64,000 nucleotides of DNA from Gammaproteobacteria bacterium (GCA_013151045.1 JAADIY010000038.1:311-64310), one strand, 5' to 3'; shown: positions 1 through 64,000, numbered from the stretch's first letter. Notes: generated by a model not told the origin, from the sequence alone. Numbers and translations are program-made.

Positions 1-361
1 TTATCACTATTCGAATATTCCCCATACTTTCACTTTTTTCATTTTTAATTCAATGCCTTACACAAGAGATGGCATCGTACTAATAAGAGACTAAAACCGA
101 ATCACAACAATGCTCTAATCGGGTTATCATTCTTACGCTATTACGTACAAAATACATAAATAGCTTTATAACTCAAAAAGTTATTGGAAATTGAACCAAG
201 CATTACCGATGAGAAATACGTAATCCCTATATTTGCCTATCCCTTTTTAGAGAACCGCACCTAGATAAATGTGTCTACCAGACTCGATTCTTTTATCAAT
301 ATACCAAGTCGCCATTAAATAAGGAAGGTAGCAGTATAGGTTTGGTTTTTCGCGACCCTCT

Positions 362-488
362 CATCAGCCTCGCTATCGAATTAAATGCGCGACGAGAGTG
401 AGGACTGTCTGAGCCGATCGCATCGGCGAGTTCCGCAGCTCCGCGTATTTAATTCGATAGCGAGGTTACGCATGGAATGCGGCTGATG
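362..488. repeat. large imperfect inverted repeat / nested hairpin element
   Basis: Arms cctcgctatcgaattaaatgcgcg (368-391) and cgcgtatttaattcgatagcgagg (442-465) are reverse complements with 1 mismatch; outer catcagcc/ggctgatg extension; inner perfect palindrome gccgatcgcatcggc (413-427). Lies in noncoding DNA ~190 nt 3' of tRNA-Met. Confidence 0.5.
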
Positions 489-677
489 TGTGGGAGTCAA
501 TGCTTTTGGTTATTTTTGGCGTAACAAAAGTAACTCGCCTAAAAAAGGCGAAAAACAATGATGAAAAAGAAAGCCAATAGACATGGATTCCCTCAATTAC
601 TTGAGGACTGCGCCTACCTGCGCAGGTATGACGATAAAAGGGAATGACGTAAGAAAAACAAAAGAGAAAAAACGGAA

Positions 678-754
678 TGGTGGCTATGGGTGGACTTGAA
701 CCACCGACCCCAGCATTATGAATGCTGTGCTCTAACCAACTGAGCTACATAGCC
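678..754 (-). tRNA. tRNA-Met (anticodon CAT), 77 nt with encoded CCA
   Basis: Reverse complement ggctatgtagctcagttggttagagcacagcattcataatgctggggtcggtggttcaagtccacccatagccacca folds as cloverleaf; anticodon loop ttCATaa; close to E. coli elongator tRNA-Met. Confidence 0.85.
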
Positions 755-851
755 GTACCGAAAGGGGTGAGTATTCTATCGCACTCGCCTGGGACTCGCC
801 AAGCAGTGTTTTACCCGAAAACCCAATAAACGAATACTGATTAACTACTAT

Positions 852-1943
852 TTAAACGTTAAAGCGGAAATGTACGACATCACCGTCGTGCATGATGTAT
901 TCCTTACCTTCTAGACGCCATTTACCGGCCTCTTTGGCACCTGACTCACCTTTGCAGGCAATAAAGTCGTCATAGGCAATGACTTCAGCGCGGATAAAGC
1001 CTTTTTCAAAATCGGTGTGAATACAGCCTGCACCTTGCGGCGCGGTTGAACCTGCTGTAATTGTCCAGGCTCTGACTTCTTTTTCACCGGCGGTAAAATA
1101 AGTTTCTAGACCTAGCAAGTCGTAACCTGCGCGAATGACGCGATTAAGCCCTGGCTCATCGAGACCTAAGTCTGAGAGAAAATCACCTTTATCGGCATCA
1201 TCAAGCTCGGCGATGTCAGATTCGACTGCGGCACAAACGGCGACGACGCCAGCGCCTTCACTTTTTGCGTAGTCTTCTACCGCGGTGAGAAACGGATTAT
1301 CAGAAAAGCCTGATTCATCAACATTGGCGATATACATGGTTGGCTTTAAGGTGAGCAAATGCATGTCTTCTAACATGGCTAATTTGTCTTCGTCTAAGTT
1401 CATGCTGCGTACCGGCTGACAGGCATCGAGCACGTCTCGTACTTGTGTAAACAGTTCTAGCTTAGCTTTGGCTCCTTTGGGGTCGCCCTTAGCCATTTTA
1501 GTGGCACGGGCTAAAGCTTTTTCTACTTTGTCTAAATCAGCCAAGGCTAATTCTGTGTGAATCACTTCGATATCAGCCAGCGGTTCTATTTTACCGGCGA
1601 CATGGGTCACGTCATCATCTTCAAAACAGCGTACGACATGGGCAATAGCATCAACTTCGGAGATATGACCTAGAAATTGATTGCCTAAACCTTCGCCTTT
1701 TGATGCGCCTTCTACCAAACCGGCAATATCGACAAACTGCATGGTGGTGGCGATAGTTTTTTGTGGGTTTACAAGTTCTGCAATCGCATCTAAACGTGTG
1801 TCAGGCATAGGCACCATGCCAACGTTTGGCTCGATGGTACAAAAAGGGTAGTTTTCTGCAGCAATACCCGATTGGGTTAGCGCATTAAACAAGGTCGATT
1901 TACCAACATTCGGCAAGCCAACAATTCCACATTTAAAACCCAT
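852..1943 (-). CDS. ychF: redox-regulated ATPase YchF (Obg-family GTPase)
   Basis: 363-aa ORF, N-terminal GxxxxGKS P-loop ([15 protein letters not shown]), C-terminal TGS domain; conserved ychF-pth-rplY-prs synteny. Confidence 0.93.
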
Positions 1944-1971
1944 GCTGTTTCCTTAATTCTCTGCAGCGAAC

Positions 1972-2556
1972 TTATGTCGGTGCTTTTGTGTGCAAACGTT
2001 TCATCACGGCTTCGAACTCACCTTCGATGATTGCTTCTATTTCAGCTAACGACTTGTCGAGAACATCGTCCAATAGCCGCTTATCGTCTGGTGACGGCTT
2101 ACTTAGTACATACGATGATACTTGGCTTGAATGACCTGGATGACCTATACCAATTCGTAACCGTAAAAATGCTTTGCTGCCTGTGCTTTGGCAAATATCG
2201 CGCAAGCCATTATGACCACCGTGACCACCACCACTTTTTAATCGCACTGTACCCGGCGGCAAATCGAGTTCATCGTAGATGACCAAGGTTTGTGCTGGTT
2301 CGATTTTATAAAAGTTGAGTAGCGGCGCTACGCTGCCACCACTGTCGTTCATAAACGTTTGTGGTTTTAATAAGCGGACGTCTCCGGCGGGGGTATTAGC
2401 TAAAGCTAACTCACCTTTAAATTTCGATTCTTCGCGAAAATTTGCTTGGTAACGTCTAGCGATGGCATCAAGCAACCAAAAACCCGCATTGTGACGGGTT
2501 TCAAGGTAACGCGGCCCTGGGTTACCAAGGCCGACAATACATGCAATGGCTGTCAT
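1972..2556 (-). CDS. pth: peptidyl-tRNA hydrolase
   Basis: 194 aa; N-terminal LIVGLGNPG..Y..TRHNAGF motif typical of Pth; synteny. Confidence 0.93.
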   Translation of the reverse strand: MTAIACIVGLGNPGPRYLETRHNAGFWLLDAIARRYQANFREESKFKGELALANTPAGDVRLLKPQTFMNDSGGSVAPLLNFYKIEPAQTLVIYDELDLPPGTVRLKSGGGHGGHNGLRDICQSTGSKAFLRLRIGIGHPGHSSQVSSYVLSKPSPDDKRLLDDVLDKSLAEIEAIIEGEFEAVMKRLHTKAPT

Positions 2557-2598
2557 GATGCTAACGCTATAACAGTATTAGCAAGACGCGAAACGAGC

Positions 2599-3255
2599 CT
2601 ATTCGGCTGCTGCGTCGCCTTCTGCTGCGTCGCCTTCTGTGGCAGCGGCATCATCAGCATCATCTATCGCACCACGTGGAAGATGAATACTGGCTACTGG
2701 CTGGGCATGTTCAGCACCGTGAGTTAAGGCAACAACCGTAACACCGTCAGGCACAACAATGTCTGACAAATGCGCTGCATCACCGACATTCAATTCAGAA
2801 ATATCAACGGTTAAGAACTCTGGCAAGTCTTTTGGTAAACAGCTAATTTCAACATCAATAGAGTGATGAGAAACATTACCACCTTGCAATTTAACGCCTG
2901 GCGCAACGTCTTCACCGGTAAAGTGAAGCGGCACGTTCATGATGATTTTTTCGTTAGCGTTAACACGTAATAAGTCAAAATGCAGAACACGTGCTTTACT
3001 TGGATGGCGTTGCAGGTCTTTTAAGACAACGTTCTCGGCCTTAGCACCGTCTACGGTGACGTCAAGAATATGCGAATAAAACGCTTCGTTATCTAGCTGA
3101 TAAGCAAGGTCTTTATGGGCAATAGAAACAGACACTGAGTCTTTACCATCACCATAGATAATCCCTGGAACCATGTCGCTATGACGTAGGCGGCGGCTCG
3201 CACCCTTCCCCTTGTCTGCGCGTGTTTCCAAGCTTAATTTAAATTCAAAACCCAT
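2599..3255 (-). CDS. rplY: 50S ribosomal protein L25 / general stress protein Ctc
   Basis: ORF with KGKGASRRLR motif near N-term, acidic C-terminal tail; second in-frame ATG (3255) has GGAGA SD 5 nt upstream so chosen over 3267. Confidence 0.85.
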   Translation of the reverse strand: MGFEFKLSLETRADKGKGASRRLRHSDMVPGIIYGDGKDSVSVSIAHKDLAYQLDNEAFYSHILDVTVDGAKAENVVLKDLQRHPSKARVLHFDLLRVNANEKIIMNVPLHFTGEDVAPGVKLQGGNVSHHSIDVEISCLPKDLPEFLTVDISELNVGDAAHLSDIVVPDGVTVVALTHGAEHAQPVASIHLPRGAIDDADDAAATEGDAAEGDAAAE

Positions 3256-3310
3256 GTTGTTCTCCAATATCGCCCAATAATATTAGGCTATTACCAAGGC
3301 TCTAGCTTTA

Positions 3311-3341
3311 CTAGCCTAAAACCAAAAAATCCTCACTTGCG
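3311..3341 (-). terminator. rho-independent terminator downstream of prs
   Basis: On minus strand: stem cctcact/agtgagg (7 bp, loop ggtcgca) followed immediately by auuuuuugguuu; located ~50 nt after prs stop and before rplY promoter region. Confidence 0.55.
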
Positions 3342-3391
3342 ACCAGTGAGGAATGCTTGCGCATCTTGTTGCGGCATTTTTAATGCCGCCA

Positions 3392-4330
3392 TTAATCTAT
3401 AAATAGCGAGCTTACTGATTCTTCTGCGTTAATTCGGCGCATGGTCTCTGCTAGCAATTCAGCAACGCTAAGCTGACGTATTTTTTTGCACGCTTTGGCA
3501 TCTTCACTCAATGGGATGGTGTCTGTAATCACCAACTCATCAATTTGCGAGCCTTCAATATTCTTGACCGCCTGACCTGACAATACGGCATGGGTGCAGT
3601 AAGCAAACACTTGCGCTGCACCTTTTTCTTTTAGCGCGCGTGACGCTTCGCATAAAGTCCCTGCCGTATCAACCAAGTCATCGACCAAAATACAACTGCG
3701 ACCTGCTACGTCGCCTATAATATTCATGACCTTAGCCATATTGGCTTGCGGGCGACGTTTATCGATAATCGCTAGATCAGCATCATCTAAGCGCTTAGCC
3801 ATAGCTCGCGCCCTGACCACGCCGCCCACATCTGGCGACACAACCATTGGCTTGCCACCCACTCGGCGCCATATATCGCCGAGCAACACCGGTGACGCAT
3901 AGACATTATCGACACCAATATTAAAAAAGCCTTGTATCTGGTCTGAGTGCAAATCTACTGTTAGTACGCGATCTGCACCGGCACTAGCAATCATGTCTGC
4001 GACCACTTTTGCGCTAATCGGCACGCGCGCTGAACGCGGGCGTCGATCTTGGCGCGAATAACCAAAATACGGTATCACTGCGGTGATGCGGCTCGCTGCT
4101 GAGCGTTTGACTGCATCGACCATCATTAACAATTCCATAATGTGGTCATTAGTCGGCTGACACGTCGGCTGAATAATAAATACATCGCGGCCACGGACAT
4201 GTTCAGCGAGCTCAACCTGAATTTCACCATCGCTGAAACTACCCACAAAAGCTTTACCTAGCGGTATATTTAGGTAGCGCGCAATATCTTTGGCCAGTGG
4301 CCGATTGGCATTACCTGAAAATACCATCAT
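3392..4330 (-). CDS. prs: ribose-phosphate pyrophosphokinase
   Basis: Strong Prs similarity (PRPP-binding motif, [11 protein letters not shown]...); six-frame ORF extends to 4462 but that overlaps tRNA-Gln; start trimmed to [13 protein letters not shown] matching Prs N-termini. Confidence 0.9.
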
Positions 4331-4428
4331 GGTCTTATCAATGAACATTGTGATCCACGTCATGCCCGTCGGCACGCTGCTATGAGTAGCGCTTACCGCC
4401 CTCACTAGGGCAGAAGCTAAAATGATAT

Positions 4429-4502
4429 TGGCTGGGGTGCCAGGATTCGAACCTGGGATCACGGGATCAAAACCCGATGCCTTACCGCTTGGCTACACCC
4501 CA
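4429..4502 (-). tRNA. tRNA-Gln (anticodon TTG)
   Basis: Reverse complement tggggtgtagccaagcggtaaggcatcgggttttgatcccgtgatcccaggttcgaatcctggcaccccagcca; anticodon loop tTTGa; matches E. coli tRNA-Gln architecture. Confidence 0.85.
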
Positions 4503-4518
4503 TCCACTTCTTCTAAAA

Positions 4519-5382
4519 CTACGCTGGCAAGCGACTTCGCTCGACCAACGGTGACACATCGACGCCTTTGGCTATAAAGCCACGCCACTTGTTCGGCATT
4601 TTAGCCAAAACTTGCTGCGCTGACGCTGCATCATCAAAATTCACAAAAACCGATGCCCCGGTTCCTGTCATCCGCGGTTTACCATAAGCGGACAGCCAGG
4701 CTAAGGCCTCAAGAACCGCGGGGTAGTGACGCGCCACCACCGATTCAAAGACGTTGACACCAACTCCACGAAAAAATCCGGCTATTGTGATGGGAGGACA
4801 ATTCCTTGTCAATTCAGGAAGCGAAAATATTTCACTTGTATTGATATGACAGGACGGGGTTATAACCAAATAATGGCGTTCACCCCAGTACTCAACCAGC
4901 TCTATTGGCTCTAACTGCTCACCAACACCTTCAGCCCACGCCGAATGCCCCTTAACGAATACCGGCACATCTGCGCCCAACTGAACCGCTAAATCAAGCA
5001 ACTCTTGCACGGGCAATTGTAATTGCCAAAGCCTGTTTAAAGCAACAAGTGTTGTTGCGGCGTCAGAACTACCTCCACCAAGCCCGCCACCCATGGGCAA
5101 ATGCTTGTCGAGTCGAATACGCACTCCGTGCGGGCATTGCGCATGCGATTGCAATAATTTCGCGGCACGTACGACCAAATCCTCTTCAGCTGGCACACCC
5201 TCAATATCATTGATGCGCGCAATCTCTCCGCCATCGACGATATCAAAATACAGCTCATCACCAACGTCGAGCAATTGAAACACCGTTTGCAATTCATGGT
5301 AACCATCATCACGGCGGCCGGTAATGTGCAAAAACAAATTAAGCTTAGCAGGCGCTGGCCATGAAAGTACATCAGTCATCAA
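4519..5382 (-). CDS. ispE: 4-diphosphocytidyl-2-C-methyl-D-erythritol kinase
   Basis: 287 aa GHMP kinase with PMGGGLGGGSSDAA motif; lolB-ispE-prs synteny. Confidence 0.92.
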   Translation of the reverse strand: MMTDVLSWPAPAKLNLFLHITGRRDDGYHELQTVFQLLDVGDELYFDIVDGGEIARINDIEGVPAEEDLVVRAAKLLQSHAQCPHGVRIRLDKHLPMGGGLGGGSSDAATTLVALNRLWQLQLPVQELLDLAVQLGADVPVFVKGHSAWAEGVGEQLEPIELVEYWGERHYLVITPSCHINTSEIFSLPELTRNCPPITIAGFFRGVGVNVFESVVARHYPAVLEALAWLSAYGKPRMTGTGASVFVNFDDAASAQQVLAKMPNKWRGFIAKGVDVSPLVERSRLPA

Positions 5383-5464
5383 TTCTTATTCGCTATCTGT
5401 GCATACAAGTTGGAGTTTAATATTAAGGGTTAGTGTTATTTTATACTACCAATAAACAGGCTAA

Positions 5465-6118
5465 CTAACTTGACAAGCTCCATCGATCGAGCACTAACTT
5501 CAGGCGTAAATTATCGTTTTCTATTTTTATTTTGCGCGGTAGATTAACTCCACGTAGTGGCCGATATGCCGAATAATCAATTTGCCAACCTTGCTGATTT
5601 AACTGATCAAGCACACCTGACGCATTCAACGTCAAACCATCTATCTGGCCCGGTGCCGGCAACCCACGCAACCAATAATGTAACGATGAGACTGGCACTG
5701 ACCAGCCTAAATACTCTAGCAACAATGCCTCTGCGTCGCTGGCAACGACTGCTTCTTGTCCCGCAATGTGCACACTAACTGTATCAGGAGAGCCCTCTAT
5801 CGTTACCGCACCTCGACCAAAAGGGCCAGCTAAACGCACGCGATAGTCATCAACATTTTGCTGCCAAGTCAGTGTTGCGCTCCAACTTTCTTTTTCGCTG
5901 CGCAAGGCCACGCGCCCTTTCGCATTCCAGATCGCTGCGCTAGTTATTTTTTGTTGATGTTGCAACCACAGTAATTTTGTTTCATTAGACGCACCAACAT
6001 TTGCTTGCTCTATTTGCTTAGGAGCGATTGCGCAAGCAGCCAGGCTTAAGGCAGCCAAAACAACAGAACCACGAAAACTCGTTAGAAACAACCTTGATAA
6101 AAAAACACGCTGAAACAC
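5465..6118 (-). CDS. lolB: outer-membrane lipoprotein LolB
   Basis: 217 aa; lipoprotein signal (LSLAAC); position immediately upstream of ispE as in many gammaproteobacteria. Confidence 0.8.
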   Translation of the reverse strand: MFQRVFLSRLFLTSFRGSVVLAALSLAACAIAPKQIEQANVGASNETKLLWLQHQQKITSAAIWNAKGRVALRSEKESWSATLTWQQNVDDYRVRLAGPFGRGAVTIEGSPDTVSVHIAGQEAVVASDAEALLLEYLGWSVPVSSLHYWLRGLPAPGQIDGLTLNASGVLDQLNQQGWQIDYSAYRPLRGVNLPRKIKIENDNLRLKLVLDRWSLSS

Positions 6119-6132
6119 AAAAATACGCTGAC

Positions 6133-7893
6133 TTATAGACCCAAACGCTGCATAACTTCCTTCAGCACTTTGTTTTCTGAGCCTTCCTTTGCTGCGTCAC
6201 GCAAGACGCGGCGCGCTTCTGCGCGCTGGCCCGTCACCCAGAGAATTTCGCCTAGGTGCGCTGAAATTTCAGCATCTGATTGAATCGCTAATGCGCGGCG
6301 GATATAGGCTAAGGCTTCATCAAAATTACCTAAACGAAATTGCAACCAACCATAACTGTCGAGAACAAAGTGGCTATCGCCTTTAAGTTCTAGCGCACGC
6401 TTAATATATTTTTCAGCTTCATCATAGCGCGTTGTGCTATCTGCTAAATAGTAACCCAATGCATTCAGCGCATCGGCATGGTGCGCATCAAGCACTAATA
6501 TTGCTCGCACATCTTTTTCAAACAACTCAAAACGTTCTGTTTGTGCGTAAACTAAACTTCTTGCATATAAGATTTGTGTATTACTAGGGTTAGCTTTTAA
6601 TGCCTCGTCATAAACCGCAATCGCTTCATCATAGAGGTTAGCATCTTGCAGCAAACCACCTTCAACGAGGCTTGTCTGCACTGCCATTGCAGGAATATTG
6701 GTGCGCAATACACCAAGCTGCGCACGCGCTGTCAGAATATCACCCTGCATTGCCGTTAAAATCGCTATGCGTATTTGCGCTTCGGTATAATTTTGACCGC
6801 CCGTGACTTGCGAATACAAACGTAATGCACCATCAATATCTTCACGCACTTCTGCAATACGCGCTAAGTTATACGGCACATTAGGATTAGACGAACCACG
6901 CTGATACAAGGATTTAAATTGTGCTTCAGCAGCATCAATTTGTTGTAATTGCAACGACAATAAGCCACTGGCAAAAATAACTTCATCATTGTCTGGTGCC
7001 ATTTCTGCTAAACGCTGGTACTGCTCTAAGGCTTCGTCATAACGCCCAGCATCAACCAATAAGCCGGCGTAAGTGGAGCGCAAATCAAAATTATTCAGCT
7101 GCCGCTCTACTGCAGACGCTAAAAATTCAGCGGCCTCATTATTTTTCTGCATGCGACGTAATATTAAGGTTTTTTGCAGTATCACTGCTTGCTCGTCACC
7201 ACGCGCTTGCAACACTGGCTCTAATTCGCGGTTAGCACGCTCATACTGGCCAAACTGTAAGGCTAAGTAACTTTTGGCATAAGCAGCATCAATATCGCCA
7301 TTATGTGCTGCTGCCAATCGATCCATCAATTCTGTTGCGGCATCGCGCTGACGCGTCGCCACTAACAAACGTGCGACATACAAGAAGCCTTTACCTTCTT
7401 CATTAGCACGGCTGGCGCGAATCTGCTCTAGTCGCGTGTAGGCGTCATCAATACGCTGCTCACTTAAATATAAGCGCGTCACCAATGCCAACGCACGCTC
7501 ATCATTAGGGTTTATCTCCAACCAAAGCTCTAGTGCCGCTAATGCTCGCTTGCTATCGCCGGCTTGCATCGCCGACCGCACGGCATCTTCGGCCAAAGAG
7601 ACATCGCTGTTACGTCGCGCTAATTCAAGGTAATTTTCTGCGGCGACATTATAGTTTTGTCGCTGTGTTGAGATATCGGCAACCAAAAAGTCATACAAAT
7701 CATCTTTGTCTAACGATGACTCTATTACCGGCTGAGGCTGAATAAGCGCTGCGCTAGGTTTTGGCTGCTTGCTTTTATTAGCGCATGAAGACAAGCCAAC
7801 AACGGCAAATGCCGTTAAGGTCACCATCAAACAAGATTGGCCGACACTCTTCAGGCACCGAGAGCTTAAAAACTGAGTATTTTCTATTCGCAT
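6133..7893 (-). CDS. TPR-repeat lipoprotein (PA4667-like)
   Basis: 586 aa, lipobox (LSSCANKS), multiple TPR-like helical repeats; conserved neighbor of lolB/hemA in pseudomonads. Confidence 0.8.
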   Translation of the reverse strand: MRIENTQFLSSRCLKSVGQSCLMVTLTAFAVVGLSSCANKSKQPKPSAALIQPQPVIESSLDKDDLYDFLVADISTQRQNYNVAAENYLELARRNSDVSLAEDAVRSAMQAGDSKRALAALELWLEINPNDERALALVTRLYLSEQRIDDAYTRLEQIRASRANEEGKGFLYVARLLVATRQRDAATELMDRLAAAHNGDIDAAYAKSYLALQFGQYERANRELEPVLQARGDEQAVILQKTLILRRMQKNNEAAEFLASAVERQLNNFDLRSTYAGLLVDAGRYDEALEQYQRLAEMAPDNDEVIFASGLLSLQLQQIDAAEAQFKSLYQRGSSNPNVPYNLARIAEVREDIDGALRLYSQVTGGQNYTEAQIRIAILTAMQGDILTARAQLGVLRTNIPAMAVQTSLVEGGLLQDANLYDEAIAVYDEALKANPSNTQILYARSLVYAQTERFELFEKDVRAILVLDAHHADALNALGYYLADSTTRYDEAEKYIKRALELKGDSHFVLDSYGWLQFRLGNFDEALAYIRRALAIQSDAEISAHLGEILWVTGQRAEARRVLRDAAKEGSENKVLKEVMQRLGL

Positions 7894-8088
7894 AAATAAA
7901 AGACGGTTGCTGGGGTAATTAGTTCTGGGTTTTAGTTTGGGTTAGAGCTTTATCTCTGATTTTATATTGTGGCTTTAAGCCTTGAGTTAAATTAAGGCGT
8001 CTTAACGCACTTTGAATATAAGCATACCCCATTCAGCAATGGTGGGGGTGATCAAACACGCATTACTGCCGCGCTCTTTCGCCACGTT

Positions 8089-9852
8089 CTATGGCGGTGT
8101 CTCGTATCCTTGGATTAGCGTATTGAGCAATTTATTACCCGGCGCATTAACCAGTCCTTTATGCCAGGTCATCCTAGCGCGGTCCATGCTCCCTGCTTTC
8201 CATAGAGCCTCTCCAAGATAAGCTGAGATCAGCGGGTCGTCATCCAACCTTGACGCTTTCTCTAAATATGACACTGCCGAAACATGTTTTCCTAATCGCA
8301 GTTGCAACCAGCCATAGCCGGTTAGCGTCGAGGGATCGCTAGGCTCTAATAACAAAGCGCGACCCAAATAGCTTGTAGCCTGATCGTAGCGCTCATCAGC
8401 CACCATGGCCATGCCCAACTCTAGCAAGCTGGAATGATGCTCTTCATCTATATCTAAAGCCGCCATCAAATCATCGCGGAACCCTTCTCGGTTACCTCTA
8501 TCACGTGATAACAATGCGCGCGCATGCAATAGTGCAGCATGCTGTCTAGGTGGCCCGTCAAAGTGACGCGTATAAAGCTCATAAGCTTCATCAGCACGGC
8601 CAGCAATCACCAGGGTCGTCCCTTCCAATATGAGCACATCAGCAAAGTGACCCACGGGGTTAGACTCACGCAATTCGGCAATTGCCGATAGCGCTACATT
8701 ATATTGACCCTTGCTGACGAATAATTCGGCGGCACGTACTTGGCTTTCAAAAAAGAATTGGCTTGCACCCACCGAGCGATACCATGAAATAGCGGTATCG
8801 ATTTTGCTGTTCTCTTCTTCAATTTTACCGAGCATGTATTTAGCTTCTTCACCACGCTCGCCTCGCACAATCAGCTCTAAATAGTAACGCCACGCTGCAT
8901 CATAATCGTCGAGCCTATAAGCCATTTGCGCGAGCGCATAAATATAATCTTCATTCTCATTATCGTATTCGGTCAATATCAGATACTGCGCGAAGCTTTC
9001 AACTAATTGATCTAAACCGGCGAGCAAGCGTGCGTAGTACGCGCGCACCTGAAGGTCGTCAGGGTAGGACCGTAAAAACTTAAACAGATGATCGACCGCC
9101 TCGTCACTTCTATTGAGCAACTGTAACGATGATGCATATTGCACCGCGGCTGGACTAAAATCGGGCTGTATATCAAGTGCCCAACGACTTTCGCTTATCG
9201 AAAGCTCGTATAATCGAAAGCGCGTGGCAAGGTCAGCCATAGCAAAATGCGCATAAACATCGTATTGATGCCGCTGTACTAAACCTTGCATCAACTTGAT
9301 CGAAACTAGGTTGCTCGGATCACGAAACAATAAAGGCAGTAGTGGTAAATAACCGTGGTAACCATCACCAACACTTAGTTGGCGTAGACGATCGAGCTCG
9401 TCAACAGCTGGCTCAATCGCCGCCAAGCGTGAATAGGCGCGAATACGAAATTCGATCGCCATTTGGTCATCAGGATCGAGCCGAGCCCATAGTTTACCGG
9501 CAGCAAGCGCTGTTTTCCGATCATCTGCCAACAGCGCTGCACGCATTGCGTACTCGGCTAGCTGCACTTCTGGGTTGGTTTGCGCCGCGCGAAAAAAGTG
9601 GATCGCCGCAATATCAAACTCGCCGCTATCAAATGCAAGAAAACCTACCAGCAGATCGTAAGCACTATCGACCTTGGCCTGCGTAGCATTATTCGCACTA
9701 ACCGTAGATGTCACTAACAAAGACTCGTCAGCATCAGACTGGTCTGACCATATTGGCGTAGCGAGCAATGCCATTATTAAGCCAATAACAAACGTTATGC
9801 GCCGAGCTATGCTTTGGGCAGGGTATCTCTTAGTCCATTTTAACTTTGGCAT
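8089..9852 (-). CDS. TPR-repeat protein, tandem paralog of 6133-7893
   Basis: 587 aa; N-terminal signal/TM; C-terminal region alignable with upstream TPR protein (GYGWLQLRLG / SYGWLQFRLG; AYLGEALW / AHLGEILW). Confidence 0.8.
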   Translation of the reverse strand: MPKLKWTKRYPAQSIARRITFVIGLIMALLATPIWSDQSDADESLLVTSTVSANNATQAKVDSAYDLLVGFLAFDSGEFDIAAIHFFRAAQTNPEVQLAEYAMRAALLADDRKTALAAGKLWARLDPDDQMAIEFRIRAYSRLAAIEPAVDELDRLRQLSVGDGYHGYLPLLPLLFRDPSNLVSIKLMQGLVQRHQYDVYAHFAMADLATRFRLYELSISESRWALDIQPDFSPAAVQYASSLQLLNRSDEAVDHLFKFLRSYPDDLQVRAYYARLLAGLDQLVESFAQYLILTEYDNENEDYIYALAQMAYRLDDYDAAWRYYLELIVRGERGEEAKYMLGKIEEENSKIDTAISWYRSVGASQFFFESQVRAAELFVSKGQYNVALSAIAELRESNPVGHFADVLILEGTTLVIAGRADEAYELYTRHFDGPPRQHAALLHARALLSRDRGNREGFRDDLMAALDIDEEHHSSLLELGMAMVADERYDQATSYLGRALLLEPSDPSTLTGYGWLQLRLGKHVSAVSYLEKASRLDDDPLISAYLGEALWKAGSMDRARMTWHKGLVNAPGNKLLNTLIQGYETPP

Positions 9853-10019
9853 CTAGCCTCCGCGTGCCCTGCTCCCAAATATTTCTGAGACTCGGGCAAT
9901 TCGCCTCTTCCGAGAGCCGATTATTCGCATAATCACTCACAAAACTATCACCTCAACTATGTCCATCAGTATTAAGGGTGATAACGATCGGTCATCGTCT
10001 GTATCAACTCACTTTGAGA

Positions 10020-10660
10020 GTTAACAAGCAAAGCCTGTGCCTAAATTTTAGGCACAGCGGCTTTCTCGCCATCATGCCACAATACTTCACCATAATATCC
10101 TGCTGCTATCGCAGCCTCAGACCGCAGTTTTAGCAATGGCTCTAAATATTACCGTGCCTGGTGATAACACTCCTGCCCTACTAAAAACACACTCAAAACG
10201 GTAGGACTGGTACTGTGCTCAGGGCCATCAGTCAATAATTTCTTAAGCTTTGACTCGAAATAAGGCGGGTCACCGTAGTTTTTCGCTAAAACCGCCCGCG
10301 CCAATAGCAAATCCTGATCATTAGGCACCTCTTCTAAGTTAACCTCATAAACACTTTGGCTGCATCTGACTTACCCGCTTGCAGCAGCGGAGCTGCTTCT
10401 AACACTGCTAGCTCGGCACCGAAACAGCTAAAACCACGCAATTCACTAAATAGTGACGTGCTGCCACAACATACCGACTATCTTGGCGGGTAATATTCGC
10501 CAACAAAATGGCTTTGCCCACCGAATTCGCTGCATACTGCCCGATATCGCTGATTATATTCTCAGCATTGGCCAAGGCTGGCGCCAAAAATCGAGCATTA
10601 TTGCTCCCAGATTACCTGCTCGACGGTGTTTGAGCTGAGCGCCATGCTACCCAGCATTCT
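10020..10660 (-). pseudogene. decayed gene remnant (unknown family) with frameshifts/stops
   Basis: 880-bp ORF-poor gap between TPR gene and hemA; minus-strand fragments translate to protein-like stretches (e.g. NLEEVPNDQDLLLARAVLAKNYGDPPYFESKLKKLL; ALANAENIISDIGQYAANSVGKAILLANITRQDSRYVVAARHYL) in different frames separated by stops. Confidence 0.3.
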
Positions 10661-10822
10661 TTCACCTTATAATAAAATGACTACATCAACGTCAGTGGGT
10701 TCGCAGCTCATTAATTCGGCTCAGGCCAAAGTCATCACTTGCCATCGCCGCAATTTGCTATAATTACCTGTTATATAGCATTTATAGACGGCCTGAGAAA
10801 CCTCGCCTTCCTGGTAACAACC

Positions 10823-12088
10823 TTGACAGCATTAATCGCCATCGGAATTAACCACAAAACTGCGCCGCTTGAAGTTCGTGAGCGCGTTGCGTTTGCACCT
10901 GAGCGTATGGTTGATGCCTTACATGAAATTATTGGCAAAACTCCCGCTAGTGAAGCCAGCATACTGTCCACTTGTAATCGCACCGAATTGTTATGCTCAG
11001 CCGAACCTAGCGATAGCGAACATATTGTCAGTTGGTTTCGTGATTACCATGGCCTGACCCAAGAAGAAGTCGAACCCTATCTCTACGTCTTTCCCGCACA
11101 CAATGCAGTGCGGCACTTAATGCGCGTGGCAAGCGGATTAGACTCAATGGTATTAGGCGAACCGCAAATACTGGGGCAAGTAAAAGATGCCTACAGTAGC
11201 GCTAAAGAAGCCGGCACAGCGGGGCGTCTGCTTAACGGTGTTTATCAGCATGTCTTTTCTGTTGCTAAACAAGTACGTACTGATACGGCTATTGGCTCTA
11301 GCCCAGTATCGGTTGCCTTTGCCGCTGTCAGCCTCGCTAAACAATTGTTTTCTAACTTTGAAAAACATACCGCACTACTTATCGGTGCGGGCGAAACCAT
11401 AGAACTCACCGCTAAGCATCTTAGTGAAGCCGGTATGGGCAATTTAATTATTGCCAACCGCACGTTAGAACGCGCGCAAAAACTAACCCATTCATTAGGC
11501 GGCAAAGCCATTACGCTTGCCGAGATGCCGGATCATTTACAAAACGCCGATATCGTTATTTCTTCTACCGCGAGCCAACTACCTATTCTTGGTAAAGGCG
11601 CCGTTGAACGTGCTTTAAAGCAGCGCAAACATAAACCCATATTAATGATTGATATCGCCGTACCTCGCGATATCGAACCCGAAGTTAATCAGCTCGATGA
11701 CATTTATCTTTACAGTGTTGATGACTTGCAAGAGATCATCAACGAAGGCTTACGCTCACGCCAACAAGCCGCCGAACAAGCCGAAGAAATTATTAATGTA
11801 CAAGTGCTTCACTTTAATGGTTGGTTGCAATCACTTGATGCTGGCTTAACGATTGGCACTTACCGCCAAAACGCCGAACAACTGCGTGATGATGAATTGC
11901 AAAAAGCTTTGCAACTGATAGAACGTGGCGTTAACGCCGACGAAGTCATTAAACGTTTTGCTTACAACCTAACTAATAAATTGATTCATCACCCCAGCTC
12001 GCAAATGAAAAAAGCCAGCTATGAGGGACGTAACAATGTTATCGATGTTGCGCGCGAATTACTTGGCATTAAAGACCTCGACAACTAA
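10823..12088 (+). CDS. hemA: glutamyl-tRNA reductase
   Basis: Six-frame ORF starts 10739 but HemA homology begins at TTG 10823 (MTALIAIGINHKTAPLEVRERV matches canonical HemA N-terminus); NADP Rossmann motif GAGETIE. Confidence 0.88.
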   Translation: MTALIAIGINHKTAPLEVRERVAFAPERMVDALHEIIGKTPASEASILSTCNRTELLCSAEPSDSEHIVSWFRDYHGLTQEEVEPYLYVFPAHNAVRHLMRVASGLDSMVLGEPQILGQVKDAYSSAKEAGTAGRLLNGVYQHVFSVAKQVRTDTAIGSSPVSVAFAAVSLAKQLFSNFEKHTALLIGAGETIELTAKHLSEAGMGNLIIANRTLERAQKLTHSLGGKAITLAEMPDHLQNADIVISSTASQLPILGKGAVERALKQRKHKPILMIDIAVPRDIEPEVNQLDDIYLYSVDDLQEIINEGLRSRQQAAEQAEEIINVQVLHFNGWLQSLDAGLTIGTYRQNAEQLRDDELQKALQLIERGVNADEVIKRFAYNLTNKLIHHPSSQMKKASYEGRNNVIDVARELLGIKDLDN

Positions 12089-12142
12089 GCACCAACACCT
12101 AAACATATTGTTCACCACAGACCTCACACTCGGAAATTTACA

Positions 12143-13231
12143 GTGAAACCCACCATTATTGCCAAGCTCGAAAACATCGGCGAACGCCTAGAAGAACTCA
12201 GCGCATTACTCGCTGATCCTGGCGTTATGAGTGATCAAAATCGTTTCCGCAGCCTATCGCAAGAATATTCTAAGCTCGAGCCCGTGGTTCAGTGTTTCAA
12301 TAACTATAAACAAACACTCAACGATATTGATGGCGCTAAAGAACTGTTGAAAGACAGCGATCTTGACGTACGCGAAATGGCTAAAGAAGAATTCAACGAT
12401 AGCGAAACACGGAAAGAAGAATTAGAACAAGAACTACAGGTTTTATTGCTGCCTACCGACCCTCACGATGACAGCAATATCTTTTTAGAAGTCCGCGCCG
12501 GTACTGGCGGCGACGAAGCCGCTATTTTTGCCGGCGATCTATATCGTATGTATTCCCGCTATGCTGAAAACAAAGGTTGGCAAATTGAACTCATCAATAG
12601 TAACGCAGGTGAACATGGCGGCTTTAAAGAAATCATTGTGCGCTTAATTGGCCAAGGTGCTTATTCACGCTTGAAATTTGAGTCTGGCGCGCATCGCGTA
12701 CAACGTGTACCGGAAACCGAATCACAAGGCCGCATTCATACCTCGGCTTGCACCGTAGCCGTGATGCCCGAAGCTGATGAGATTGCAGAAATTGAAATAA
12801 ATCCATCAGACCTGAAAGTTGATACCTTTCGTGCCTCAGGCGCTGGTGGCCAGCACGTTAACAAAACCGACTCAGCAGTACGACTCACGCATTTACCTAC
12901 TGGTGTCGTGGTCGAATGCCAAGATGAGCGCTCGCAACATAAAAACCGCGCACGCGCGATGTCCGTATTAAAAGCTAGACTCCTCTCCGCTGAAGAAGAA
13001 AAGAAAGCGCAAGCCGAATCTGACACACGCCGCCAACTGGTCGGCAGTGGCGACCGTTCTGGTCGCATACGCACCTATAATTTTCCACAAGGCCGCGTTA
13101 CCGATCATCGCATCAATCTAACTTTGTATAAGCTCGAAGACATGATGCAAGGCAATGCCGATATGGTGATCGATGAACTCATCAAAGAACACCAGGCCGA
13201 CCAACTCGCCGCCATGTCTGACGACAGCTAA
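12143..13231 (+). CDS. prfA: peptide chain release factor 1
   Basis: 362 aa; GGQ motif ([16 protein letters not shown]); hemA-prfA-prmC synteny; GTG start. Confidence 0.93.
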
Positions 13232-13235
13232 TACT

Positions 13236-14175
13236 ATGGCAACACTTGCCAACGCCTTAGCAAATGCCACGCAACGTTTAGAGCACATATCAGATAGCGC
13301 ACGACTTGATGCCGAATTACTCGCCGGCCATTCCTTAGGCATGTCACGCGCACAACTCTTTACTCGCGATAGGGACATTATCAGCGCTGAATCCCTAGCT
13401 GCTTACGAGCCCTTAATACAACGTCGTGAACAAGGTGAACCTGTTGCCTATATTATCGGTAAACGTGAATTCTGGTCATTGGAACTCACCGTCAATGAGC
13501 ACACGCTCATTCCACGCCCTGAAACAGAATTACTCGTAGAATTAGCACTGAAATTTACCGATAAGAAGCAATTTTTTCACATTGCAGACCTTGGTACAGG
13601 TAGCGGTGCTATAGCACTTGCCATTGCTAAAGAACGTCACAACAGCGCTATCGACGCCTGCGACATCTCAACCCAAGCCTTGGCTACTGCAAGACTAAAT
13701 GCCCAACAGCACAATATCAATAATATTGAATTCATACAGAGCGATTGGTTTCAAAACCTGGCTCAAAAAAAATACGATTTAATTATTAGTAACCCCTTAT
13801 GTCGCGCCTGACGATAAACATCTACAACAAGGTGATGTCCGCTTTGAGCCAAAAACAGCGTTAAGCGCAGAGAATAATGGTTACGCCGATTTATTTAACA
13901 TTGCTGACCAAGCAAGAAATTATCTAACAAACAATGCTTATTTATTATTTGAGCACGGCTATGATCAACAGACTAAGCTAATCGAAGAGTTAAAAAACCT
14001 TGGCTACGTTGATGTCAAAGGACATAATGATTACGCACAACAAGCACGCGCCGTTAGCGCACAATGGAGAATGATAAATGATAAAAACGATCACACTGCC
14101 TCGCACTATGGTGAATGCCTTATTACACCAGGCGCAGCTTGCTGGCAAAAAGACAGCGCTAGGTTTAATTACCGA
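13236..14175 (+). pseudogene. prmC: release factor glutamine N5-methyltransferase PrmC/HemK, disrupted by frameshift in NPPY motif
   Basis: Frame 1 (13236-13811) ends ...LIISNPLCRA*; +1 frame continues with PYVAPDDKHLQQGDVRFEP... ; the catalytic NPPY codons read aaccccttat (13791-13800) i.e. two C missing from a C-run. Could be genuine pseudogene or sequencing error. Confidence 0.6.
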
Positions 14176-14449
14176 AAAAAATAATCAGGTGATCGGCCAC
14201 TACCCTTTCAGCGAAAGCATAAATTCCAGTGATATTAAAAAAACACTAGCAGAAATTCAAAACAATAACGAACAAATTTTTGCCGTCTATCGCTCAGGTG
14301 ATAATGAACAACACAAACTGCTTAATAAGGCTGTCGACAATAAAAACCTATTGCAGATGTCAATTTCACAAGACATAAAAGGCGTACTGCAACTTACCGG
14401 CGAACACGAAAAAACTGGGGCCAATGAAATACAGCTACTTATTAGCTAG
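14078..14449 (+). CDS. hypothetical protein (123 aa), AT-rich
   Basis: ORF with low GC relative to flanks; overlaps extended prmC 3' end; weak resemblance to a degenerate JAB/MPN-like N-terminal region only, not reliable. Confidence 0.4.
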   Translation: MIKTITLPRTMVNALLHQAQLAGKKTALGLITEKNNQVIGHYPFSESINSSDIKKTLAEIQNNNEQIFAVYRSGDNEQHKLLNKAVDNKNLLQMSISQDIKGVLQLTGEHEKTGANEIQLLIS

Positions 14450-14480
14450 AAATAGAAATACATCGTTAGAAGCCTAGAAT

Positions 14481-15029
14481 CTACCTCGCACCTTCTGCAT
14501 AGGCTCCCAAATCAAATCTACCTAAAGGCTCTTTCAAGCGGCCATTTACTAACCGACCAATGATCTTGTTCATCCCATAAACCCAACCCAAAATGGGTGC
14601 AAGCATTATAAACGGTGGTGTCATTATAAAGTGTTTCACTAAAGTAACATTCATTGAGAAAAATACGTTTCTAATTATTTCCCTCTGATCAGCATCGAGA
14701 TTTGATATTTTTCTCTCTAGTCTTTGATCAAAAGTCTCTTCATCTATCTGTTCATAAGTTTTATCAACAAGCAAAAAAGCTACCATATGCAGGAAACTTA
14801 TTCTATGCGAATAGCGAATAACACCATTCATCGTACTTCTGAGCATCCCATACGCATCATGATCAAATGGAATGTTATTTTCTACAGCCTGATCAAACAA
14901 ATCATCTCGCAAAGAAAATAAATCTTGTCTTAATTTATCCAATAAATAATCAGGATATAGCCAAAACAAAACCACAACTATCCCCAAAATGGATAACAAC
15001 GATAATATACTCATCAACTCAGCATTCAT
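14481..15029 (-). CDS. hypothetical membrane protein (182 aa), second gene of AT-rich two-gene module
   Basis: N-terminal TM helix (ILSLLSILGIVVVLFWLY), C-terminal hydrophobic segment; ATGA start/stop overlap with upstream gene 15026-15430. Confidence 0.55.
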   Translation of the reverse strand: MNAELMSILSLLSILGIVVVLFWLYPDYLLDKLRQDLFSLRDDLFDQAVENNIPFDHDAYGMLRSTMNGVIRYSHRISFLHMVAFLLVDKTYEQIDEETFDQRLERKISNLDADQREIIRNVFFSMNVTLVKHFIMTPPFIMLAPILGWVYGMNKIIGRLVNGRLKEPLGRFDLGAYAEGAR

Positions 15030-15430
15030 AAGATATCCTCAGGTCTACTATCACCGCGAGTAGTTAAGTTACTAGTTGATCTACTCGGATCAATTTTCAA
15101 CTCCAACTCGATAATCCTTGTCTGAAGCTTTTCTACTGTATCTTTACGCAATTTCTTTTGAAGAAAACCATAAATCACTGATATCACCGCAGTTACTACT
15201 ATAATAGTAACACTAACTTCCACTTCACCAAGAAATGATATTCCTATATCGGCTAATGTCGTATTTCCTGCAAGTGCATCAATTGATAAATAAATATAAC
15301 GTGCCAATAATACAATGGCGCCCCATTTTATTAAACTATTGGTAATAGAGACTAACCCCTCCATCAACCTTGATTTACGTAAGGACTTAAGATCAACTTC
15401 GAGTTCAGACCGTGATTTTCGCTTTCCCAA
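15026..15430 (-). CDS. hypothetical membrane protein (134 aa), first gene of AT-rich two-gene module
   Basis: TTG start preceded by AAGGAG SD (8-nt spacing); basic N-terminus, one or two TM helices, C-terminal coiled-coil-like segment; AT-rich. Confidence 0.5.
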   Translation of the reverse strand: MGKRKSRSELEVDLKSLRKSRLMEGLVSITNSLIKWGAIVLLARYIYLSIDALAGNTTLADIGISFLGEVEVSVTIIVVTAVISVIYGFLQKKLRKDTVEKLQTRIIELELKIDPSRSTSNLTTRGDSRPEDIL

Positions 15431-15482
15431 TTAGTACACTCCTTGTAGAAAAAACAACTATATCTATCCTTCAGATACCTAC

Positions 15483-16913
15483 CTAAGCTAATCTCTTCTT
15501 CAACAACTCATTGACCATCGCCGGATTAGCCTTGCCCTTACTGGCCTTCATTACCTGACCAACGAAGAAACCAAACAATTGTTCTTTACCACCTTTATAG
15601 GCTTCGACTTGGCCAGCATTATTGGCAATCACTTCATCAACGAGTGCTTCAATCGCACCCGCATCCGTGACTTGCTTTAGACCTTTGGCTTCGACAATGG
15701 TATCAACATCACCTTCGCCTGCCCACATGGCTTCGAACACAGTCTTGGCGATTTTCCCTGAGATCGTATTGTCTTTAATGCGGATTAACATACCGCCAAG
15801 CATTTCTGCGTTGACTGGGCTATCTGCTAAGTCTTTATCGTCTTTATTTAAAGATGCAGAAAAATCACCCATTACCCAGTTTGCTGCGAGCTTAGGTTCT
15901 TTACAGACGGCGACCACAGCTTCGTAATAATCAGCAAGCGGTCGGCTATCAGTAAGAATCGTCGCATCGTAATCGGACAAAGCAAACTCATCGACAAAAC
16001 GCTGGCGCTTGACATCGGGTAATTCGGGTAAGGTCTTACGCACACCTTCAACAAAACTTTCTTCCAACTCTACCGGCAATAAATCTGGGTCTGGGAAGTA
16101 ACGATAATCGTTAGCTTCTTCTTTTGATCGCATTGAGCGTGTTTCATCTTTGTCTGAATCATACAAACGTGTTTCTTGAACAATTACGCCGCCGTCTTCT
16201 AAGATCTCTTGCTGACGTTCGATCTCAAAATTAATGGCCTTTTCCATAAAACGGAAAGAGTTAATGTTTTTAATCTCGGCACGCGTGCCAAACTCTTCTT
16301 GGCCTTTTGGTCTTAAAGACACATTAGCATCACAACGGAAGGAGCCTTCTTGCATATTGCCATCGCAGATTTCGAGATAAATTAACAAGCCATGCAATTT
16401 TTTTGCGTAAGCAATGGCTTCTTTTGCTGAGCGCATATCGGGCTCGGTAACGATTTCAATCAACGGTGTGCCAGCACGATTGAGGTCGATTCCACTGTGT
16501 GCGGCAAAACCTTCGTGCATAGATTTACCAGCATCTTCTTCTAGATGCGCACGAGTAATACCTACTGTCTTCGTGCTAGCGTCTTCTTGTACGACATTGA
16601 TTTCGCCTTTACCAACAATAGGCAATTCGAACTGACTAATTTGATAGCCCTTAGGCAAATCTGGATAAAAATAATTTTTCCGTGCGAAAACTGAACGCAT
16701 GCCAATTTCTGCACCAATGGCTAAACCAAATTTCACCGCCATACGCACGGCTTCTTTATTGAGCACTGGCAACTGACCTGGAAAACCTAAATCAACCAAA
16801 CAAGCTTGACTGTTTGGCGCTGCGCCATAAGCCGTCGCTGCGCCAGAGAAAATTTTACTCTTTGTAGAAAGCTGAGCGTGTGTTTCTAGCCCAATGACAA
16901 CTTCCCATTCCAT
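15483..16913 (-). CDS. gatB: Asp-tRNA(Asn)/Glu-tRNA(Gln) amidotransferase subunit B
   Basis: 476 aa, strong GatB similarity throughout; gatCAB operon order. Confidence 0.95.
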
Positions 16914-16931
16914 ATCGTTAACCTCTAAATA

Positions 16932-18386
16932 CTACGCATAAGCCGACGGAGATTTTTTATGAAAGTCCGTCGCTTGTTGAAACTGGTGAGCAACGTTTAA
17001 CAAACGTGCTTCATCAAAATAATTACCAATTAACTGTAAACCTACTGGCAAGCCATTATCAAAACCTGCTGGTATCGACATACCTGGCAAACCGGCCAAG
17101 TTCACCGCTCCGGTATATAAATCAGACAAATACATCGACACAGGGTCATCGGTCTTTGCGCCAATTTTAAAGGCTGGACTGGGCGCTGTTGGACCCATGA
17201 TGACATCGACTTTTTTAAAGGCTTGCTCGAAATCATCACTGATTAAGCGACGCATTTTTTGTGCTTTTATATAATAAGCATCGTAGTAACCGGCTGATAA
17301 GGCATAGGTGCCTATCATAATGCGACGTTTTACTTCGGCACCGAAACCTTCACTACGTGAATTGACATAGAGTGACTCAAGATCCGTGACATTGTCACTG
17401 CGATAACCATAACGTACGCCATCAAAACGCGATAAGTTCGATGAACATTCTGCTGGTGCAATAACATAATAGGTCGGTATAGCCAGTGCGCTATTCGGCA
17501 AGCTTATCTCTACAACTTCTGCACCGAGCTTTTCATATTCTTTTATCGCTGCCTGCACTACTGCTGCGGTACCGGCCTCTAAACCGTCGCTGAAATACTC
17601 TTTAGGCAAACCAATTTTCAAACCTGCCATGGAATCATTCAATGTCGCTGCATAATTCGGTACTGGCCGATCTAGGCTTGTCGAATCGCGCGTATCAAAA
17701 CCGGCCATCACTCCCAACATTAAAGCGGCGTCTTCAGCATTTTGTGTGAATACTCCGCCCTGATCAAGACTGGATGCAAAAGCGATCATGCCGTAGCGTG
17801 ACACGCGACCATAAGTGGGTTTGATTCCCGTTATGCCACATAGTGATGCTGGCTGGCGAATAGAACCACCCGTATCCGTTCCGGTTGCGGCAGGCACTAA
17901 ACGTGCTGCAACGGCAGCAGCAGAGCCGCCGGATGAGCCACCCGGCACACAATCTAGATTCCAGGGGTTTTTAACGGTACCGTAATAACTGGTTTCATTA
18001 GATGAACCCATAGCGAACTCATCCATATTGGTTTTACCCAGCATCACTAAGCCAGCATCGTTACAGTTTTCAACCACGTGCGCATCGTAAGGTGAAATAA
18101 ACTTATCGAGCATTTTGGATCCGCAACTGGTCTTAACACCTTTGGTGCAAAAAATATCTTTTTGCGCGATTGGCACGCCGGTCAGCGGGCCAGCATCACC
18201 GCTAGCAATTTTTTCATCGGCAGCACGGGCTTGCGTCAGCGCCTCTTCACGCGTGATAGTGACGAAGGCATTGAGCTCTGAATTTTTTTCTTCCAGTCTA
18301 TCTAATAAACTAGAAGTGAGTTCTTCGCTAGAAAACTCTCGGGCTTGCAAGCCGTTTGCGAGTTCAGCGAGACTTTTATTGTGCAT
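16932..18386 (-). CDS. gatA: Glu-tRNA(Gln) amidotransferase subunit A
   Basis: 484 aa amidase-signature protein ([12 protein letters not shown]). Confidence 0.95.
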
Positions 18387-18442
18387 GGAAACTTCCTACT
18401 AAAAATTAAAAACCGAAATCAATCAAACAAAGTTCCTGGTGA

Positions 18443-18730
18443 TTATTCAATCACTTTTGGTACGAGATAGAGACCGGCCTCCGTCTCTGGCGCAATCGCT
18501 TGCGCGGCCTCGCGCAAATCAGGCTCGCTCACCACATCGTCGCGCAAACGCTGCACCGCATGAAGCGGATGTGCCATTGGCTCAATATGGTCAGTATCAA
18601 CAGCATTCATTTGCTCCACCCAAGCCATAATATTGGTGAGTTCTGTGGCATACCCCGGAATATCCTCTTCAGCGATACTAATACGGGCTAAATGCGCTAT
18701 TTTTTTTATATCTGAATCTTCAATCGACAT
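18443..18730 (-). CDS. gatC: Glu-tRNA(Gln) amidotransferase subunit C
   Basis: 95 aa GatC; upstream of gatA; divergent from mreB as in Pseudomonas. Confidence 0.9.
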   Translation of the reverse strand: MSIEDSDIKKIAHLARISIAEEDIPGYATELTNIMAWVEQMNAVDTDHIEPMAHPLHAVQRLRDDVVSEPDLREAAQAIAPETEAGLYLVPKVIE

Positions 18731-18749
18731 CTTTCTAATTCCAAGCTAG

Positions 18750-18771
18750 TTGCCGGTTATTGCCGGTTATT
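18750..18771. repeat. tandem direct repeat (ttgccggttat x2) in gatC-mreB divergent intergenic region
   Basis: Exact 10-11 bp unit repeated twice back to back. Confidence 0.6.
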
Positions 18772-18845
18772 TTCGTTAAATTACTACAGACAATCTGTCA
18801 ACGCGCCAAGGTACCACAGTTATTATCTTGCCCAAAGCCCTATAA

Positions 18846-19937
<1,092 letters not shown>

Positions 19938-20056
19938 TGCGTAAACGAGCCGTTTACTTGACACTAAGCTAGAGGCGACTCATTAATCCGATTTTCTCAC
20001 ACGGTCCGTCAACCAATTTACGCTTATTAATCGCGCTAACACTGGCGATCGCTTTA

Positions 20057-20932
20057 ATGGCAACGGACTATAAAAAAGACTATTTAACCGGTCTACGCAC
20101 CACTTTGTCTGCGGCCTTATACCCTATTCAGGTAGTGGTAGACCTGCCTCGCAGTGGCGGTAACTGGCTTAAGGAGACGTTTTCTTCGCGCCAACAATTA
20201 CAGGAAGAAAACGCCAGCTTACGCGCGCAAAATCTGCTGCTTGAAACCCGTCTGCAAAAATACGATGCCTTATTAGCTGAGAACAATCGCCTAAGAGAAC
20301 TGCTCGACTCATCCAGCAAAGTTAACGAAGACGTCCTCATTGCTGAAATATTATCCATAGACCTGGAGCCCTTCACCCGTCGTATTATCATCAACAAAGG
20401 CGATATCGAAGGCGTATTTCTTGAACAACCCTTACTCGACGCCAATGGCATATTGGGGCAGGTGGTTAGTATTGGCGCTTTTAGCAGCACGGCGATGCTG
20501 ATCACCGACCCTAGCCATGCATTGCCTGTGCAATCGCTACGCACCGGCGCACGTGCCATTGCCGTCGGTATCGCTACAGGCAATCAGCTCAAGCTTGAGC
20601 ATATCCCGAATAATGCAGATATTAAAATTGGTGACGTCTTAGTCACCTCAGGCTTAGGTGGCCGTTTCCCAGTTGGCTACCCTGTTGGCACTATTACCAC
20701 TTTTGAAATCGACCCCAGCCAACCTTTTGCCAAAGTCAGCGCCAAACCCAATGCTGATATTGAACATGTTCGAGAAGTCTTACTTGTGAGAAACAAACCG
20801 CCTACTCTCAACATTGAACACACTAATGAACTAAGCGAAGAGTTATCGGGCGAACCAACTCATTCTATTGTCGATGATGAACAAGATAGCACTGTCATTG
20901 ATACCCTCGATAACCAGGACGGCGAACAATGA
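20057..20932 (+). CDS. mreC: rod shape-determining protein MreC
   Basis: Coiled-coil then beta-rich domain typical of MreC; note conserved N-terminal segment (INPIFSHGPSTNLRLLIALTLAIAL) lies in frame upstream of this ATG (from ~19982) without a canonical start codon. Confidence 0.8.
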   Translation: MATDYKKDYLTGLRTTLSAALYPIQVVVDLPRSGGNWLKETFSSRQQLQEENASLRAQNLLLETRLQKYDALLAENNRLRELLDSSSKVNEDVLIAEILSIDLEPFTRRIIINKGDIEGVFLEQPLLDANGILGQVVSIGAFSSTAMLITDPSHALPVQSLRTGARAIAVGIATGNQLKLEHIPNNADIKIGDVLVTSGLGGRFPVGYPVGTITTFEIDPSQPFAKVSAKPNADIEHVREVLLVRNKPPTLNIEHTNELSEELSGEPTHSIVDDEQDSTVIDTLDNQDGEQ

Positions 20933-21411
20933 TGGGGGGACGTGGCGGTTTTACCATCTTACTGAGTTTTGCTGTGGCAATTGCCTTAATGATTGTATCC
21001 TTACCATCGTGGATCGCTTGGGCACGACCTGACTGGCTCGCACTAGCGCTTATCTATTGGTGCATCGCCCTGCCACATCGCATTGGTATTTTCAGTGGTT
21101 TTACTGCTGGCTTAGCGCTCGATGTCATTCGTGGCGGATTACTTGGCCAATACGCGGCTGCCTATACCGTTATCGCCTTTCTCGCGATCAAGCTACATCG
21201 ACGTATGCGCCATTTCCCAGTTTGGCAGCAAGCGCTGACTGTATTTTTAATACTATTATTGGGGCAACTGACTATTCTCTGGATTAAGGGTATTATCGAT
21301 GAACCCGTACCTATACTCTATTATTGGATACCGTCATTTACCGGCTTGCTAGTATGGCCTGTTGTCTTTATTGTTTTACGCTCTATCCGCCGCAACTTCC
21401 ACGTACAATAG
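20929..21411 (+). CDS. mreD: rod shape-determining protein MreD
   Basis: 160 aa polytopic membrane protein immediately after mreC; MreD-like N-terminus. Confidence 0.85.
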   Translation: MMGGRGGFTILLSFAVAIALMIVSLPSWIAWARPDWLALALIYWCIALPHRIGIFSGFTAGLALDVIRGGLLGQYAAAYTVIAFLAIKLHRRMRHFPVWQQALTVFLILLLGQLTILWIKGIIDEPVPILYYWIPSFTGLLVWPVVFIVLRSIRRNFHVQ

Positions 21412-21438
21412 AATGTCTTTTTGCAGACATAGTTAATC

Positions 21439-23301
21439 ATGCCACGCACGGGTTCACTTACTGACGACCTAAGAGAAAGCGAACAATTTCGCCGTCGTAC
21501 TATCGTCGCATTCCTCGTGGTCATATTAATGGTTACAGGTATTGTTGCCCGCCTAGTTTATCTGCAAGTAGTTAATCACCATCATTTCACCACACAAGCC
21601 GACCAGAACCGCGTCACCGTAGTGCCATTAGCGCCAACACGCGGATTAATCTTCGATCGTCGCGGCCGTGTGCTGGCCGAAAACTTGCCATCTTTTACCC
21701 TTGAACTCGTACCTGAACGCGTTATTGATCTCGACGCCACCATTAACGAACTTGGCCGTTATGTCGATATTTCGCAAAATAATATCCAACGCTTTTATGA
21801 CCAGCTACAGCGTAAACGCCGCCATGATTCCATTGCCATACGCTCACATTTAACAGAAGAAGAAGTCGCGCGCTTTGCCGTTAACCGCCATCGTTTTCCA
21901 GGTGTTGAAATTAACGCGCGCCTACTACGCAGCTACCCGTACGGACCACTGGCCGTGCATACCATCGGCTATGTTGGGCAAATTAACGAAAAAGAAGCCA
22001 GCAAAGTCAATCAAACCAATTACAGCGCCACAAGTTATATCGGCAAAATTGGTATCGAAAAATATTACGAGACCTTACTGCATGGCCAAATCGGTTATCA
22101 GCGCGTTGAAACCAATGCCCAAGGCCGTGTCATTGAAGTACTCGATAGCATAGCGCCTAAACCAGGCAGCAATTTGCATCTGACCATCGATGCCGAACTG
22201 CAACGTATTGCAGAAGCCATTCTTGGCGATCAACGCGGAGCAATCGTTGCTATAGAACCTGCTACCGGCAATCTATTATCCATGGTTAGCAAACCAAGCT
22301 ACGACCCTAATCTGTTTGTCCAAGGCATTGATCACGCCACCTTCAATGCGCTCAATAACTCGCCTGATCACCCGCTCTTTAATCGCATTTTACGTGGCAC
22401 CTACCCACCTGGCTCAACAATTAAACCGATCATTGCGCTGGCGGCATTGGAATACAATAAAATTGATGCCAATACCAGTGTATTTTGCCCAGGCTGGTAT
22501 TCCTTAGAAGGTGACAATCACCGCTATCGTGACTGGAAGCGCTGGGGCCATGGTCACACCGATATGAAAAAGGCTGTAGCCGAATCATGTGATGTCTTTT
22601 TTTATGATATCGCCTTTCGGCTTGGCATCGATCACATGCATGAATACATGACCAAATTTGGTTTTGGCAGTACTACAAAAGTTGATATCAGTGACGAACT
22701 CAGCGGTATCATGCCATCACGACAATGGAAACGTGATGCGCGCGGCCTACCGTGGTTTCCTGGTGAAACCCTGATCACTGGCATTGGCCAAGGGTTTATG
22801 ACCGCAACACCTTTACAACTCGCGCGTGCTACTGCGGCAATCGCCAATCGCGGCACCCTTGTTACCCCGCGAGTCGTCCGGGCAATAAGTGAAAACGGTG
22901 AAGAAGCAACAACCATTAATTTAATTGATACGGTCTCTGAACCCATCATTTTAAAAAATGAAAATCACTGGCAGGCCGTTGTTGATTCAATGAAAGAAGT
23001 TGTCCACGGCGCACATGGTACCGCGCGTAAAATCGCAACAAACTCACCTTTTACAATTGCTGGAAAAACCGGCACCGCGCAGGTTTTCGGTATTAAACAA
23101 GATGAAAACTATGACGCCGACGACCTAGATAAACGTCTACATGATCATGCTTTGTTTATTGGCTTTGCTCCAATTGAAAACCCGCAGATAGCCGTGGCGG
23201 TCATCGTCGAGAATGGCGGTAGCGGCAGCAGTACCGCAGCGCCAATCGCCTACCAAGTTTTACATCATTACCTCACTACCCTGGCCGACTATGGAACTTA
23301 A
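21439..23301 (+). CDS. mrdA: penicillin-binding protein 2 (peptidoglycan D,D-transpeptidase)
   Basis: 620 aa; N-terminal TM, transpeptidase motifs STIKP, SxN, KTGTA. Confidence 0.93.
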   Translation: MPRTGSLTDDLRESEQFRRRTIVAFLVVILMVTGIVARLVYLQVVNHHHFTTQADQNRVTVVPLAPTRGLIFDRRGRVLAENLPSFTLELVPERVIDLDATINELGRYVDISQNNIQRFYDQLQRKRRHDSIAIRSHLTEEEVARFAVNRHRFPGVEINARLLRSYPYGPLAVHTIGYVGQINEKEASKVNQTNYSATSYIGKIGIEKYYETLLHGQIGYQRVETNAQGRVIEVLDSIAPKPGSNLHLTIDAELQRIAEAILGDQRGAIVAIEPATGNLLSMVSKPSYDPNLFVQGIDHATFNALNNSPDHPLFNRILRGTYPPGSTIKPIIALAALEYNKIDANTSVFCPGWYSLEGDNHRYRDWKRWGHGHTDMKKAVAESCDVFFYDIAFRLGIDHMHEYMTKFGFGSTTKVDISDELSGIMPSRQWKRDARGLPWFPGETLITGIGQGFMTATPLQLARATAAIANRGTLVTPRVVRAISENGEEATTINLIDTVSEPIILKNENHWQAVVDSMKEVVHGAHGTARKIATNSPFTIAGKTGTAQVFGIKQDENYDADDLDKRLHDHALFIGFAPIENPQIAVAVIVENGGSGSSTAAPIAYQVLHHYLTTLADYGT

Positions 23302-24424
23302 GGAAAACGCGTTTCAACGCTGGGGAGAACAACGTCACCAATCATGGCTTGTGCGACGCATGCATTTAGATGTGCCCCTAACACTCGCCTTAATTGCCTT
23401 ATCTATGACCGGCCTAGCCATGCTCTATAGCGCAGGCAATCAAGATCTTGATCTAGTGTATCGCCAAATACTGCGCGTTGGCTTGGCCTTTAGCGCAATG
23501 CTAGTCATAGCCCAAATTCCGCCTGACCAACTTAAACGCTGGTCACCATGGCTAGCAGGCTTAGGCATTGCCTTGTTAATCGCTGTGGAAGTTGCCGGTG
23601 ATGTGGGTAAAGGAGCACAACGCTGGCTTGATCTCGGTTTTTTCCGCTTTCAACCTTCAGAAATAATGAAACTTGCCCTGCCCATGCTTCTCGCCTGGTA
23701 TTTGGCTGATCGCAAACTACCTCCCTCGCTTAAGCATCTTGCTGCTAGCGCTTTATTAATTGCGATACCGGTAACATTAATTGTTAAACAACCTGATTTG
23801 GGTACGTCTATTTTAATAGCCTCATCAGGGGTATTTGTCATTTTTCTCGCCGGTATTTCTTGGCGTTTAATTATTTTCTTAAGCACAGTGTTTGCCGCGT
23901 GCCTGCCTTTAGCCTGGCTCAATATGCATGACTACCAAAAAACTCGCGTGCTCACTTTTCTTAATCCCGAGAGCGATCCTTTAAACTCTGGCTATCATAT
24001 TATTCAGTCAAAAATCGCCATAGGCTCTGGCGGCTTTTACGGCAAAGGCTTTTTGCAAGGCACACAGTCACATTTAGAGTTCTTGCCCGAGCGCTCTACC
24101 GACTTTATTTTTGCCGCTTTTGCTGAAGAACTGGGTCTTATCGGCGGCTTACTTTTGCTCGCTTTATACTTATTTATCGTGACCCGCGGCTTAGTCATTG
24201 CCACTCAAGCACAAGACAGCTACACAAGACTGCTCGCGGGCAGCCTGACATTAACCTTTTTTGTCTATGTTTTTGTTAATATTGGCATGGTTTCCGGCTT
24301 ACTACCCGTTGTTGGGCTGCCGTTGCCTTTAATGAGTTATGGTGGTACCTCGATGGTGACAATTATGGCGGCCTTCGGTGTCTTAATGTCGATTCACACC
24401 CATCGAAAAATGATTCGCAATTAG
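23291..24424 (+). CDS. rodA: peptidoglycan glycosyltransferase RodA (SEDS family)
   Basis: ORF from 23213 but RodA homology starts at MELKEN... (23291), overlapping mrdA end; 10 TM SEDS protein. Confidence 0.9.
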   Translation: MELKENAFQRWGEQRHQSWLVRRMHLDVPLTLALIALSMTGLAMLYSAGNQDLDLVYRQILRVGLAFSAMLVIAQIPPDQLKRWSPWLAGLGIALLIAVEVAGDVGKGAQRWLDLGFFRFQPSEIMKLALPMLLAWYLADRKLPPSLKHLAASALLIAIPVTLIVKQPDLGTSILIASSGVFVIFLAGISWRLIIFLSTVFAACLPLAWLNMHDYQKTRVLTFLNPESDPLNSGYHIIQSKIAIGSGGFYGKGFLQGTQSHLEFLPERSTDFIFAAFAEELGLIGGLLLLALYLFIVTRGLVIATQAQDSYTRLLAGSLTLTFFVYVFVNIGMVSGLLPVVGLPLPLMSYGGTSMVTIMAAFGVLMSIHTHRKMIRN

Positions 24425-25437
24425 TGAGAACTGACGTGATTAAACCTATTCTAGCATTAGCATTGGGCGCATTGATTGGCTTCAGCACAGCGCAAGCCGG
24501 CAACCTAAACGAACGTGATGATGTAAAACAGTTTATCGACAAAATGGTTTCTGAACATCAATTCGACAAGAAACAACTGCAAGAATGGTTTAGCAAAACC
24601 GAATTAAAGCCAAAAATTATCGAAGCAATTTCTCGCCCTGCTGAAAAGAAATTAAAATGGCATGAATATCGAAAAATTTTCGTTAAACCCAACCGCATAA
24701 ACAAAGGTGTAACATTTTGGAACGCACATAGAGACACATTGGCTCGCGCAGAAAAAGAATATGGCGTACCCGCCCATATTATTACTGCAATTATCGGTGT
24801 TGAAACCCGTTACGGCGAACACAAAGGTCGTTATCGCGTTATCGATTCGCTCGCCACACTGGGTTTCGATTATCCAAAACGCAGCAAATTTTTTAAAAGC
24901 GAGCTAGAGCAATATTTGTTACTAGTACGCGAAGAAAATGCCGACCCATTTAGTATTAAAGGCTCTTACGCTGGCGCCATGGGTATTCCACAATTTATTT
25001 CCAGCAGCTATCGTCACTACGCCGTCGATTTTGATGGCGATGGTATTCGTGATCTTTGGAACAATCCTGTTGATGCCATTGGTAGCGTCGCCAATTATTT
25101 TAAAAAGCACGGCTGGAAAGCCGGTGGAGATGTGGTTATCTCAACTAAAGTCAGCGGCGATAAGTATCAAACACTTGTTGAGCGTGGCCTCAAACCACAC
25201 ACCGCGCTGACTGAATTTTCTGATCACGGCCTAAATTTTACTGCAGATACAGACAATACTCAAAAAGCATCGTTGATAGAGCTTACACAACCAGCGAATA
25301 AAGAATATTGGATTGCGCTAAATAATTTTTACGTCATCACTCGCTATAACCACAGTGCGCTTTACGCCATGGCAGCACATCAACTAAGCCTCGAAATTAA
25401 AAAGGCTAGGAACACGGCGTTAAATGAAGCGTCATAA
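24424..25437 (+). CDS. mltB: lytic murein transglycosylase B
   Basis: 337 aa, signal peptide, MltB/Slt family motifs (ETRYGEHKG, GAMGIPQF). Confidence 0.85.
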   Translation: MRTDVIKPILALALGALIGFSTAQAGNLNERDDVKQFIDKMVSEHQFDKKQLQEWFSKTELKPKIIEAISRPAEKKLKWHEYRKIFVKPNRINKGVTFWNAHRDTLARAEKEYGVPAHIITAIIGVETRYGEHKGRYRVIDSLATLGFDYPKRSKFFKSELEQYLLLVREENADPFSIKGSYAGAMGIPQFISSSYRHYAVDFDGDGIRDLWNNPVDAIGSVANYFKKHGWKAGGDVVISTKVSGDKYQTLVERGLKPHTALTEFSDHGLNFTADTDNTQKASLIELTQPANKEYWIALNNFYVITRYNHSALYAMAAHQLSLEIKKARNTALNEAS

Positions 25438-25452
25438 CGTGCACTAAATAAT

Positions 25453-26358
25453 ATGTCTCAGCCAATTAAAACTTGCGCCGCACTATTAATATTTGCACTA
25501 GCTCTTACTGCTTGTAGCAGCTCACCAAAAAAGGGGAACGGCACATTCAAAAGGCCAACGGCCAGTGATGGCGCGCCTAATCGTAGTGTCGATATCGCAT
25601 CAATTCCCAATGCGGTACCAAAGCGTGAACCACGCAGCAAATATGGCAACCCCAAGTCTTATGTTGTCTTCGGAAAACGTTATCACGTATTAAACAGCAA
25701 TAAAGGTTTTGTCCAACGTGGCGTGGCATCTTGGTACGGCACTAAATTTCATGGCAAACGCACATCCAGCGGCGAACCCTACAATATGTTCGCAATGACG
25801 GCAGCGCATAAAACCTTGCCATTACCTACCTATGTTGAAGTGACCAACCTCGATAACGGCCGTAAAGTCATTGTTAAAGTTAACGACCGCGGCCCTTTTG
25901 TCGCTGGTAGAATTATTGATTTGTCGCACACTGCAGCGAAAAAGCTCAATATCATTGGCTCAGGAACAGGACGTGTTGAAATTCGCGCCATTGCCCCTGG
26001 CCGCTATGGAAAATCAGTAAAAAAGCCACCTCTACAGAAAAAAGTACAAAAAAAGCCTAGCAGAGTCAGCGCCTCTAGGCCGAAAACACCTAAGGCCAGC
26101 GTCACGCCAGCCAATGAACGTTTATTTGTTCAAATAGGTGCTTTCAACAATAGTCATAACGCTGAAAACATGCAAAAAAACCTCTACCAACGCCTAGGGC
26201 CACGCCTGCGTATTGATGCCCACTATAGCGAAACCGAAAAGCTCTATCGCGTTCGCATTGGGCCTATCTCCAGTAGAGATGATGCCGATCGTGTCCACAC
26301 AAAACTAAAACGCATTGGCTTTCCTAGCAGCCGCATTATTTCTGAACCACCGCGCTAA
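25453..26358 (+). CDS. rlpA: septal ring lytic transglycosylase RlpA (DPBB + SPOR domains)
   Basis: Lipoprotein signal (LTACSS), DPBB domain (GVASWYG...TSSGE), C-terminal SPOR domain (FVQIGAFNN...). Confidence 0.88.
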   Translation: MSQPIKTCAALLIFALALTACSSSPKKGNGTFKRPTASDGAPNRSVDIASIPNAVPKREPRSKYGNPKSYVVFGKRYHVLNSNKGFVQRGVASWYGTKFHGKRTSSGEPYNMFAMTAAHKTLPLPTYVEVTNLDNGRKVIVKVNDRGPFVAGRIIDLSHTAAKKLNIIGSGTGRVEIRAIAPGRYGKSVKKPPLQKKVQKKPSRVSASRPKTPKASVTPANERLFVQIGAFNNSHNAENMQKNLYQRLGPRLRIDAHYSETEKLYRVRIGPISSRDDADRVHTKLKRIGFPSSRIISEPPR

Positions 26359-26452
26359 GCCTCATCAGCCCCATATATCACTAAATTTGCCAGACGTGCA
26401 CGCTAGGACACGTTAGAATAGACATCTATTACAACGGCCTTATAACAACGTC

Positions 26453-27631
26453 ATGCCAGCAAAAACATTTTTGAACCACCACACTTCTGTTGTTTCACTA
26501 CTATCTAGCATTCTTCTCATCGCTCTACTCAGCGTGAGTTTTTCATTGCTCGCCGCACCAAGGCCTATCCCCGCAGCACCAGCCGTTGCCGCCAGCGGAT
26601 ATATTTTACAAGATTTCCACACTGGGAAAATCATTGCTAGTAGCAAAGCAGATGAAAGACTGGAACCAGCCAGTCTGACAAAGCTGATGTCAGCCTATAT
26701 CGTTTTTACCGAGCTAGAAAAAAACAATATTGGACTTGCCGATGAAGTACTAATTAGTGAGACCGCGTGGCGCACAGGTGGATCACGCATGTTTGTTGAA
26801 GCTGGCTCTAAAGTCAGTGTAGAAAATTTAATTAAAGGCATGATTATTCAATCTGGCAACGATGCTACCGTTGCTTTAGCAGAATACGTCGCAGGCACCG
26901 AAGGTGCATTTGCCGAGCTGATGAATCATGAAGCAAAATTGCTTGGCATGACTAGTTCTAATTTTCAAAATGCATCAGGCCTACCTGGCAAAGAGCACTA
27001 CACCACAGCAACTGATCTGGCGATTTTAACGCGCGCATTAATCGCCAACTTCCCGGCTTATTACCCATGGTATTCACAAAAAGAATTTACTTATAATGAC
27101 ATCACACAGCCTAACCGTAATAAGTTACTCTGGCGCGATGACACCGTCGATGGCGTTAAGACAGGCCACACCAGTTCAGCCGGTTATTGTTTAGTCACTT
27201 CAGCACTACGCGATGGCATGCGTTTGATTTCAGTCGTACTTGGCACCAAAAGCCCCGATGCTCGTGCCAGAGAAAGCCAAAAATTGCTTAACTACGGTTA
27301 CCGTTTTTTTGAAACGCGCCGTTTATATGTAGCAGGTGAAAGCTTATCCACAAGCAAGCTTTGGAAAGGCAATCGTGATCAAATCAGCGTCGGAGTTAAT
27401 GAAGATATTTACGTTACTATTCCACGCGGCCAAGACGATGCTTTATCAGCAACGATTCAGATACAAGAACAAATCATAGCGCCAATAGAAAAAAATTCTA
27501 AACTTGGTATCGCCACCGTTACTTTCGGCGAAGAAGTCCTAGTCGAACAAGCTGTTATTGCATTAGATGAGTATAGCGAAGGTGGTTTAATACAGCGCCT
27601 CAAGGATACCGTCTTATTATTCTTTGAATAG
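26453..27631 (+). CDS. dacA: D-alanyl-D-alanine carboxypeptidase (PBP5/6 family)
   Basis: 392 aa; signal peptide; SxxK (SLTKLM), SGN, KTG motifs. Confidence 0.9.
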   Translation: MPAKTFLNHHTSVVSLLSSILLIALLSVSFSLLAAPRPIPAAPAVAASGYILQDFHTGKIIASSKADERLEPASLTKLMSAYIVFTELEKNNIGLADEVLISETAWRTGGSRMFVEAGSKVSVENLIKGMIIQSGNDATVALAEYVAGTEGAFAELMNHEAKLLGMTSSNFQNASGLPGKEHYTTATDLAILTRALIANFPAYYPWYSQKEFTYNDITQPNRNKLLWRDDTVDGVKTGHTSSAGYCLVTSALRDGMRLISVVLGTKSPDARARESQKLLNYGYRFFETRRLYVAGESLSTSKLWKGNRDQISVGVNEDIYVTIPRGQDDALSATIQIQEQIIAPIEKNSKLGIATVTFGEEVLVEQAVIALDEYSEGGLIQRLKDTVLLFFE

Positions 27632-27637
27632 CGCACC

Positions 27638-28486
27638 ATGAATACTTCATCTACAGCCTACATCAATGGTCAATTTGTTCCTTTATCCGAAGTGACTATC
27701 TCGCCACTAGACCGCGGCTTTGTCTTCGGTGATGGCGTTTATGAAGTCATACCTGTTTACCACGGTGTCGCCTTTCGACTTGATGAGCACTTACTACGTT
27801 TAAATAATAGTTTAAGCGCTATCCGTTTAGACAACCCCTACTCTGATGAAAAATGGGCAACGGTATTAAACCAGCTTATTGAAGAAAATCAGGCAGGCGA
27901 TCAATCACTGTATATTCAGATCACACGCGGTGTTGCTGAACGCGATCACGCATTTCCTGAAACGAGTGCAGCAACCATATTTGCTATGAGCAAGCCTTTG
28001 CCTGCTTCTCAACAAGCTCCTATCAAGGCAATAACCTTGCAAGACATTCGTTGGCAATGGTGCCATATAAAATCAACTGCCTTGTTAGGCAATTTATTAT
28101 TACGTCAGCAAGCCATCGATAGGGGTTGCCAAGAAGCTATTTTATTACGTGACGGTGTGCTGACAGAAGGAGCCGCGAGCAACGTATTTATTGTTAAAGA
28201 TGGCGTCATTCTTACACCCCAAAAGAGCAACCAGATTCTGCCTGGCATTACCCGTGACATTGTTGTCGAATTAGCCGAAGAAAATAATGTCGCGATCGCG
28301 GAAACAGAAATCAGCGAACAGCAACTGCTCAGTGCTGATGAGATATGGGTGACTAGTGCGACCAAAGAAATTGCACCGGTGATAGAACTTAACGGTAAAC
28401 CCATCAATAGTGGAAAGATAGGACCGGCTTGCCAAGTGATGCAAAAACTTTTCAATCAGTTTAAACAAACACTACGCAATCAGTAA
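27638..28486 (+). CDS. class IV aminotransferase (D-amino-acid transaminase-like)
   Basis: 282 aa fold-type IV PLP enzyme (FGDGVYEV..., catalytic Lys region); sits between dacA and ybeD. Confidence 0.75.
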   Translation: MNTSSTAYINGQFVPLSEVTISPLDRGFVFGDGVYEVIPVYHGVAFRLDEHLLRLNNSLSAIRLDNPYSDEKWATVLNQLIEENQAGDQSLYIQITRGVAERDHAFPETSAATIFAMSKPLPASQQAPIKAITLQDIRWQWCHIKSTALLGNLLLRQQAIDRGCQEAILLRDGVLTEGAASNVFIVKDGVILTPQKSNQILPGITRDIVVELAEENNVAIAETEISEQQLLSADEIWVTSATKEIAPVIELNGKPINSGKIGPACQVMQKLFNQFKQTLRNQ

Positions 28487-28492
28487 TATGAT

Positions 28493-28765
28493 ATGAGCGC
28501 TAGCGATGAAGAACTCGGCTTACAATTTCCTTGTGATTTCCCAATCAAAGTCATAGGTAAAAGTGAGCGTGCCTTACAGGACTCTGTAGAAAAAATTCTC
28601 AATATTCATGTTGATACCGAGCATCAAACCTCTATCAAAGAACGTCATAGTAAAGGCGCGCGCTTTATCTCGATTACTGTGACCATTCAAGCACAAAGCC
28701 GAAAACAACTCGACGAGTTATATATTGCCTTCAATAAGCACGATGACATCATGATGGTGCTTTGA
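28493..28765 (+). CDS. ybeD: UPF0250/YbeD family protein
   Basis: 90 aa, FPCDFPIKVIG motif typical of YbeD; conserved upstream of lipB. Confidence 0.85.
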   Translation: MSASDEELGLQFPCDFPIKVIGKSERALQDSVEKILNIHVDTEHQTSIKERHSKGARFISITVTIQAQSRKQLDELYIAFNKHDDIMMVL

Positions 28766-28795
28766 CGCTATCCTAAATAGCCTGAGACAGACCGA

Positions 28796-29461
28796 ATGAA
28801 ATTAACTTGTCGTTACTTTGCTCGCAACGACTATAACGCCATGCTCAAATCAATGCAGGCGTTTACTGATACACGTAACGAAGACACTAACGATGAGCTT
28901 TGGCTAACGGAACACAATCCTGTTTTTACTTTAGGTCGCGCCGGTAAGGAAGAACACATATTGAATGCTGGCAACATTCCCGTAGTGCGCAGTGATCGCG
29001 GCGGACAAGTGACTTATCATGGGCCCGGTCAACTTATTGGCTACATGCTATTCGATTTAAAAAGATTAAACCTTGGCGTAAAGAGGTTTGTTGCTAAAAC
29101 CGAACAGGTGTTAATCAATTTTTTGTCTGATAATCATATCCAAGGCGTTCGGCGAGACGGGGCTCCGGGGGTTTATGTTGACGAAGCCAAGATAGCTGCA
29201 CTGGGTTTGCGTATTCGCCGTCACCGTGCTTACCATGGATTTAGCCTCAACGTTAATATGGATCTCGCTCCATTTTCCCGTATTAACCCTTGTGGCTACG
29301 CCAATCTCAGCGTCACCGACCTTCAAACACTGGGACTCAATCATACATTTGGCAGTGCCAGTGATACCCTTTGCGCCCAAATTCAGCATATTTTCGGTTA
29401 CACTGGGCTATTGATTGACGAGCACGCAGTAATAACAAATGACCGAACCCAAGGCACTTAG
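28796..29461 (+). CDS. lipB: octanoyltransferase LipB
   Basis: 221 aa; [12 protein letters not shown] motif; overlaps lipA start. Confidence 0.92.
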
Positions 29462-30437
29462 CCCCGAAATTAAGACGGCACAAAACAAAGCCCCACGTAA
29501 TAAAACCGGTGTTTTATTGCGCGGGGCCGACAAGGTTGCCCGCATACCTATTAAGGTTCAACCAACGACCACTATGGCTCGCAAACCTAGCTGGATTCGT
29601 GCACGTGCGCCTAATCTGCCTGAGGTGGTTCGACTCAAAGCAATTTTACGTGAAAATCATTTACACACCGTCTGTGAAGAAGCCTCTTGCCCAAACCTAG
29701 GCGAGTGTTTTAGTCACGGCACCGCAACCTTTATGATCATGGGTGATATTTGTACGCGACGCTGCCCATTTTGCGATGTCGGCCATGGTCGCCCCAACCC
29801 ACTCGATGCAGACGAGCCTAATAACTTAGCCCGCACAATCAAAGCAATGGAATTGAAATACGTCGTTGTCACTTCGGTAGACCGTGACGATCTACGTGAT
29901 GGTGGTGCCGGGCACTTTGTTCAATGTATCGATGCCATTCGCAAGCAATCACCTAGCACCAAAATCGAAATCTTAGTCCCTGATTTTCGTGGCCGTATGG
30001 ATATTGCATTAGAAATCATTAAACAATCGCCACCCAATGTATTTAATCATAATCTCGAAACCATTCCACGCATGTATAAAGCGGTTCGACCAGGTTCAGA
30101 TTATGCTTGGTCACTAAACCTGATTAAGCGTTTCAAAGCACTGTATCCCGATGTGCCGACCAAATCCGGTCTCATGTTAGGTCTTGGTGAAAGCTTAGAC
30201 GAAGTTGCCGAAGTCATGCGCGACCTTAGAGCACATGACTGTGACATGCTCACATTAGGGCAATACTTACAACCGAGCAAATATCACTTACCGGTAGAAC
30301 GTTTTGTTCATCCAGATGAGTTTAATGAATTAAGAGTATTAGGCGAAGAGCTTGGCTTTAGCAATGTCGCGAGCGGTCCATTGGTTCGCTCGTCTTATCA
30401 TGCTGATCAGCAAGCTGCGGGCAACGCTATTAGCTAA
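29439..30437 (+). CDS. lipA: lipoyl synthase (radical SAM)
   Basis: 332 aa; [12 protein letters not shown] and CTRRCPFC cysteine clusters. Confidence 0.94.
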
Positions 30438-30668
30438 CACCCACAGCTGCATGATAACAATTAGACATATGCAGTCCCAATAGTATGGCTGCCTAGCACC
30501 ACACCCTCAACACAATTATCACAAAAGCATAACTTCGGTGAAGGCCTCATCGCGCAGCCTCCTAATTATGCTAAGGTAAGCTCATAGTAGGCTACTAAAC
30601 TAGTGACTATGAGCGAAAGGATTTAGCTCTAATTGCAGACTAGAGCATGACATGCTCGGAGGGATTCT

Positions 30669-32408
30669 ATGCTTACCAATACAACTACTGAGATCGTTCC
30701 CGTCGGTAAAGCCAAAATAATACGCGTCTTGCATATCGAGGATGATCGCTTCGACGCACGTTTTATATCAGCAGCCATCGCCGGTCATCACTGCCACATT
30801 ACCCATAGTAAAACTCTAGCGAACGCCATTAAACGGCTCAACCGCTATGCACATAATGTAGTGTTGCTTGATTTGAATCTGCCCGACTCACAAGGGCTTA
30901 ATACTATAGATACTCTACATGAACACTTCCCTGAGCTAGCTATCGTTGTCTTATCTAGCAACAACGAAGAAGATAACGCATTAGCAGCCGTGCGCCTCGG
31001 CGCTCAAAACTATATACCCAAAAATGTCGCCGATGCAGCACACCTTTTACGTACGCTGCATTATGCAATTGATCGCAAAGAGTACGAACTCAACTTAATA
31101 AGTTTGGCTTTTCACGATCCTGTTTCTAACTTGGCCAGTCGAAATTTATTTTTCAATACTTTACAACAATCTATGCAGCGATGCGATCGCACAAAAGAAC
31201 GCATGGCGCTCATGTTTCTCGATCTTGATCATTTTAAAGAGATCAATGATCAATATGGCCATGATGCCGGTGATCACGTATTGCGCGAATGCGCGCAACG
31301 GCTTTCTAAATGTGTAAGAAAACAAGATTTAGTCGCAAGACTAGGTGGCGATGAATTCACTGTTATTCTTGAGAATATCAAAGATTGTCGTAATGCCAAG
31401 CGTATCACCCAAAAAATTGTTAACAGCTTAAGTCAATCGATTGAAATTAATGGCATGCAAGTTAACATCAGCGCTAGTATCGGCATTTCATTTTATGATG
31501 GCCAGGTAGAAATTCCTGCCGAAACACTGATAAAGCAAACTGACATCGCCATGTATCACGCCAAAAAAGCAGGCCGCAATACCTACAAATACTTTATGCG
31601 CAACATAAAAGAGATTAATTCTCCAGGCGACAATATTTCTGCCCTACTCAATCATGCTTTAGAACACAATGAATTTCATCTTCACTATCAGCCTCAAATC
31701 GATGCCGAAACACATGAGCTAGTTGGCGCTGAAGCATTATTACGTTGGAACAATAAGGAGCTAGGCTCAGTATTACCGTCCGTATTCATTCCCTTACTTG
31801 AAGACAGCGGCCATATTGTTGAAGTCGGTGAGTGGGTATTAAAAACAGCCTGCCAAAACTGGGCAAGCTGGGTCAAGAAAGGCAAAATCAATACAAACAC
31901 GACCATTTCCGTCAATCTCTCAGCATTGCAATTTACCCAGGAAGACATTGCAAAAACCATTGCTAAAATACTTAGCAAAACCGGCCTCCAAGCCAGTCAA
32001 CTCGACTTAGAGCTCACTGAAAGCACCTTGCTCAGCAACACCGAACGTAATTTACATACGTTGAAGAAAATCAAAAACCTCGGTGTTAGCCTAACTATCG
32101 ATGACTTTGGTACCGGCTTTAGTTCGTTGCCTTATCTAAAACATTTTTGCTTTGATCGCTTGAAAGTTGACCGCTCTTATATCAACCATGTTCTCGACAA
32201 CTCCGTCGACGCGGCAATTTCATCGTCGATTATTAACTTAGCAAAAAACTTAGACCTCAAAGTCATCGCAGAAGGCGTAGATAGCTGGGATAAAGTCAGC
32301 CGTGTTAAATCTTATGGTTGCACAATCATGCAAGGCTTCTATTACAGCAGACCTCTTGCGGCGAATACCTTTTTAGAGCGTTATGCCTGCGCCGCTATTG
32401 TTCATTAA
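30669..32408 (+). CDS. response-regulator receiver-GGDEF-EAL protein (c-di-GMP turnover)
   Basis: N-terminal REC domain (LLDLNLPD), intact GGDEF (RLGGDEF) and EAL (EALLRW) motifs. Confidence 0.88.
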   Translation: MLTNTTTEIVPVGKAKIIRVLHIEDDRFDARFISAAIAGHHCHITHSKTLANAIKRLNRYAHNVVLLDLNLPDSQGLNTIDTLHEHFPELAIVVLSSNNEEDNALAAVRLGAQNYIPKNVADAAHLLRTLHYAIDRKEYELNLISLAFHDPVSNLASRNLFFNTLQQSMQRCDRTKERMALMFLDLDHFKEINDQYGHDAGDHVLRECAQRLSKCVRKQDLVARLGGDEFTVILENIKDCRNAKRITQKIVNSLSQSIEINGMQVNISASIGISFYDGQVEIPAETLIKQTDIAMYHAKKAGRNTYKYFMRNIKEINSPGDNISALLNHALEHNEFHLHYQPQIDAETHELVGAEALLRWNNKELGSVLPSVFIPLLEDSGHIVEVGEWVLKTACQNWASWVKKGKINTNTTISVNLSALQFTQEDIAKTIAKILSKTGLQASQLDLELTESTLLSNTERNLHTLKKIKNLGVSLTIDDFGTGFSSLPYLKHFCFDRLKVDRSYINHVLDNSVDAAISSSIINLAKNLDLKVIAEGVDSWDKVSRVKSYGCTIMQGFYYSRPLAANTFLERYACAAIVH

Positions 32409-32409
32409 A

Positions 32410-32689
32410 CCCAATAGAGATAGACGATAGTCAATTTTATATCGAAACCTATACAAAATTGGCAACACGAATGCAAGCCTTAATTAATGACTTGTTTGAA
32501 TACGCACGCACCAATAACAACGCACAGCGTTGCACCATGACTGACATGAATACTGTTCTCGAACATACGCGTAAAAATTCATACGAAGCCATCAATGAAA
32601 GTAACGCCAACATCATTAGCGACACCCTAGCTACTTTATCGATCAACCCACCATATACTATTCGCTTATTACAAATAAGCGATGATTAA
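32410..32689 (+). pseudogene. histidine-kinase remnant (fragment spanning post-H-box to N-box region)
   Basis: + strand frame overlapping end of GGDEF-EAL gene translates to IETYTKLATRMQALINDLFEYARTNNN...NANIISDTLATL, typical of HisKA/HATPase_c linker; no start, no ATP-lid; truncated both sides. Confidence 0.4.
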
Positions 32690-32765
32690 TTAAAAATTAA
32701 TCCCCGTTTCGATAATGACAAGTTCGAAATTTCAAGATGACATTAAAAACACCTAAGCCACTATT

Positions 32766-33710
32766 TTAGTTCACTTTATTCCAGTCATCATCGACAATAA
32801 AATAACGTTGCTTTTCTTGCCATAACACACCTTTATTCATCTCGGCTATTTGAATTGGCATGAAAACCAAGTTCTCTTTTTTGCTAGAAAAATAATTCAG
32901 AAAAAAAGATTTTAGCTCTCTAGCCGTTAGTAGCCTGTCTTTATCGCTAAGTAAAAATGGCGAACACCACTCTCTTCTTTCTAGCACTACCCAACTGCTG
33001 TTTTCGTCTTCACTCAACAATAGCAACAATTCATCTTCTCTTAGCCGTATACCCCTACTATGACTCGACTCAGAATCTATTGGGCTTTGCATACCCAGAA
33101 CAGAAGCCGGATAAAACAGCATACCTTTTAACGCAAGCTCTGAGCTAACACCCTCCACTCCAAGCTCATGCAATGACTCACACCCTTCTTCGGTTGTTGA
33201 TAGCCGCATTTGCCTATCAATCAACGTTGTATATTTTATATCTAGCCGGTCACCGCGCGCCGGGCCTATCCAAGAGCTGAGCTTAAACGGCTGGCTTTCT
33301 GCATCACAACCCTGCACACCGATATAAAACTTTATCGCCGTTTCGAGATGGATATGAATTTGACGTCGGCGGCAGTAATAGACGAAATCGTACTCGCCGA
33401 TCGTCTGTTTATTTTTTCTAACTTGTCTATTCTTTGCCAACAAGTCGGCTACGCCGGCGTAGCGTAAATAGTATTCCCATAGCGCCTCATAATAGATGCC
33501 GAGCCGTGTACTTTTCAGCGATGAGATGTGGTCAAGCAAGGTATTTGGGTTTTTATCTAAATCTAAAAACCATTGTTCCAAATGAGAAAAATGAATATTC
33601 ACCTCATTAAAGCTGGCAACATTACATCCGGATGCCATTAAATCTTTGCCAAAACAGGCGCAGTATAAATCTCGTACAGCATGCTGCGTTAGCTGCTGCA
33701 ACAGCGACAT
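32766..33710 (-). CDS. conserved hypothetical protein, DUF1853-like with putative PD-(D/E)xK motif
   Basis: 314 aa; start ATG overlaps ppx stop (operonic); segment EYDFVYY...IHIHLETAIKFY resembles D...E.K nuclease core. Confidence 0.6.
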   Translation of the reverse strand: MSLLQQLTQHAVRDLYCACFGKDLMASGCNVASFNEVNIHFSHLEQWFLDLDKNPNTLLDHISSLKSTRLGIYYEALWEYYLRYAGVADLLAKNRQVRKNKQTIGEYDFVYYCRRRQIHIHLETAIKFYIGVQGCDAESQPFKLSSWIGPARGDRLDIKYTTLIDRQMRLSTTEEGCESLHELGVEGVSSELALKGMLFYPASVLGMQSPIDSESSHSRGIRLREDELLLLLSEDENSSWVVLERREWCSPFLLSDKDRLLTARELKSFFLNYFSSKKENLVFMPIQIAEMNKGVLWQEKQRYFIVDDDWNKVN

Positions 33711-35233
33711 TAGCCTACCGTAATACTTTGCTGGTCTGCATCAGACTCACTAGACAGCAATGACAATTTAAATTGAATGTCCTGACTAATCCAATAATGA
33801 CTTTCTGCTTCTAACTCTTCGCTCGTCAGCGGATGATTTGCCAGCCATTCCTCGTCTATTTTCACAACAAATTTCTTTTTACTTATTTTGAATCGAAGCT
33901 GAGGCAGCTCTTCATCTTTTCTTGCGCGACAAAATAAACATGCCAAACGAAAGGCCAGCACCAACAGCCAATCTGCGGTGAAATGATAGCTTTCAGCTAC
34001 CGCTCGTATCCGTCGGCGCTGATTTAGTACAATAAAACTGATTTGTTTTTGTTCTAGCTTCGAAAAGCCCAGCATATCCCCATTTAAAATAATGTAAGCA
34101 CTGTGTTTTTGAAAACCACTATGAGAAATTGTTAACCCTATTTCATGCAAACTAGCGGCCCAGGATATTAGTCTCTGAGCGGGCTTTATTTTCGTAGTGA
34201 GATCATTTTTTAGCAGTTTCAATAGTGATATGGCGTGCGCTTCTACGCAACTCGATTGCAACTCATCGGCACGGTAGTTGACCATCATATTTGACACTGT
34301 AATATCACGCGCATCAGATCGCCGCACGCGGCCCACCAAATCGTGGATAATCCCTTCTTTCATTGCGTAGCTTGATACTTGCATACGCTCAATAGTTAAT
34401 TCTAAAAATATCGCATGCAGTATGACCACGCCACCCATAATAACAGGCCGACGATTTTCTTTTAATCCTACAAGCTCAATAGCATCACTATGACCAAACT
34501 TAATTAATTTTTTCGCTAGCTTGTCTAAGCTATGCAAAGTGATATCGTGCTCATCTGGCCAATGATGATTAACTATTTCACCAACGCTACGGATAGTACC
34601 TGACGAACCTACTGCCTCACCCCAGCTCTCCTTAGAAAACTGATCAGCGTGTGCCCACAACTCTCTACGTGCAGCGCGCAGCGCCTTGTCATATCGCTCT
34701 TGATTTATCTCTCCATCTTTAAAAAATCGACAGTTATACGACACGCAACCCATATAGAGGCTTTCTAGTTTTTTCGGTGCAATACCTTTACCGATAATTA
34801 GCTCTGTTGAACCACCACCGATATCTACAACTAGACGCTTCTCTTCACTAGGCGCTAAATCTTGTGTTACGCCTAAATAAATTAAGCGTGCCTCTTCGAT
34901 ACCGCTGATGATATTAATAGGCACACCGAGAATTGATTCAGCTTTTTCTAGAAAAGCATCACCATCTCGCATCGTGCGCATGGTATTCGTACCGACAACA
35001 CGTACCGACTCGACATCGATACCATTAATAATTTCCGCAAAACGATGTAAGGCAGCAAAAGCTCGCTCAGCAACTTTTTCGCTTAATTTGTTATTTGAAT
35101 CTAAACCTTCGGCCAGACGCACCATTTCCTTGTGGCGGTCGAGGTATCGAATTTTATCGCTATCTATTCTTGCTATAAGTAAATGAAAGCTATTAGAACC
35201 CAAATCTAATGCGGCGACACGTCCATCACTCAT
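33710..35233 (-). CDS. ppx: exopolyphosphatase / guanosine pentaphosphate phosphohydrolase
   Basis: 507 aa Ppx/GppA (ASKHA fold: AALDLGSNSFHL, DIGGGSTE). Confidence 0.93.
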   Translation of the reverse strand: MSDGRVAALDLGSNSFHLLIARIDSDKIRYLDRHKEMVRLAEGLDSNNKLSEKVAERAFAALHRFAEIINGIDVESVRVVGTNTMRTMRDGDAFLEKAESILGVPINIISGIEEARLIYLGVTQDLAPSEEKRLVVDIGGGSTELIIGKGIAPKKLESLYMGCVSYNCRFFKDGEINQERYDKALRAARRELWAHADQFSKESWGEAVGSSGTIRSVGEIVNHHWPDEHDITLHSLDKLAKKLIKFGHSDAIELVGLKENRRPVIMGGVVILHAIFLELTIERMQVSSYAMKEGIIHDLVGRVRRSDARDITVSNMMVNYRADELQSSCVEAHAISLLKLLKNDLTTKIKPAQRLISWAASLHEIGLTISHSGFQKHSAYIILNGDMLGFSKLEQKQISFIVLNQRRRIRAVAESYHFTADWLLVLAFRLACLFCRARKDEELPQLRFKISKKKFVVKIDEEWLANHPLTSEELEAESHYWISQDIQFKLSLLSSESDADQQSITVG

Positions 35234-35270
35234 TGTTCTATTACACCAATTACGTTCTCATCCCTGCGCA

Positions 35271-37454
35271 CTATATCAAGGCCGTTTGACGCTGGTCTAA
35301 TAAAGTTTTTAGCGCCTGTTGCCCACGCCCAGATTCTGCTGCTGTGATATATTCATGAATCGCAATTTGCGAATCCACTTTACGACGATTACCTCTCGGC
35401 ACATAGGCATTGCTATGCGCCTCATCTATCATTCGAGCACGACAATTATCATTCGACTGCAATCGCAAAATATCGATGATTCGTCGTTTTATTTGCTCAT
35501 CATAAATCGGTAAGCTCACTTCAACGCGATGATCGATATTTCTTGTCATCATGTCTGCTGAACTAATATAGACACTTGGGTTATCATCATTGGCAAATAC
35601 ATAGACACGCGAATGCTCAAGAAAACGACCAACGATACTAATCGCTTCAATATTTTCACTAACACCTGGAACATTCGGCACTAATGAGCAGATAGAGCGA
35701 GCGATAATCTTTACTTTTACCCCAATGCGGCTTGCCTCATATAACTTATCTACCAACTCTCCATCAGAAAGATTATTAACTTTGATGAATATCCATGCTG
35801 TCTTCCCCGAGCGAGCATTGACCATCTCATCATCAATTTTCTTTCTTAATTGATCACGAAAATTAATTGGCGAAACCAGTAAATGTTCGAAGTTAAATCG
35901 ACGATAACTGTTCGCTGAAAACTCAAAGACTTTTTCAACTTCCCGTGTAATTTCTGGCTTGGCGGTAAAGACTGCAAAATCGGTATAAACACGCGCCGTT
36001 TTTTCATGAAAGTTACCGGTGCCAACTACGGCATAATTAACTTCAGTGCCTTCTTCCACGCGCTTAATCAGACAAATCTTAGAATGAAATTTAAGCCCTT
36101 GAATACCAAAAGAGACCTTTACACCTGACTCGGTTAAACGCTGCGCCCAACCAATATTAGCTTTCTCATCAAAGCGCGCTTGTAACTCAACAATTACATG
36201 CACTGCCTTACCATTTTGCGCAGCATTAATCAGTGAATTCATCACTCGCGACTCACTTGCCACGCGATAAACAGACATTCTAATTTCAGTTACACGTGAA
36301 TCAAGTGCTGCCTCACGCAAAAAATTAGTGAAATAGGCAAAACTTTGGTAAGGATAATGCAAAAACACATCATTTTTTTTCACCGCATCAAATGTTGTTA
36401 TCTCTGCATCAATTGCTGAACACGCTATAGCTGGCAATGGTTTGTGTTCCAAATAGGCTGGGCCTAAATTTGGAAAACTCATAAAATCTTTAAAATTATG
36501 ATATTTTTCACCAGGGGTAACACTATCGTAATCTGACAAGTTAAGTTGCTTCATAAAGAAGGCAACCATCGCTTTTGGCATACCACGCTCATACATCAAC
36601 CGCGTTGGTTGCGCCGCATGACGCCCTTTTAAACTAAAAGACATTTTATCGAGCAAACTTTGCGTGATCCCATCACCAATAGTCAACTCTGCATCGCGCG
36701 TGAGCTTAATGGTATAAGCACTGATCGATTGGAAATCAATCAGCCCTGTAAAAATTTCATCAAGCCCAATACGCAAGACATCATCAAGCATGATAAGACG
36801 CTTAATACGTTTTGATCGCTTGCTAGGAATTTGAATAAAGCGCGGTATTTTATCCGTTGGCACTTCGAGCACAGCATAAGGCTTATTACGCGGATTTTTA
36901 TTGTTGTAATCAATTTTCAGTGCTAAATAAACGAGCTCCTCTGACAGGGTCGGAAGACGACTCCCTTCATCCAGCATGATCGGCGCCAACACTGGCAATA
37001 TCGATTCTCTAAAATATTTTCGCAGATAACGGCGCTGACCATCACTTAAATCTTCTTCAGTTAAAAAATAGATATGGTTTTTCTTTAACTCATTAAAGAG
37101 ATCGTTGTATGTCCGGTTGTAATTTTCTTGTAAGGTTGCAATCTGTCGCTGCAACTTTCTAAGCAGCTTAGCCGCGACCGATTGCGTGGCATTTTGCGCA
37201 TCCTCTAATAGAATACGTCGCCGCACGTCTGCGACGCGAACGCGGAAAAATTCGTCAAGGTTATTTGAAACAATACCAAGTAACCGTATACGCTCAATGA
37301 TGGGCACGCTGTGGTCACGCGTTTCTTGCAATACACGCTCATTGAAATAGAGCCAGCTTACTTCTTTATCGACAAAATATTTTGCGGTAAGGCTCTGGGC
37401 ACCACCAGCAACGTCGCTATTCATCTCTTCGGCCATTTGTGTCATTGAATCCAA
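35271..37454 (-). CDS. ppk: polyphosphate kinase 1
   Basis: 727-aa ORF, PPK1 similarity over full length (two PLD-like HKD regions); true start probably a few codons downstream (M7 or M11). Confidence 0.93.
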   Translation of the reverse strand: MDSMTQMAEEMNSDVAGGAQSLTAKYFVDKEVSWLYFNERVLQETRDHSVPIIERIRLLGIVSNNLDEFFRVRVADVRRRILLEDAQNATQSVAAKLLRKLQRQIATLQENYNRTYNDLFNELKKNHIYFLTEEDLSDGQRRYLRKYFRESILPVLAPIMLDEGSRLPTLSEELVYLALKIDYNNKNPRNKPYAVLEVPTDKIPRFIQIPSKRSKRIKRLIMLDDVLRIGLDEIFTGLIDFQSISAYTIKLTRDAELTIGDGITQSLLDKMSFSLKGRHAAQPTRLMYERGMPKAMVAFFMKQLNLSDYDSVTPGEKYHNFKDFMSFPNLGPAYLEHKPLPAIACSAIDAEITTFDAVKKNDVFLHYPYQSFAYFTNFLREAALDSRVTEIRMSVYRVASESRVMNSLINAAQNGKAVHVIVELQARFDEKANIGWAQRLTESGVKVSFGIQGLKFHSKICLIKRVEEGTEVNYAVVGTGNFHEKTARVYTDFAVFTAKPEITREVEKVFEFSANSYRRFNFEHLLVSPINFRDQLRKKIDDEMVNARSGKTAWIFIKVNNLSDGELVDKLYEASRIGVKVKIIARSICSLVPNVPGVSENIEAISIVGRFLEHSRVYVFANDDNPSVYISSADMMTRNIDHRVEVSLPIYDEQIKRRIIDILRLQSNDNCRARMIDEAHSNAYVPRGNRRKVDSQIAIHEYITAAESGRGQQALKTLLDQRQTALI

Positions 37455-37565
37455 CGTAATATAAAACCACCAATTACAACAGGTTTTTATGACAAAAATA
37501 AAACCCTTGCTGATATCAAGTTTAGCATGGACGGCTACGCCGTATAGATGCTCTTAATCATGCTA

Positions 37566-38042
37566 CTATCTTTGCGGCGCGGCACTAAAAAACGTGCTGC
37601 CTGAACGCGAATCAATTTGATGCCACTGGTCACAGTCAAACTGAATAGTGATAACTTCACAGGTTGATAACTCGTCGATATTCTGTGCTACCAACGCACG
37701 AACCATGTCAGATAGCCCTGGATTGTGGCCCACTAACATGATCTTATCGTGGCGATCATCAAGGCCCCAGACGACATCGAGTAAAGTATCGCTATTTGCT
37801 TCATAAATACATTTGTCCGTAGCAAAATCAGCAGTCTTTATACCCAATGTCTCAGCAAACTGCTTAGCCGTTGTCAGTGCCCGTAAAGCTGGGCTCGATA
37901 CAATATATTGCGGCACAATGCTTTTCTCTAACAGGTGTTGCGCCATAACTAAACTATCGCTAACACCGCGCTCATTAAGCGGTCGCTGAAAATCGGCCAA
38001 ACCAGAACCGCCCCATCCAGCCTTAGCATGCCTCACTACCAT
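37566..38042 (-). CDS. sixA: phosphohistidine phosphatase SixA
   Basis: ORF to 38114 but homology starts at MVVRHAKAGWG (RHG/RHA phosphoglycerate-mutase-like motif); ~158 aa. Confidence 0.8.
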   Translation of the reverse strand: MVVRHAKAGWGGSGLADFQRPLNERGVSDSLVMAQHLLEKSIVPQYIVSSPALRALTTAKQFAETLGIKTADFATDKCIYEANSDTLLDVVWGLDDRHDKIMLVGHNPGLSDMVRALVAQNIDELSTCEVITIQFDCDQWHQIDSRSGSTFFSAAPQR

Positions 38043-38070
38043 TAATTGTTTCACTATAATCCTTCGACTA

Positions 38071-38673
38071 TCAAACTGCAGCCATCGTAGTTTGTATATA
38101 AGCGCTAATACCATCCAGCAGCATTTGTATTGATATCATAATTAACAACATCCCCATCAATTTTTCGATTGCGCGTAAACCACGCTTACCTAAAACTCGC
38201 ATAAGCGGTTCTGTGCCAACCAATATCAATGCCGCTGCAACCCAAGCCATACTCAAGGCACCAAACCATGACCACATTTGCTCTGGGTAGCGACTGCCCA
38301 ATAATAGCAAAGCTGCAATCGCTGATGGGCCTGCGACAAAGGGCACCGCCAGCGGGACAATAAACGGATCATTATCGTTGTCATCAACCAACTGACCATG
38401 CTGGGTAGGAAACACCATGCGTATGGCAATTAAGAATAAGACCACGCCACCAGCAATACTTAAGGAAGAGTTTTCTAGACCTAGAACACCGAGAATATGC
38501 TCTCCGGCGAACAAGAATACACATAAGATAATATAGGCAAAAAGAAGCTCACGAACCACTACAAAACGGCGGCGTTCTACAGGCAGTTTATCGGTCACCA
38601 CTTGATAAAGCGGAATATTGCCAAGTGGGTCCATAATCATAAACAACAATATTGTTGCTGATATGAAATCCAT
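38071..38673 (-). CDS. MarC family (UPF0056) integral membrane protein
   Basis: 200 aa, 6 predicted TM segments, MarC-like N-terminus (MDFISATILLFMIMDPLGNIPL). Confidence 0.8.
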   Translation of the reverse strand: MDFISATILLFMIMDPLGNIPLYQVVTDKLPVERRRFVVVRELLFAYIILCVFLFAGEHILGVLGLENSSLSIAGGVVLFLIAIRMVFPTQHGQLVDDNDNDPFIVPLAVPFVAGPSAIAALLLLGSRYPEQMWSWFGALSMAWVAAALILVGTEPLMRVLGKRGLRAIEKLMGMLLIMISIQMLLDGISAYIQTTMAAV

Positions 38674-38757
38674 CTCACACTCCTAAAAGTAGAACAGGAC
38701 CCTATAATTTAATTAAGTCCTATCAATACCACTGTATCGTCACTAATTCGGCTATCT

Positions 38758-40047
38758 CTATAGATTGCCACGCATATCACGCAGAGAAAAACCCATTAAA
38801 TCGGTATAGCAATTACGGCCCAACGCAATCACTTTAAACGTCTCACCCATTTCACCTGGCATAGTCAGGCGCCGCACCTGCTGCGCCAACTCAATACGCT
38901 CAATGTCACTCACTTCTTCCATATCAACCATATCTGCCAAACCACAGGACATTAAAAAATAAGCCTGACTGGTATACCCCAGCACTTCTAATTGATTATC
39001 GACTGCCATTTCAGCAACAGCGGTAAAATCAACATGCGCGGTAATATCTTGCAAACCAGGGTAAATAAACGGGTCATCATGGGCGTGATGACGATAATGA
39101 CAGCGTAAACTACCGTGCACTCGCTGTGGATGATAATACTCAGCGCGCGCGCTGCCATAATCGATTAATAGCACTAGCGCATGCTCTAAGCACTGCGCCA
39201 AGCTAACCAACCATGCGTCCATCGTTAAACATAATTCAGCCGTATAAGCGCTATCAAACTCCGTTAATAACGGAGCAATACGCTGATTTAAATTGCTTAT
39301 CGCGGCGGTATCACCAGACAGCTCGACGTAGTGCAGCTGGCCATTATCATGTGAGACACCTAGCTCCCTAAACCCACCTTCTTGGTTTACCAAACGATTG
39401 ACCGGTAGCGCATCGAGCAATTCATTCGCTACGATGATTCCTGAAAACGGTGTTGACGGCAACGCGTCGAGCCATTCAATTTGCGCAAAGTATTCAGGCA
39501 CACTGTCTTGCAATAAAGCTTGCTGGCGTTGACGTAAATCTGCGCTACTTTCTAGTATGAAATAACGCTGAGGCAAGCTATCTAAGGCGGACAATTCACA
39601 TAAAATATCGCGCGCCAATTTACCCGACCCTGCGCCAACCTCAAGAATAGCGACATCACCCTCTATTTCTGGCATCGCTTGCCGACATTGCCTGGCGATA
39701 CAACGACCGAATAAGGGAGAAATTTCTGGTGCGGTAACAAAATCACCTGCTGAACCAAACTTATTAGAACCAGCGGTATAATAGCCAAGGCCAGGAGCAT
39801 AGAGCGCATGTTGCATATAACGCGCAAAATCGATGACTCCACCCTGCTCATTAATATCTGACTTGATATATTCAACCAAAGCCTGGCTATGCAAAATAGC
39901 CTCAGCACTTGGCTTTGGCCAGTCACTGGGGATTGATCCTGAATTATTACCCGGCGGGTTATTATCTAATGACATACTGCTATTGTAATAGGCATTAACG
40001 TAATCAGCAAAACGATCATAACAATCAAAACTTTTAGGAAGCACCAT
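38758..40047 (-). CDS. class I SAM-dependent methyltransferase, DUF185/MidA (NDUFAF7-like) family
   Basis: 429 aa; motif EVGAGSGKLARDIL and MidA-like architecture. Confidence 0.8.
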   Translation of the reverse strand: MVLPKSFDCYDRFADYVNAYYNSSMSLDNNPPGNNSGSIPSDWPKPSAEAILHSQALVEYIKSDINEQGGVIDFARYMQHALYAPGLGYYTAGSNKFGSAGDFVTAPEISPLFGRCIARQCRQAMPEIEGDVAILEVGAGSGKLARDILCELSALDSLPQRYFILESSADLRQRQQALLQDSVPEYFAQIEWLDALPSTPFSGIIVANELLDALPVNRLVNQEGGFRELGVSHDNGQLHYVELSGDTAAISNLNQRIAPLLTEFDSAYTAELCLTMDAWLVSLAQCLEHALVLLIDYGSARAEYYHPQRVHGSLRCHYRHHAHDDPFIYPGLQDITAHVDFTAVAEMAVDNQLEVLGYTSQAYFLMSCGLADMVDMEEVSDIERIELAQQVRRLTMPGEMGETFKVIALGRNCYTDLMGFSLRDMRGNL

Positions 40048-40777
40048 GCAAGAACATAAAGTCGCACTAGTTACTGGCGGCGCACAACGCGTCGGCGCTA
40101 CGCTATGCCGACACCTCCATGCCGCGGGCTACAATGTCCTTATCCACTATCGCCAATCAGCAGAAGCGGCTTCTAAACTCGCCAAAGAACTTAATACAAT
40201 TCGACCAGGGTCTGCTCACGGTATTCCTGCCGATTTACTGAAAATTAAAGATATTGATCGACTCATAAAAGCGGCATTGCAACCATGGCAACGACTAGAC
40301 CTAGTCGTTAACAATGCTTCTAGCTTTTACCCCACCAAAGTCGGCGAAACCAAAGAAGATGAATGGAACGACCTCATCGGCAGTAACATGAAAGCGCCTT
40401 TCTTTATCGCCCAATATGCCGCAAAGGAATTAGCAAAACAACAAGGCTGTATTATTAATATCGTTGATATCCATGCTGAAAAACCGCTACAAGAGCATAG
40501 TGTTTACTGCGCGGCTAAAGCGGGCTTAGCTATGCTAACGCGTTCATTAGCCGTAGAATTAGCACCCAATATACGTGTCAACGGCATTGCACCCGGCGCC
40601 ATTCTTTGGCCAGCCAATGAACCTAGCGAAGAAAACAAACAAAAGATCATTAGCGAGATACCATTGCAACGGCTTGGCGAACCTATCGATATTGCTAAAA
40701 CCGTATTGTTTTTAGCGCGCGATACCCGCTACATTACCGGACAAATTATTGCGGTCGATGGTGGTCGCTCGCTATAA
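40046..40777 (+). CDS. short-chain dehydrogenase/reductase, pteridine reductase (FolM-like)
   Basis: 243 aa; TGGAQRVG Rossmann motif, YxxxK (YCAAK); adjacent to folB-folK. Confidence 0.8.
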   Translation: MQEHKVALVTGGAQRVGATLCRHLHAAGYNVLIHYRQSAEAASKLAKELNTIRPGSAHGIPADLLKIKDIDRLIKAALQPWQRLDLVVNNASSFYPTKVGETKEDEWNDLIGSNMKAPFFIAQYAAKELAKQQGCIINIVDIHAEKPLQEHSVYCAAKAGLAMLTRSLAVELAPNIRVNGIAPGAILWPANEPSEENKQKIISEIPLQRLGEPIDIAKTVLFLARDTRYITGQIIAVDGGRSL

Positions 40778-40789
40778 ATAGCGTGCTAT

Positions 40790-41284
40790 TTATAGCGGCC
40801 ACTGAAGCGGCACTACGTCTTGCTTCACTTGTTCAGGATCAAACTTCGCCCACATCTCAGTATAAGTTTTACCCAACTCAGGGTGGATATGATCAGGAGC
40901 GATATCGGCTAGCGGTTGCAGGACAAAAGCGTATTGTTCAATGTCTTCACGCGGAATACGAATACGACCATCCGTTAGCACTAGGTCATCATAAAGAATT
41001 AAATCTAAATCTAAGGTACGAGAACTAAACTTAACACCATCGCGCACGCGCTGACGTTTATCTTCAATAGCTCGCAGTATTTTTGCAACCTCATACACAG
41101 ATTCTTCAGTATCAAAGCTAAGCACTAAATTATAAAAATTATCACCATCAAAACCAAACGCAACACTCTCATAAACCGGCGAGCACTCTAAGTCACCGAA
41201 CCGTTCAGCCAGGTCATCTAAAGCAGAGAGAATGTTTTTCTCTCGATCTACATTGCTGCCAACACTGAGATACACTTGTGCCAT
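40790..41284 (-). CDS. folK: 2-amino-4-hydroxy-6-hydroxymethyldihydropteridine pyrophosphokinase
   Basis: 164 aa HPPK (YLSVGSNV...GPRTLDLDLIL). Confidence 0.92.
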   Translation of the reverse strand: MAQVYLSVGSNVDREKNILSALDDLAERFGDLECSPVYESVAFGFDGDNFYNLVLSFDTEESVYEVAKILRAIEDKRQRVRDGVKFSSRTLDLDLILYDDLVLTDGRIRIPREDIEQYAFVLQPLADIAPDHIHPELGKTYTEMWAKFDPEQVKQDVVPLQWPL

Positions 41285-41643
41285 CAGATTTTAGTGCCGC
41301 GCTCAATCAAAACACCGACATCACGCGCGCCTCTAATTGCGCCGCGTTTATTAATCTTAACTTTCACCCAAGGCACGTCAAATTCATCGCGAATAATACC
41401 TGCGATACGCTCAGCCAAGGTTTCAACCAACTGAAATTCGCTATCACCTACGTATTGAATAAGACGCTTAGCCACCGCCTTATAATTTAAGGTGTCATCA
41501 ATTTGGTCTGACTCTGCCGCTCGCGCAATATCTGCTCCCATCTCAAGATTAATGACAACTTCTTGCTTAATCTTGCGTTCCCAGTCCCAAATACCAATTA
41601 CAGTTTCAATTTTAAGTTCGCTGAGATAAATAATATCCATCAA
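41284..41643 (-). CDS. folB: dihydroneopterin aldolase
   Basis: 119 aa; FolB motifs (GIWDWER, ...DTLNYKAV); 1-nt overlap with folK. Confidence 0.9.
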   Translation of the reverse strand: MMDIIYLSELKIETVIGIWDWERKIKQEVVINLEMGADIARAAESDQIDDTLNYKAVAKRLIQYVGDSEFQLVETLAERIAGIIRDEFDVPWVKVKINKRGAIRGARDVGVLIERGTKI

Positions 41644-41732
41644 TCACTACCAATCTTCATATAAAGTTTGTGGCACTATAGCGGCTTAACAATTTCGTAA
41701 CCAGTCAGAGTTCAACTAAAATACCATAGCTA

Positions 41733-42326
41733 ATGATGATACCTATCGCACTTTGCCTGCTGGCTTATTTCTTTGGCTCACTGTCCAGCGCCATTATTCT
41801 TTGTCGCCTGTCTGGTCTGCCAGACCCTAGAACACAAGGCTCTGGCAATCCTGGCGCCACCAACGTATTACGCTTTGGCGGTAGAGGCCTCGCTGCGCAA
41901 GTATTACTTGGCGACATGCTAAAAGGCCTTATACCTGTACTTTTTGCCGCTTGGATTGACGGCACCACCAGTGTTTTGGCAGCGGTCGCGCTCTGCGCAT
42001 TTTTAGGCCATCTCTACCCAATATTTTTCAATTTCAAAGGCGGAAAAGGCGTTGCCACCAGCCTAGGTGTCATACTCGGTTTAATGTGGCCTGTTGGCCT
42101 AGCCCTAATAGCAACTTGGATCACTGTTGCCGTGACCAGCCGAATCTCATCACTAGGTGCTCTTGTTGCCGCGATAGCAGCGCCCTTTTACACCTGGTAT
42201 TTATCCGAACACAATCAGTACATTATACTCACTGCCATCATCTCGATATTATTGATTTGGCGTCATCGCGCCAATATACAAAAACTATTTAATGGCACAG
42301 AAAGAAAAGTGGGTTCTTCATCTTAA
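41733..42326 (+). CDS. plsY: glycerol-3-phosphate acyltransferase PlsY
   Basis: 197 aa membrane protein; GSGNPGATN motif. Confidence 0.92.
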   Translation: MMIPIALCLLAYFFGSLSSAIILCRLSGLPDPRTQGSGNPGATNVLRFGGRGLAAQVLLGDMLKGLIPVLFAAWIDGTTSVLAAVALCAFLGHLYPIFFNFKGGKGVATSLGVILGLMWPVGLALIATWITVAVTSRISSLGALVAAIAAPFYTWYLSEHNQYIILTAIISILLIWRHRANIQKLFNGTERKVGSSS

Positions 42327-42367
42327 CTTGCTGCGCCAAACGCCAAACAAATCAACTTACTCAACGA

Positions 42368-43381
42368 CTAAGCAACACTCAATTCGCTTAGCGGCCAACG
42401 TGGCCGCACATCAGTGCCGTTACTGGCATTTGGATTCAATTCAAAACGTCGAAAACCAGCATAAGCAATCATGGCACCATTGTCGGTACAAAATTCATTT
42501 CGCGGAAAATACACCTCTACCGATGATTGCTGGGAATAATCCGCAAACCGTTGGCGCAAGGAATGATTGGCGCTGACACCACCAGCGATAACAAGCTGCT
42601 TAAGTTGTGTCGCGTCTAAAGCTCGCCGACATTTAATCAACAAGGTATCTACCACTGCATCTTCAAAGGCACGCGCCACATCGCGTTTATCCTGGTCATT
42701 ACCGTCAGTCTTTCTAAATGTCGTTAAGGAATGAGTTTTTAAGCCGCTGAAGCTAAAATCACAACCAGGCCGGTTAGTCATCGGCCGTGGAAAACGAAAA
42801 CGATCAGGGTTACCATCAACAGCCAACTTGGCTAAAGCAGGACCACCAGGGTAATCAAGGCCTAACATTTTTGCCGTCTTATCAAAGGCTTCACCAGCAG
42901 CATCATCAACCGACTCACCCATTAATTCATATTCGCCGATCCCATCAACACGCACCAACTGCGTATGCCCACCCGACACCAATAAGGCAACAAAGGGGAA
43001 AGTAGGCGCTTGCTCTTCAAGCATTGGCGCTAATAAGTGCGCCTCCATATGATGAATTGGCAATGCCGGTATATCTAAAGCAAATGCCAAAGACCGCGCA
43101 AACGACGCTCCTACCAATAATGCACCAATTAAACCTGGGCCAGCGGTATAAGCAATCGCGCTTATATCAGCACGCTGTCGATTAGCAGCAGACAATACTT
43201 CATTAAATAAAGGTGTTATGCGCCGCACATGATCACGCGATGCTAATTCCGGAACAACGCCTCCGTGCTCCTGGTGTAGATCAATTTGGCTGTGTAAACA
43301 ATGCGCAAGCAAGCCTTGTTCGCTATCGTACAAGGCCAAACCCGTTTCGTCGCAGGATGTTTCTATTCCTAAAATCAACAT
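42368..43381 (-). CDS. tsaD: tRNA N6-adenosine threonylcarbamoyltransferase TsaD
   Basis: 337 aa Kae1/TsaD ([19 protein letters not shown]). Confidence 0.95.
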
Positions 43382-43385
43382 AACA

Positions 43386-43844
43386 TTAGCCGTGGCATTC
43401 GCTCACCGCCTTATCATCCGTATTACCTTGCAACCAACGACTCTGCTCACCGTGATGCTCTTGCTTCCAAAATGGCGCCTTATGCTTTAGATAATGAATG
43501 ATATAGCGACAAGCATCAAACGCTTGCGACCGATGTGTTGACCACACAGCAACTAATACCAAAGCATCTCCAGGCTCAACCTTGCCGTAACGATGCATGA
43601 TCAAATAATCATCCACCTGCCATTGCTTGGTAGCCGCATCACAAACTTTTTCTATTTCTTGCAAAGCCATTTCTGGATAACATTCAATCGTCATGGCATC
43701 GACAGGAAAATCTTCGTGCATATCACGCAGGCTGCCAACAAAAGTCACAGCCGCCCCAGACTCACCTGGCTTACGACATTGCTCTTCGTACTCTTGTAGA
43801 CGCTGGTACGGTAAAAACTCAAACTCTTGTAGCACAACAGGCAT
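43386..43844 (-). CDS. moaE: molybdopterin synthase catalytic subunit MoaE
   Basis: 152 aa MoaE family; follows moaD. Confidence 0.85.
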
Positions 43845-43845
43845 T

Positions 43846-44103
43846 TTAGCCCCCTGTCACTGGTGGGAAAAATGCGATTTCATCACCGTCATTTATCCTG
43901 GTATCTAACGAGGCATAATCTTGATTCACTGCGACTAAAATATTACTCGGCAACTCAAGAGAAGCGTTAAGTTGCGCCCAAACTTCGCTAGCACTGCAAC
44001 CACATTCCGGCACTTGGCACTGTTGCTCCGCCTGCCCGACATGCTCTCTTAAGGATGCAAAATATTTAACCGTTACTGACATAATATTTAGGGCGAAACC
44101 CAA
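43846..44103 (-). CDS. moaD: molybdopterin synthase sulfur carrier MoaD
   Basis: 85 aa ending in GG (…PPVTGG) ubiquitin-like carrier. Confidence 0.85.
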   Translation of the reverse strand: MGFALNIMSVTVKYFASLREHVGQAEQQCQVPECGCSASEVWAQLNASLELPSNILVAVNQDYASLDTRINDGDEIAFFPPVTGG

Positions 44104-44597
44104 TCGCTGCTTTTACCGCCGGTCTTTTTTTGCACGTGCACACCACCAATAACCATGGTCTTATCTACTGCTTTACACATATCGTAAATAGTCAGCAATG
44201 CAATCTGCACTGCTGTTAACGCTTCCATTTCTACACCTGTTCGCGCCTGACAGCGAACCACCGCTTGGCAGATCACTTGCTGCTGATCCGTATTTAACTC
44301 AAACAAAACGTCGACTTTAGACAACGGCAAAGTATGACATAGGGGTATTAAATCAGCCGTGCGCTTTGCCGCCATAATGCCAGCGATACGCGCAACAGAA
44401 AGCACATCGCCTTTTTTATGATTGCCTGCAGCCAACAAATCGAATGCAACAGCAGACATGCTGATACAACCTTGCGCTGTCGCCTCGCGATCAGTCACGG
44501 CTTTATCACCGACATCAACCATGCGTGCTTCACCATCACTATTGATATGGCTTAATTTATTCTCAGGTTTTTTATGAGGAAACTCTGCCATCTTCAC
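44088..44597 (-). CDS. moaC: cyclic pyranopterin monophosphate synthase MoaC
   Basis: 169 aa MoaC (HIN/MVDVGDK motifs). Confidence 0.9.
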   Translation of the reverse strand: MKMAEFPHKKPENKLSHINSDGEARMVDVGDKAVTDREATAQGCISMSAVAFDLLAAGNHKKGDVLSVARIAGIMAAKRTADLIPLCHTLPLSKVDVLFELNTDQQQVICQAVVRCQARTGVEMEALTAVQIALLTIYDMCKAVDKTMVIGGVHVQKKTGGKSSDWVSP

Positions 44598-44614
44598 TCT
44601 TTTTAGTTAAAGGC

Positions 44615-45655
44615 TTACCCGCCAATTTGAGTCATGCTGATACGTGATACAGCAATTTTCGACGTGCTACGTTCACGTGCCTCAACACCATCTATCGCTT
44701 TTGCGCCAACCGCTGCTCTAATCTGAAAAAGCAACTGTTCATCGCTCGCATCTCTGCGCATTAAACCACGCAGATCATAATCTGTCCCAGAATACAGGCA
44801 ATTACGTAGCTGACCATCTGCCGTTATGCGAATGCGATTACAATTGCGGCAGAGGCTGCGCGTGAAAGCAGGAATTACCGCAACCGCGCCTTGGTAACCT
44901 TTTATACGATAATGATGATGCTCTGTCTCGGAGCCTTTATCAGCCATCAAACCATCATAGAGACCATGTAGCTTGGCAACGATATCTTTAGCACGCATCA
45001 AATAATCGCCTTCACACCATAATTGCTTCGCATCAAAAGGCATAAATTCAATAAAACGCACCGTCACTTTATTATCGCGTGTGAGTTCACTAAATTGCTT
45101 TATCTCATCGTCATTAAACCCGCGCATAACAACAACGTTGATTTTTACGCTGTCAAAGCCTTTGGCTAGGGCAAGCTTAATATTATCTAATGTCTGCTCT
45201 AAACCAGCACGGCGGGTAATTTTTTTAAAACGATCAGCGTGCAAACTATCAAGACTGATATTCAACCCGGTCAAACCTGCTCGCTTTAACTGATCCGCGA
45301 CACGATGCAATAGCAAACCATTAGTTGTAAGAAAAACTTGATCAACACCAGGCGTATGCAATGATGTCGCAATCAACTCTGGCAAATCTTTACGCAAAGT
45401 CGGCTCGCCACCGGTAAAGCGTATTTTATTGACACCTGCCGCGGCTAAAACACGCACCAGGCGCGACACTTCATTTTTACTTAATAGTTTTTCAGGCGGC
45501 TGAAAATCAACGCCCTCTTCAGGCATACAGTAGGTACAACGTAAATTACAGCGCTCATTAAGCGCGATACGAGCGTAGTTAAATATACGCCCGTATCGAT
45601 CAAGCAATGCCGGAAGCATTGTAGATTTAACCGCGTGTTGCAACTTTAGTGGCAT
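44615..45655 (-). CDS. moaA: GTP 3',8-cyclase MoaA (radical SAM)
   Basis: CNLRCTYC radical-SAM cluster and C-terminal CxxCxxxxxxxxxxxxxC; start may be a downstream ATG (~45619). Confidence 0.9.
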   Translation of the reverse strand: MPLKLQHAVKSTMLPALLDRYGRIFNYARIALNERCNLRCTYCMPEEGVDFQPPEKLLSKNEVSRLVRVLAAAGVNKIRFTGGEPTLRKDLPELIATSLHTPGVDQVFLTTNGLLLHRVADQLKRAGLTGLNISLDSLHADRFKKITRRAGLEQTLDNIKLALAKGFDSVKINVVVMRGFNDDEIKQFSELTRDNKVTVRFIEFMPFDAKQLWCEGDYLMRAKDIVAKLHGLYDGLMADKGSETEHHHYRIKGYQGAVAVIPAFTRSLCRNCNRIRITADGQLRNCLYSGTDYDLRGLMRRDASDEQLLFQIRAAVGAKAIDGVEARERSTSKIAVSRISMTQIGG

Positions 45656-45720
45656 TTTCTAATGACATAACAAATGATTTATCGCATTCTATCGTAGAGA
45701 GACACTATACAAACGTAAAC

Positions 45721-46488
45721 ATGCTGAATGATGATCAATTAGTACGCTATAGCCGCCAAATCTTACTGCCAGATATCGACATATCCGGCCAAGAAAAGTT
45801 ACTGAGCGCGCATGTACTCATTATTGGGCTAGGCGGGCTAGGCTCTCCTGTTGCCATGTACCTTGCTGGCGCCGGCATCGGCCGTATCACTCTGGCCGAC
45901 TTTGATGTCGTTGATATCACTAATTTGCACCGACAAATCGCCCATGGCACTGAAGACATTGGCACCAACAAGGCACACTCAGCCAAAGCGACCTTAAACA
46001 ATATTAATCCTGATATCGAAATCGACTGCATTGACAACCATATTGATGAGAACGCATTACTGCAACATGTGTTAGACCAAGCCGTCGACGTTATCGTTGA
46101 CGCAACCGATAATTTCACCAGTCGCCATGCCATCAACCGTATTTCAATTGCCAGTAACATCCCTTTAGTTTCCGGTGCAGCAATACGTATGGAAGGCCAA
46201 ATTAGCGTATTCGATCCTCGCGATAGGAGTAACCCCTGCTACGCCTGCCTTTATTCAGAGGACGGCGACAATAACGAAACCTGCTCCCAAGCCGGCGTTG
46301 TTGGCCCCGCTGTTGGCGCTATTGCCAGCCTACAAGCCATGGAAACCATAAAATTGATCGCCAATTTTGGCCAAACTTTGGTCGGCCGAGTTCAGCTCTT
46401 TGACGCCAAACAATGCGAATGGCGCAGCCTAAATCTCAAAAAAGATCCAAAATGCGGTGTTTGTGGCGAAAAAAGCCTTAATTTTTAA
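45721..46488 (+). CDS. moeB: molybdopterin-synthase adenylyltransferase MoeB (ThiF/E1-like)
   Basis: ORF from 45649 but homology starts MLNDDQLVRYSRQI (45721); GxGxxG nucleotide motif, C-terminal CxxC pair. Confidence 0.88.
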   Translation: MLNDDQLVRYSRQILLPDIDISGQEKLLSAHVLIIGLGGLGSPVAMYLAGAGIGRITLADFDVVDITNLHRQIAHGTEDIGTNKAHSAKATLNNINPDIEIDCIDNHIDENALLQHVLDQAVDVIVDATDNFTSRHAINRISIASNIPLVSGAAIRMEGQISVFDPRDRSNPCYACLYSEDGDNNETCSQAGVVGPAVGAIASLQAMETIKLIANFGQTLVGRVQLFDAKQCEWRSLNLKKDPKCGVCGEKSLNF

Positions 46489-46517
46489 CAAAACTGCCCG
46501 CTAAGCAACAATAGAAA

Positions 46518-46545
46518 TTGCATCTCGGTGCAAAACGCCTATAAT
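46518..46545 (+). promoter_or_regulatory. sigma70-type promoter candidate for rpsU-yqeY-dnaG-rpoD operon
   Basis: TTGCAT (46518-46523) - 16 bp - TATAAT (46540-46545), ~80 nt upstream of rpsU ATG. Confidence 0.5.
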
Positions 46546-46625
46546 TACCGGCCTTTCCTTGTGCGTAGCCTTGCCTTTTGGTTAGCTGAAGGAAAACCTG
46601 TTAAACCTCTGGAATTGAGATTTTT

Positions 46626-46841
46626 ATGCCATCAGTACGAATGAAAGAAAACGAACCGTTTGAAGTTGCAATGCGTCGCTTCAAGCGTACTTGCGAAAAA
46701 GCAGGCACTTTGTCTGAAATCCGTCGTCGCGAGTTTTATGAAAAGCCAACTGCCGTTCGCAAGCGCAAAGCCGCTGCAGCAGTTAAGCGTCATGCTAAAA
46801 AAGTCGACCGTGAAGTTGCGCGTCGCGTTCGTTTGTATTAA
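46626..46841 (+). CDS. rpsU: 30S ribosomal protein S21
   Basis: 71 aa, near-identical to S21 consensus ([21 protein letters not shown]...). Confidence 0.96.
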
Positions 46842-46870
46842 TCACCCCCTCTATATAAGCTTCTAGTCAC

Positions 46871-47323
46871 GTGTCTGCCCTCAAAAAGCGCATCACTGAA
46901 GACATGAAAGCTGCTATGCGCGCCAAAGATAAGGCGCGCTTAAGCGTTATTCGTATGACTTTAGCGGCAATCAAGCAACGCGAAGTCGATGAACGTATAG
47001 AACTTGATGATAGCCAAGTAACGGCCATTATCGACAAAATGATCAAACAGCGCCGTGATTCTGTTGCTCAATTTCAAGACGCTGGTCGCGACGAACTCGC
47101 TGCTATTGAAACTGCTGAAATTGCCGTATTGCAAGACTATATGCCACCTGCAATGAGCGACGACGATATCGCCGCTGCCATTGATAAAGCTATTGCCGAT
47201 ACCGGTGCCAGCTCAATCAAAGATATGGGCAAACTGATGGGCGTGCTCAAACCGCTGCTCCAGGGACGTGCTGACTTAGGCGCCGTTAGCGGTACGATCA
47301 AGCAAAAACTGGCTGCGCTATAA
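46871..47323 (+). CDS. yqeY: GatB/YqeY domain protein
   Basis: 150 aa; classic position between rpsU and dnaG; GTG start. Confidence 0.85.
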   Translation: MSALKKRITEDMKAAMRAKDKARLSVIRMTLAAIKQREVDERIELDDSQVTAIIDKMIKQRRDSVAQFQDAGRDELAAIETAEIAVLQDYMPPAMSDDDIAAAIDKAIADTGASSIKDMGKLMGVLKPLLQGRADLGAVSGTIKQKLAAL

Positions 47324-47408
47324 GCGCTGCTCCATTCTAAGCACTTCATTCTCAAGCAAATCTTACATACTGGCTGACAGCCGGACACCCGCAACATAGA
47401 ATTACCTC

Positions 47409-49175
47409 ATGGCGGGCAAAATTCCTCAACAGTTTATCGATGACATTTTGTCTCGCACCGACATTGTCGAGCTCATTGACGCACGCGTCACACTAAAAAA
47501 AGCGGGTAAAGACTTTCAGGCCTGCTGTCCTTTTCACGGCGAAAAAACACCCTCATTTACGGTAAGCCAAAGCAAACAGTTTTATCACTGTTTTGGCTGC
47601 GGCGCTCATGGCACTGCTATTGGCTTTCTAATGGAATACGACAATCTCGATTTTGTCGAAGCCATACATGAACTTGCTGACACGCTGAGCCTAGAAGTAC
47701 CACGCGAGGACGGCGGCACACAGCAACGCCCATCGACGAACACTAAAGCCTTGTTCTCGCTTACCGGGCAAGCCAATGATTTTTACCAAAAACAATTACG
47801 CGAACACCCGCAAAAAGATAAAGCCGTCGATTATCTTAAGGGTCGCGGACTCAGCGGCCAGATCGCTAAACGCTTCGCAATAGGCTTTTGTGCCGATGAA
47901 TGGCGCGCTATTCAAACAGCCCTAGGCTCAGACGAACACCTGCGTGAGCAGCTCGTCGAAGTCGGGCTACTGATCAAAAAAAGTGCCAATGATTACTATG
48001 ATCGCTTTCGCCATCGCATCATGTTCCCCATTCGAGATTTACGTGGGCGGGTCATTGGCTTTGGTGGGCGCGTACTGAGTGACGATACGCCAAAATATCT
48101 CAATTCACCTGAAACTCCGCTATTCCATAAAGGTAAAGAGCTTTATGGTTTTTATGAGGCCTGCCAGAGTAATCGCAACCTCAGCCAGGTCATCGTTGTT
48201 GAAGGCTATATGGATGTCGTTGCACTGGCCCAGCACGGTATCACTTATGCGGTGGCTACGCTTGGCACGGCAACCAGTGGCGAACATATCGAACGCTTAT
48301 TTCGTAAAGTCGATGATATCGTTTTTTGTTTTGATGGCGATCGCGCCGGTCGTGATGCTGCCTGGCGCGCGCTGGAAAACGCCTTACCGACCCTGCGCGA
48401 GGGCCGTCAAATTCGTTTTCTGTTCTTACCAGACGGCGAAGACCCAGACACCTTGGTGCGCAAAGAAGGCAATGAACGTTTTAACCAACGCATTACGCAA
48501 GCCAATACCTTGTCACAATATTTGTTTGATCACTTAAGTACCGACGTCGATGCCAGCAGCATTGACGGCCGAGCACGGCTCGCCGAGGCCACCAAGCCTC
48601 TATTAAAGAAACTTCCACAAGGTACGTTTCAGCAGATGATGATTGCCGAATTAGCACAACGCACACGCATCGACGTCAATCTGCTCAGCGTCGACATTAG
48701 CGGCGACACAGTAAAACAGACACAAATCAATCAACGCCAGCAAGCAACTATTACGCAACGCGGTCCATCGCTAGTACGCAAAGCCATTACAGTATTGTTA
48801 CATCGCCCTAATCTTGTCACAGCAGCAACTGATACCAGCTGGCTAAAAGATATCGATCAAGCCGGCATTGTTTTATTACTCGACCTACTTGAACTCTTGC
48901 GCCAGCAACCCCACCTTAGTACGGGTGGTATTTTGGAGCACTGGCGCGACACCGAACACGGTCGACATCTCGCCAAGCTGGCAGCACAACCGGCGCTACT
49001 CGAAAGTGAAGCGCTGGCAGCAGAATGGGACGATGCATTAACTCGACTCAAGAGCGCGGCCAGTGAAGCTCAGCTTGAAAGACTTGAAGAGCGAGATCGC
49101 CTAGGTATCGCCAACAATGACGAAAAAGCCGAGCTTAAGCGACGCTACCAAGAACTGGGGCAACGCAAAGACTGA
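47409..49175 (+). CDS. dnaG: DNA primase
   Basis: 588 aa; zinc ribbon CPFHGEKTPSF, TOPRIM (EGYMDV..DGDRAG). Confidence 0.95.
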   Translation: MAGKIPQQFIDDILSRTDIVELIDARVTLKKAGKDFQACCPFHGEKTPSFTVSQSKQFYHCFGCGAHGTAIGFLMEYDNLDFVEAIHELADTLSLEVPREDGGTQQRPSTNTKALFSLTGQANDFYQKQLREHPQKDKAVDYLKGRGLSGQIAKRFAIGFCADEWRAIQTALGSDEHLREQLVEVGLLIKKSANDYYDRFRHRIMFPIRDLRGRVIGFGGRVLSDDTPKYLNSPETPLFHKGKELYGFYEACQSNRNLSQVIVVEGYMDVVALAQHGITYAVATLGTATSGEHIERLFRKVDDIVFCFDGDRAGRDAAWRALENALPTLREGRQIRFLFLPDGEDPDTLVRKEGNERFNQRITQANTLSQYLFDHLSTDVDASSIDGRARLAEATKPLLKKLPQGTFQQMMIAELAQRTRIDVNLLSVDISGDTVKQTQINQRQQATITQRGPSLVRKAITVLLHRPNLVTAATDTSWLKDIDQAGIVLLLDLLELLRQQPHLSTGGILEHWRDTEHGRHLAKLAAQPALLESEALAAEWDDALTRLKSAASEAQLERLEERDRLGIANNDEKAELKRRYQELGQRKD

Positions 49176-49273
49176 TACGAAGCTACCCAGAGCAAGAAAA
49201 TATCAGGTATAATTGACGGTTCTATTTTTTAAACTCAACTTTCATACGCCGCTAGGCAAGGTTACACACATCG

Positions 49274-51103
49274 ATGGATGCCCAACAGCAGCAATCCCAG
49301 CTTAAGATATTGATTGCAAAAGGAAAGGAACAAGGTTACCTGACCTATCGCGAAGTTAACGATCATCTCCCCGACACTATTGTCGACCCAGAACAGATCG
49401 AAGACATCGTCAACATGATCAATGACATGGGTATCGAGGTGCACGAGATTGCACCTGACGCCGATAGCCTCATTATGAAAGACGCTGTTGATGAAGACAG
49501 CGCCGACGAAGCCGCCGCCGCGCTTGCTATCGTAGGTAGCGAGTTTGGTCGTACAACTGACCCAGTACGCATGTATATGCGCGAAATGGGAACCGTTGAA
49601 TTGCTAACACGTGAAGGCGAAATTCGTATCGCCAAACGTATTGAAGCCGGCTTGTCACAGATGATGTCGGCACTAGCGACGTTTCCTGCGACTATCGAGA
49701 CCATTCTAGGTGACTACGCGCTTTATCAAAATGAAGAGAAGCGCTTGTCAGATATCATTGTCGGCTTTTTGAGCGACGCAGATCTCGACACAACGGCTAT
49801 TCCTAAACCTGCGGCAGCACGTACCGCCGAAGAAAAGGAAGAAGACGAAGTAGAAAAAGAAGCTGGCCCTGACCCAGAAATGGTTAAAGACTATTTCTCA
49901 AAACTCGCTAAGCTCTTTGATAAGGTGCAAAAATCACGCGCTAAAAATGGTAAAGACCATAAAACCACCGTTAACGCTGTCAATGATCTCGACGATTGTT
50001 TTAAACGTTTTAAATTCATCCCAAAATTTTCAGAACGCTTGATTGTTGCACTGCGCGAAATTGTTGACGTCATTCGCAAACATGAACGCAATATTATGCA
50101 TCTGTGTATCAACGAAGCACGCATGCCACGCAAAGCCTTTATTACCAGCTTCCCTGATAATGAAACCGATCTTGAATGGTTAGATCGCGAAATTGCTTCA
50201 GGTGCCAAATATTCTGAGGTATTGAAAGAACACAAAGACGTTATTGCTGGTGAACAAGCACACCTCGCCGAACTAGAGAAAAAATGGAATTTCAGCATTA
50301 ACGAAATTAAAGAAATCAATCGTAAAATGTCGATTGGTGAAGCTAAGGCGCGTCGCGCCAAAAAAGAAATGATCGAAGCAAACTTGCGTTTGGTTATTTC
50401 TATTGCAAAAAAATACACCAACCGCGGCCTACAATTCCTCGATCTCATCCAAGAAGGCAATGTTGGTTTAATGAAGGCGGTTGATAAATTCGAATACCGT
50501 CGTGGTTATAAATTTTCAACCTATGCCACATGGTGGATTCGCCAAGCCATTACACGCTCAATTGCTGACCAAGCGCGAACGATTCGTATCCCAGTACATA
50601 TGATTGAAACCATTAATAAGCTCAATCGTATTTCACGCCAAATGCTACAAGAAATGGGCCGCGAAGCAACACCAGAAGAATTGGCTGAACGCATGGAAAT
50701 GCCAGAAGACAAAGTCCGTAAGGTATTAAAAATCGCCAAAGAGCCCATCTCGATGGAAACCCCAATCGGTGATGATGAAGACTCACACCTTGGCGATTTC
50801 ATCGAAGACTCTAACGTCATGTCACCGCCCGAATCAGCCACCTTTGAAGGCTTACGCGAGCAAACACAAAACGTACTAGAAAGCCTTACCGCACGTGAAG
50901 CTAAAGTTTTACGCATGCGTTTTGGTATCGGCATGAACACCGACCACACGCTAGAAGAAGTAGGCAAACAGTTTGATGTAACACGTGAACGTATACGTCA
51001 AATCGAAGCCAAAGCACTACGTAAATTGCGCCATCCAACACGTTCAGAACGTTTACGTAGCTTCCTCGACAGTGATGGCAACCCCACAGGCAACGGCACT
51101 TAA
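49274..51103 (+). CDS. rpoD: RNA polymerase sigma factor RpoD (sigma70)
   Basis: 609 aa with regions 1.1, acidic NCR, 2 ([37 protein letters not shown]), 3, 4. Confidence 0.97.
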
Positions 51104-51143
51104 AGAGTCTTTGTCGCTATAACACCATAAGCCTCCCGGTTTC

Positions 51144-51220
<77 letters not shown>

Positions 51221-51597
51221 ATTTCACAAGCCTTATATACAAAAACTTACAAGGGATTTACCAGTGATTTATTGGTGTCCTTTTAAGCCCGCATATCTCC
51301 CAACTCTAGACACTCATACTATTACTGACACCACTCTTACCAGAGTACTTAACGGCCCAACATTGTCAGCGATAAGAGTAATGGTAAGAGGTGGAACAGA
51401 TGGGCTCAAAATGAATACTGTTTGTACAGAGCATCGCACCGATAACCGTATAGCTGATAATGAACGCCAAGAAAACCACTACACAGACCACACCATCTAT
51501 AAAAATACTTTTCACACAAAGCAATTCCAGATGTTCTTTATACTCCACCATTTCGCTTGCAATAGGGATCAGTCACTAACTAACAATACATACTAAA

Positions 51598-51958
51598 ATG
51601 AAAAAAATGGCAAAACGTAACATCCAGTTAGAAAGAACTAAAAATAACTGCTTATCAACAAAAACATACCGATGCTCATAATATAAGCGGTATTGATTTA
51701 TTCTCAGGCGCTGGCAGGATGTCATTAGACGAAAAACTTGCAGGAATTGATATTCATCTCGTCGTTGAAGCTAACAAACATGCCGCCGCAACATCACTCC
51801 ATACGCTTTACACAAATCCACCCAAAGGATCGGCAATACACCACGTCACCGCTTATCTAGCCGAAAATACCGCACCGATAATATTAGTTACTCAATTTAT
51901 TATGCTATTTGATGGTTTGGGCTCCCGCACATTAATGCGCCCAATTAAATTAAACTAA
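51598..51958 (+). pseudogene. DNA (cytosine-5) methyltransferase N-terminal fragment (frameshifted, truncated)
   Basis: Frame from 51632 gives …ISGIDLFSGAGRMSLDEKLAGIDIHLVVEANKHAAATSLHTLYTN (C5-MTase motif I FxGxG and motif II E.NK.A..T); ATG at 51598/51607 is in a different frame (MAKRNIQLERTKNN…*), implying a frameshift ~51660-51680; no PCQ motif downstream. Confidence 0.45.
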
Positions 51959-52021
51959 ACTATGTAAAAATTAGCCGATAACATAAGTTATGTTAAATAT
52001 ACATTACTGAGGAGTATAGAG

Positions 52022-52384
52022 ATGAGCGATGCACAGCAGCTAACCAAAGGAATCGCCTCGCATGGCATGTGGAAACAGCGTCTAATTGATGCAATCAAAA
52101 GTGGAAAAAGTGACTGGAAACCTGCAATTGTATGTAAAGACGATCAATGTGAATTTGGTAAGTGGCTATATTCATGCTCAGCACAGGATAAAGCTGGCGC
52201 TCACTATAGAAACGTCAGAGAATTACATACTGATTTTCATAAAAATGCTGCAAACGTATTAGAGCTGGCATTAGAAAATAAACAAGCTGAAGCTGAAAGT
52301 GCCATCCAATATGGCAGCAAATATGCCAGCACTTCTTCAGAATTGACTAAAGCTATGATGAATTGGAAGAAGGAATTATCTTAA
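52022..52384 (+). CDS. standalone CZB (chemoreceptor zinc-binding) domain protein
   Basis: 120 aa; HGMWKQRL…CKDDQCEFGKWLY…HYRNVRELHTDFH matches CZB H-x3-W … C-x-F/LGKW … H … H-x2-H signature. Confidence 0.7.
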   Translation: MSDAQQLTKGIASHGMWKQRLIDAIKSGKSDWKPAIVCKDDQCEFGKWLYSCSAQDKAGAHYRNVRELHTDFHKNAANVLELALENKQAEAESAIQYGSKYASTSSELTKAMMNWKKELS

Positions 52385-52902
52385 TGCTAATTGCAGAAGC
52401 GGTTTTAGAAAAAAGTACGATCAACAAGCGCATGCCTGAAATCAGCATAGAACAATGTCTAATACGCCATAAATCGAATGAAGCCCAATCAAAGCCATTT
52501 AGGGCAAACGTGAAAACTTAAAACGGTTATCACTTTGATATCTTCTATAAATGAAAAAGCAAACCGTATTTGGCATTCCTTACACTTGCTGCAGGGTCAC
52601 TTACTTACAACGCAAACTATCAGGCAAGTCTAAGCTACGACAATTCAGGCTTATATTTTGATCCTCCGGCGCACTCAAATTGCGTTATAAATTTCACGAG
52701 TTCAGTGTCGGGGGCACATCAATGATGAGTCATTGACCTTTGTCGACACCAGACGCTTTACACAAATTTACCGAAAGAATGTGCCATACGCAATGTCATC
52801 TGTCTTTTCTACGACTTGCATTTTTCAGCCTTTTCTAATCTTATCTTCTGCGCTTCACACTTTTTCACATAGGCCTCAAGTGACCACCTAGGCACACCTC
52901 CT

Positions 52903-53530
52903 TCATCCCGCAACCCCTAGTGATAAGAGAGCCACCGAAGAGGAGTCCGGCAGCGACCCCATAATATCCCTGGCCCTCTGACTCACACCCCGACACTCCA
53001 AATGTGCATAGCCCTGGGGCATCTGTACATCCATATGGCCTAATACCTTGACCGCTTCATACAAACTCGTACCGTTTTGGATTAAACGACAAGCACAGTT
53101 ATGATGCAAACCATGGATTCCCCCCCTATCCCCGCACGCTCTAATGCCCTTCTGATTCCGTGCATCGCATGGTTTATTGGCCCATCCTCTCCCTCATTGG
53201 TAAACACAGATTCCGATTCCACTGCCTTTTCTTTGAATCGTCGCTTTAGAAGCGTATAGGCACGACTCGTCATATGAATGATGGATTCATTCTTCACCTT
53301 CGATCACCATAGATGAATGACCTATTCTTCTAGACTAATCTAGTGCCAAGGAATTTCAGCAGTTTTCGAGTAACGCGCATCCAATAACAGCACCACAAAA
53401 TCATAATTATCATGCCGAGCACGCTTTTCTTTGTCTGGTCCGTTCTTATAGGCAAGACGATAAGGTAAGGCCTTGTAGGGATTGAGTATTCGTTGAAGTC
53501 TGATTTCAATCGGTCTATCTGCCTCCTCAA
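52903..53530 (-). pseudogene. tyrosine recombinase/integrase, degraded (multiple frameshifts)
   Basis: Three minus-strand ORF fragments (53530-53330, 53297-53082, 53109-52903) carry integrase C-terminal signature pieces (…LIQNGTSLYEAVKVLGH…GYAHLE with the catalytic Tyr), but with HxxR degraded (HHNCAC). Confidence 0.6.
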
Positions 53531-53645
53531 ATTAAGGCTTTTTTATCTTAAAATAACTCCGCCTCGCAAGAGCGATGGTAAGAGCAAAGCTCACTAAGAT
53601 TTTGAAATATAAGGGTTATTCGGAGCCCTCTTCTCACCTGACCAT

Positions 53646-53692
53646 CTCATAATCCCTTGGTCAAAGGTTCGAGCCCTTCTCGGCCCACCAAT
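53646..53692 (+). repeat. direct repeat of tRNA(CAT) 3' end (att-like site, ~47 bp, ~6 mismatches)
   Basis: ctcataatcccttggtcaaaggttcgagcccttctcggcccaccaat vs tRNA 51176-51222 ctcataatcccttggtcgaaggttcaagtccttcacggcccaccaat; integrase remnant adjacent. Confidence 0.7.
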
Positions 53693-53777
53693 CCACCCAC
53701 CGCGGAACTTTCTGCGCCAACATCTTCTCTTAACCCTTAAGGTTTACTATTTTTCAGCCTAAGGAGACAGCATTCTA

Positions 53778-53825
53778 ATGAACCATATTGCTGGACCTGA
53801 TATCTACTGTTATCCTCATGAATGA
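53778..53825 (+). other. 15-codon upstream ORF (MNHIAGPDIYCYPHE) with strong SD, stop overlapping start of downstream GGDEF-EAL gene
   Basis: AAGGAG at 53762-53767, ATG 53778; TGA 53823-53825 overlaps main ATG 53818 (ATGAATGA). Confidence 0.35.
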
Positions 53826-56130
53826 GTCTATTTATGAGGTGACAATGGAGGGTTTAAGTAATTCCACCACACTGCTGCTTGAAGAAATTCAGCAGTTACG
53901 TGCCGAGCTAAGCACTACCCAGCTAGAAGCACAAAAGCGCGCAACCGAACTTGATAAAAGCGAAGAACGCTTGTCTCTAGCCATGCGCTGGGCCAACGAT
54001 GGCTTATGGGATTGGAATATTGAAACTAACGAAGTCTATTACTCTCCTCGCTGGAAAAGCATGTTGGGCTATGAAGAGAATGAGCTTGATAACAATATCA
54101 ATACTTGGGAGAACCTAGTCCACCCTGACGATAAAAACATGGCAATACAAGCCGCTCAGGATTATCTAGCGGGTCGAGCAGACTCATTTGAAATTGAAAT
54201 ACGAATGTCACACAAAGATAATCGCGATATTTTTGTACTGTCCCAAGCATTCATAGTCGGTCGCGAGCCTGATAATAAGCCAGTTCGCCTCGTTGGCACT
54301 CATATCGATATCACTGAGCGCAAAAAAACAGCAGCGTTCAATAACAATAATGCCAAAATTCTAGAGATGATTGCCATAGGGAATCCCGCATCTGATATCT
54401 ATAATGCTATTGCCTTAATGTATGAAGACCGTCACCCAGGCTTACGATGCTCCATGCTCGAGCTGCATGGCAGCAAACTTATGCACGGGGGAGCGCCAAG
54501 CTTACCTAGCGAATATTGTAAAGCCTTGCACGGCCTAGAAAATGGCCCCAGTGTTGGCTCATGTGGAACATCGACTTTCAGCGGGAAACGTGTTCTTGTC
54601 GAAAATATTGAAACAGACCCTAAATGGGGAAACATTAAACACCTAGCATTGCCTCATGGTATGCGGTGTTGCTGGTCCGAGCCGATTAAAAGCTCTTCTG
54701 GAGACGTGCTAGGCGCGTTTGGTATGTACTATAACCACCCTGCGTTACCAAATGAAGACGAATTAAATGACCTTAGTTCTGCGGCACGACTAACAAGTAT
54801 TGTTATGGAGCGAGATCAAGCTCAAAAGCGTATAAGAGCATTAGCTTATAGCGATGAATTGACTAAACTTTCTAGTCGCGCCCACTTTTACCTGCACCTT
54901 GAAGCAGCCATCAAAACCTCTAGTCGATACAAACATCGTTTTGCCCTGCTATATATTGATTTAGATGGCTTCAAGGGTATTAATGATAGTCTTGGCCATG
55001 ATGCTGGTGACTTACTCCTGATAAATATTGCAAAACGTTTGCAAAGCACCTGTCGTGACATTGACTTTATTGCACGCCTCAGTGGCGACGAGTTTTGTAT
55101 CCTCATTAGCGAGCTAAGTGATAATTATACAGCTGCCAATGTGGCGCAACGGTGTCTTAATACTGTATCACAACCTGTCGAACTTTCTACGAGAAAGCAT
55201 ACACCAGCATGCAGTATTGGCATCGCGCACTACCCTGATGACGGCAACGACCTAGCAAGCTTAATCAAGGCAGCAGACACTGCTCTTTACGCAGCAAAAA
55301 AAAATGGCAAGAACCAATACGCTTTCTATAAACCAGAGCTCACCCGTCAAGCCGAACATCGTTTCCTAGTTGAACAATATCTACGAGAAGCAATTGAAAA
55401 TCAGCAACTTTCTCTCGTCTATCAACCACAAATCAATCTTAAAACCGGAAAAATTATCGGCGTCGAGGCATTATCACGCTGGGATCACCCGATATTAGGC
55501 GGAGTTCCACCGGTTGAATTTATTGCCACAGCTGAAAGAATCGGCATGATTAAACCGCTCACTGAATGGGTACTAAGCACCGCTTGCCAACAAGCCGTTG
55601 CCTGGAAAAAAGAAGGCTTTCCTGTACCGCGTATGGCAATCAATATTTCGTCAAGTCATTTTATCGATAAAGAAATTGTGCCACTAATCAAACGAATTAT
55701 TAATGAAACAGGAATAACCCCGACCGAATTAGAATTGGAAGTGACCGAAAGCGTTGTCCAAACTGACCCTAGAAACCTTTCCATTTTTCAAAACTTAAAA
55801 AGTCTTGGTATTCAACTAGCCATTGATGATTTCGGAACCGGCTATTCATCTTTTGCTTCTCTTAAACACCTTAAAGTTGATTGCCTAAAAATAGACAAAT
55901 ATTTTGTTGATGATATGCTTGACGATGAAAAAGCATTACTCCTTATTGGCTCAATGATAGAGATGGGCCATCAGTTGGGTTATAGCATTGTTGCCGAAGG
56001 GGTGGAAACGTCAGAACAGTTTTATACTTTAAAAAATCTAGGTTGCGATACTGCTCAGGGATATTTATTTAGTAAACCCGTCAAAGCTCAGGCTATTGCT
56101 AAATTAATAAAAAATGATTATAACATTTGA
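53818..56130 (+). CDS. PAS-GAF-GGDEF-EAL signalling protein
   Basis: ORF from TTG 53788; first ATG 53818 (MNESIYE). PAS (WDWNIETNEVYYSPRW), GAF-like region, GGDEF (RLSGDEF), EAL (EALSRW, DDFGTGYSS). Confidence 0.88.
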   Translation: MNESIYEVTMEGLSNSTTLLLEEIQQLRAELSTTQLEAQKRATELDKSEERLSLAMRWANDGLWDWNIETNEVYYSPRWKSMLGYEENELDNNINTWENLVHPDDKNMAIQAAQDYLAGRADSFEIEIRMSHKDNRDIFVLSQAFIVGREPDNKPVRLVGTHIDITERKKTAAFNNNNAKILEMIAIGNPASDIYNAIALMYEDRHPGLRCSMLELHGSKLMHGGAPSLPSEYCKALHGLENGPSVGSCGTSTFSGKRVLVENIETDPKWGNIKHLALPHGMRCCWSEPIKSSSGDVLGAFGMYYNHPALPNEDELNDLSSAARLTSIVMERDQAQKRIRALAYSDELTKLSSRAHFYLHLEAAIKTSSRYKHRFALLYIDLDGFKGINDSLGHDAGDLLLINIAKRLQSTCRDIDFIARLSGDEFCILISELSDNYTAANVAQRCLNTVSQPVELSTRKHTPACSIGIAHYPDDGNDLASLIKAADTALYAAKKNGKNQYAFYKPELTRQAEHRFLVEQYLREAIENQQLSLVYQPQINLKTGKIIGVEALSRWDHPILGGVPPVEFIATAERIGMIKPLTEWVLSTACQQAVAWKKEGFPVPRMAINISSSHFIDKEIVPLIKRIINETGITPTELELEVTESVVQTDPRNLSIFQNLKSLGIQLAIDDFGTGYSSFASLKHLKVDCLKIDKYFVDDMLDDEKALLLIGSMIEMGHQLGYSIVAEGVETSEQFYTLKNLGCDTAQGYLFSKPVKAQAIAKLIKNDYNI

Positions 56131-56244
56131 ACAATCTTCAGCCATTAGTCCCTCAGTCACATTGTGAAAAAATTTTTCAATTTCAAAAAATAGCTAACAT
56201 AGAATAATATTTGGCAATCCTCCTCGTTTAATATTATTGATGAT

Positions 56245-56603
56245 TTCAATCGAGGAGGTTTACGTAAGCAAACACAAAATGTACTAGAAAGCCTTACGCA
56301 TGCGCTTTGGTATCGACATGAACACCGACCACACGCCAGAAGAAGTAGGTAAATAATTTGATGTAACACGCGCACGTATACGTCAAACCGAAGTAAAAGC
56401 ACTACGTAACTACGCCATCCAACACGCTCAGAACATTTACGTAGCTTCCTCGACAGTGATGGCAACCCCACAGACAACGGACTTAAAGAGTCTTTGTCGC
56501 TATAACACTATAAGTCTCTCGGTTTCAGGCGTTAACTCAGTTGACTATAGCATCCAACTCATAACCGGAAGACTCCATGGTCAAGTCACGGAGGGCATAC
56601 CAA
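56245..56603 (+). pseudogene. degenerate duplicate of rpoD 3' end plus tRNA(CAT)
   Basis: Aligns to 50845-51212 at roughly 85-90% identity with a ~22-bp deletion and premature stop (taaataatttg vs caaacagtttg); tRNA-like part retains ctcataa anticodon loop but has disrupted stems. Confidence 0.75.
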
Positions 56604-56649
56604 ACTCATCAAATATTCTGGCCTTACTAATTTTTTTCTAGTCTAGAGC

Positions 56650-57297
56650 TTATTCGTTTGATGATGTGCTAAAGCTTATTTTCAATTCATTAATTCGACG
56701 TTTAATTCCCACCGCCAATGCTGAATTTGGATTCGCCGCCAACCATTGCTGCCAAGTCTTTACCGCCTGCGAGTGATTTTTAAGCTCAACATAAACGACA
56801 CCTAAATTAAATAAGGTAGCGCCATCATCAGGTGAAAGCTTAAGGTTTTCTTCTAGCAAGCGGCGAGCTTCATCAACATTGCCTTGTTCAAGCTTGATTG
56901 ATGCCAGATTAGAACGAGCATCGATGTGTTGCGGATTCAACTGCAAAAGACGTTCATAAAGTGGCGCCGCATCGTCGAACCTTCTAATCATCAAGCTTGC
57001 ATTAGCAAGCCCCATTAGCGCCATCTCATCATCTGGATTTTCATTTAAAAGCGTGCGTAAAAACTGGATTTGCTGCACTGGATTAGACGAACCTATATCC
57101 GGTGGATGGGTGGATGGTAACTCCTGCTTTGATCCGGCCGCATCAAGATCAGCCAGCGCTATAATCTTTGGCGCTAATGGTGTTGCAAGAGCCGCTTTAG
57201 AATCATTAGCGCCAAATTGATTGAGTGCAATGATGGTTGACCCTGCGACCAAAACCAGGGTTGGTACTACGAAGCGATAATCACGCAGTAATTTCAT
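56650..57297 (-). CDS. TPR-repeat protein with N-terminal membrane anchor
   Basis: ORF to 57315; GGGAGG SD favours ATG at 57297 (MKLLRDY…); TM segment then 3-4 TPR units; 26 nt after upstream gene. Confidence 0.7.
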   Translation of the reverse strand: MKLLRDYRFVVPTLVLVAGSTIIALNQFGANDSKAALATPLAPKIIALADLDAAGSKQELPSTHPPDIGSSNPVQQIQFLRTLLNENPDDEMALMGLANASLMIRRFDDAAPLYERLLQLNPQHIDARSNLASIKLEQGNVDEARRLLEENLKLSPDDGATLFNLGVVYVELKNHSQAVKTWQQWLAANPNSALAVGIKRRINELKISFSTSSNE

Positions 57298-57323
57298 TGT
57301 TAAACGACCTCCCATAGCAGCAA

Positions 57324-59735
57324 CTACTTTATATCACCTGAATCAGCATGATGAGCGATGCCTTTATTGGTCTCGATAAAGTTCACAATCGAGGCTTCAT
57401 CAAACTCATCAAATGTTTCAAGCTTGGCCCATGCAGTCACAGCAATTTTTGATTCCATTAGCGGATACGGCGCCAAAATTACATACTCAGGATAACGTTT
57501 TAAAATATCCTCAAGTTTGGCAACCGTATCAGGGCAGGCTTTACGACAATTATATTGAATCACCACCCCCCCAACCTTTAAGTTATAGACTTGCAATGCT
57601 AACGGCAACGGCACTTGATAAGCACCCCAATCGGCGATGAAGGGTAAATGTGCCCCTGAAGTTGGCGGGTTGCTACTATAAGGTTCATGCGTTTCAAGAG
57701 GATGGTAAATATACTCACCGCTTGCTTGTGATGCAGTCTTACCCTTCTCGGCACCGTCTTCTTTCTCAGATAATTTTGGTACACGCCGGGTATCCCCCAA
57801 CAAGGCCAAGTCAAATTTCTCGTCAGGAATACCGCTGTTTATCTTAACCTGATCGATCTTTACCTCTTCGGTCCTGCCATTATCGAGCACACGCTCTAAT
57901 CGACCAGGCATGGAATACATTTTGTCTATTTTTTTATAATCGTAAAATTTAGTTTCAATGATACCGCCAAACTGCTTGCTTTCTGTTTGGTGCCCTTCCG
58001 CTTTGTTTACCGGAAATTTTTCTATCAGGTTTGTCGGGTAAGCTGTATTTGCGTCCACCCAAAGTTGCGGCACGGCTTGCCCTGTTTCGTTGGCGCCAAT
58101 AACATAGTAGCGATGTGGTTCATGGCCTTCTGCATGCTGATGATCGTGATCTGTATGAGAGCCGTCTTTTTCTTCTTTTTCCTCAAATTCCATGACTACA
58201 TCCACTGCGATGCCACTTCGAAGATAAGAACTGCCGGGTACATCACCGGCCAAACGCTGTATTGCCTCATCAACCGATAGACTTGATAAGCCATAGAGCG
58301 AAGATAATAAATTTTGTCGCGGTGTCACCCAAAAACGACCGTCCTCAAGTATGGATACACTTGTCCCAGCTTGCGCCAGGCGCACTAGCCCACCTTCTGC
58401 TTCGGTTCTTAACCAGTTTGGAGCTTTGTAATATTGCATTCGCTGAGAAAGCGTCGAGGGATTTTTGGCTGGCTGTGTCTCCACATCCTTTTCTTCACCA
58501 TTCTCTTTTGCACTGACGCCAACTGAATCCACTTTCCAGGTTGCCGTTTCGCGCCATGAAAGGTCAGAATACGGTGCGCTCACACTTTGCATTTGCTTAA
58601 TAATCTTCTTCACTAGTTGCCGCGAACGTCCCTCGCTGTTTAGCAAGTCATCACGGACACTGAGCGGCACCTGTACTAACTCGACATCCATCGGCACATC
58701 ACCCGTCGAAAAGGATCGAAGAGTTTTCAGGGTCTTGCCATCTAATTCAATGAGTTCACGGTTGAGTTGATCCAACACATAAAGCTTATCGCCATCGAAG
58801 CTCCCCTCGACTAGACCACCATTGATCGTAGCAGCGTTAATTTCTGTAATAACCGGCCACGGGCGCACTGAGAAATCTGTCTCATAAAGTACAACATAAC
58901 TTTTTTTGATACCTAAGCCGCGCCAACATAAAACTGCCATTTTAGTCTCATCGGGAGACAGCAATATTGCCTGTGGTGCAGAACAAGTTGGAACTCCACG
59001 ACCATCACCATGCACATTAATCAGGCTAAGCCCGTTGGTCTCGCTATCGGCTGTCAACAAAAAAGGCTCTTTTGCCGACACAATAATACTGGTCGGGCCA
59101 AGCCCCGTACGTTGAGTGGCAGGACTAACTGGTGATGGCGTCGAATTTTTTAAATCATAGGGATAGTTAACAATGTAAGAATAGCGTTCACTTTCAACTT
59201 TAGATTGCGGATCAAAACGCGCCATATAAAACCCCGCGCTATCCTGCCGTTGAACCAGATCGTAGATCTTGTTTATTTCTGTGACCTTAACGCCGAGCCT
59301 ATCACCATTTTTAGGGTCAATTTTATAAAGCCCTGAACGCGGCCAACTAAACGTAACAAACTGCTCTCCATCATTGCTAAATATACCTGGCCCACGATAA
59401 GGAAGCACATGTTTAATTTCATGATCAGTTAGGTCAATTATCGCTGTTGACTCCGAGTACCAATGCTGAGCCAATAGTTGTTTACCATCCGGCGAGGAAA
59501 CCAAACGCCAAGGACCCGCACCCGCATAGATCTTGCGTAGCGTTTTTCCAGATGAAAGATCAACAACCTGAATGTTGTTATTCGCTGCATTAGCAATGTA
59601 AGCTAATGTAGTTTTCTCAATGGGGGAAGAGACAGAAGAATTCGTTACCTCAGCAGCGCTTGCTCCGATACCAACAAAAAGTGTCAACATTGTTAAAAAT
59701 GATATTAGAACTCGCATAAACTTCTTACACCTCAC
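57324..59735 (-). CDS. secreted multidomain protein: YVTN-type beta-propeller + LolA-like middle domain + His-rich linker + C-terminal DUF3105-like domain
   Basis: 803 aa; signal peptide (MRVLISFLTMLTLFVGIGASA); N-terminal repeats typical of YVTN beta-propellers; HTDHDHQHAEGHEPH linker; C-terminus (…SGAHLPF…VYNLKVGGVVIQY…YVILAPYP…IAVTAWAKLE…) matches DUF3105 shape with NLEHG-like motif altered. Confidence 0.75.
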   Translation of the reverse strand: MRCKKFMRVLISFLTMLTLFVGIGASAAEVTNSSVSSPIEKTTLAYIANAANNNIQVVDLSSGKTLRKIYAGAGPWRLVSSPDGKQLLAQHWYSESTAIIDLTDHEIKHVLPYRGPGIFSNDGEQFVTFSWPRSGLYKIDPKNGDRLGVKVTEINKIYDLVQRQDSAGFYMARFDPQSKVESERYSYIVNYPYDLKNSTPSPVSPATQRTGLGPTSIIVSAKEPFLLTADSETNGLSLINVHGDGRGVPTCSAPQAILLSPDETKMAVLCWRGLGIKKSYVVLYETDFSVRPWPVITEINAATINGGLVEGSFDGDKLYVLDQLNRELIELDGKTLKTLRSFSTGDVPMDVELVQVPLSVRDDLLNSEGRSRQLVKKIIKQMQSVSAPYSDLSWRETATWKVDSVGVSAKENGEEKDVETQPAKNPSTLSQRMQYYKAPNWLRTEAEGGLVRLAQAGTSVSILEDGRFWVTPRQNLLSSLYGLSSLSVDEAIQRLAGDVPGSSYLRSGIAVDVVMEFEEKEEKDGSHTDHDHQHAEGHEPHRYYVIGANETGQAVPQLWVDANTAYPTNLIEKFPVNKAEGHQTESKQFGGIIETKFYDYKKIDKMYSMPGRLERVLDNGRTEEVKIDQVKINSGIPDEKFDLALLGDTRRVPKLSEKEDGAEKGKTASQASGEYIYHPLETHEPYSSNPPTSGAHLPFIADWGAYQVPLPLALQVYNLKVGGVVIQYNCRKACPDTVAKLEDILKRYPEYVILAPYPLMESKIAVTAWAKLETFDEFDEASIVNFIETNKGIAHHADSGDIK

Positions 59736-59997
59736 TAAAAACTAATTTGAACTACTGATACTAAACATGAGCATATGACACATATAAATGTAATGTCATG
59801 TACTGAAGGTTTGCCCATGAATGAAATACGTAAAGAATCTTATTTCGCGCAGCTTAAGAAGTGGACAACTCAAGCACTAAGTGCTCTATTAGCTTGCTAC
59901 TTTGTAATAATCGATCATAGCAATGTGTCAGTATTTGGGCGGGCAACTGATAACAACTGCAGATGTACATTAACCTTTCAGTTAAAAATCTATGTCC

Positions 59998-60027
59998 TGA
60001 TCGGTTGCTAATATTAGCAACCGATCA
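59998..60027. repeat. perfect 30-bp palindrome (15-bp arms, no spacer) between cytochrome gene and beta-propeller gene
   Basis: tgatcggttgctaat|attagcaaccgatca; 44 nt downstream of cytochrome stop; possible terminator/attenuator or protein-binding site. Confidence 0.6.
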
Positions 60028-60070
60028 CCGCCCATCTCTTCATAAAACTGACACTGTCCACATACCGAGA

Positions 60071-63000
60071 CTAACGTCGCCGTCCGTGACGGCCACCACT
60101 TCTCGTTGTCGTTGTCGTCGCAACGGTAGTAGTAGCAGGAGCAGGAGCGCTTGTTGACGCAAGTGCAGCAGATTGCCCGGTAGCAAAACCAAGTGGCACT
60201 GAAGTATCACCTCTGCCATTAGTACGGCTAGTGGCAGTCTGGAAGCTCCAGCTAACTGCTGCATTACTACAGTTATTTGAAAAATCACAAATACCTGCCG
60301 CTAATCGTGCTGTATAAGTAGCCCCCGTGCGTAAGAAGATATCATGAGCAAACAAGGCCCATGTACCATCACCGATCTGATCAACAAATGCCGGTACTGG
60401 TAACCCACGCGAATCGACCAGGGTAAACGTTCTATTGTCTACTCCTGTCACTGGCTCGTTAAAAGTCACTTTAGCAACAAAGTTGCTGTAAACACTGCTT
60501 GCGCCATTTACCGGATAAGTTTCTGTAACACTCGGTGCTACATTATCCGCAGCCAAATTAATCACCCAGCTCTTCACCTCCATAGGTACAGGTGGCGCGC
60601 CTTCAACCACTGCAGGCTCAGTAGATGGCGTACGCCCACCATCACATAGTCCCTTCAGAACACAAGGTTCTAGCACTGGCAAAGGAGCGTTTGCCGGATC
60701 AGCGAGATACGCTGCTGACTCTTGGTCCAGGTCAGTGTTAGCCAAATTACCCAGGAACTCCTCAGCAATAATCGCCTCTAGAGACTGGTAATACATCGCC
60801 GCAGTAACAGCAATAGGGCCCACCGCATTAGCTGGAATGATGACCGAATAACGATCACTCAGATCTGCAACTGCGGCAGCCATAGGCAATGGGCTCAAAC
60901 GTGTGTCAATCAGAAACGAATCATCAAACAGATCGCCATCACCATCGACATCCATATACTGTGGAATACCGCGCGGGTTATTTCGATCAATCGCCACACC
61001 GCTAGCATCAATAGGCACGCCATCATCGTTAGTGACTATATTGACCGCCGTTGCATAAGCCAGCGCCAGAGTCGGGCAGCCATCACCCAGCGTAGCAACT
61101 GCTCTCATTATGCGAGCATAAGGATCTGGTGATCCAGCTCTCACACTCCAGTCACACCCTGGGAAGTTAGGGTCGACCATCTCTTCGGTGGTGAAGTAAC
61201 CGACACCGGTAGAAGTGCGATCCCACACTGAGTCGTGAATGTCTAACTCAGCACCTGTGGCCGTATCAAAAGCTCTCACTGCGACCCAGCTAATACGCCC
61301 TTCAGGAAAACCTGTGGGGAAATTATGACCGCTACCATCGTTAGTCACCGTCAATGTCGATATCCCTACAGTGTCACCAGCATTAGCGGTAACCGCTGCT
61401 GACAGATCCAATGACACGGCATTACGTAGACGATCCCAGGCCATCCGCGAATGATGCGTCGGTGTGCCTGTACCCGTCGAGTTGTAATAGGCCCAATGGA
61501 ATTTACTACCTGAGCTAGCAGACGTAAAGCTGGCACTCGATAGCACTGGATAGGGTTGCACCGCACCACTGCTGCCACCTCCGCCATGGCGACGACCACC
61601 ACCGCCAGTAGCAACCGTAGCACCGAGAAGGTTGGTTACATATGCATTGCCACCGACGAAATGATGGGTGTATAAAGCGTCACGCACAGGCCCACGAAAG
61701 CCAACCACCCCTCTAAGCGGTGCAATTGACCTGCCGTTGCTATACAAAGTCTGGGTCGTACCAGGCTGACCAAAATCCTGCTGCATATGACAGGTTTGAC
61801 AATCACGCTTAAAAGCGGGATCAAAGTTTGCCTGCGTTCTGCCAGTTACGGGATCAATACGGTCTGCATAACGACTATTTGACCACTCGCTATAGGTTCG
61901 CTCAATCGGAAAGCCACCTACCCATTGTTCTAATGGGTTAAGAACCGTGACTGGATTAGTCACATCATGACAAGCACCGCAAAACTCGGAGCGTTCAAAT
62001 TTGACATGATAGTAACCTTCATGCCCGCCATGACGACCTCCGCCTCCGCCGCCACGACGGCCACCACCGTGACCACCACCAGCAAAACGATCTTGGTTAG
62101 CTATCGTGGTATCAAAAACGTCGCTGATGTACGGATCAACACCGCCAACAGCGCCATTCCATATTGGTCCAAAACGCGCTGGTCGGTTAATAGCATTGGG
62201 CGACAAACGGAACGTACCACCACCAATACCGTAGCCTAAGTTAGGGCTGTTCGCATCCGGAATGTTACCTACGTTACCTGAATTACCCAAGATACTCGAA
62301 CGTGAACCACTACCCTGAGAAGGTATATATTCCACCCCTGATTGCACATAGGATGAATAAGGTGTGCGCTTGGATTCTGCATTGGTATGACAGACCGCGC
62401 AAAATATACCGCGCTTACCACTTGCAGTATTGCGATAAAGCGACTGCGCCGAGTCTATGACTGTAGCATAGGCTCTGTCAGTGCCATTTGATGAGGTGGG
62501 ATCATAGTTGGGGATGACCGCTGCGTGCTCAAAATTACTGCCATCACCCAGGTCATCTATATTGACGCCGGCAAGTGGCACCGCATCAATATAGTTAGAG
62601 GGCATATGACAACGCGAGCAAAAGTCATCAAAAAGCGAACCGGACCCTGTCGTAGTCGCCGTCGCACCACCTCCGAGATTAAATCTAGATGAAGTGCCGT
62701 CGATAGCAAACGGGTTGAGGTCATTGCAAGCATAGGCCTCGGTACCGTCTATCGCCCGGCCTTGCGCATTAAGGTTCTCAAGCACATCGCCGCAACCGTC
62801 GGTCGCTGTCGCGCGTGCCGTTAACAAAAATACGGCTTGCCAGGCTGGATCGCGCCAGGCATTGGCCTTCATAGAGCCATTCCATTCACTGAAAATACGA
62901 TCATGACAACCTGAGCACTGGCCAGGATTGTTAACATTATTCCAGTCGCTCTCAAAGGGCGGCGCATGGCCTGTGAAGCCACCAAAAAAACCCGCTTCTT

Positions 63001-63139
63001 GCAAATTATAAGGTGCCGGCTCGGCAATACGGTTTGGTAACTCGCCATGGCGAGCATGAGCCTGTGAAACAAAACCGATCAATCCAATTATCGCGCCCGA
63101 CACTGCAAGCGCACGTAGCCAATGTGCTTTAACATCCAT
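60071..63139 (-). CDS. secreted pentaheme c-type cytochrome with G/R/H-rich inserts and C-terminal Ig-like (SbsA/Big_5-type) domain
   Basis: ORF to 63307, but signal peptide and GGAGA SD support ATG 63139 (MDVKAHWLRALAVSGAIIGLIGFVSQAHA). Five CxxCH: CSGCH, CSRCH, CAVCH, CGACH, CQTCH; two CxxCH…SEW.(G/N)S units; GGGHGGGRRGGGGGGRHGGHEG and GGGGRRHGGGGSSG inserts; C-terminal Ig-like domain; poly-Thr + RSGGRHGRRR tail. Confidence 0.8.
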   Translation of the reverse strand: MDVKAHWLRALAVSGAIIGLIGFVSQAHARHGELPNRIAEPAPYNLQEAGFFGGFTGHAPPFESDWNNVNNPGQCSGCHDRIFSEWNGSMKANAWRDPAWQAVFLLTARATATDGCGDVLENLNAQGRAIDGTEAYACNDLNPFAIDGTSSRFNLGGGATATTTGSGSLFDDFCSRCHMPSNYIDAVPLAGVNIDDLGDGSNFEHAAVIPNYDPTSSNGTDRAYATVIDSAQSLYRNTASGKRGIFCAVCHTNAESKRTPYSSYVQSGVEYIPSQGSGSRSSILGNSGNVGNIPDANSPNLGYGIGGGTFRLSPNAINRPARFGPIWNGAVGGVDPYISDVFDTTIANQDRFAGGGHGGGRRGGGGGGRHGGHEGYYHVKFERSEFCGACHDVTNPVTVLNPLEQWVGGFPIERTYSEWSNSRYADRIDPVTGRTQANFDPAFKRDCQTCHMQQDFGQPGTTQTLYSNGRSIAPLRGVVGFRGPVRDALYTHHFVGGNAYVTNLLGATVATGGGGRRHGGGGSSGAVQPYPVLSSASFTSASSGSKFHWAYYNSTGTGTPTHHSRMAWDRLRNAVSLDLSAAVTANAGDTVGISTLTVTNDGSGHNFPTGFPEGRISWVAVRAFDTATGAELDIHDSVWDRTSTGVGYFTTEEMVDPNFPGCDWSVRAGSPDPYARIMRAVATLGDGCPTLALAYATAVNIVTNDDGVPIDASGVAIDRNNPRGIPQYMDVDGDGDLFDDSFLIDTRLSPLPMAAAVADLSDRYSVIIPANAVGPIAVTAAMYYQSLEAIIAEEFLGNLANTDLDQESAAYLADPANAPLPVLEPCVLKGLCDGGRTPSTEPAVVEGAPPVPMEVKSWVINLAADNVAPSVTETYPVNGASSVYSNFVAKVTFNEPVTGVDNRTFTLVDSRGLPVPAFVDQIGDGTWALFAHDIFLRTGATYTARLAAGICDFSNNCSNAAVSWSFQTATSRTNGRGDTSVPLGFATGQSAALASTSAPAPATTTVATTTTTRSGGRHGRRR

Positions 63140-63440
63140 ATTAATTCTCCATTTGGGTTTATTCCACTCAAACCCACTTAACTTTAATTCAGCCTCATTT
63201 CTTAGCCAAATTTTATTTCCGTTGATTAATGTATCAGCTTTCGTTACCAATAAGCAAATCAAGTTTGCAACAACCCTGTCCAAACTCGGGCATAGACCGC
63301 CAGCCAAAAATTACTAGGAGTGCACGACATGAATACATCAGCAACAATACGCCAACTGTTTCAGTTTATCCGAAGCCATTCTGAAAAATGGATTTTGCCA
63401 GCAATAATTCGTCGGCACTGCAACAGTGAATTTTTTCTAA

Positions 63441-64000
63441 CTAACGGTTCACCGAGCTTTTTATCAAAAAATATTTGTTAGTCATCTTAGGAAAATCACC
63501 AATCAAATTACGCAACTTATCAAGATCACTAACATCACCTCGATATGCGATACGATCAAACATTGCAGCCAATGCTAATGTAGATTGAGCCAACTCAGGC
63601 CTCTCCACAGCAACGCGTCTCGCAAAGCTAGATACCGTTTCACCTTGGCTTCGTTTTATTCCTAAATTCTCAGCCTTCCTAATAAATTTATCTATCAAAC
63701 GAATTGCAATAGGCAATGGGCGCTTGCGATTAATAAGATAAAAATAGAGAAACAGAGCCAAACCAAGTGCTAAGCTAGCAATAACAACAATCATCGCAAT
63801 ACGCCATGGCTCAGCACCACCAAATATTTTTTCTAAAACACCTTTTTGTGATTGACGATCATAACTAACCACCCATCGATTCCACACATAACCGACAGCA
63901 TCAACACGTTGTCGTAGCGATTTCATCCAAGGAAACTCACCATACGCGCCGCTGCCAACAAGCTGTAAATCTGACTCACTTAAGGCATCGGCAATTCCAT
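63441..64000 (-). CDS. DUF4129-like domain membrane protein (5' end beyond window)
   Basis: Frame remains open from 63926 to window edge (…GIADALSESDLQLVGSGAYGEFPWMKSLRQ…); TM helix (IAMIVVIASLALGLALFLYFYL) then C-terminal domain with DUF4129-like pattern (…TVSSFARRVAVERPELAQSTLALAAMFDRIAYRG…). Confidence 0.6.
   Translation of the reverse strand, partial: GIADALSESDLQLVGSGAYGEFPWMKSLRQRVDAVGYVWNRWVVSYDRQSQKGVLEKIFGGAEPWRIAMIVVIASLALGLALFLYFYLINRKRPLPIAIRLIDKFIRKAENLGIKRSQGETVSSFARRVAVERPELAQSTLALAAMFDRIAYRGDVSDLDKLRNLIGDFPKMTNKYFLIKSSVNR

Follow-up and report, generated by a model that had tools for sequence, protein, structure and literature searches.

On its minus strand the window, i.e. 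the whole 64-kb stretch of DNA analysed here, contains a gene for a five-heme cytochrome, which is followed by a hairpin, a gene for an exported propeller protein and a gene for a TPR protein (Table 1). The cytochrome ORF begins with MDVKAH, has an SD-like GGAG 7 nt upstream of its ATG and shares its start site with its homologues, and its 1022 residues contain exactly five CxxCH motifs, the number reported in an earlier note on this DNA, at positions 75, 174, 247, 387 and 447. Full-length homologues are 49-96% identical to it, and a dN/dS of 0.084 against L001 points to strong purifying selection. Judged by its sequence the product is an exported Sec-type precursor; inspection of residues 1-29 found neither a lipobox cysteine nor a twin-arginine motif, the mature N-terminus (HGELPNRIPEPAPY) is kept across the family, and the location of the protein is probably the periplasm.

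Kept with compensatory changes in NORP163 and L001, the hairpin probably serves as terminator or attenuator at the junction of the cytochrome and partner genes. The propeller partner gene trails the cytochrome gene in all DUF3105-clade loci; its product matches DUF3105 (Pfam, E = 7.6e-21) and propeller repeats (PDB 1l0q, E = 1e-16), and its dN/dS is 0.092-0.099. In an alignment of 12 orthologues of this partner, those of the window, L001 and L047 have the His/Asp/Glu-rich loop, and every orthologue from Acidobacteriota or Entotheonella lacks it. In the window's clade the DUF3105 motif HNLEH reads YNLKV, so the cytochrome/partner pair may have changed function. The third gene matches TPR_CcmH_CycH (Pfam, E = 1.8e-12, 47.8 bits vs a cut-off of 42) and is present in L001 and L047 and absent at other loci, that is, it occurs in the gammaproteobacterial clade only. 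DNA similarity to other MAGs is confined to positions 56678-63141 of the window, and the flanks in L001-L003 bear integrases or transposases. The three genes travel as a single cassette under strong purifying selection in a small marine gammaproteobacterial clade. This clade alone has added Gly/Arg/His loops and a Thr-rich polybasic tail to the cytochrome, a His-rich loop to the partner, and the TPR gene to the cassette.

Table 1. Features of the cytochrome locus, with positions in the window (residue numbers refer to the encoded proteins)
Feature	Position	Strand	Basis or remark
Pentaheme cytochrome precursor gene, 1022 aa	60071..63139	-	ORF list and translation; stop codon 60071-60073
Sec-type signal peptide, aa 1-29 (MDVKAHWLRALAVSGAIIGLIGFVSQAHA / RHGELPNR)	63053..63139	-	read from sequence
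Heme cap domain, aa 30-572: pentaheme core of c552/MccSep type plus large insertions specific to the family	61424..63052	-	
Heme 1, CSGCH (aa 75-79), then FSEWNGSMK	62903..62917	-	conserved in nearly all homologues
Codon 91 (AAG, Lys), putative distal heme-ligand position	62867..62869	-	sequence comparison
Heme 2, CSRCH (aa 174-178), inside invariant D-x-F-C-S-R-C-H-M-P-x-N-Y	62606..62620	-	
Heme 3, CAVCH (aa 247-251)	62387..62401	-	
Insert 1, Gly/Arg/His, GGGHGGGRRGGGGGGRHGGH (aa 354-373), ends at invariant His373	62021..62080	-	clade-specific, length-variable
Heme 4, CGACH (aa 387-391), then invariant DVTN	61967..61981	-	
Invariant loop PIERTYSEW (aa 411-419), holds the YSEW of the earlier note	61883..61909	-	
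Heme 5, CQTCH (aa 447-451), preceded by conserved K-R-D	61787..61801	-	
HHFVGGN motif (aa 492-498)	61646..61666	-	His492 invariant
Insert 2, GGGGRRHGGGG (aa 512-522)	61574..61606	-	clade-specific, length-variable, up to 23 residues in P0002
Ig-like stem beta-sandwich with two insertions, then conserved Cys826/Cys832 linker (aa 573-850)	60590..61423	-	
Invariant stem loop NDGSGHNFPTGFPEGR (aa 600-615)	61295..61342	-	alignment
Big_5 bacterial Ig-like domain (aa 865-968)	60236..60547	-	Pfam PF13205
Clade-specific tail (aa 969-1022), Ser/Ala/Thr-rich linker ending RSGGRHGRRR	60074..60235	-	
Hairpin GATCGGTTGCTA-ATAT-TAGCAACCGATC, perfect 12-bp stem, then T-run	59999..60026	-	45 nt past cytochrome stop
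Partner gene, ~800-aa exported protein: N-terminal YVTN beta-propeller, C-terminal DUF3105	57324..59735	-	
Partner His/Asp/Glu-rich loop KEEKDGSHTDHDHQHAEGHEPH (aa 520-541)	58113..58178	-	alignment of 12 orthologues
Third cassette gene, 221-aa TPR protein of CcmH/CycH (apocytochrome chaperone) type	56650..57315	-	

The hemes of the cap are unusually sparse, as the earlier note had remarked, with inter-motif gaps of 99, 73, 140 and 60 residues vs 44, 32, 51 and 38 in compact relatives; their span, however, given there as about 470 residues, is really 377 (C75 to H451). The family shows little or no variation in the five CxxCH motifs, His373, His492, PIER, E418 and GH...GFPEGR, and the cysteines outside the motifs all fall in pairs resembling disulfides. 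The heme 1 motif matches that of c552 (CANCHEDIYRQWKGSMH). Residue 91 is His in the compact relatives and in c552 and Met in 117 of 121 family members, the only ones with Lys being the window protein, P0038, P0041 and P0061. His492 is a putative distal heme ligand because it is invariant and also kept in the compact relatives and c552, and His493 is a spare conserved His. Conservation in the PIERTYSEW loop is 116-121 of 121, except at position 417, where S, T or A occurs; the loop is common to two compact relatives, P0187 and P0259, and was aligned (phmmer, 9wt8) with the MccSep loop bearing Cys239, the distal ligand of heme 2. Heme 2 of the cytochrome corresponds to the active-site heme of MccSep (heme numbering of MccSep from 10.1101/2025.11.18.688581). 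The assignments of ligands and active site are candidates drawn from sequence and model, the MccSep alignment falling in a region of low phmmer confidence and the AF2 model being built without hemes; residues 408-427 are poorly predicted in that model.

In the stem the full-length AF2 model predicts beta strands with high confidence. The stem aligns with the stem domains of P0187, c552 and MccSep, and no Pfam model matches residues 573-850; an acidic loop, DVDGDGDLFDD (residues 730-740), lies within this region. Its loop at residues 600-615 is invariant in 33/33 sequences except at positions 606, 607 and 609. The earlier note had likened the last ~110 residues to S-layer-type Ig (Big_5) domains. 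A Big_5 domain is real (E = 1.7e-10, 42 bits vs a curated cut-off of 23.6), and in Foldseek it matches Ig-like domains of LdtMt2, the SbsC S-layer protein and CopC, but it is not terminal, since a tail of 54 residues comes after it. This Thr-rich polybasic tail (...TTTVATTTTTRSGGRHGRRR) was correctly described there as devoid of a hydrophobic anchor and of a recognisable PEP-CTERM or GlyGly-CTERM signal: residues 969-1022 hold no hydrophobic segment, and neither a CTERM model nor one for another sorting signal is among the NCBIfam matches. In most of the sister group its place is held by a second Big_5-like domain. A Foldseek search of the PDB with the AF2 model gave no significant match (E = 1.3).

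By sequence comparison, the cytochrome is an expanded member of the c552/ExtKL-type pentaheme (PHC) superfamily. Its five CxxCH motifs are colinear in an alpha-helical cap, and its Ig-like stem carries the loop N-x-G-x-G-H-x-[FLIM]-P-[TD]-G, as NDGSGHNFPTG at residues 600-610; what it adds to the PHC plan are large loops and subdomains, inserted in the stem as well as between heme motifs, and the C-terminal Big_5 domain. When the window protein was compared with 1.8 billion proteins by phmmer, P0187 was found at E = 1.2e-33 and P0259 at E = 1.8e-22, and P0187 in turn matched c552 (5ze8, E = 1.4e-13), MccSep (9wt8, E = 1e-6) and NCBIfam ExtKL (E = 2e-21), so that the link to solved PHC members is transitive, the direct comparison of the family profile with the PDB reaching only E = 0.088. 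P0187 and P0259, uncharacterised proteins of ~465 residues that may be called PIERTY-type, are the closest relatives outside the window family. They have all the hallmark motifs, including PIERTYxEW, YTHxFxGGN and NxGAGHxLPTG, but lack the insertions and Big_5 and retain His after GSM, and their gene neighbours are rubrerythrin, hemerythrin or NIR_SIR, not alternative complex III (ACIII) or DUF3105. The pentaheme c552 of Thermochromatium tepidum (PDB 5ZE8), which has no assigned function (PMC11976967), is ~435 residues long, whereas the window protein has ~400 extra residues of insertions as well as Big_5; c552 has His after GSM where the window family has Met or Lys, and a Cys in the loop that reads PIERTY in the family.

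MccSep/ExtKL, a multiheme selenoprotein polysulfide reductase of Geobacter sulfurreducens (9WT8, NF040886), also consists of a five-heme cap and an Ig-like stem, and the cytochrome is much larger. The stem loop directed towards heme 2 is AGHSIPDG-U-P in MccSep vs SGHNFPTG-F-P in the window protein, so that selenocysteine 325 of MccSep (9wt8, "AGHSIPDGX") is aligned with Phe611, invariant in the window family (33/33 sequences), and the heme-2 ligand Cys239 is aligned, with modest confidence, with Thr/Tyr of PIERTY, where there is no Cys. The cytochrome scores 16 bits with NF040886, far under the cut-off of 250, and just residues 74-95 are matched. For these reasons we rejected a Sec/Cys polysulfide reductase of the MccSep/ExtKL kind. 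NrfA was likewise rejected, as the cytochrome has no CxxCK heme and no match to PF02335 (Cytochrom_C552) or TIGR03152; NrfA with its quinol-dehydrogenase module NrfBCD differs in domain architecture, and the analogy is one of function only, not of membership.

The family is widespread, compact, tightly conserved and uncharacterised, and only distantly akin to sulfur- and nitrite-reducing cytochromes. It numbers 610 homologues or more, with ~900-1050 residues each and 45-55% identity between phyla, and we found no description of it in the literature or among curated models. All come from MAGs, mostly of Acidobacteriota or Myxococcota, and none of those retrieved is from a cultured organism. The actABCDEF genes of ACIII, a respiratory quinol oxidase, are linked to the homologue in 57 of 79 genome loci, usually with the homologue directly after actF: in 45 loci the homologue follows actF in the same orientation and 1-136 bp away, in 10 the act operon is divergent and in two the arrangement is another one, while the DUF3105 partner is found at nine. 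Gene context follows the tree of the family (an NJ tree without bootstrap support values), and one MAG holds both paralogues (L012 and L064). There are two paralogous clades, one fused with or divergent from actABCDEF and the other paired with the beta-propeller/DUF3105 protein, and the window protein belongs to the latter. Many bacteria that abound in soil and sea have ACIII in place of the bc1 complex; the acceptors known for it are cytochrome oxidases or small carriers. In position, seventh and right after actF in 45 genomes, the homologue resembles the ACIII accessory subunits (ActG, ActH); the known extra ACIII subunits are small and carry no heme. A role as a component of an ACIII operon was rejected for the window protein itself, since tblastn with ActA-F found no act genes in the 64-kb window and the protein lies in the non-ACIII clade. 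It is the paralogous clade that shows the link to ACIII, which may not extend to the window protein.

Taken jointly, these observations are in our view best explained, with a probability of roughly 55%, by a Sec-exported pentaheme cytochrome that acts as a heme-2 oxidoreductase or redox module together with its DUF3105 partner and the His-rich loops. The five hemes would form a branched chain as in c552, MccSep and NrfA, with His373, His492, His605 and residue 91 (Met in the family, Lys here) as the distal ligands of four of them. Heme 2 would be the reactive centre, in a pocket lined by PIERTY(S/T)EW and by GHxFP(T/S)GFPEGR from the stem, of MccSep geometry but with Thr/Tyr and Phe replacing Cys239 and Sec325. 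Such a pocket suggests a terminal oxidoreductase or dedicated redox module, whose substrate would be a small periplasmic compound other than polysulfide; if so, the family widens the c552/MccSep superfamily by a branch that swapped Sec/Cys chemistry for another, equally conserved pocket, an exchange implying a different substrate. In the ACIII-linked clade, ACIII as quinol dehydrogenase might feed the homologue as NrfBCD feeds NrfA, whereas in the window's clade the cytochrome would work with the propeller/DUF3105 partner, and the TPR protein would be a dedicated apocytochrome chaperone. Histidine-rich loops may bind metals, and the disordered ones of both proteins could trap divalent metal ions or attach to charged surfaces. 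The window lineage, in which such loops were gained in both cassette proteins, would then be a natural experiment, and metal or mineral interaction in the subseafloor a testable hypothesis.

A bolder version, which we consider unlikely as a whole, is that the family forms the catalytic end of an unrecognised respiratory branch. In soil Acidobacteriota and Myxococcota, ACIII as quinol dehydrogenase would feed a giant PHC enzyme whose heme-2 active site is of a new type (Glu-Arg-Thr-Tyr loop plus His/Phe stem loop) and which reduces or oxidises a periplasmic substrate. A paralogue with its propeller/DUF3105 partner would have been transferred, as a three-gene cassette, to marine Gammaproteobacteria of the subseafloor; there His-rich loops that capture metal would have arisen in both proteins, and Lys would have replaced the Met91 ligand in the window genome, so that the cassette acts on a metal ion or mineral-associated substrate. 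A tightly conserved five-heme protein of ~1000 residues, encoded right after actF in dozens of Acidobacteriota and Myxococcota genomes, would be an unrecognised outlet or extra subunit of ACIII.

Instead of being an enzyme, the cytochrome might be a non-catalytic relay that hands electrons from ACIII or other periplasmic carriers on to another protein, or to an acceptor that is insoluble or extracellular, its Ig domains and tail serving to dock or adhere. The candidate ligands His373, His492, His493, His605 and Met91 would suffice for five six-coordinate hemes, surface proteins typically carry domains like Big_5, a role as electron conduits or nanowire-like proteins has been discussed for c552 relatives (PMC11976967), and the Gly/Arg/His loops and polybasic tail fit binding to anionic surfaces. 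We nevertheless regard the relay as somewhat doubtful, since the very high conservation over ~850 residues across phyla, which includes the charged residues E413, R414, E418 and D171 near heme 2, is more enzyme-like; moreover, MccSep, which among characterised proteins is the nearest relative, is an enzyme whose active-site loops correspond to the two most conserved loops here, while a lipobox, a porin gene and a signal for secretion to the outer surface were not found. Polymerisation into an extracellular cytochrome filament, like archaeal AvECN, appears very unlikely: no sign of it is seen here, the protein has extra globular domains and about three times the size, and its operons encode either a propeller protein or a membrane quinol oxidase. 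What speaks for a filament is the fold related to c552, which Baquero et al. (as cited in PMC11976967) related to AvECN.

That an NrfA/HAO-type CxxCH...SEW heme module was duplicated within the protein, as the earlier note proposed, is highly improbable. The short similar motifs that suggested it, FSEWNGS (residues 83-89) after heme 1 and YSEWSNS (residues 416-422) after heme 4, are both present, but [FY]SEW lies 4 residues past the CxxCH in one case and 25 in the other, so the two units are not equivalent, and YSEWSNS, instead of being a copy of FSEWNGS, is part of the PIERTY(S/T)EW common to the compact pentaheme relatives. When the halves were aligned by hhalign (Neff only 2.0), the probability was 23% over 23 columns, with heme 2 wrongly paired with heme 5, not heme 1 with heme 4. 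The five-heme order is identical in compact relatives and c552, and therefore there was no duplication specific to the window protein. As for the inserts, both exist, at the positions of Table 1 rather than at 61990-62060 and 61566-61620, and they are indeed lineage-specific, occurring in only 4 of 120 homologues (P0001-P0004); like the tail, they are limited to a small marine gammaproteobacterial clade, and none of the other ORFs of the window has comparable loops. Their novelty is tempered in that close homologues carry inserts of the same kind, though none with an annotated function. The similarity between their DNA segments did not hold up: the best 30-nt match is 24/30, vs 22.2 +/- 1.4 in synonymous recodings, and 17% of random synonymous recodings of the insert peptides reach 24/30, so the likeness is no greater than composition predicts, and this simulation lends no support to a common DNA origin. 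That the inserts and tail are neutral low-complexity expansions, due to replication slippage in GGY-rich DNA and tolerated in surface loops, is possible rather than probable. Insert length is different in every clade member (6 to 20 residues at site 1, 10 to 23 at site 2), as neutral slippage would give, both sites are variable loops already in the wider family, the loops are predicted to be disordered (pLDDT below 50 for insert 1), and the lack of excess resemblance between the inserts also agrees with it, but both sites have kept their G/H/R composition in all five clade members, whose C-termini have also stayed basic and of RHGRR type. Furthermore, the tracts are not recent pure repeats, as codons are mixed and Tandem Repeats Finder detected no array at the inserts, and the partner's His-rich, non-Gly loop was gained in the same lineage, which GGY slippage cannot explain. 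Finally, GC-rich low-complexity tracts are hard to assemble, the second Big_5 is missing and M91K is near-unique to the window, yet assembly or frameshift artefacts, or a decaying gene, are barely credible as the source of these segments: the lost Big_5 domain leaves no remnant in any frame or downstream, the reading frame is intact with a dN/dS of 0.08, and inserts and tail recur in the independent assemblies NORP163, NORP174 and P0001-P0004, including 23 contigs of P0002. In the independent MAG NORP163, insert 1 agrees in length and composition with that of the window although about ten synonymous differences separate them, which argues against artefact and neutral slippage alike.

The cytochrome precursor of 1022 amino acids is encoded by a real, intact gene that is under selection, and is not an artefact. 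The minus-strand ORF can also be read from an upstream TTG, although the ATG is the more likely start, judging by a GGAG 7 nt upstream and by the N-termini of homologues, which align there. The description of the cytochrome in the earlier note was essentially correct, with insert coordinates that were slightly off and are replaced in the table; the five CxxCH motifs (there are exactly five, and no CxxCK motif was found by script) span 377 residues, not the approximately 470 that had been claimed. The note had also likened the last ~110 residues to S-layer-type Ig (Big_5) domains, and Pfam agrees on Big_5, the sole significant Pfam domain of the protein (cytochrome models are sub-threshold), but a 54-residue tail comes after it. 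No NCBIfam model scored above its cut-off, and none of the NCBIfam hits was to a sorting-signal model. The GC content of the gene, 0.51, was considered as a foreign signature and rejected, since it is due to amino-acid composition, and GC3 (0.42) lies inside the range of the window (0.37-0.48). Promoter and terminator scans gave hits no more numerous than in shuffled sequence, a plasmid database search gave no match, and the window is ordinary chromosome, with gatAB, mrdA, ppk, ppx, dnaG and rpoD.

Coordinates of the cytochrome gene, its protein features and other features of the window
Feature	Residues	Window position	Strand	Basis or remark
Pentaheme cytochrome gene, from ATG	1-1022	60071-63139	-	ATG at 63139
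Alternative start, TTG		63307	-	same ORF, ending at 60071
CxxCH motifs	75, 174, 247, 387, 447		-	script
FSEWNGS	83-89		-	script
YSEWSNS	416-422		-	script
Codon 91 (Lys)	91	62867-62869	-	
C116/C138	116, 138	about 62726-62794	-	
Gly/Arg/His run 1 (insert 1)	354-373	62021-62080	-	script
Gly/Arg/His run 2 (insert 2)	512-522	61574-61606	-	script
Gly/Arg/His run 3, GGRHGRRR	C-terminal			script
Pentaheme core	30-800			joint alignment
Big_5	865-968			Pfam
Hairpin		59999-60026		
Partner gene, beta-propeller/DUF3105		57324-59735	-	
Insertion in partner		58113-58178	-	
TPR protein gene		56650-57315	-	
Extent of cassette similarity		56678-63141		
DUF4129-domain ORF		63441-63926	-	
GGDEF-EAL protein, PAS-containing, adjoining cassette		53788-56130	+	
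GGDEF-EAL protein		30669-32408	+	
GGGHGGH		2212-2232		inside another ORF

The protein, which bears decorations specific to its lineage, falls into a giant and uncharacterised branch of the pentaheme superfamily that includes the T. tepidum cytochrome c552 (5ZE8) and MccSep, the Geobacter polysulfide reductase (ExtKL, 9WT8); it is neither an NrfA nor a Sec/Cys polysulfide reductase. A PDB search with the protein alone gave only separase matches, which are spurious, and a search with the profile of the family matched c552 over 22 residues at E 0.088. In an exhaustive search the protein matched two compact pentaheme relatives, P0187 (463 aa, E 1.2e-33) and P0259 (466 aa, E 1.8e-22), and P0187 in turn matched c552 (E 1.4e-13), MccSep (E 1e-6) and the NCBIfam ExtKL model (E 2e-21, below the model's cut-off). 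In MccSep an alpha-helical cap with five hemes precedes an Ig-like stem (10.1101/2025.11.18.688581). This plan is common to both proteins, but large insertions break up the core of the window protein: one separates hemes 1 and 2, others follow heme 2, heme 3 and the HHFxGGN motif, and two fall inside the stem. At its C-terminal end the core is extended by a Cys-containing linker and Big_5. It is because of these insertions that the hemes appear sparse, inter-heme spacings being 44/32/51/38 in P0187, 88/66/125/54 as the family median and 99/73/140/60 in the window protein. In the window's clade the first of these insertions is remodelled, and C116/C138 replace the family consensus Cys117/Cys149, which the clade has lost. 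A full-length AF2 model built on 33 sequences was unusable over aa 26-566 (the heme domain, pLDDT <50), its confidence being limited to the beta-rich C-terminal half, and its PDB matches were generic Ig-like domains, at Big_5; a rerun of aa 1-580 with 121 sequences reached a pLDDT of 78.5 and a pTM of 0.84, with low-confidence loops at both inserts and at aa 408-427.

The idea of an internal duplication of a heme module did not survive comparison of the two halves, for which hhalign gave 23% probability over 23 columns and paired heme 2 with heme 5. The [FY]SEW motifs, from which it had been drawn, are not equally far from their hemes. FSEWNGSM is part of a C-x-x-C-H...W-x-G-S-M-H signature common to c552 and MccSep, and YSEWSNS is the end of an invariant loop, P-I-E-R-T-Y-(S/T)-E-W, found in the compact relatives too.

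In MccSep, hemes 1, 3, 4 and 5 have bis-His ligation, and heme 2 has His/Cys239 ligation and is approached by Sec325 from the stem loop D-G-U-P (10.1101/2025.11.18.688581). In the phmmer alignment the MccSep stem loop AGHSIPDG-U-P corresponds to SGHNFPTG-F-P in the window protein, where Phe611 is invariant in the family, and Cys239 aligns inside the PIERTY loop; with Phe611 and PIERTY at the places of Sec325 and Cys239, the family retains the MccSep architecture without the Sec/Cys chemistry. Four conserved candidates for distal heme ligands were found, namely His373, His492, His605 and position 91, which is Met in 117 of 121 family members and His in c552, MccSep and the compact proteins. Met-to-Lys replacement at position 91 recurs independently in three homologues (P0038, P0041 and P0061). 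Heme iron can take either Met or Lys as a ligand, and the recurrent swap is suggestive of an axial ligand at this position. The window protein itself has Lys there, and its four closest relatives have Met. With the four candidates so assigned, no protein ligand would be obvious for heme 2, whose pocket would be lined by invariant Glu, Arg, Thr and Tyr residues, and we infer from these sequence patterns that this heme is likely to be the reactive centre. Alternatively, the family may be a fully six-coordinate electron carrier, for which His493 would provide a spare conserved His.

There are at least 610 homologues. The top 120 all run to full length (899-1049 aa), at 49-96% identity; the only name given to any of these 120 is 'Ig-like domain-containing protein'. 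When 1.8 billion cluster representatives were scanned exhaustively with HMMER, full-length clusters at 50% identity numbered no more than a handful, and the family is thus compact and strongly constrained. All 79 retrieved genome loci are MAGs, from Acidobacteriota (Thermoanaerobaculia, Vicinamibacterales, Terriglobia), Myxococcota (Kofleriaceae, Polyangia, Anaeromyxobacteraceae) and a few other sources, including Ca. Entotheonella. The nearest relatives belong to the MAGs 'Gammaproteobacteria bacterium' NORP163 and NORP174 (97% and 94% identity), a prefix that presumably denotes the North Pond subseafloor aquifer study. No description of the pentaheme family was found in the literature on DUF3105, alternative complex III (ACIII), multiheme and Ig-like proteins.

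The most valuable by-product is a strong, apparently unreported linkage of this family to ACIII operons, observed in 57 of the 79 loci (among L011-L083, e.g. L035:413-10784). In 45 of them actABCDEF and the homologue share a strand, the homologue starting 1-136 bp past actF, in 10 a divergent act operon lies 1.7-2.1 kb upstream and in two the act arrangement is different; no description of such a seventh gene was found in the searchable literature. Nine further loci have the homologue followed by a YVTN-propeller/DUF3105 protein of 600-900 aa, and 13 have neither context (eight of these with too little flank to tell). With the compact proteins as root, a neighbour-joining tree (no support values) splits into an ACIII-linked and a DUF3105-linked clade, with the window protein on a long branch inside the latter. 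This split, the absence of act genes from the 64-kb window, and the presence of both kinds in a single Thermoanaerobaculia MAG (DASYTJ01, with L012 and L064, one copy beside a divergent act operon and the other followed by a DUF3105 protein) show that the two contexts represent paralogues. Their coexistence in one MAG argues for distinct functions rather than lineage-specific rearrangements. ActA (pentaheme), ActB (FeS) and ActC/F (NrfD-like) parallel NrfB, NrfC and NrfD, and since the ACIII-plus-pentaheme operon thereby resembles NrfABCD, we propose a terminal oxidoreductase role, which for the window's clade would be one step removed from that analogy. Rubrerythrin genes adjoin both compact PIERTY-type cytochromes, P0259 and P0187 (L084:6517-7026 and L085:5789-7965), and P0187 also adjoins a hemerythrin and a small NIR_SIR protein, an anecdotal hint of small oxidant or oxyanion substrates.

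With dN/dS at 0.08-0.10, strong purifying selection acts on both the cytochrome gene and the partner gene. The partner carries a His/Asp/Glu-rich insertion, KEEKDGSHTDHDHQHAEGHEPH, that is specific to the clade and absent from all acidobacterial orthologues, and in the same clade its DUF3105 motif HNLEH has become YNLKV. The third gene, encoding a CcmH/CycH-type TPR protein, is confined to the window's clade. Nucleotide similarity to three loci from other gammaproteobacterial MAGs (L001, L005 and L047) is 79-92% and ends exactly at the cassette edges, and integrases, a DDE transposase and other island-type genes flank the cassette in L001-L003; together these observations suggest that the three genes move as a unit. 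The 336-nt spacer between cytochrome and partner genes contains a perfect hairpin with a 12-bp stem, GATCGGTTGCTA ATAT TAGCAACCGATC (-22 kcal/mol), followed by a T-run; NORP163 (L005) and L001 keep the hairpin through compensatory base changes. Its role may be that of a terminator or attenuator inside the operon, or of a palindrome bound by a protein. The ORF immediately upstream of the cytochrome gene encodes a DUF4129 domain. A MoxR/DUF58/DUF4129 cluster adjoins the homologue only in L004, L006 and L008, which are closely related Thermoanaerobaculia, and nothing similar occurs in the window, so the proximity is regarded as coincidence. The window also encodes two GGDEF-EAL c-di-GMP signalling proteins, one of them, with a PAS domain, immediately adjoining the cassette.

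Among the 120 homologues, His-containing Gly/Arg/His runs occur only in P0001-P0004, the members of the window's clade (82-96% identical), and no comparable loops are present in other ORFs of the window. In all five clade proteins a Thr-rich linker leads into a terminal tail of RHG(R/G)RR type. A second Big_5-like domain occupies this position in most members of the sister group; in the window no remnant of such a domain, by frameshift or loss, was detected in any frame or in the intergenic region. Insert 1 is not an artefact, as it has the same length in NORP163 despite about 10 synonymous differences. The two inserts had been described as encoded by near-repeated DNA, but their likeness at the DNA level is no more than composition predicts in a recoding simulation; a shared DNA origin is rejected by this result and by Tandem Repeats Finder. 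Loop length differs in each clade member (6-20 residues at site 1, 10-23 at site 2) and the Gly/Arg/His composition is kept. The odds are roughly even between neutral slippage products and His-rich loops with a function in binding metal or charged surfaces; we favour functional loops, in view of their clade specificity, the tail, the loop in the partner and the selection and cassette evidence. We take the loops to resemble the His-rich loop of periplasmic zinc-binding proteins and Gly-His copper-binding repeats. A GGGHGGH stretch elsewhere in the window is unrelated to the inserts and lies in an ORF that, by eye, is presumably a peptidyl-tRNA hydrolase. In P0003, insert 2 reads GGGGCCGGGHHGG, with two adjacent Cys in a Gly/His loop where the window protein has Arg-Arg.
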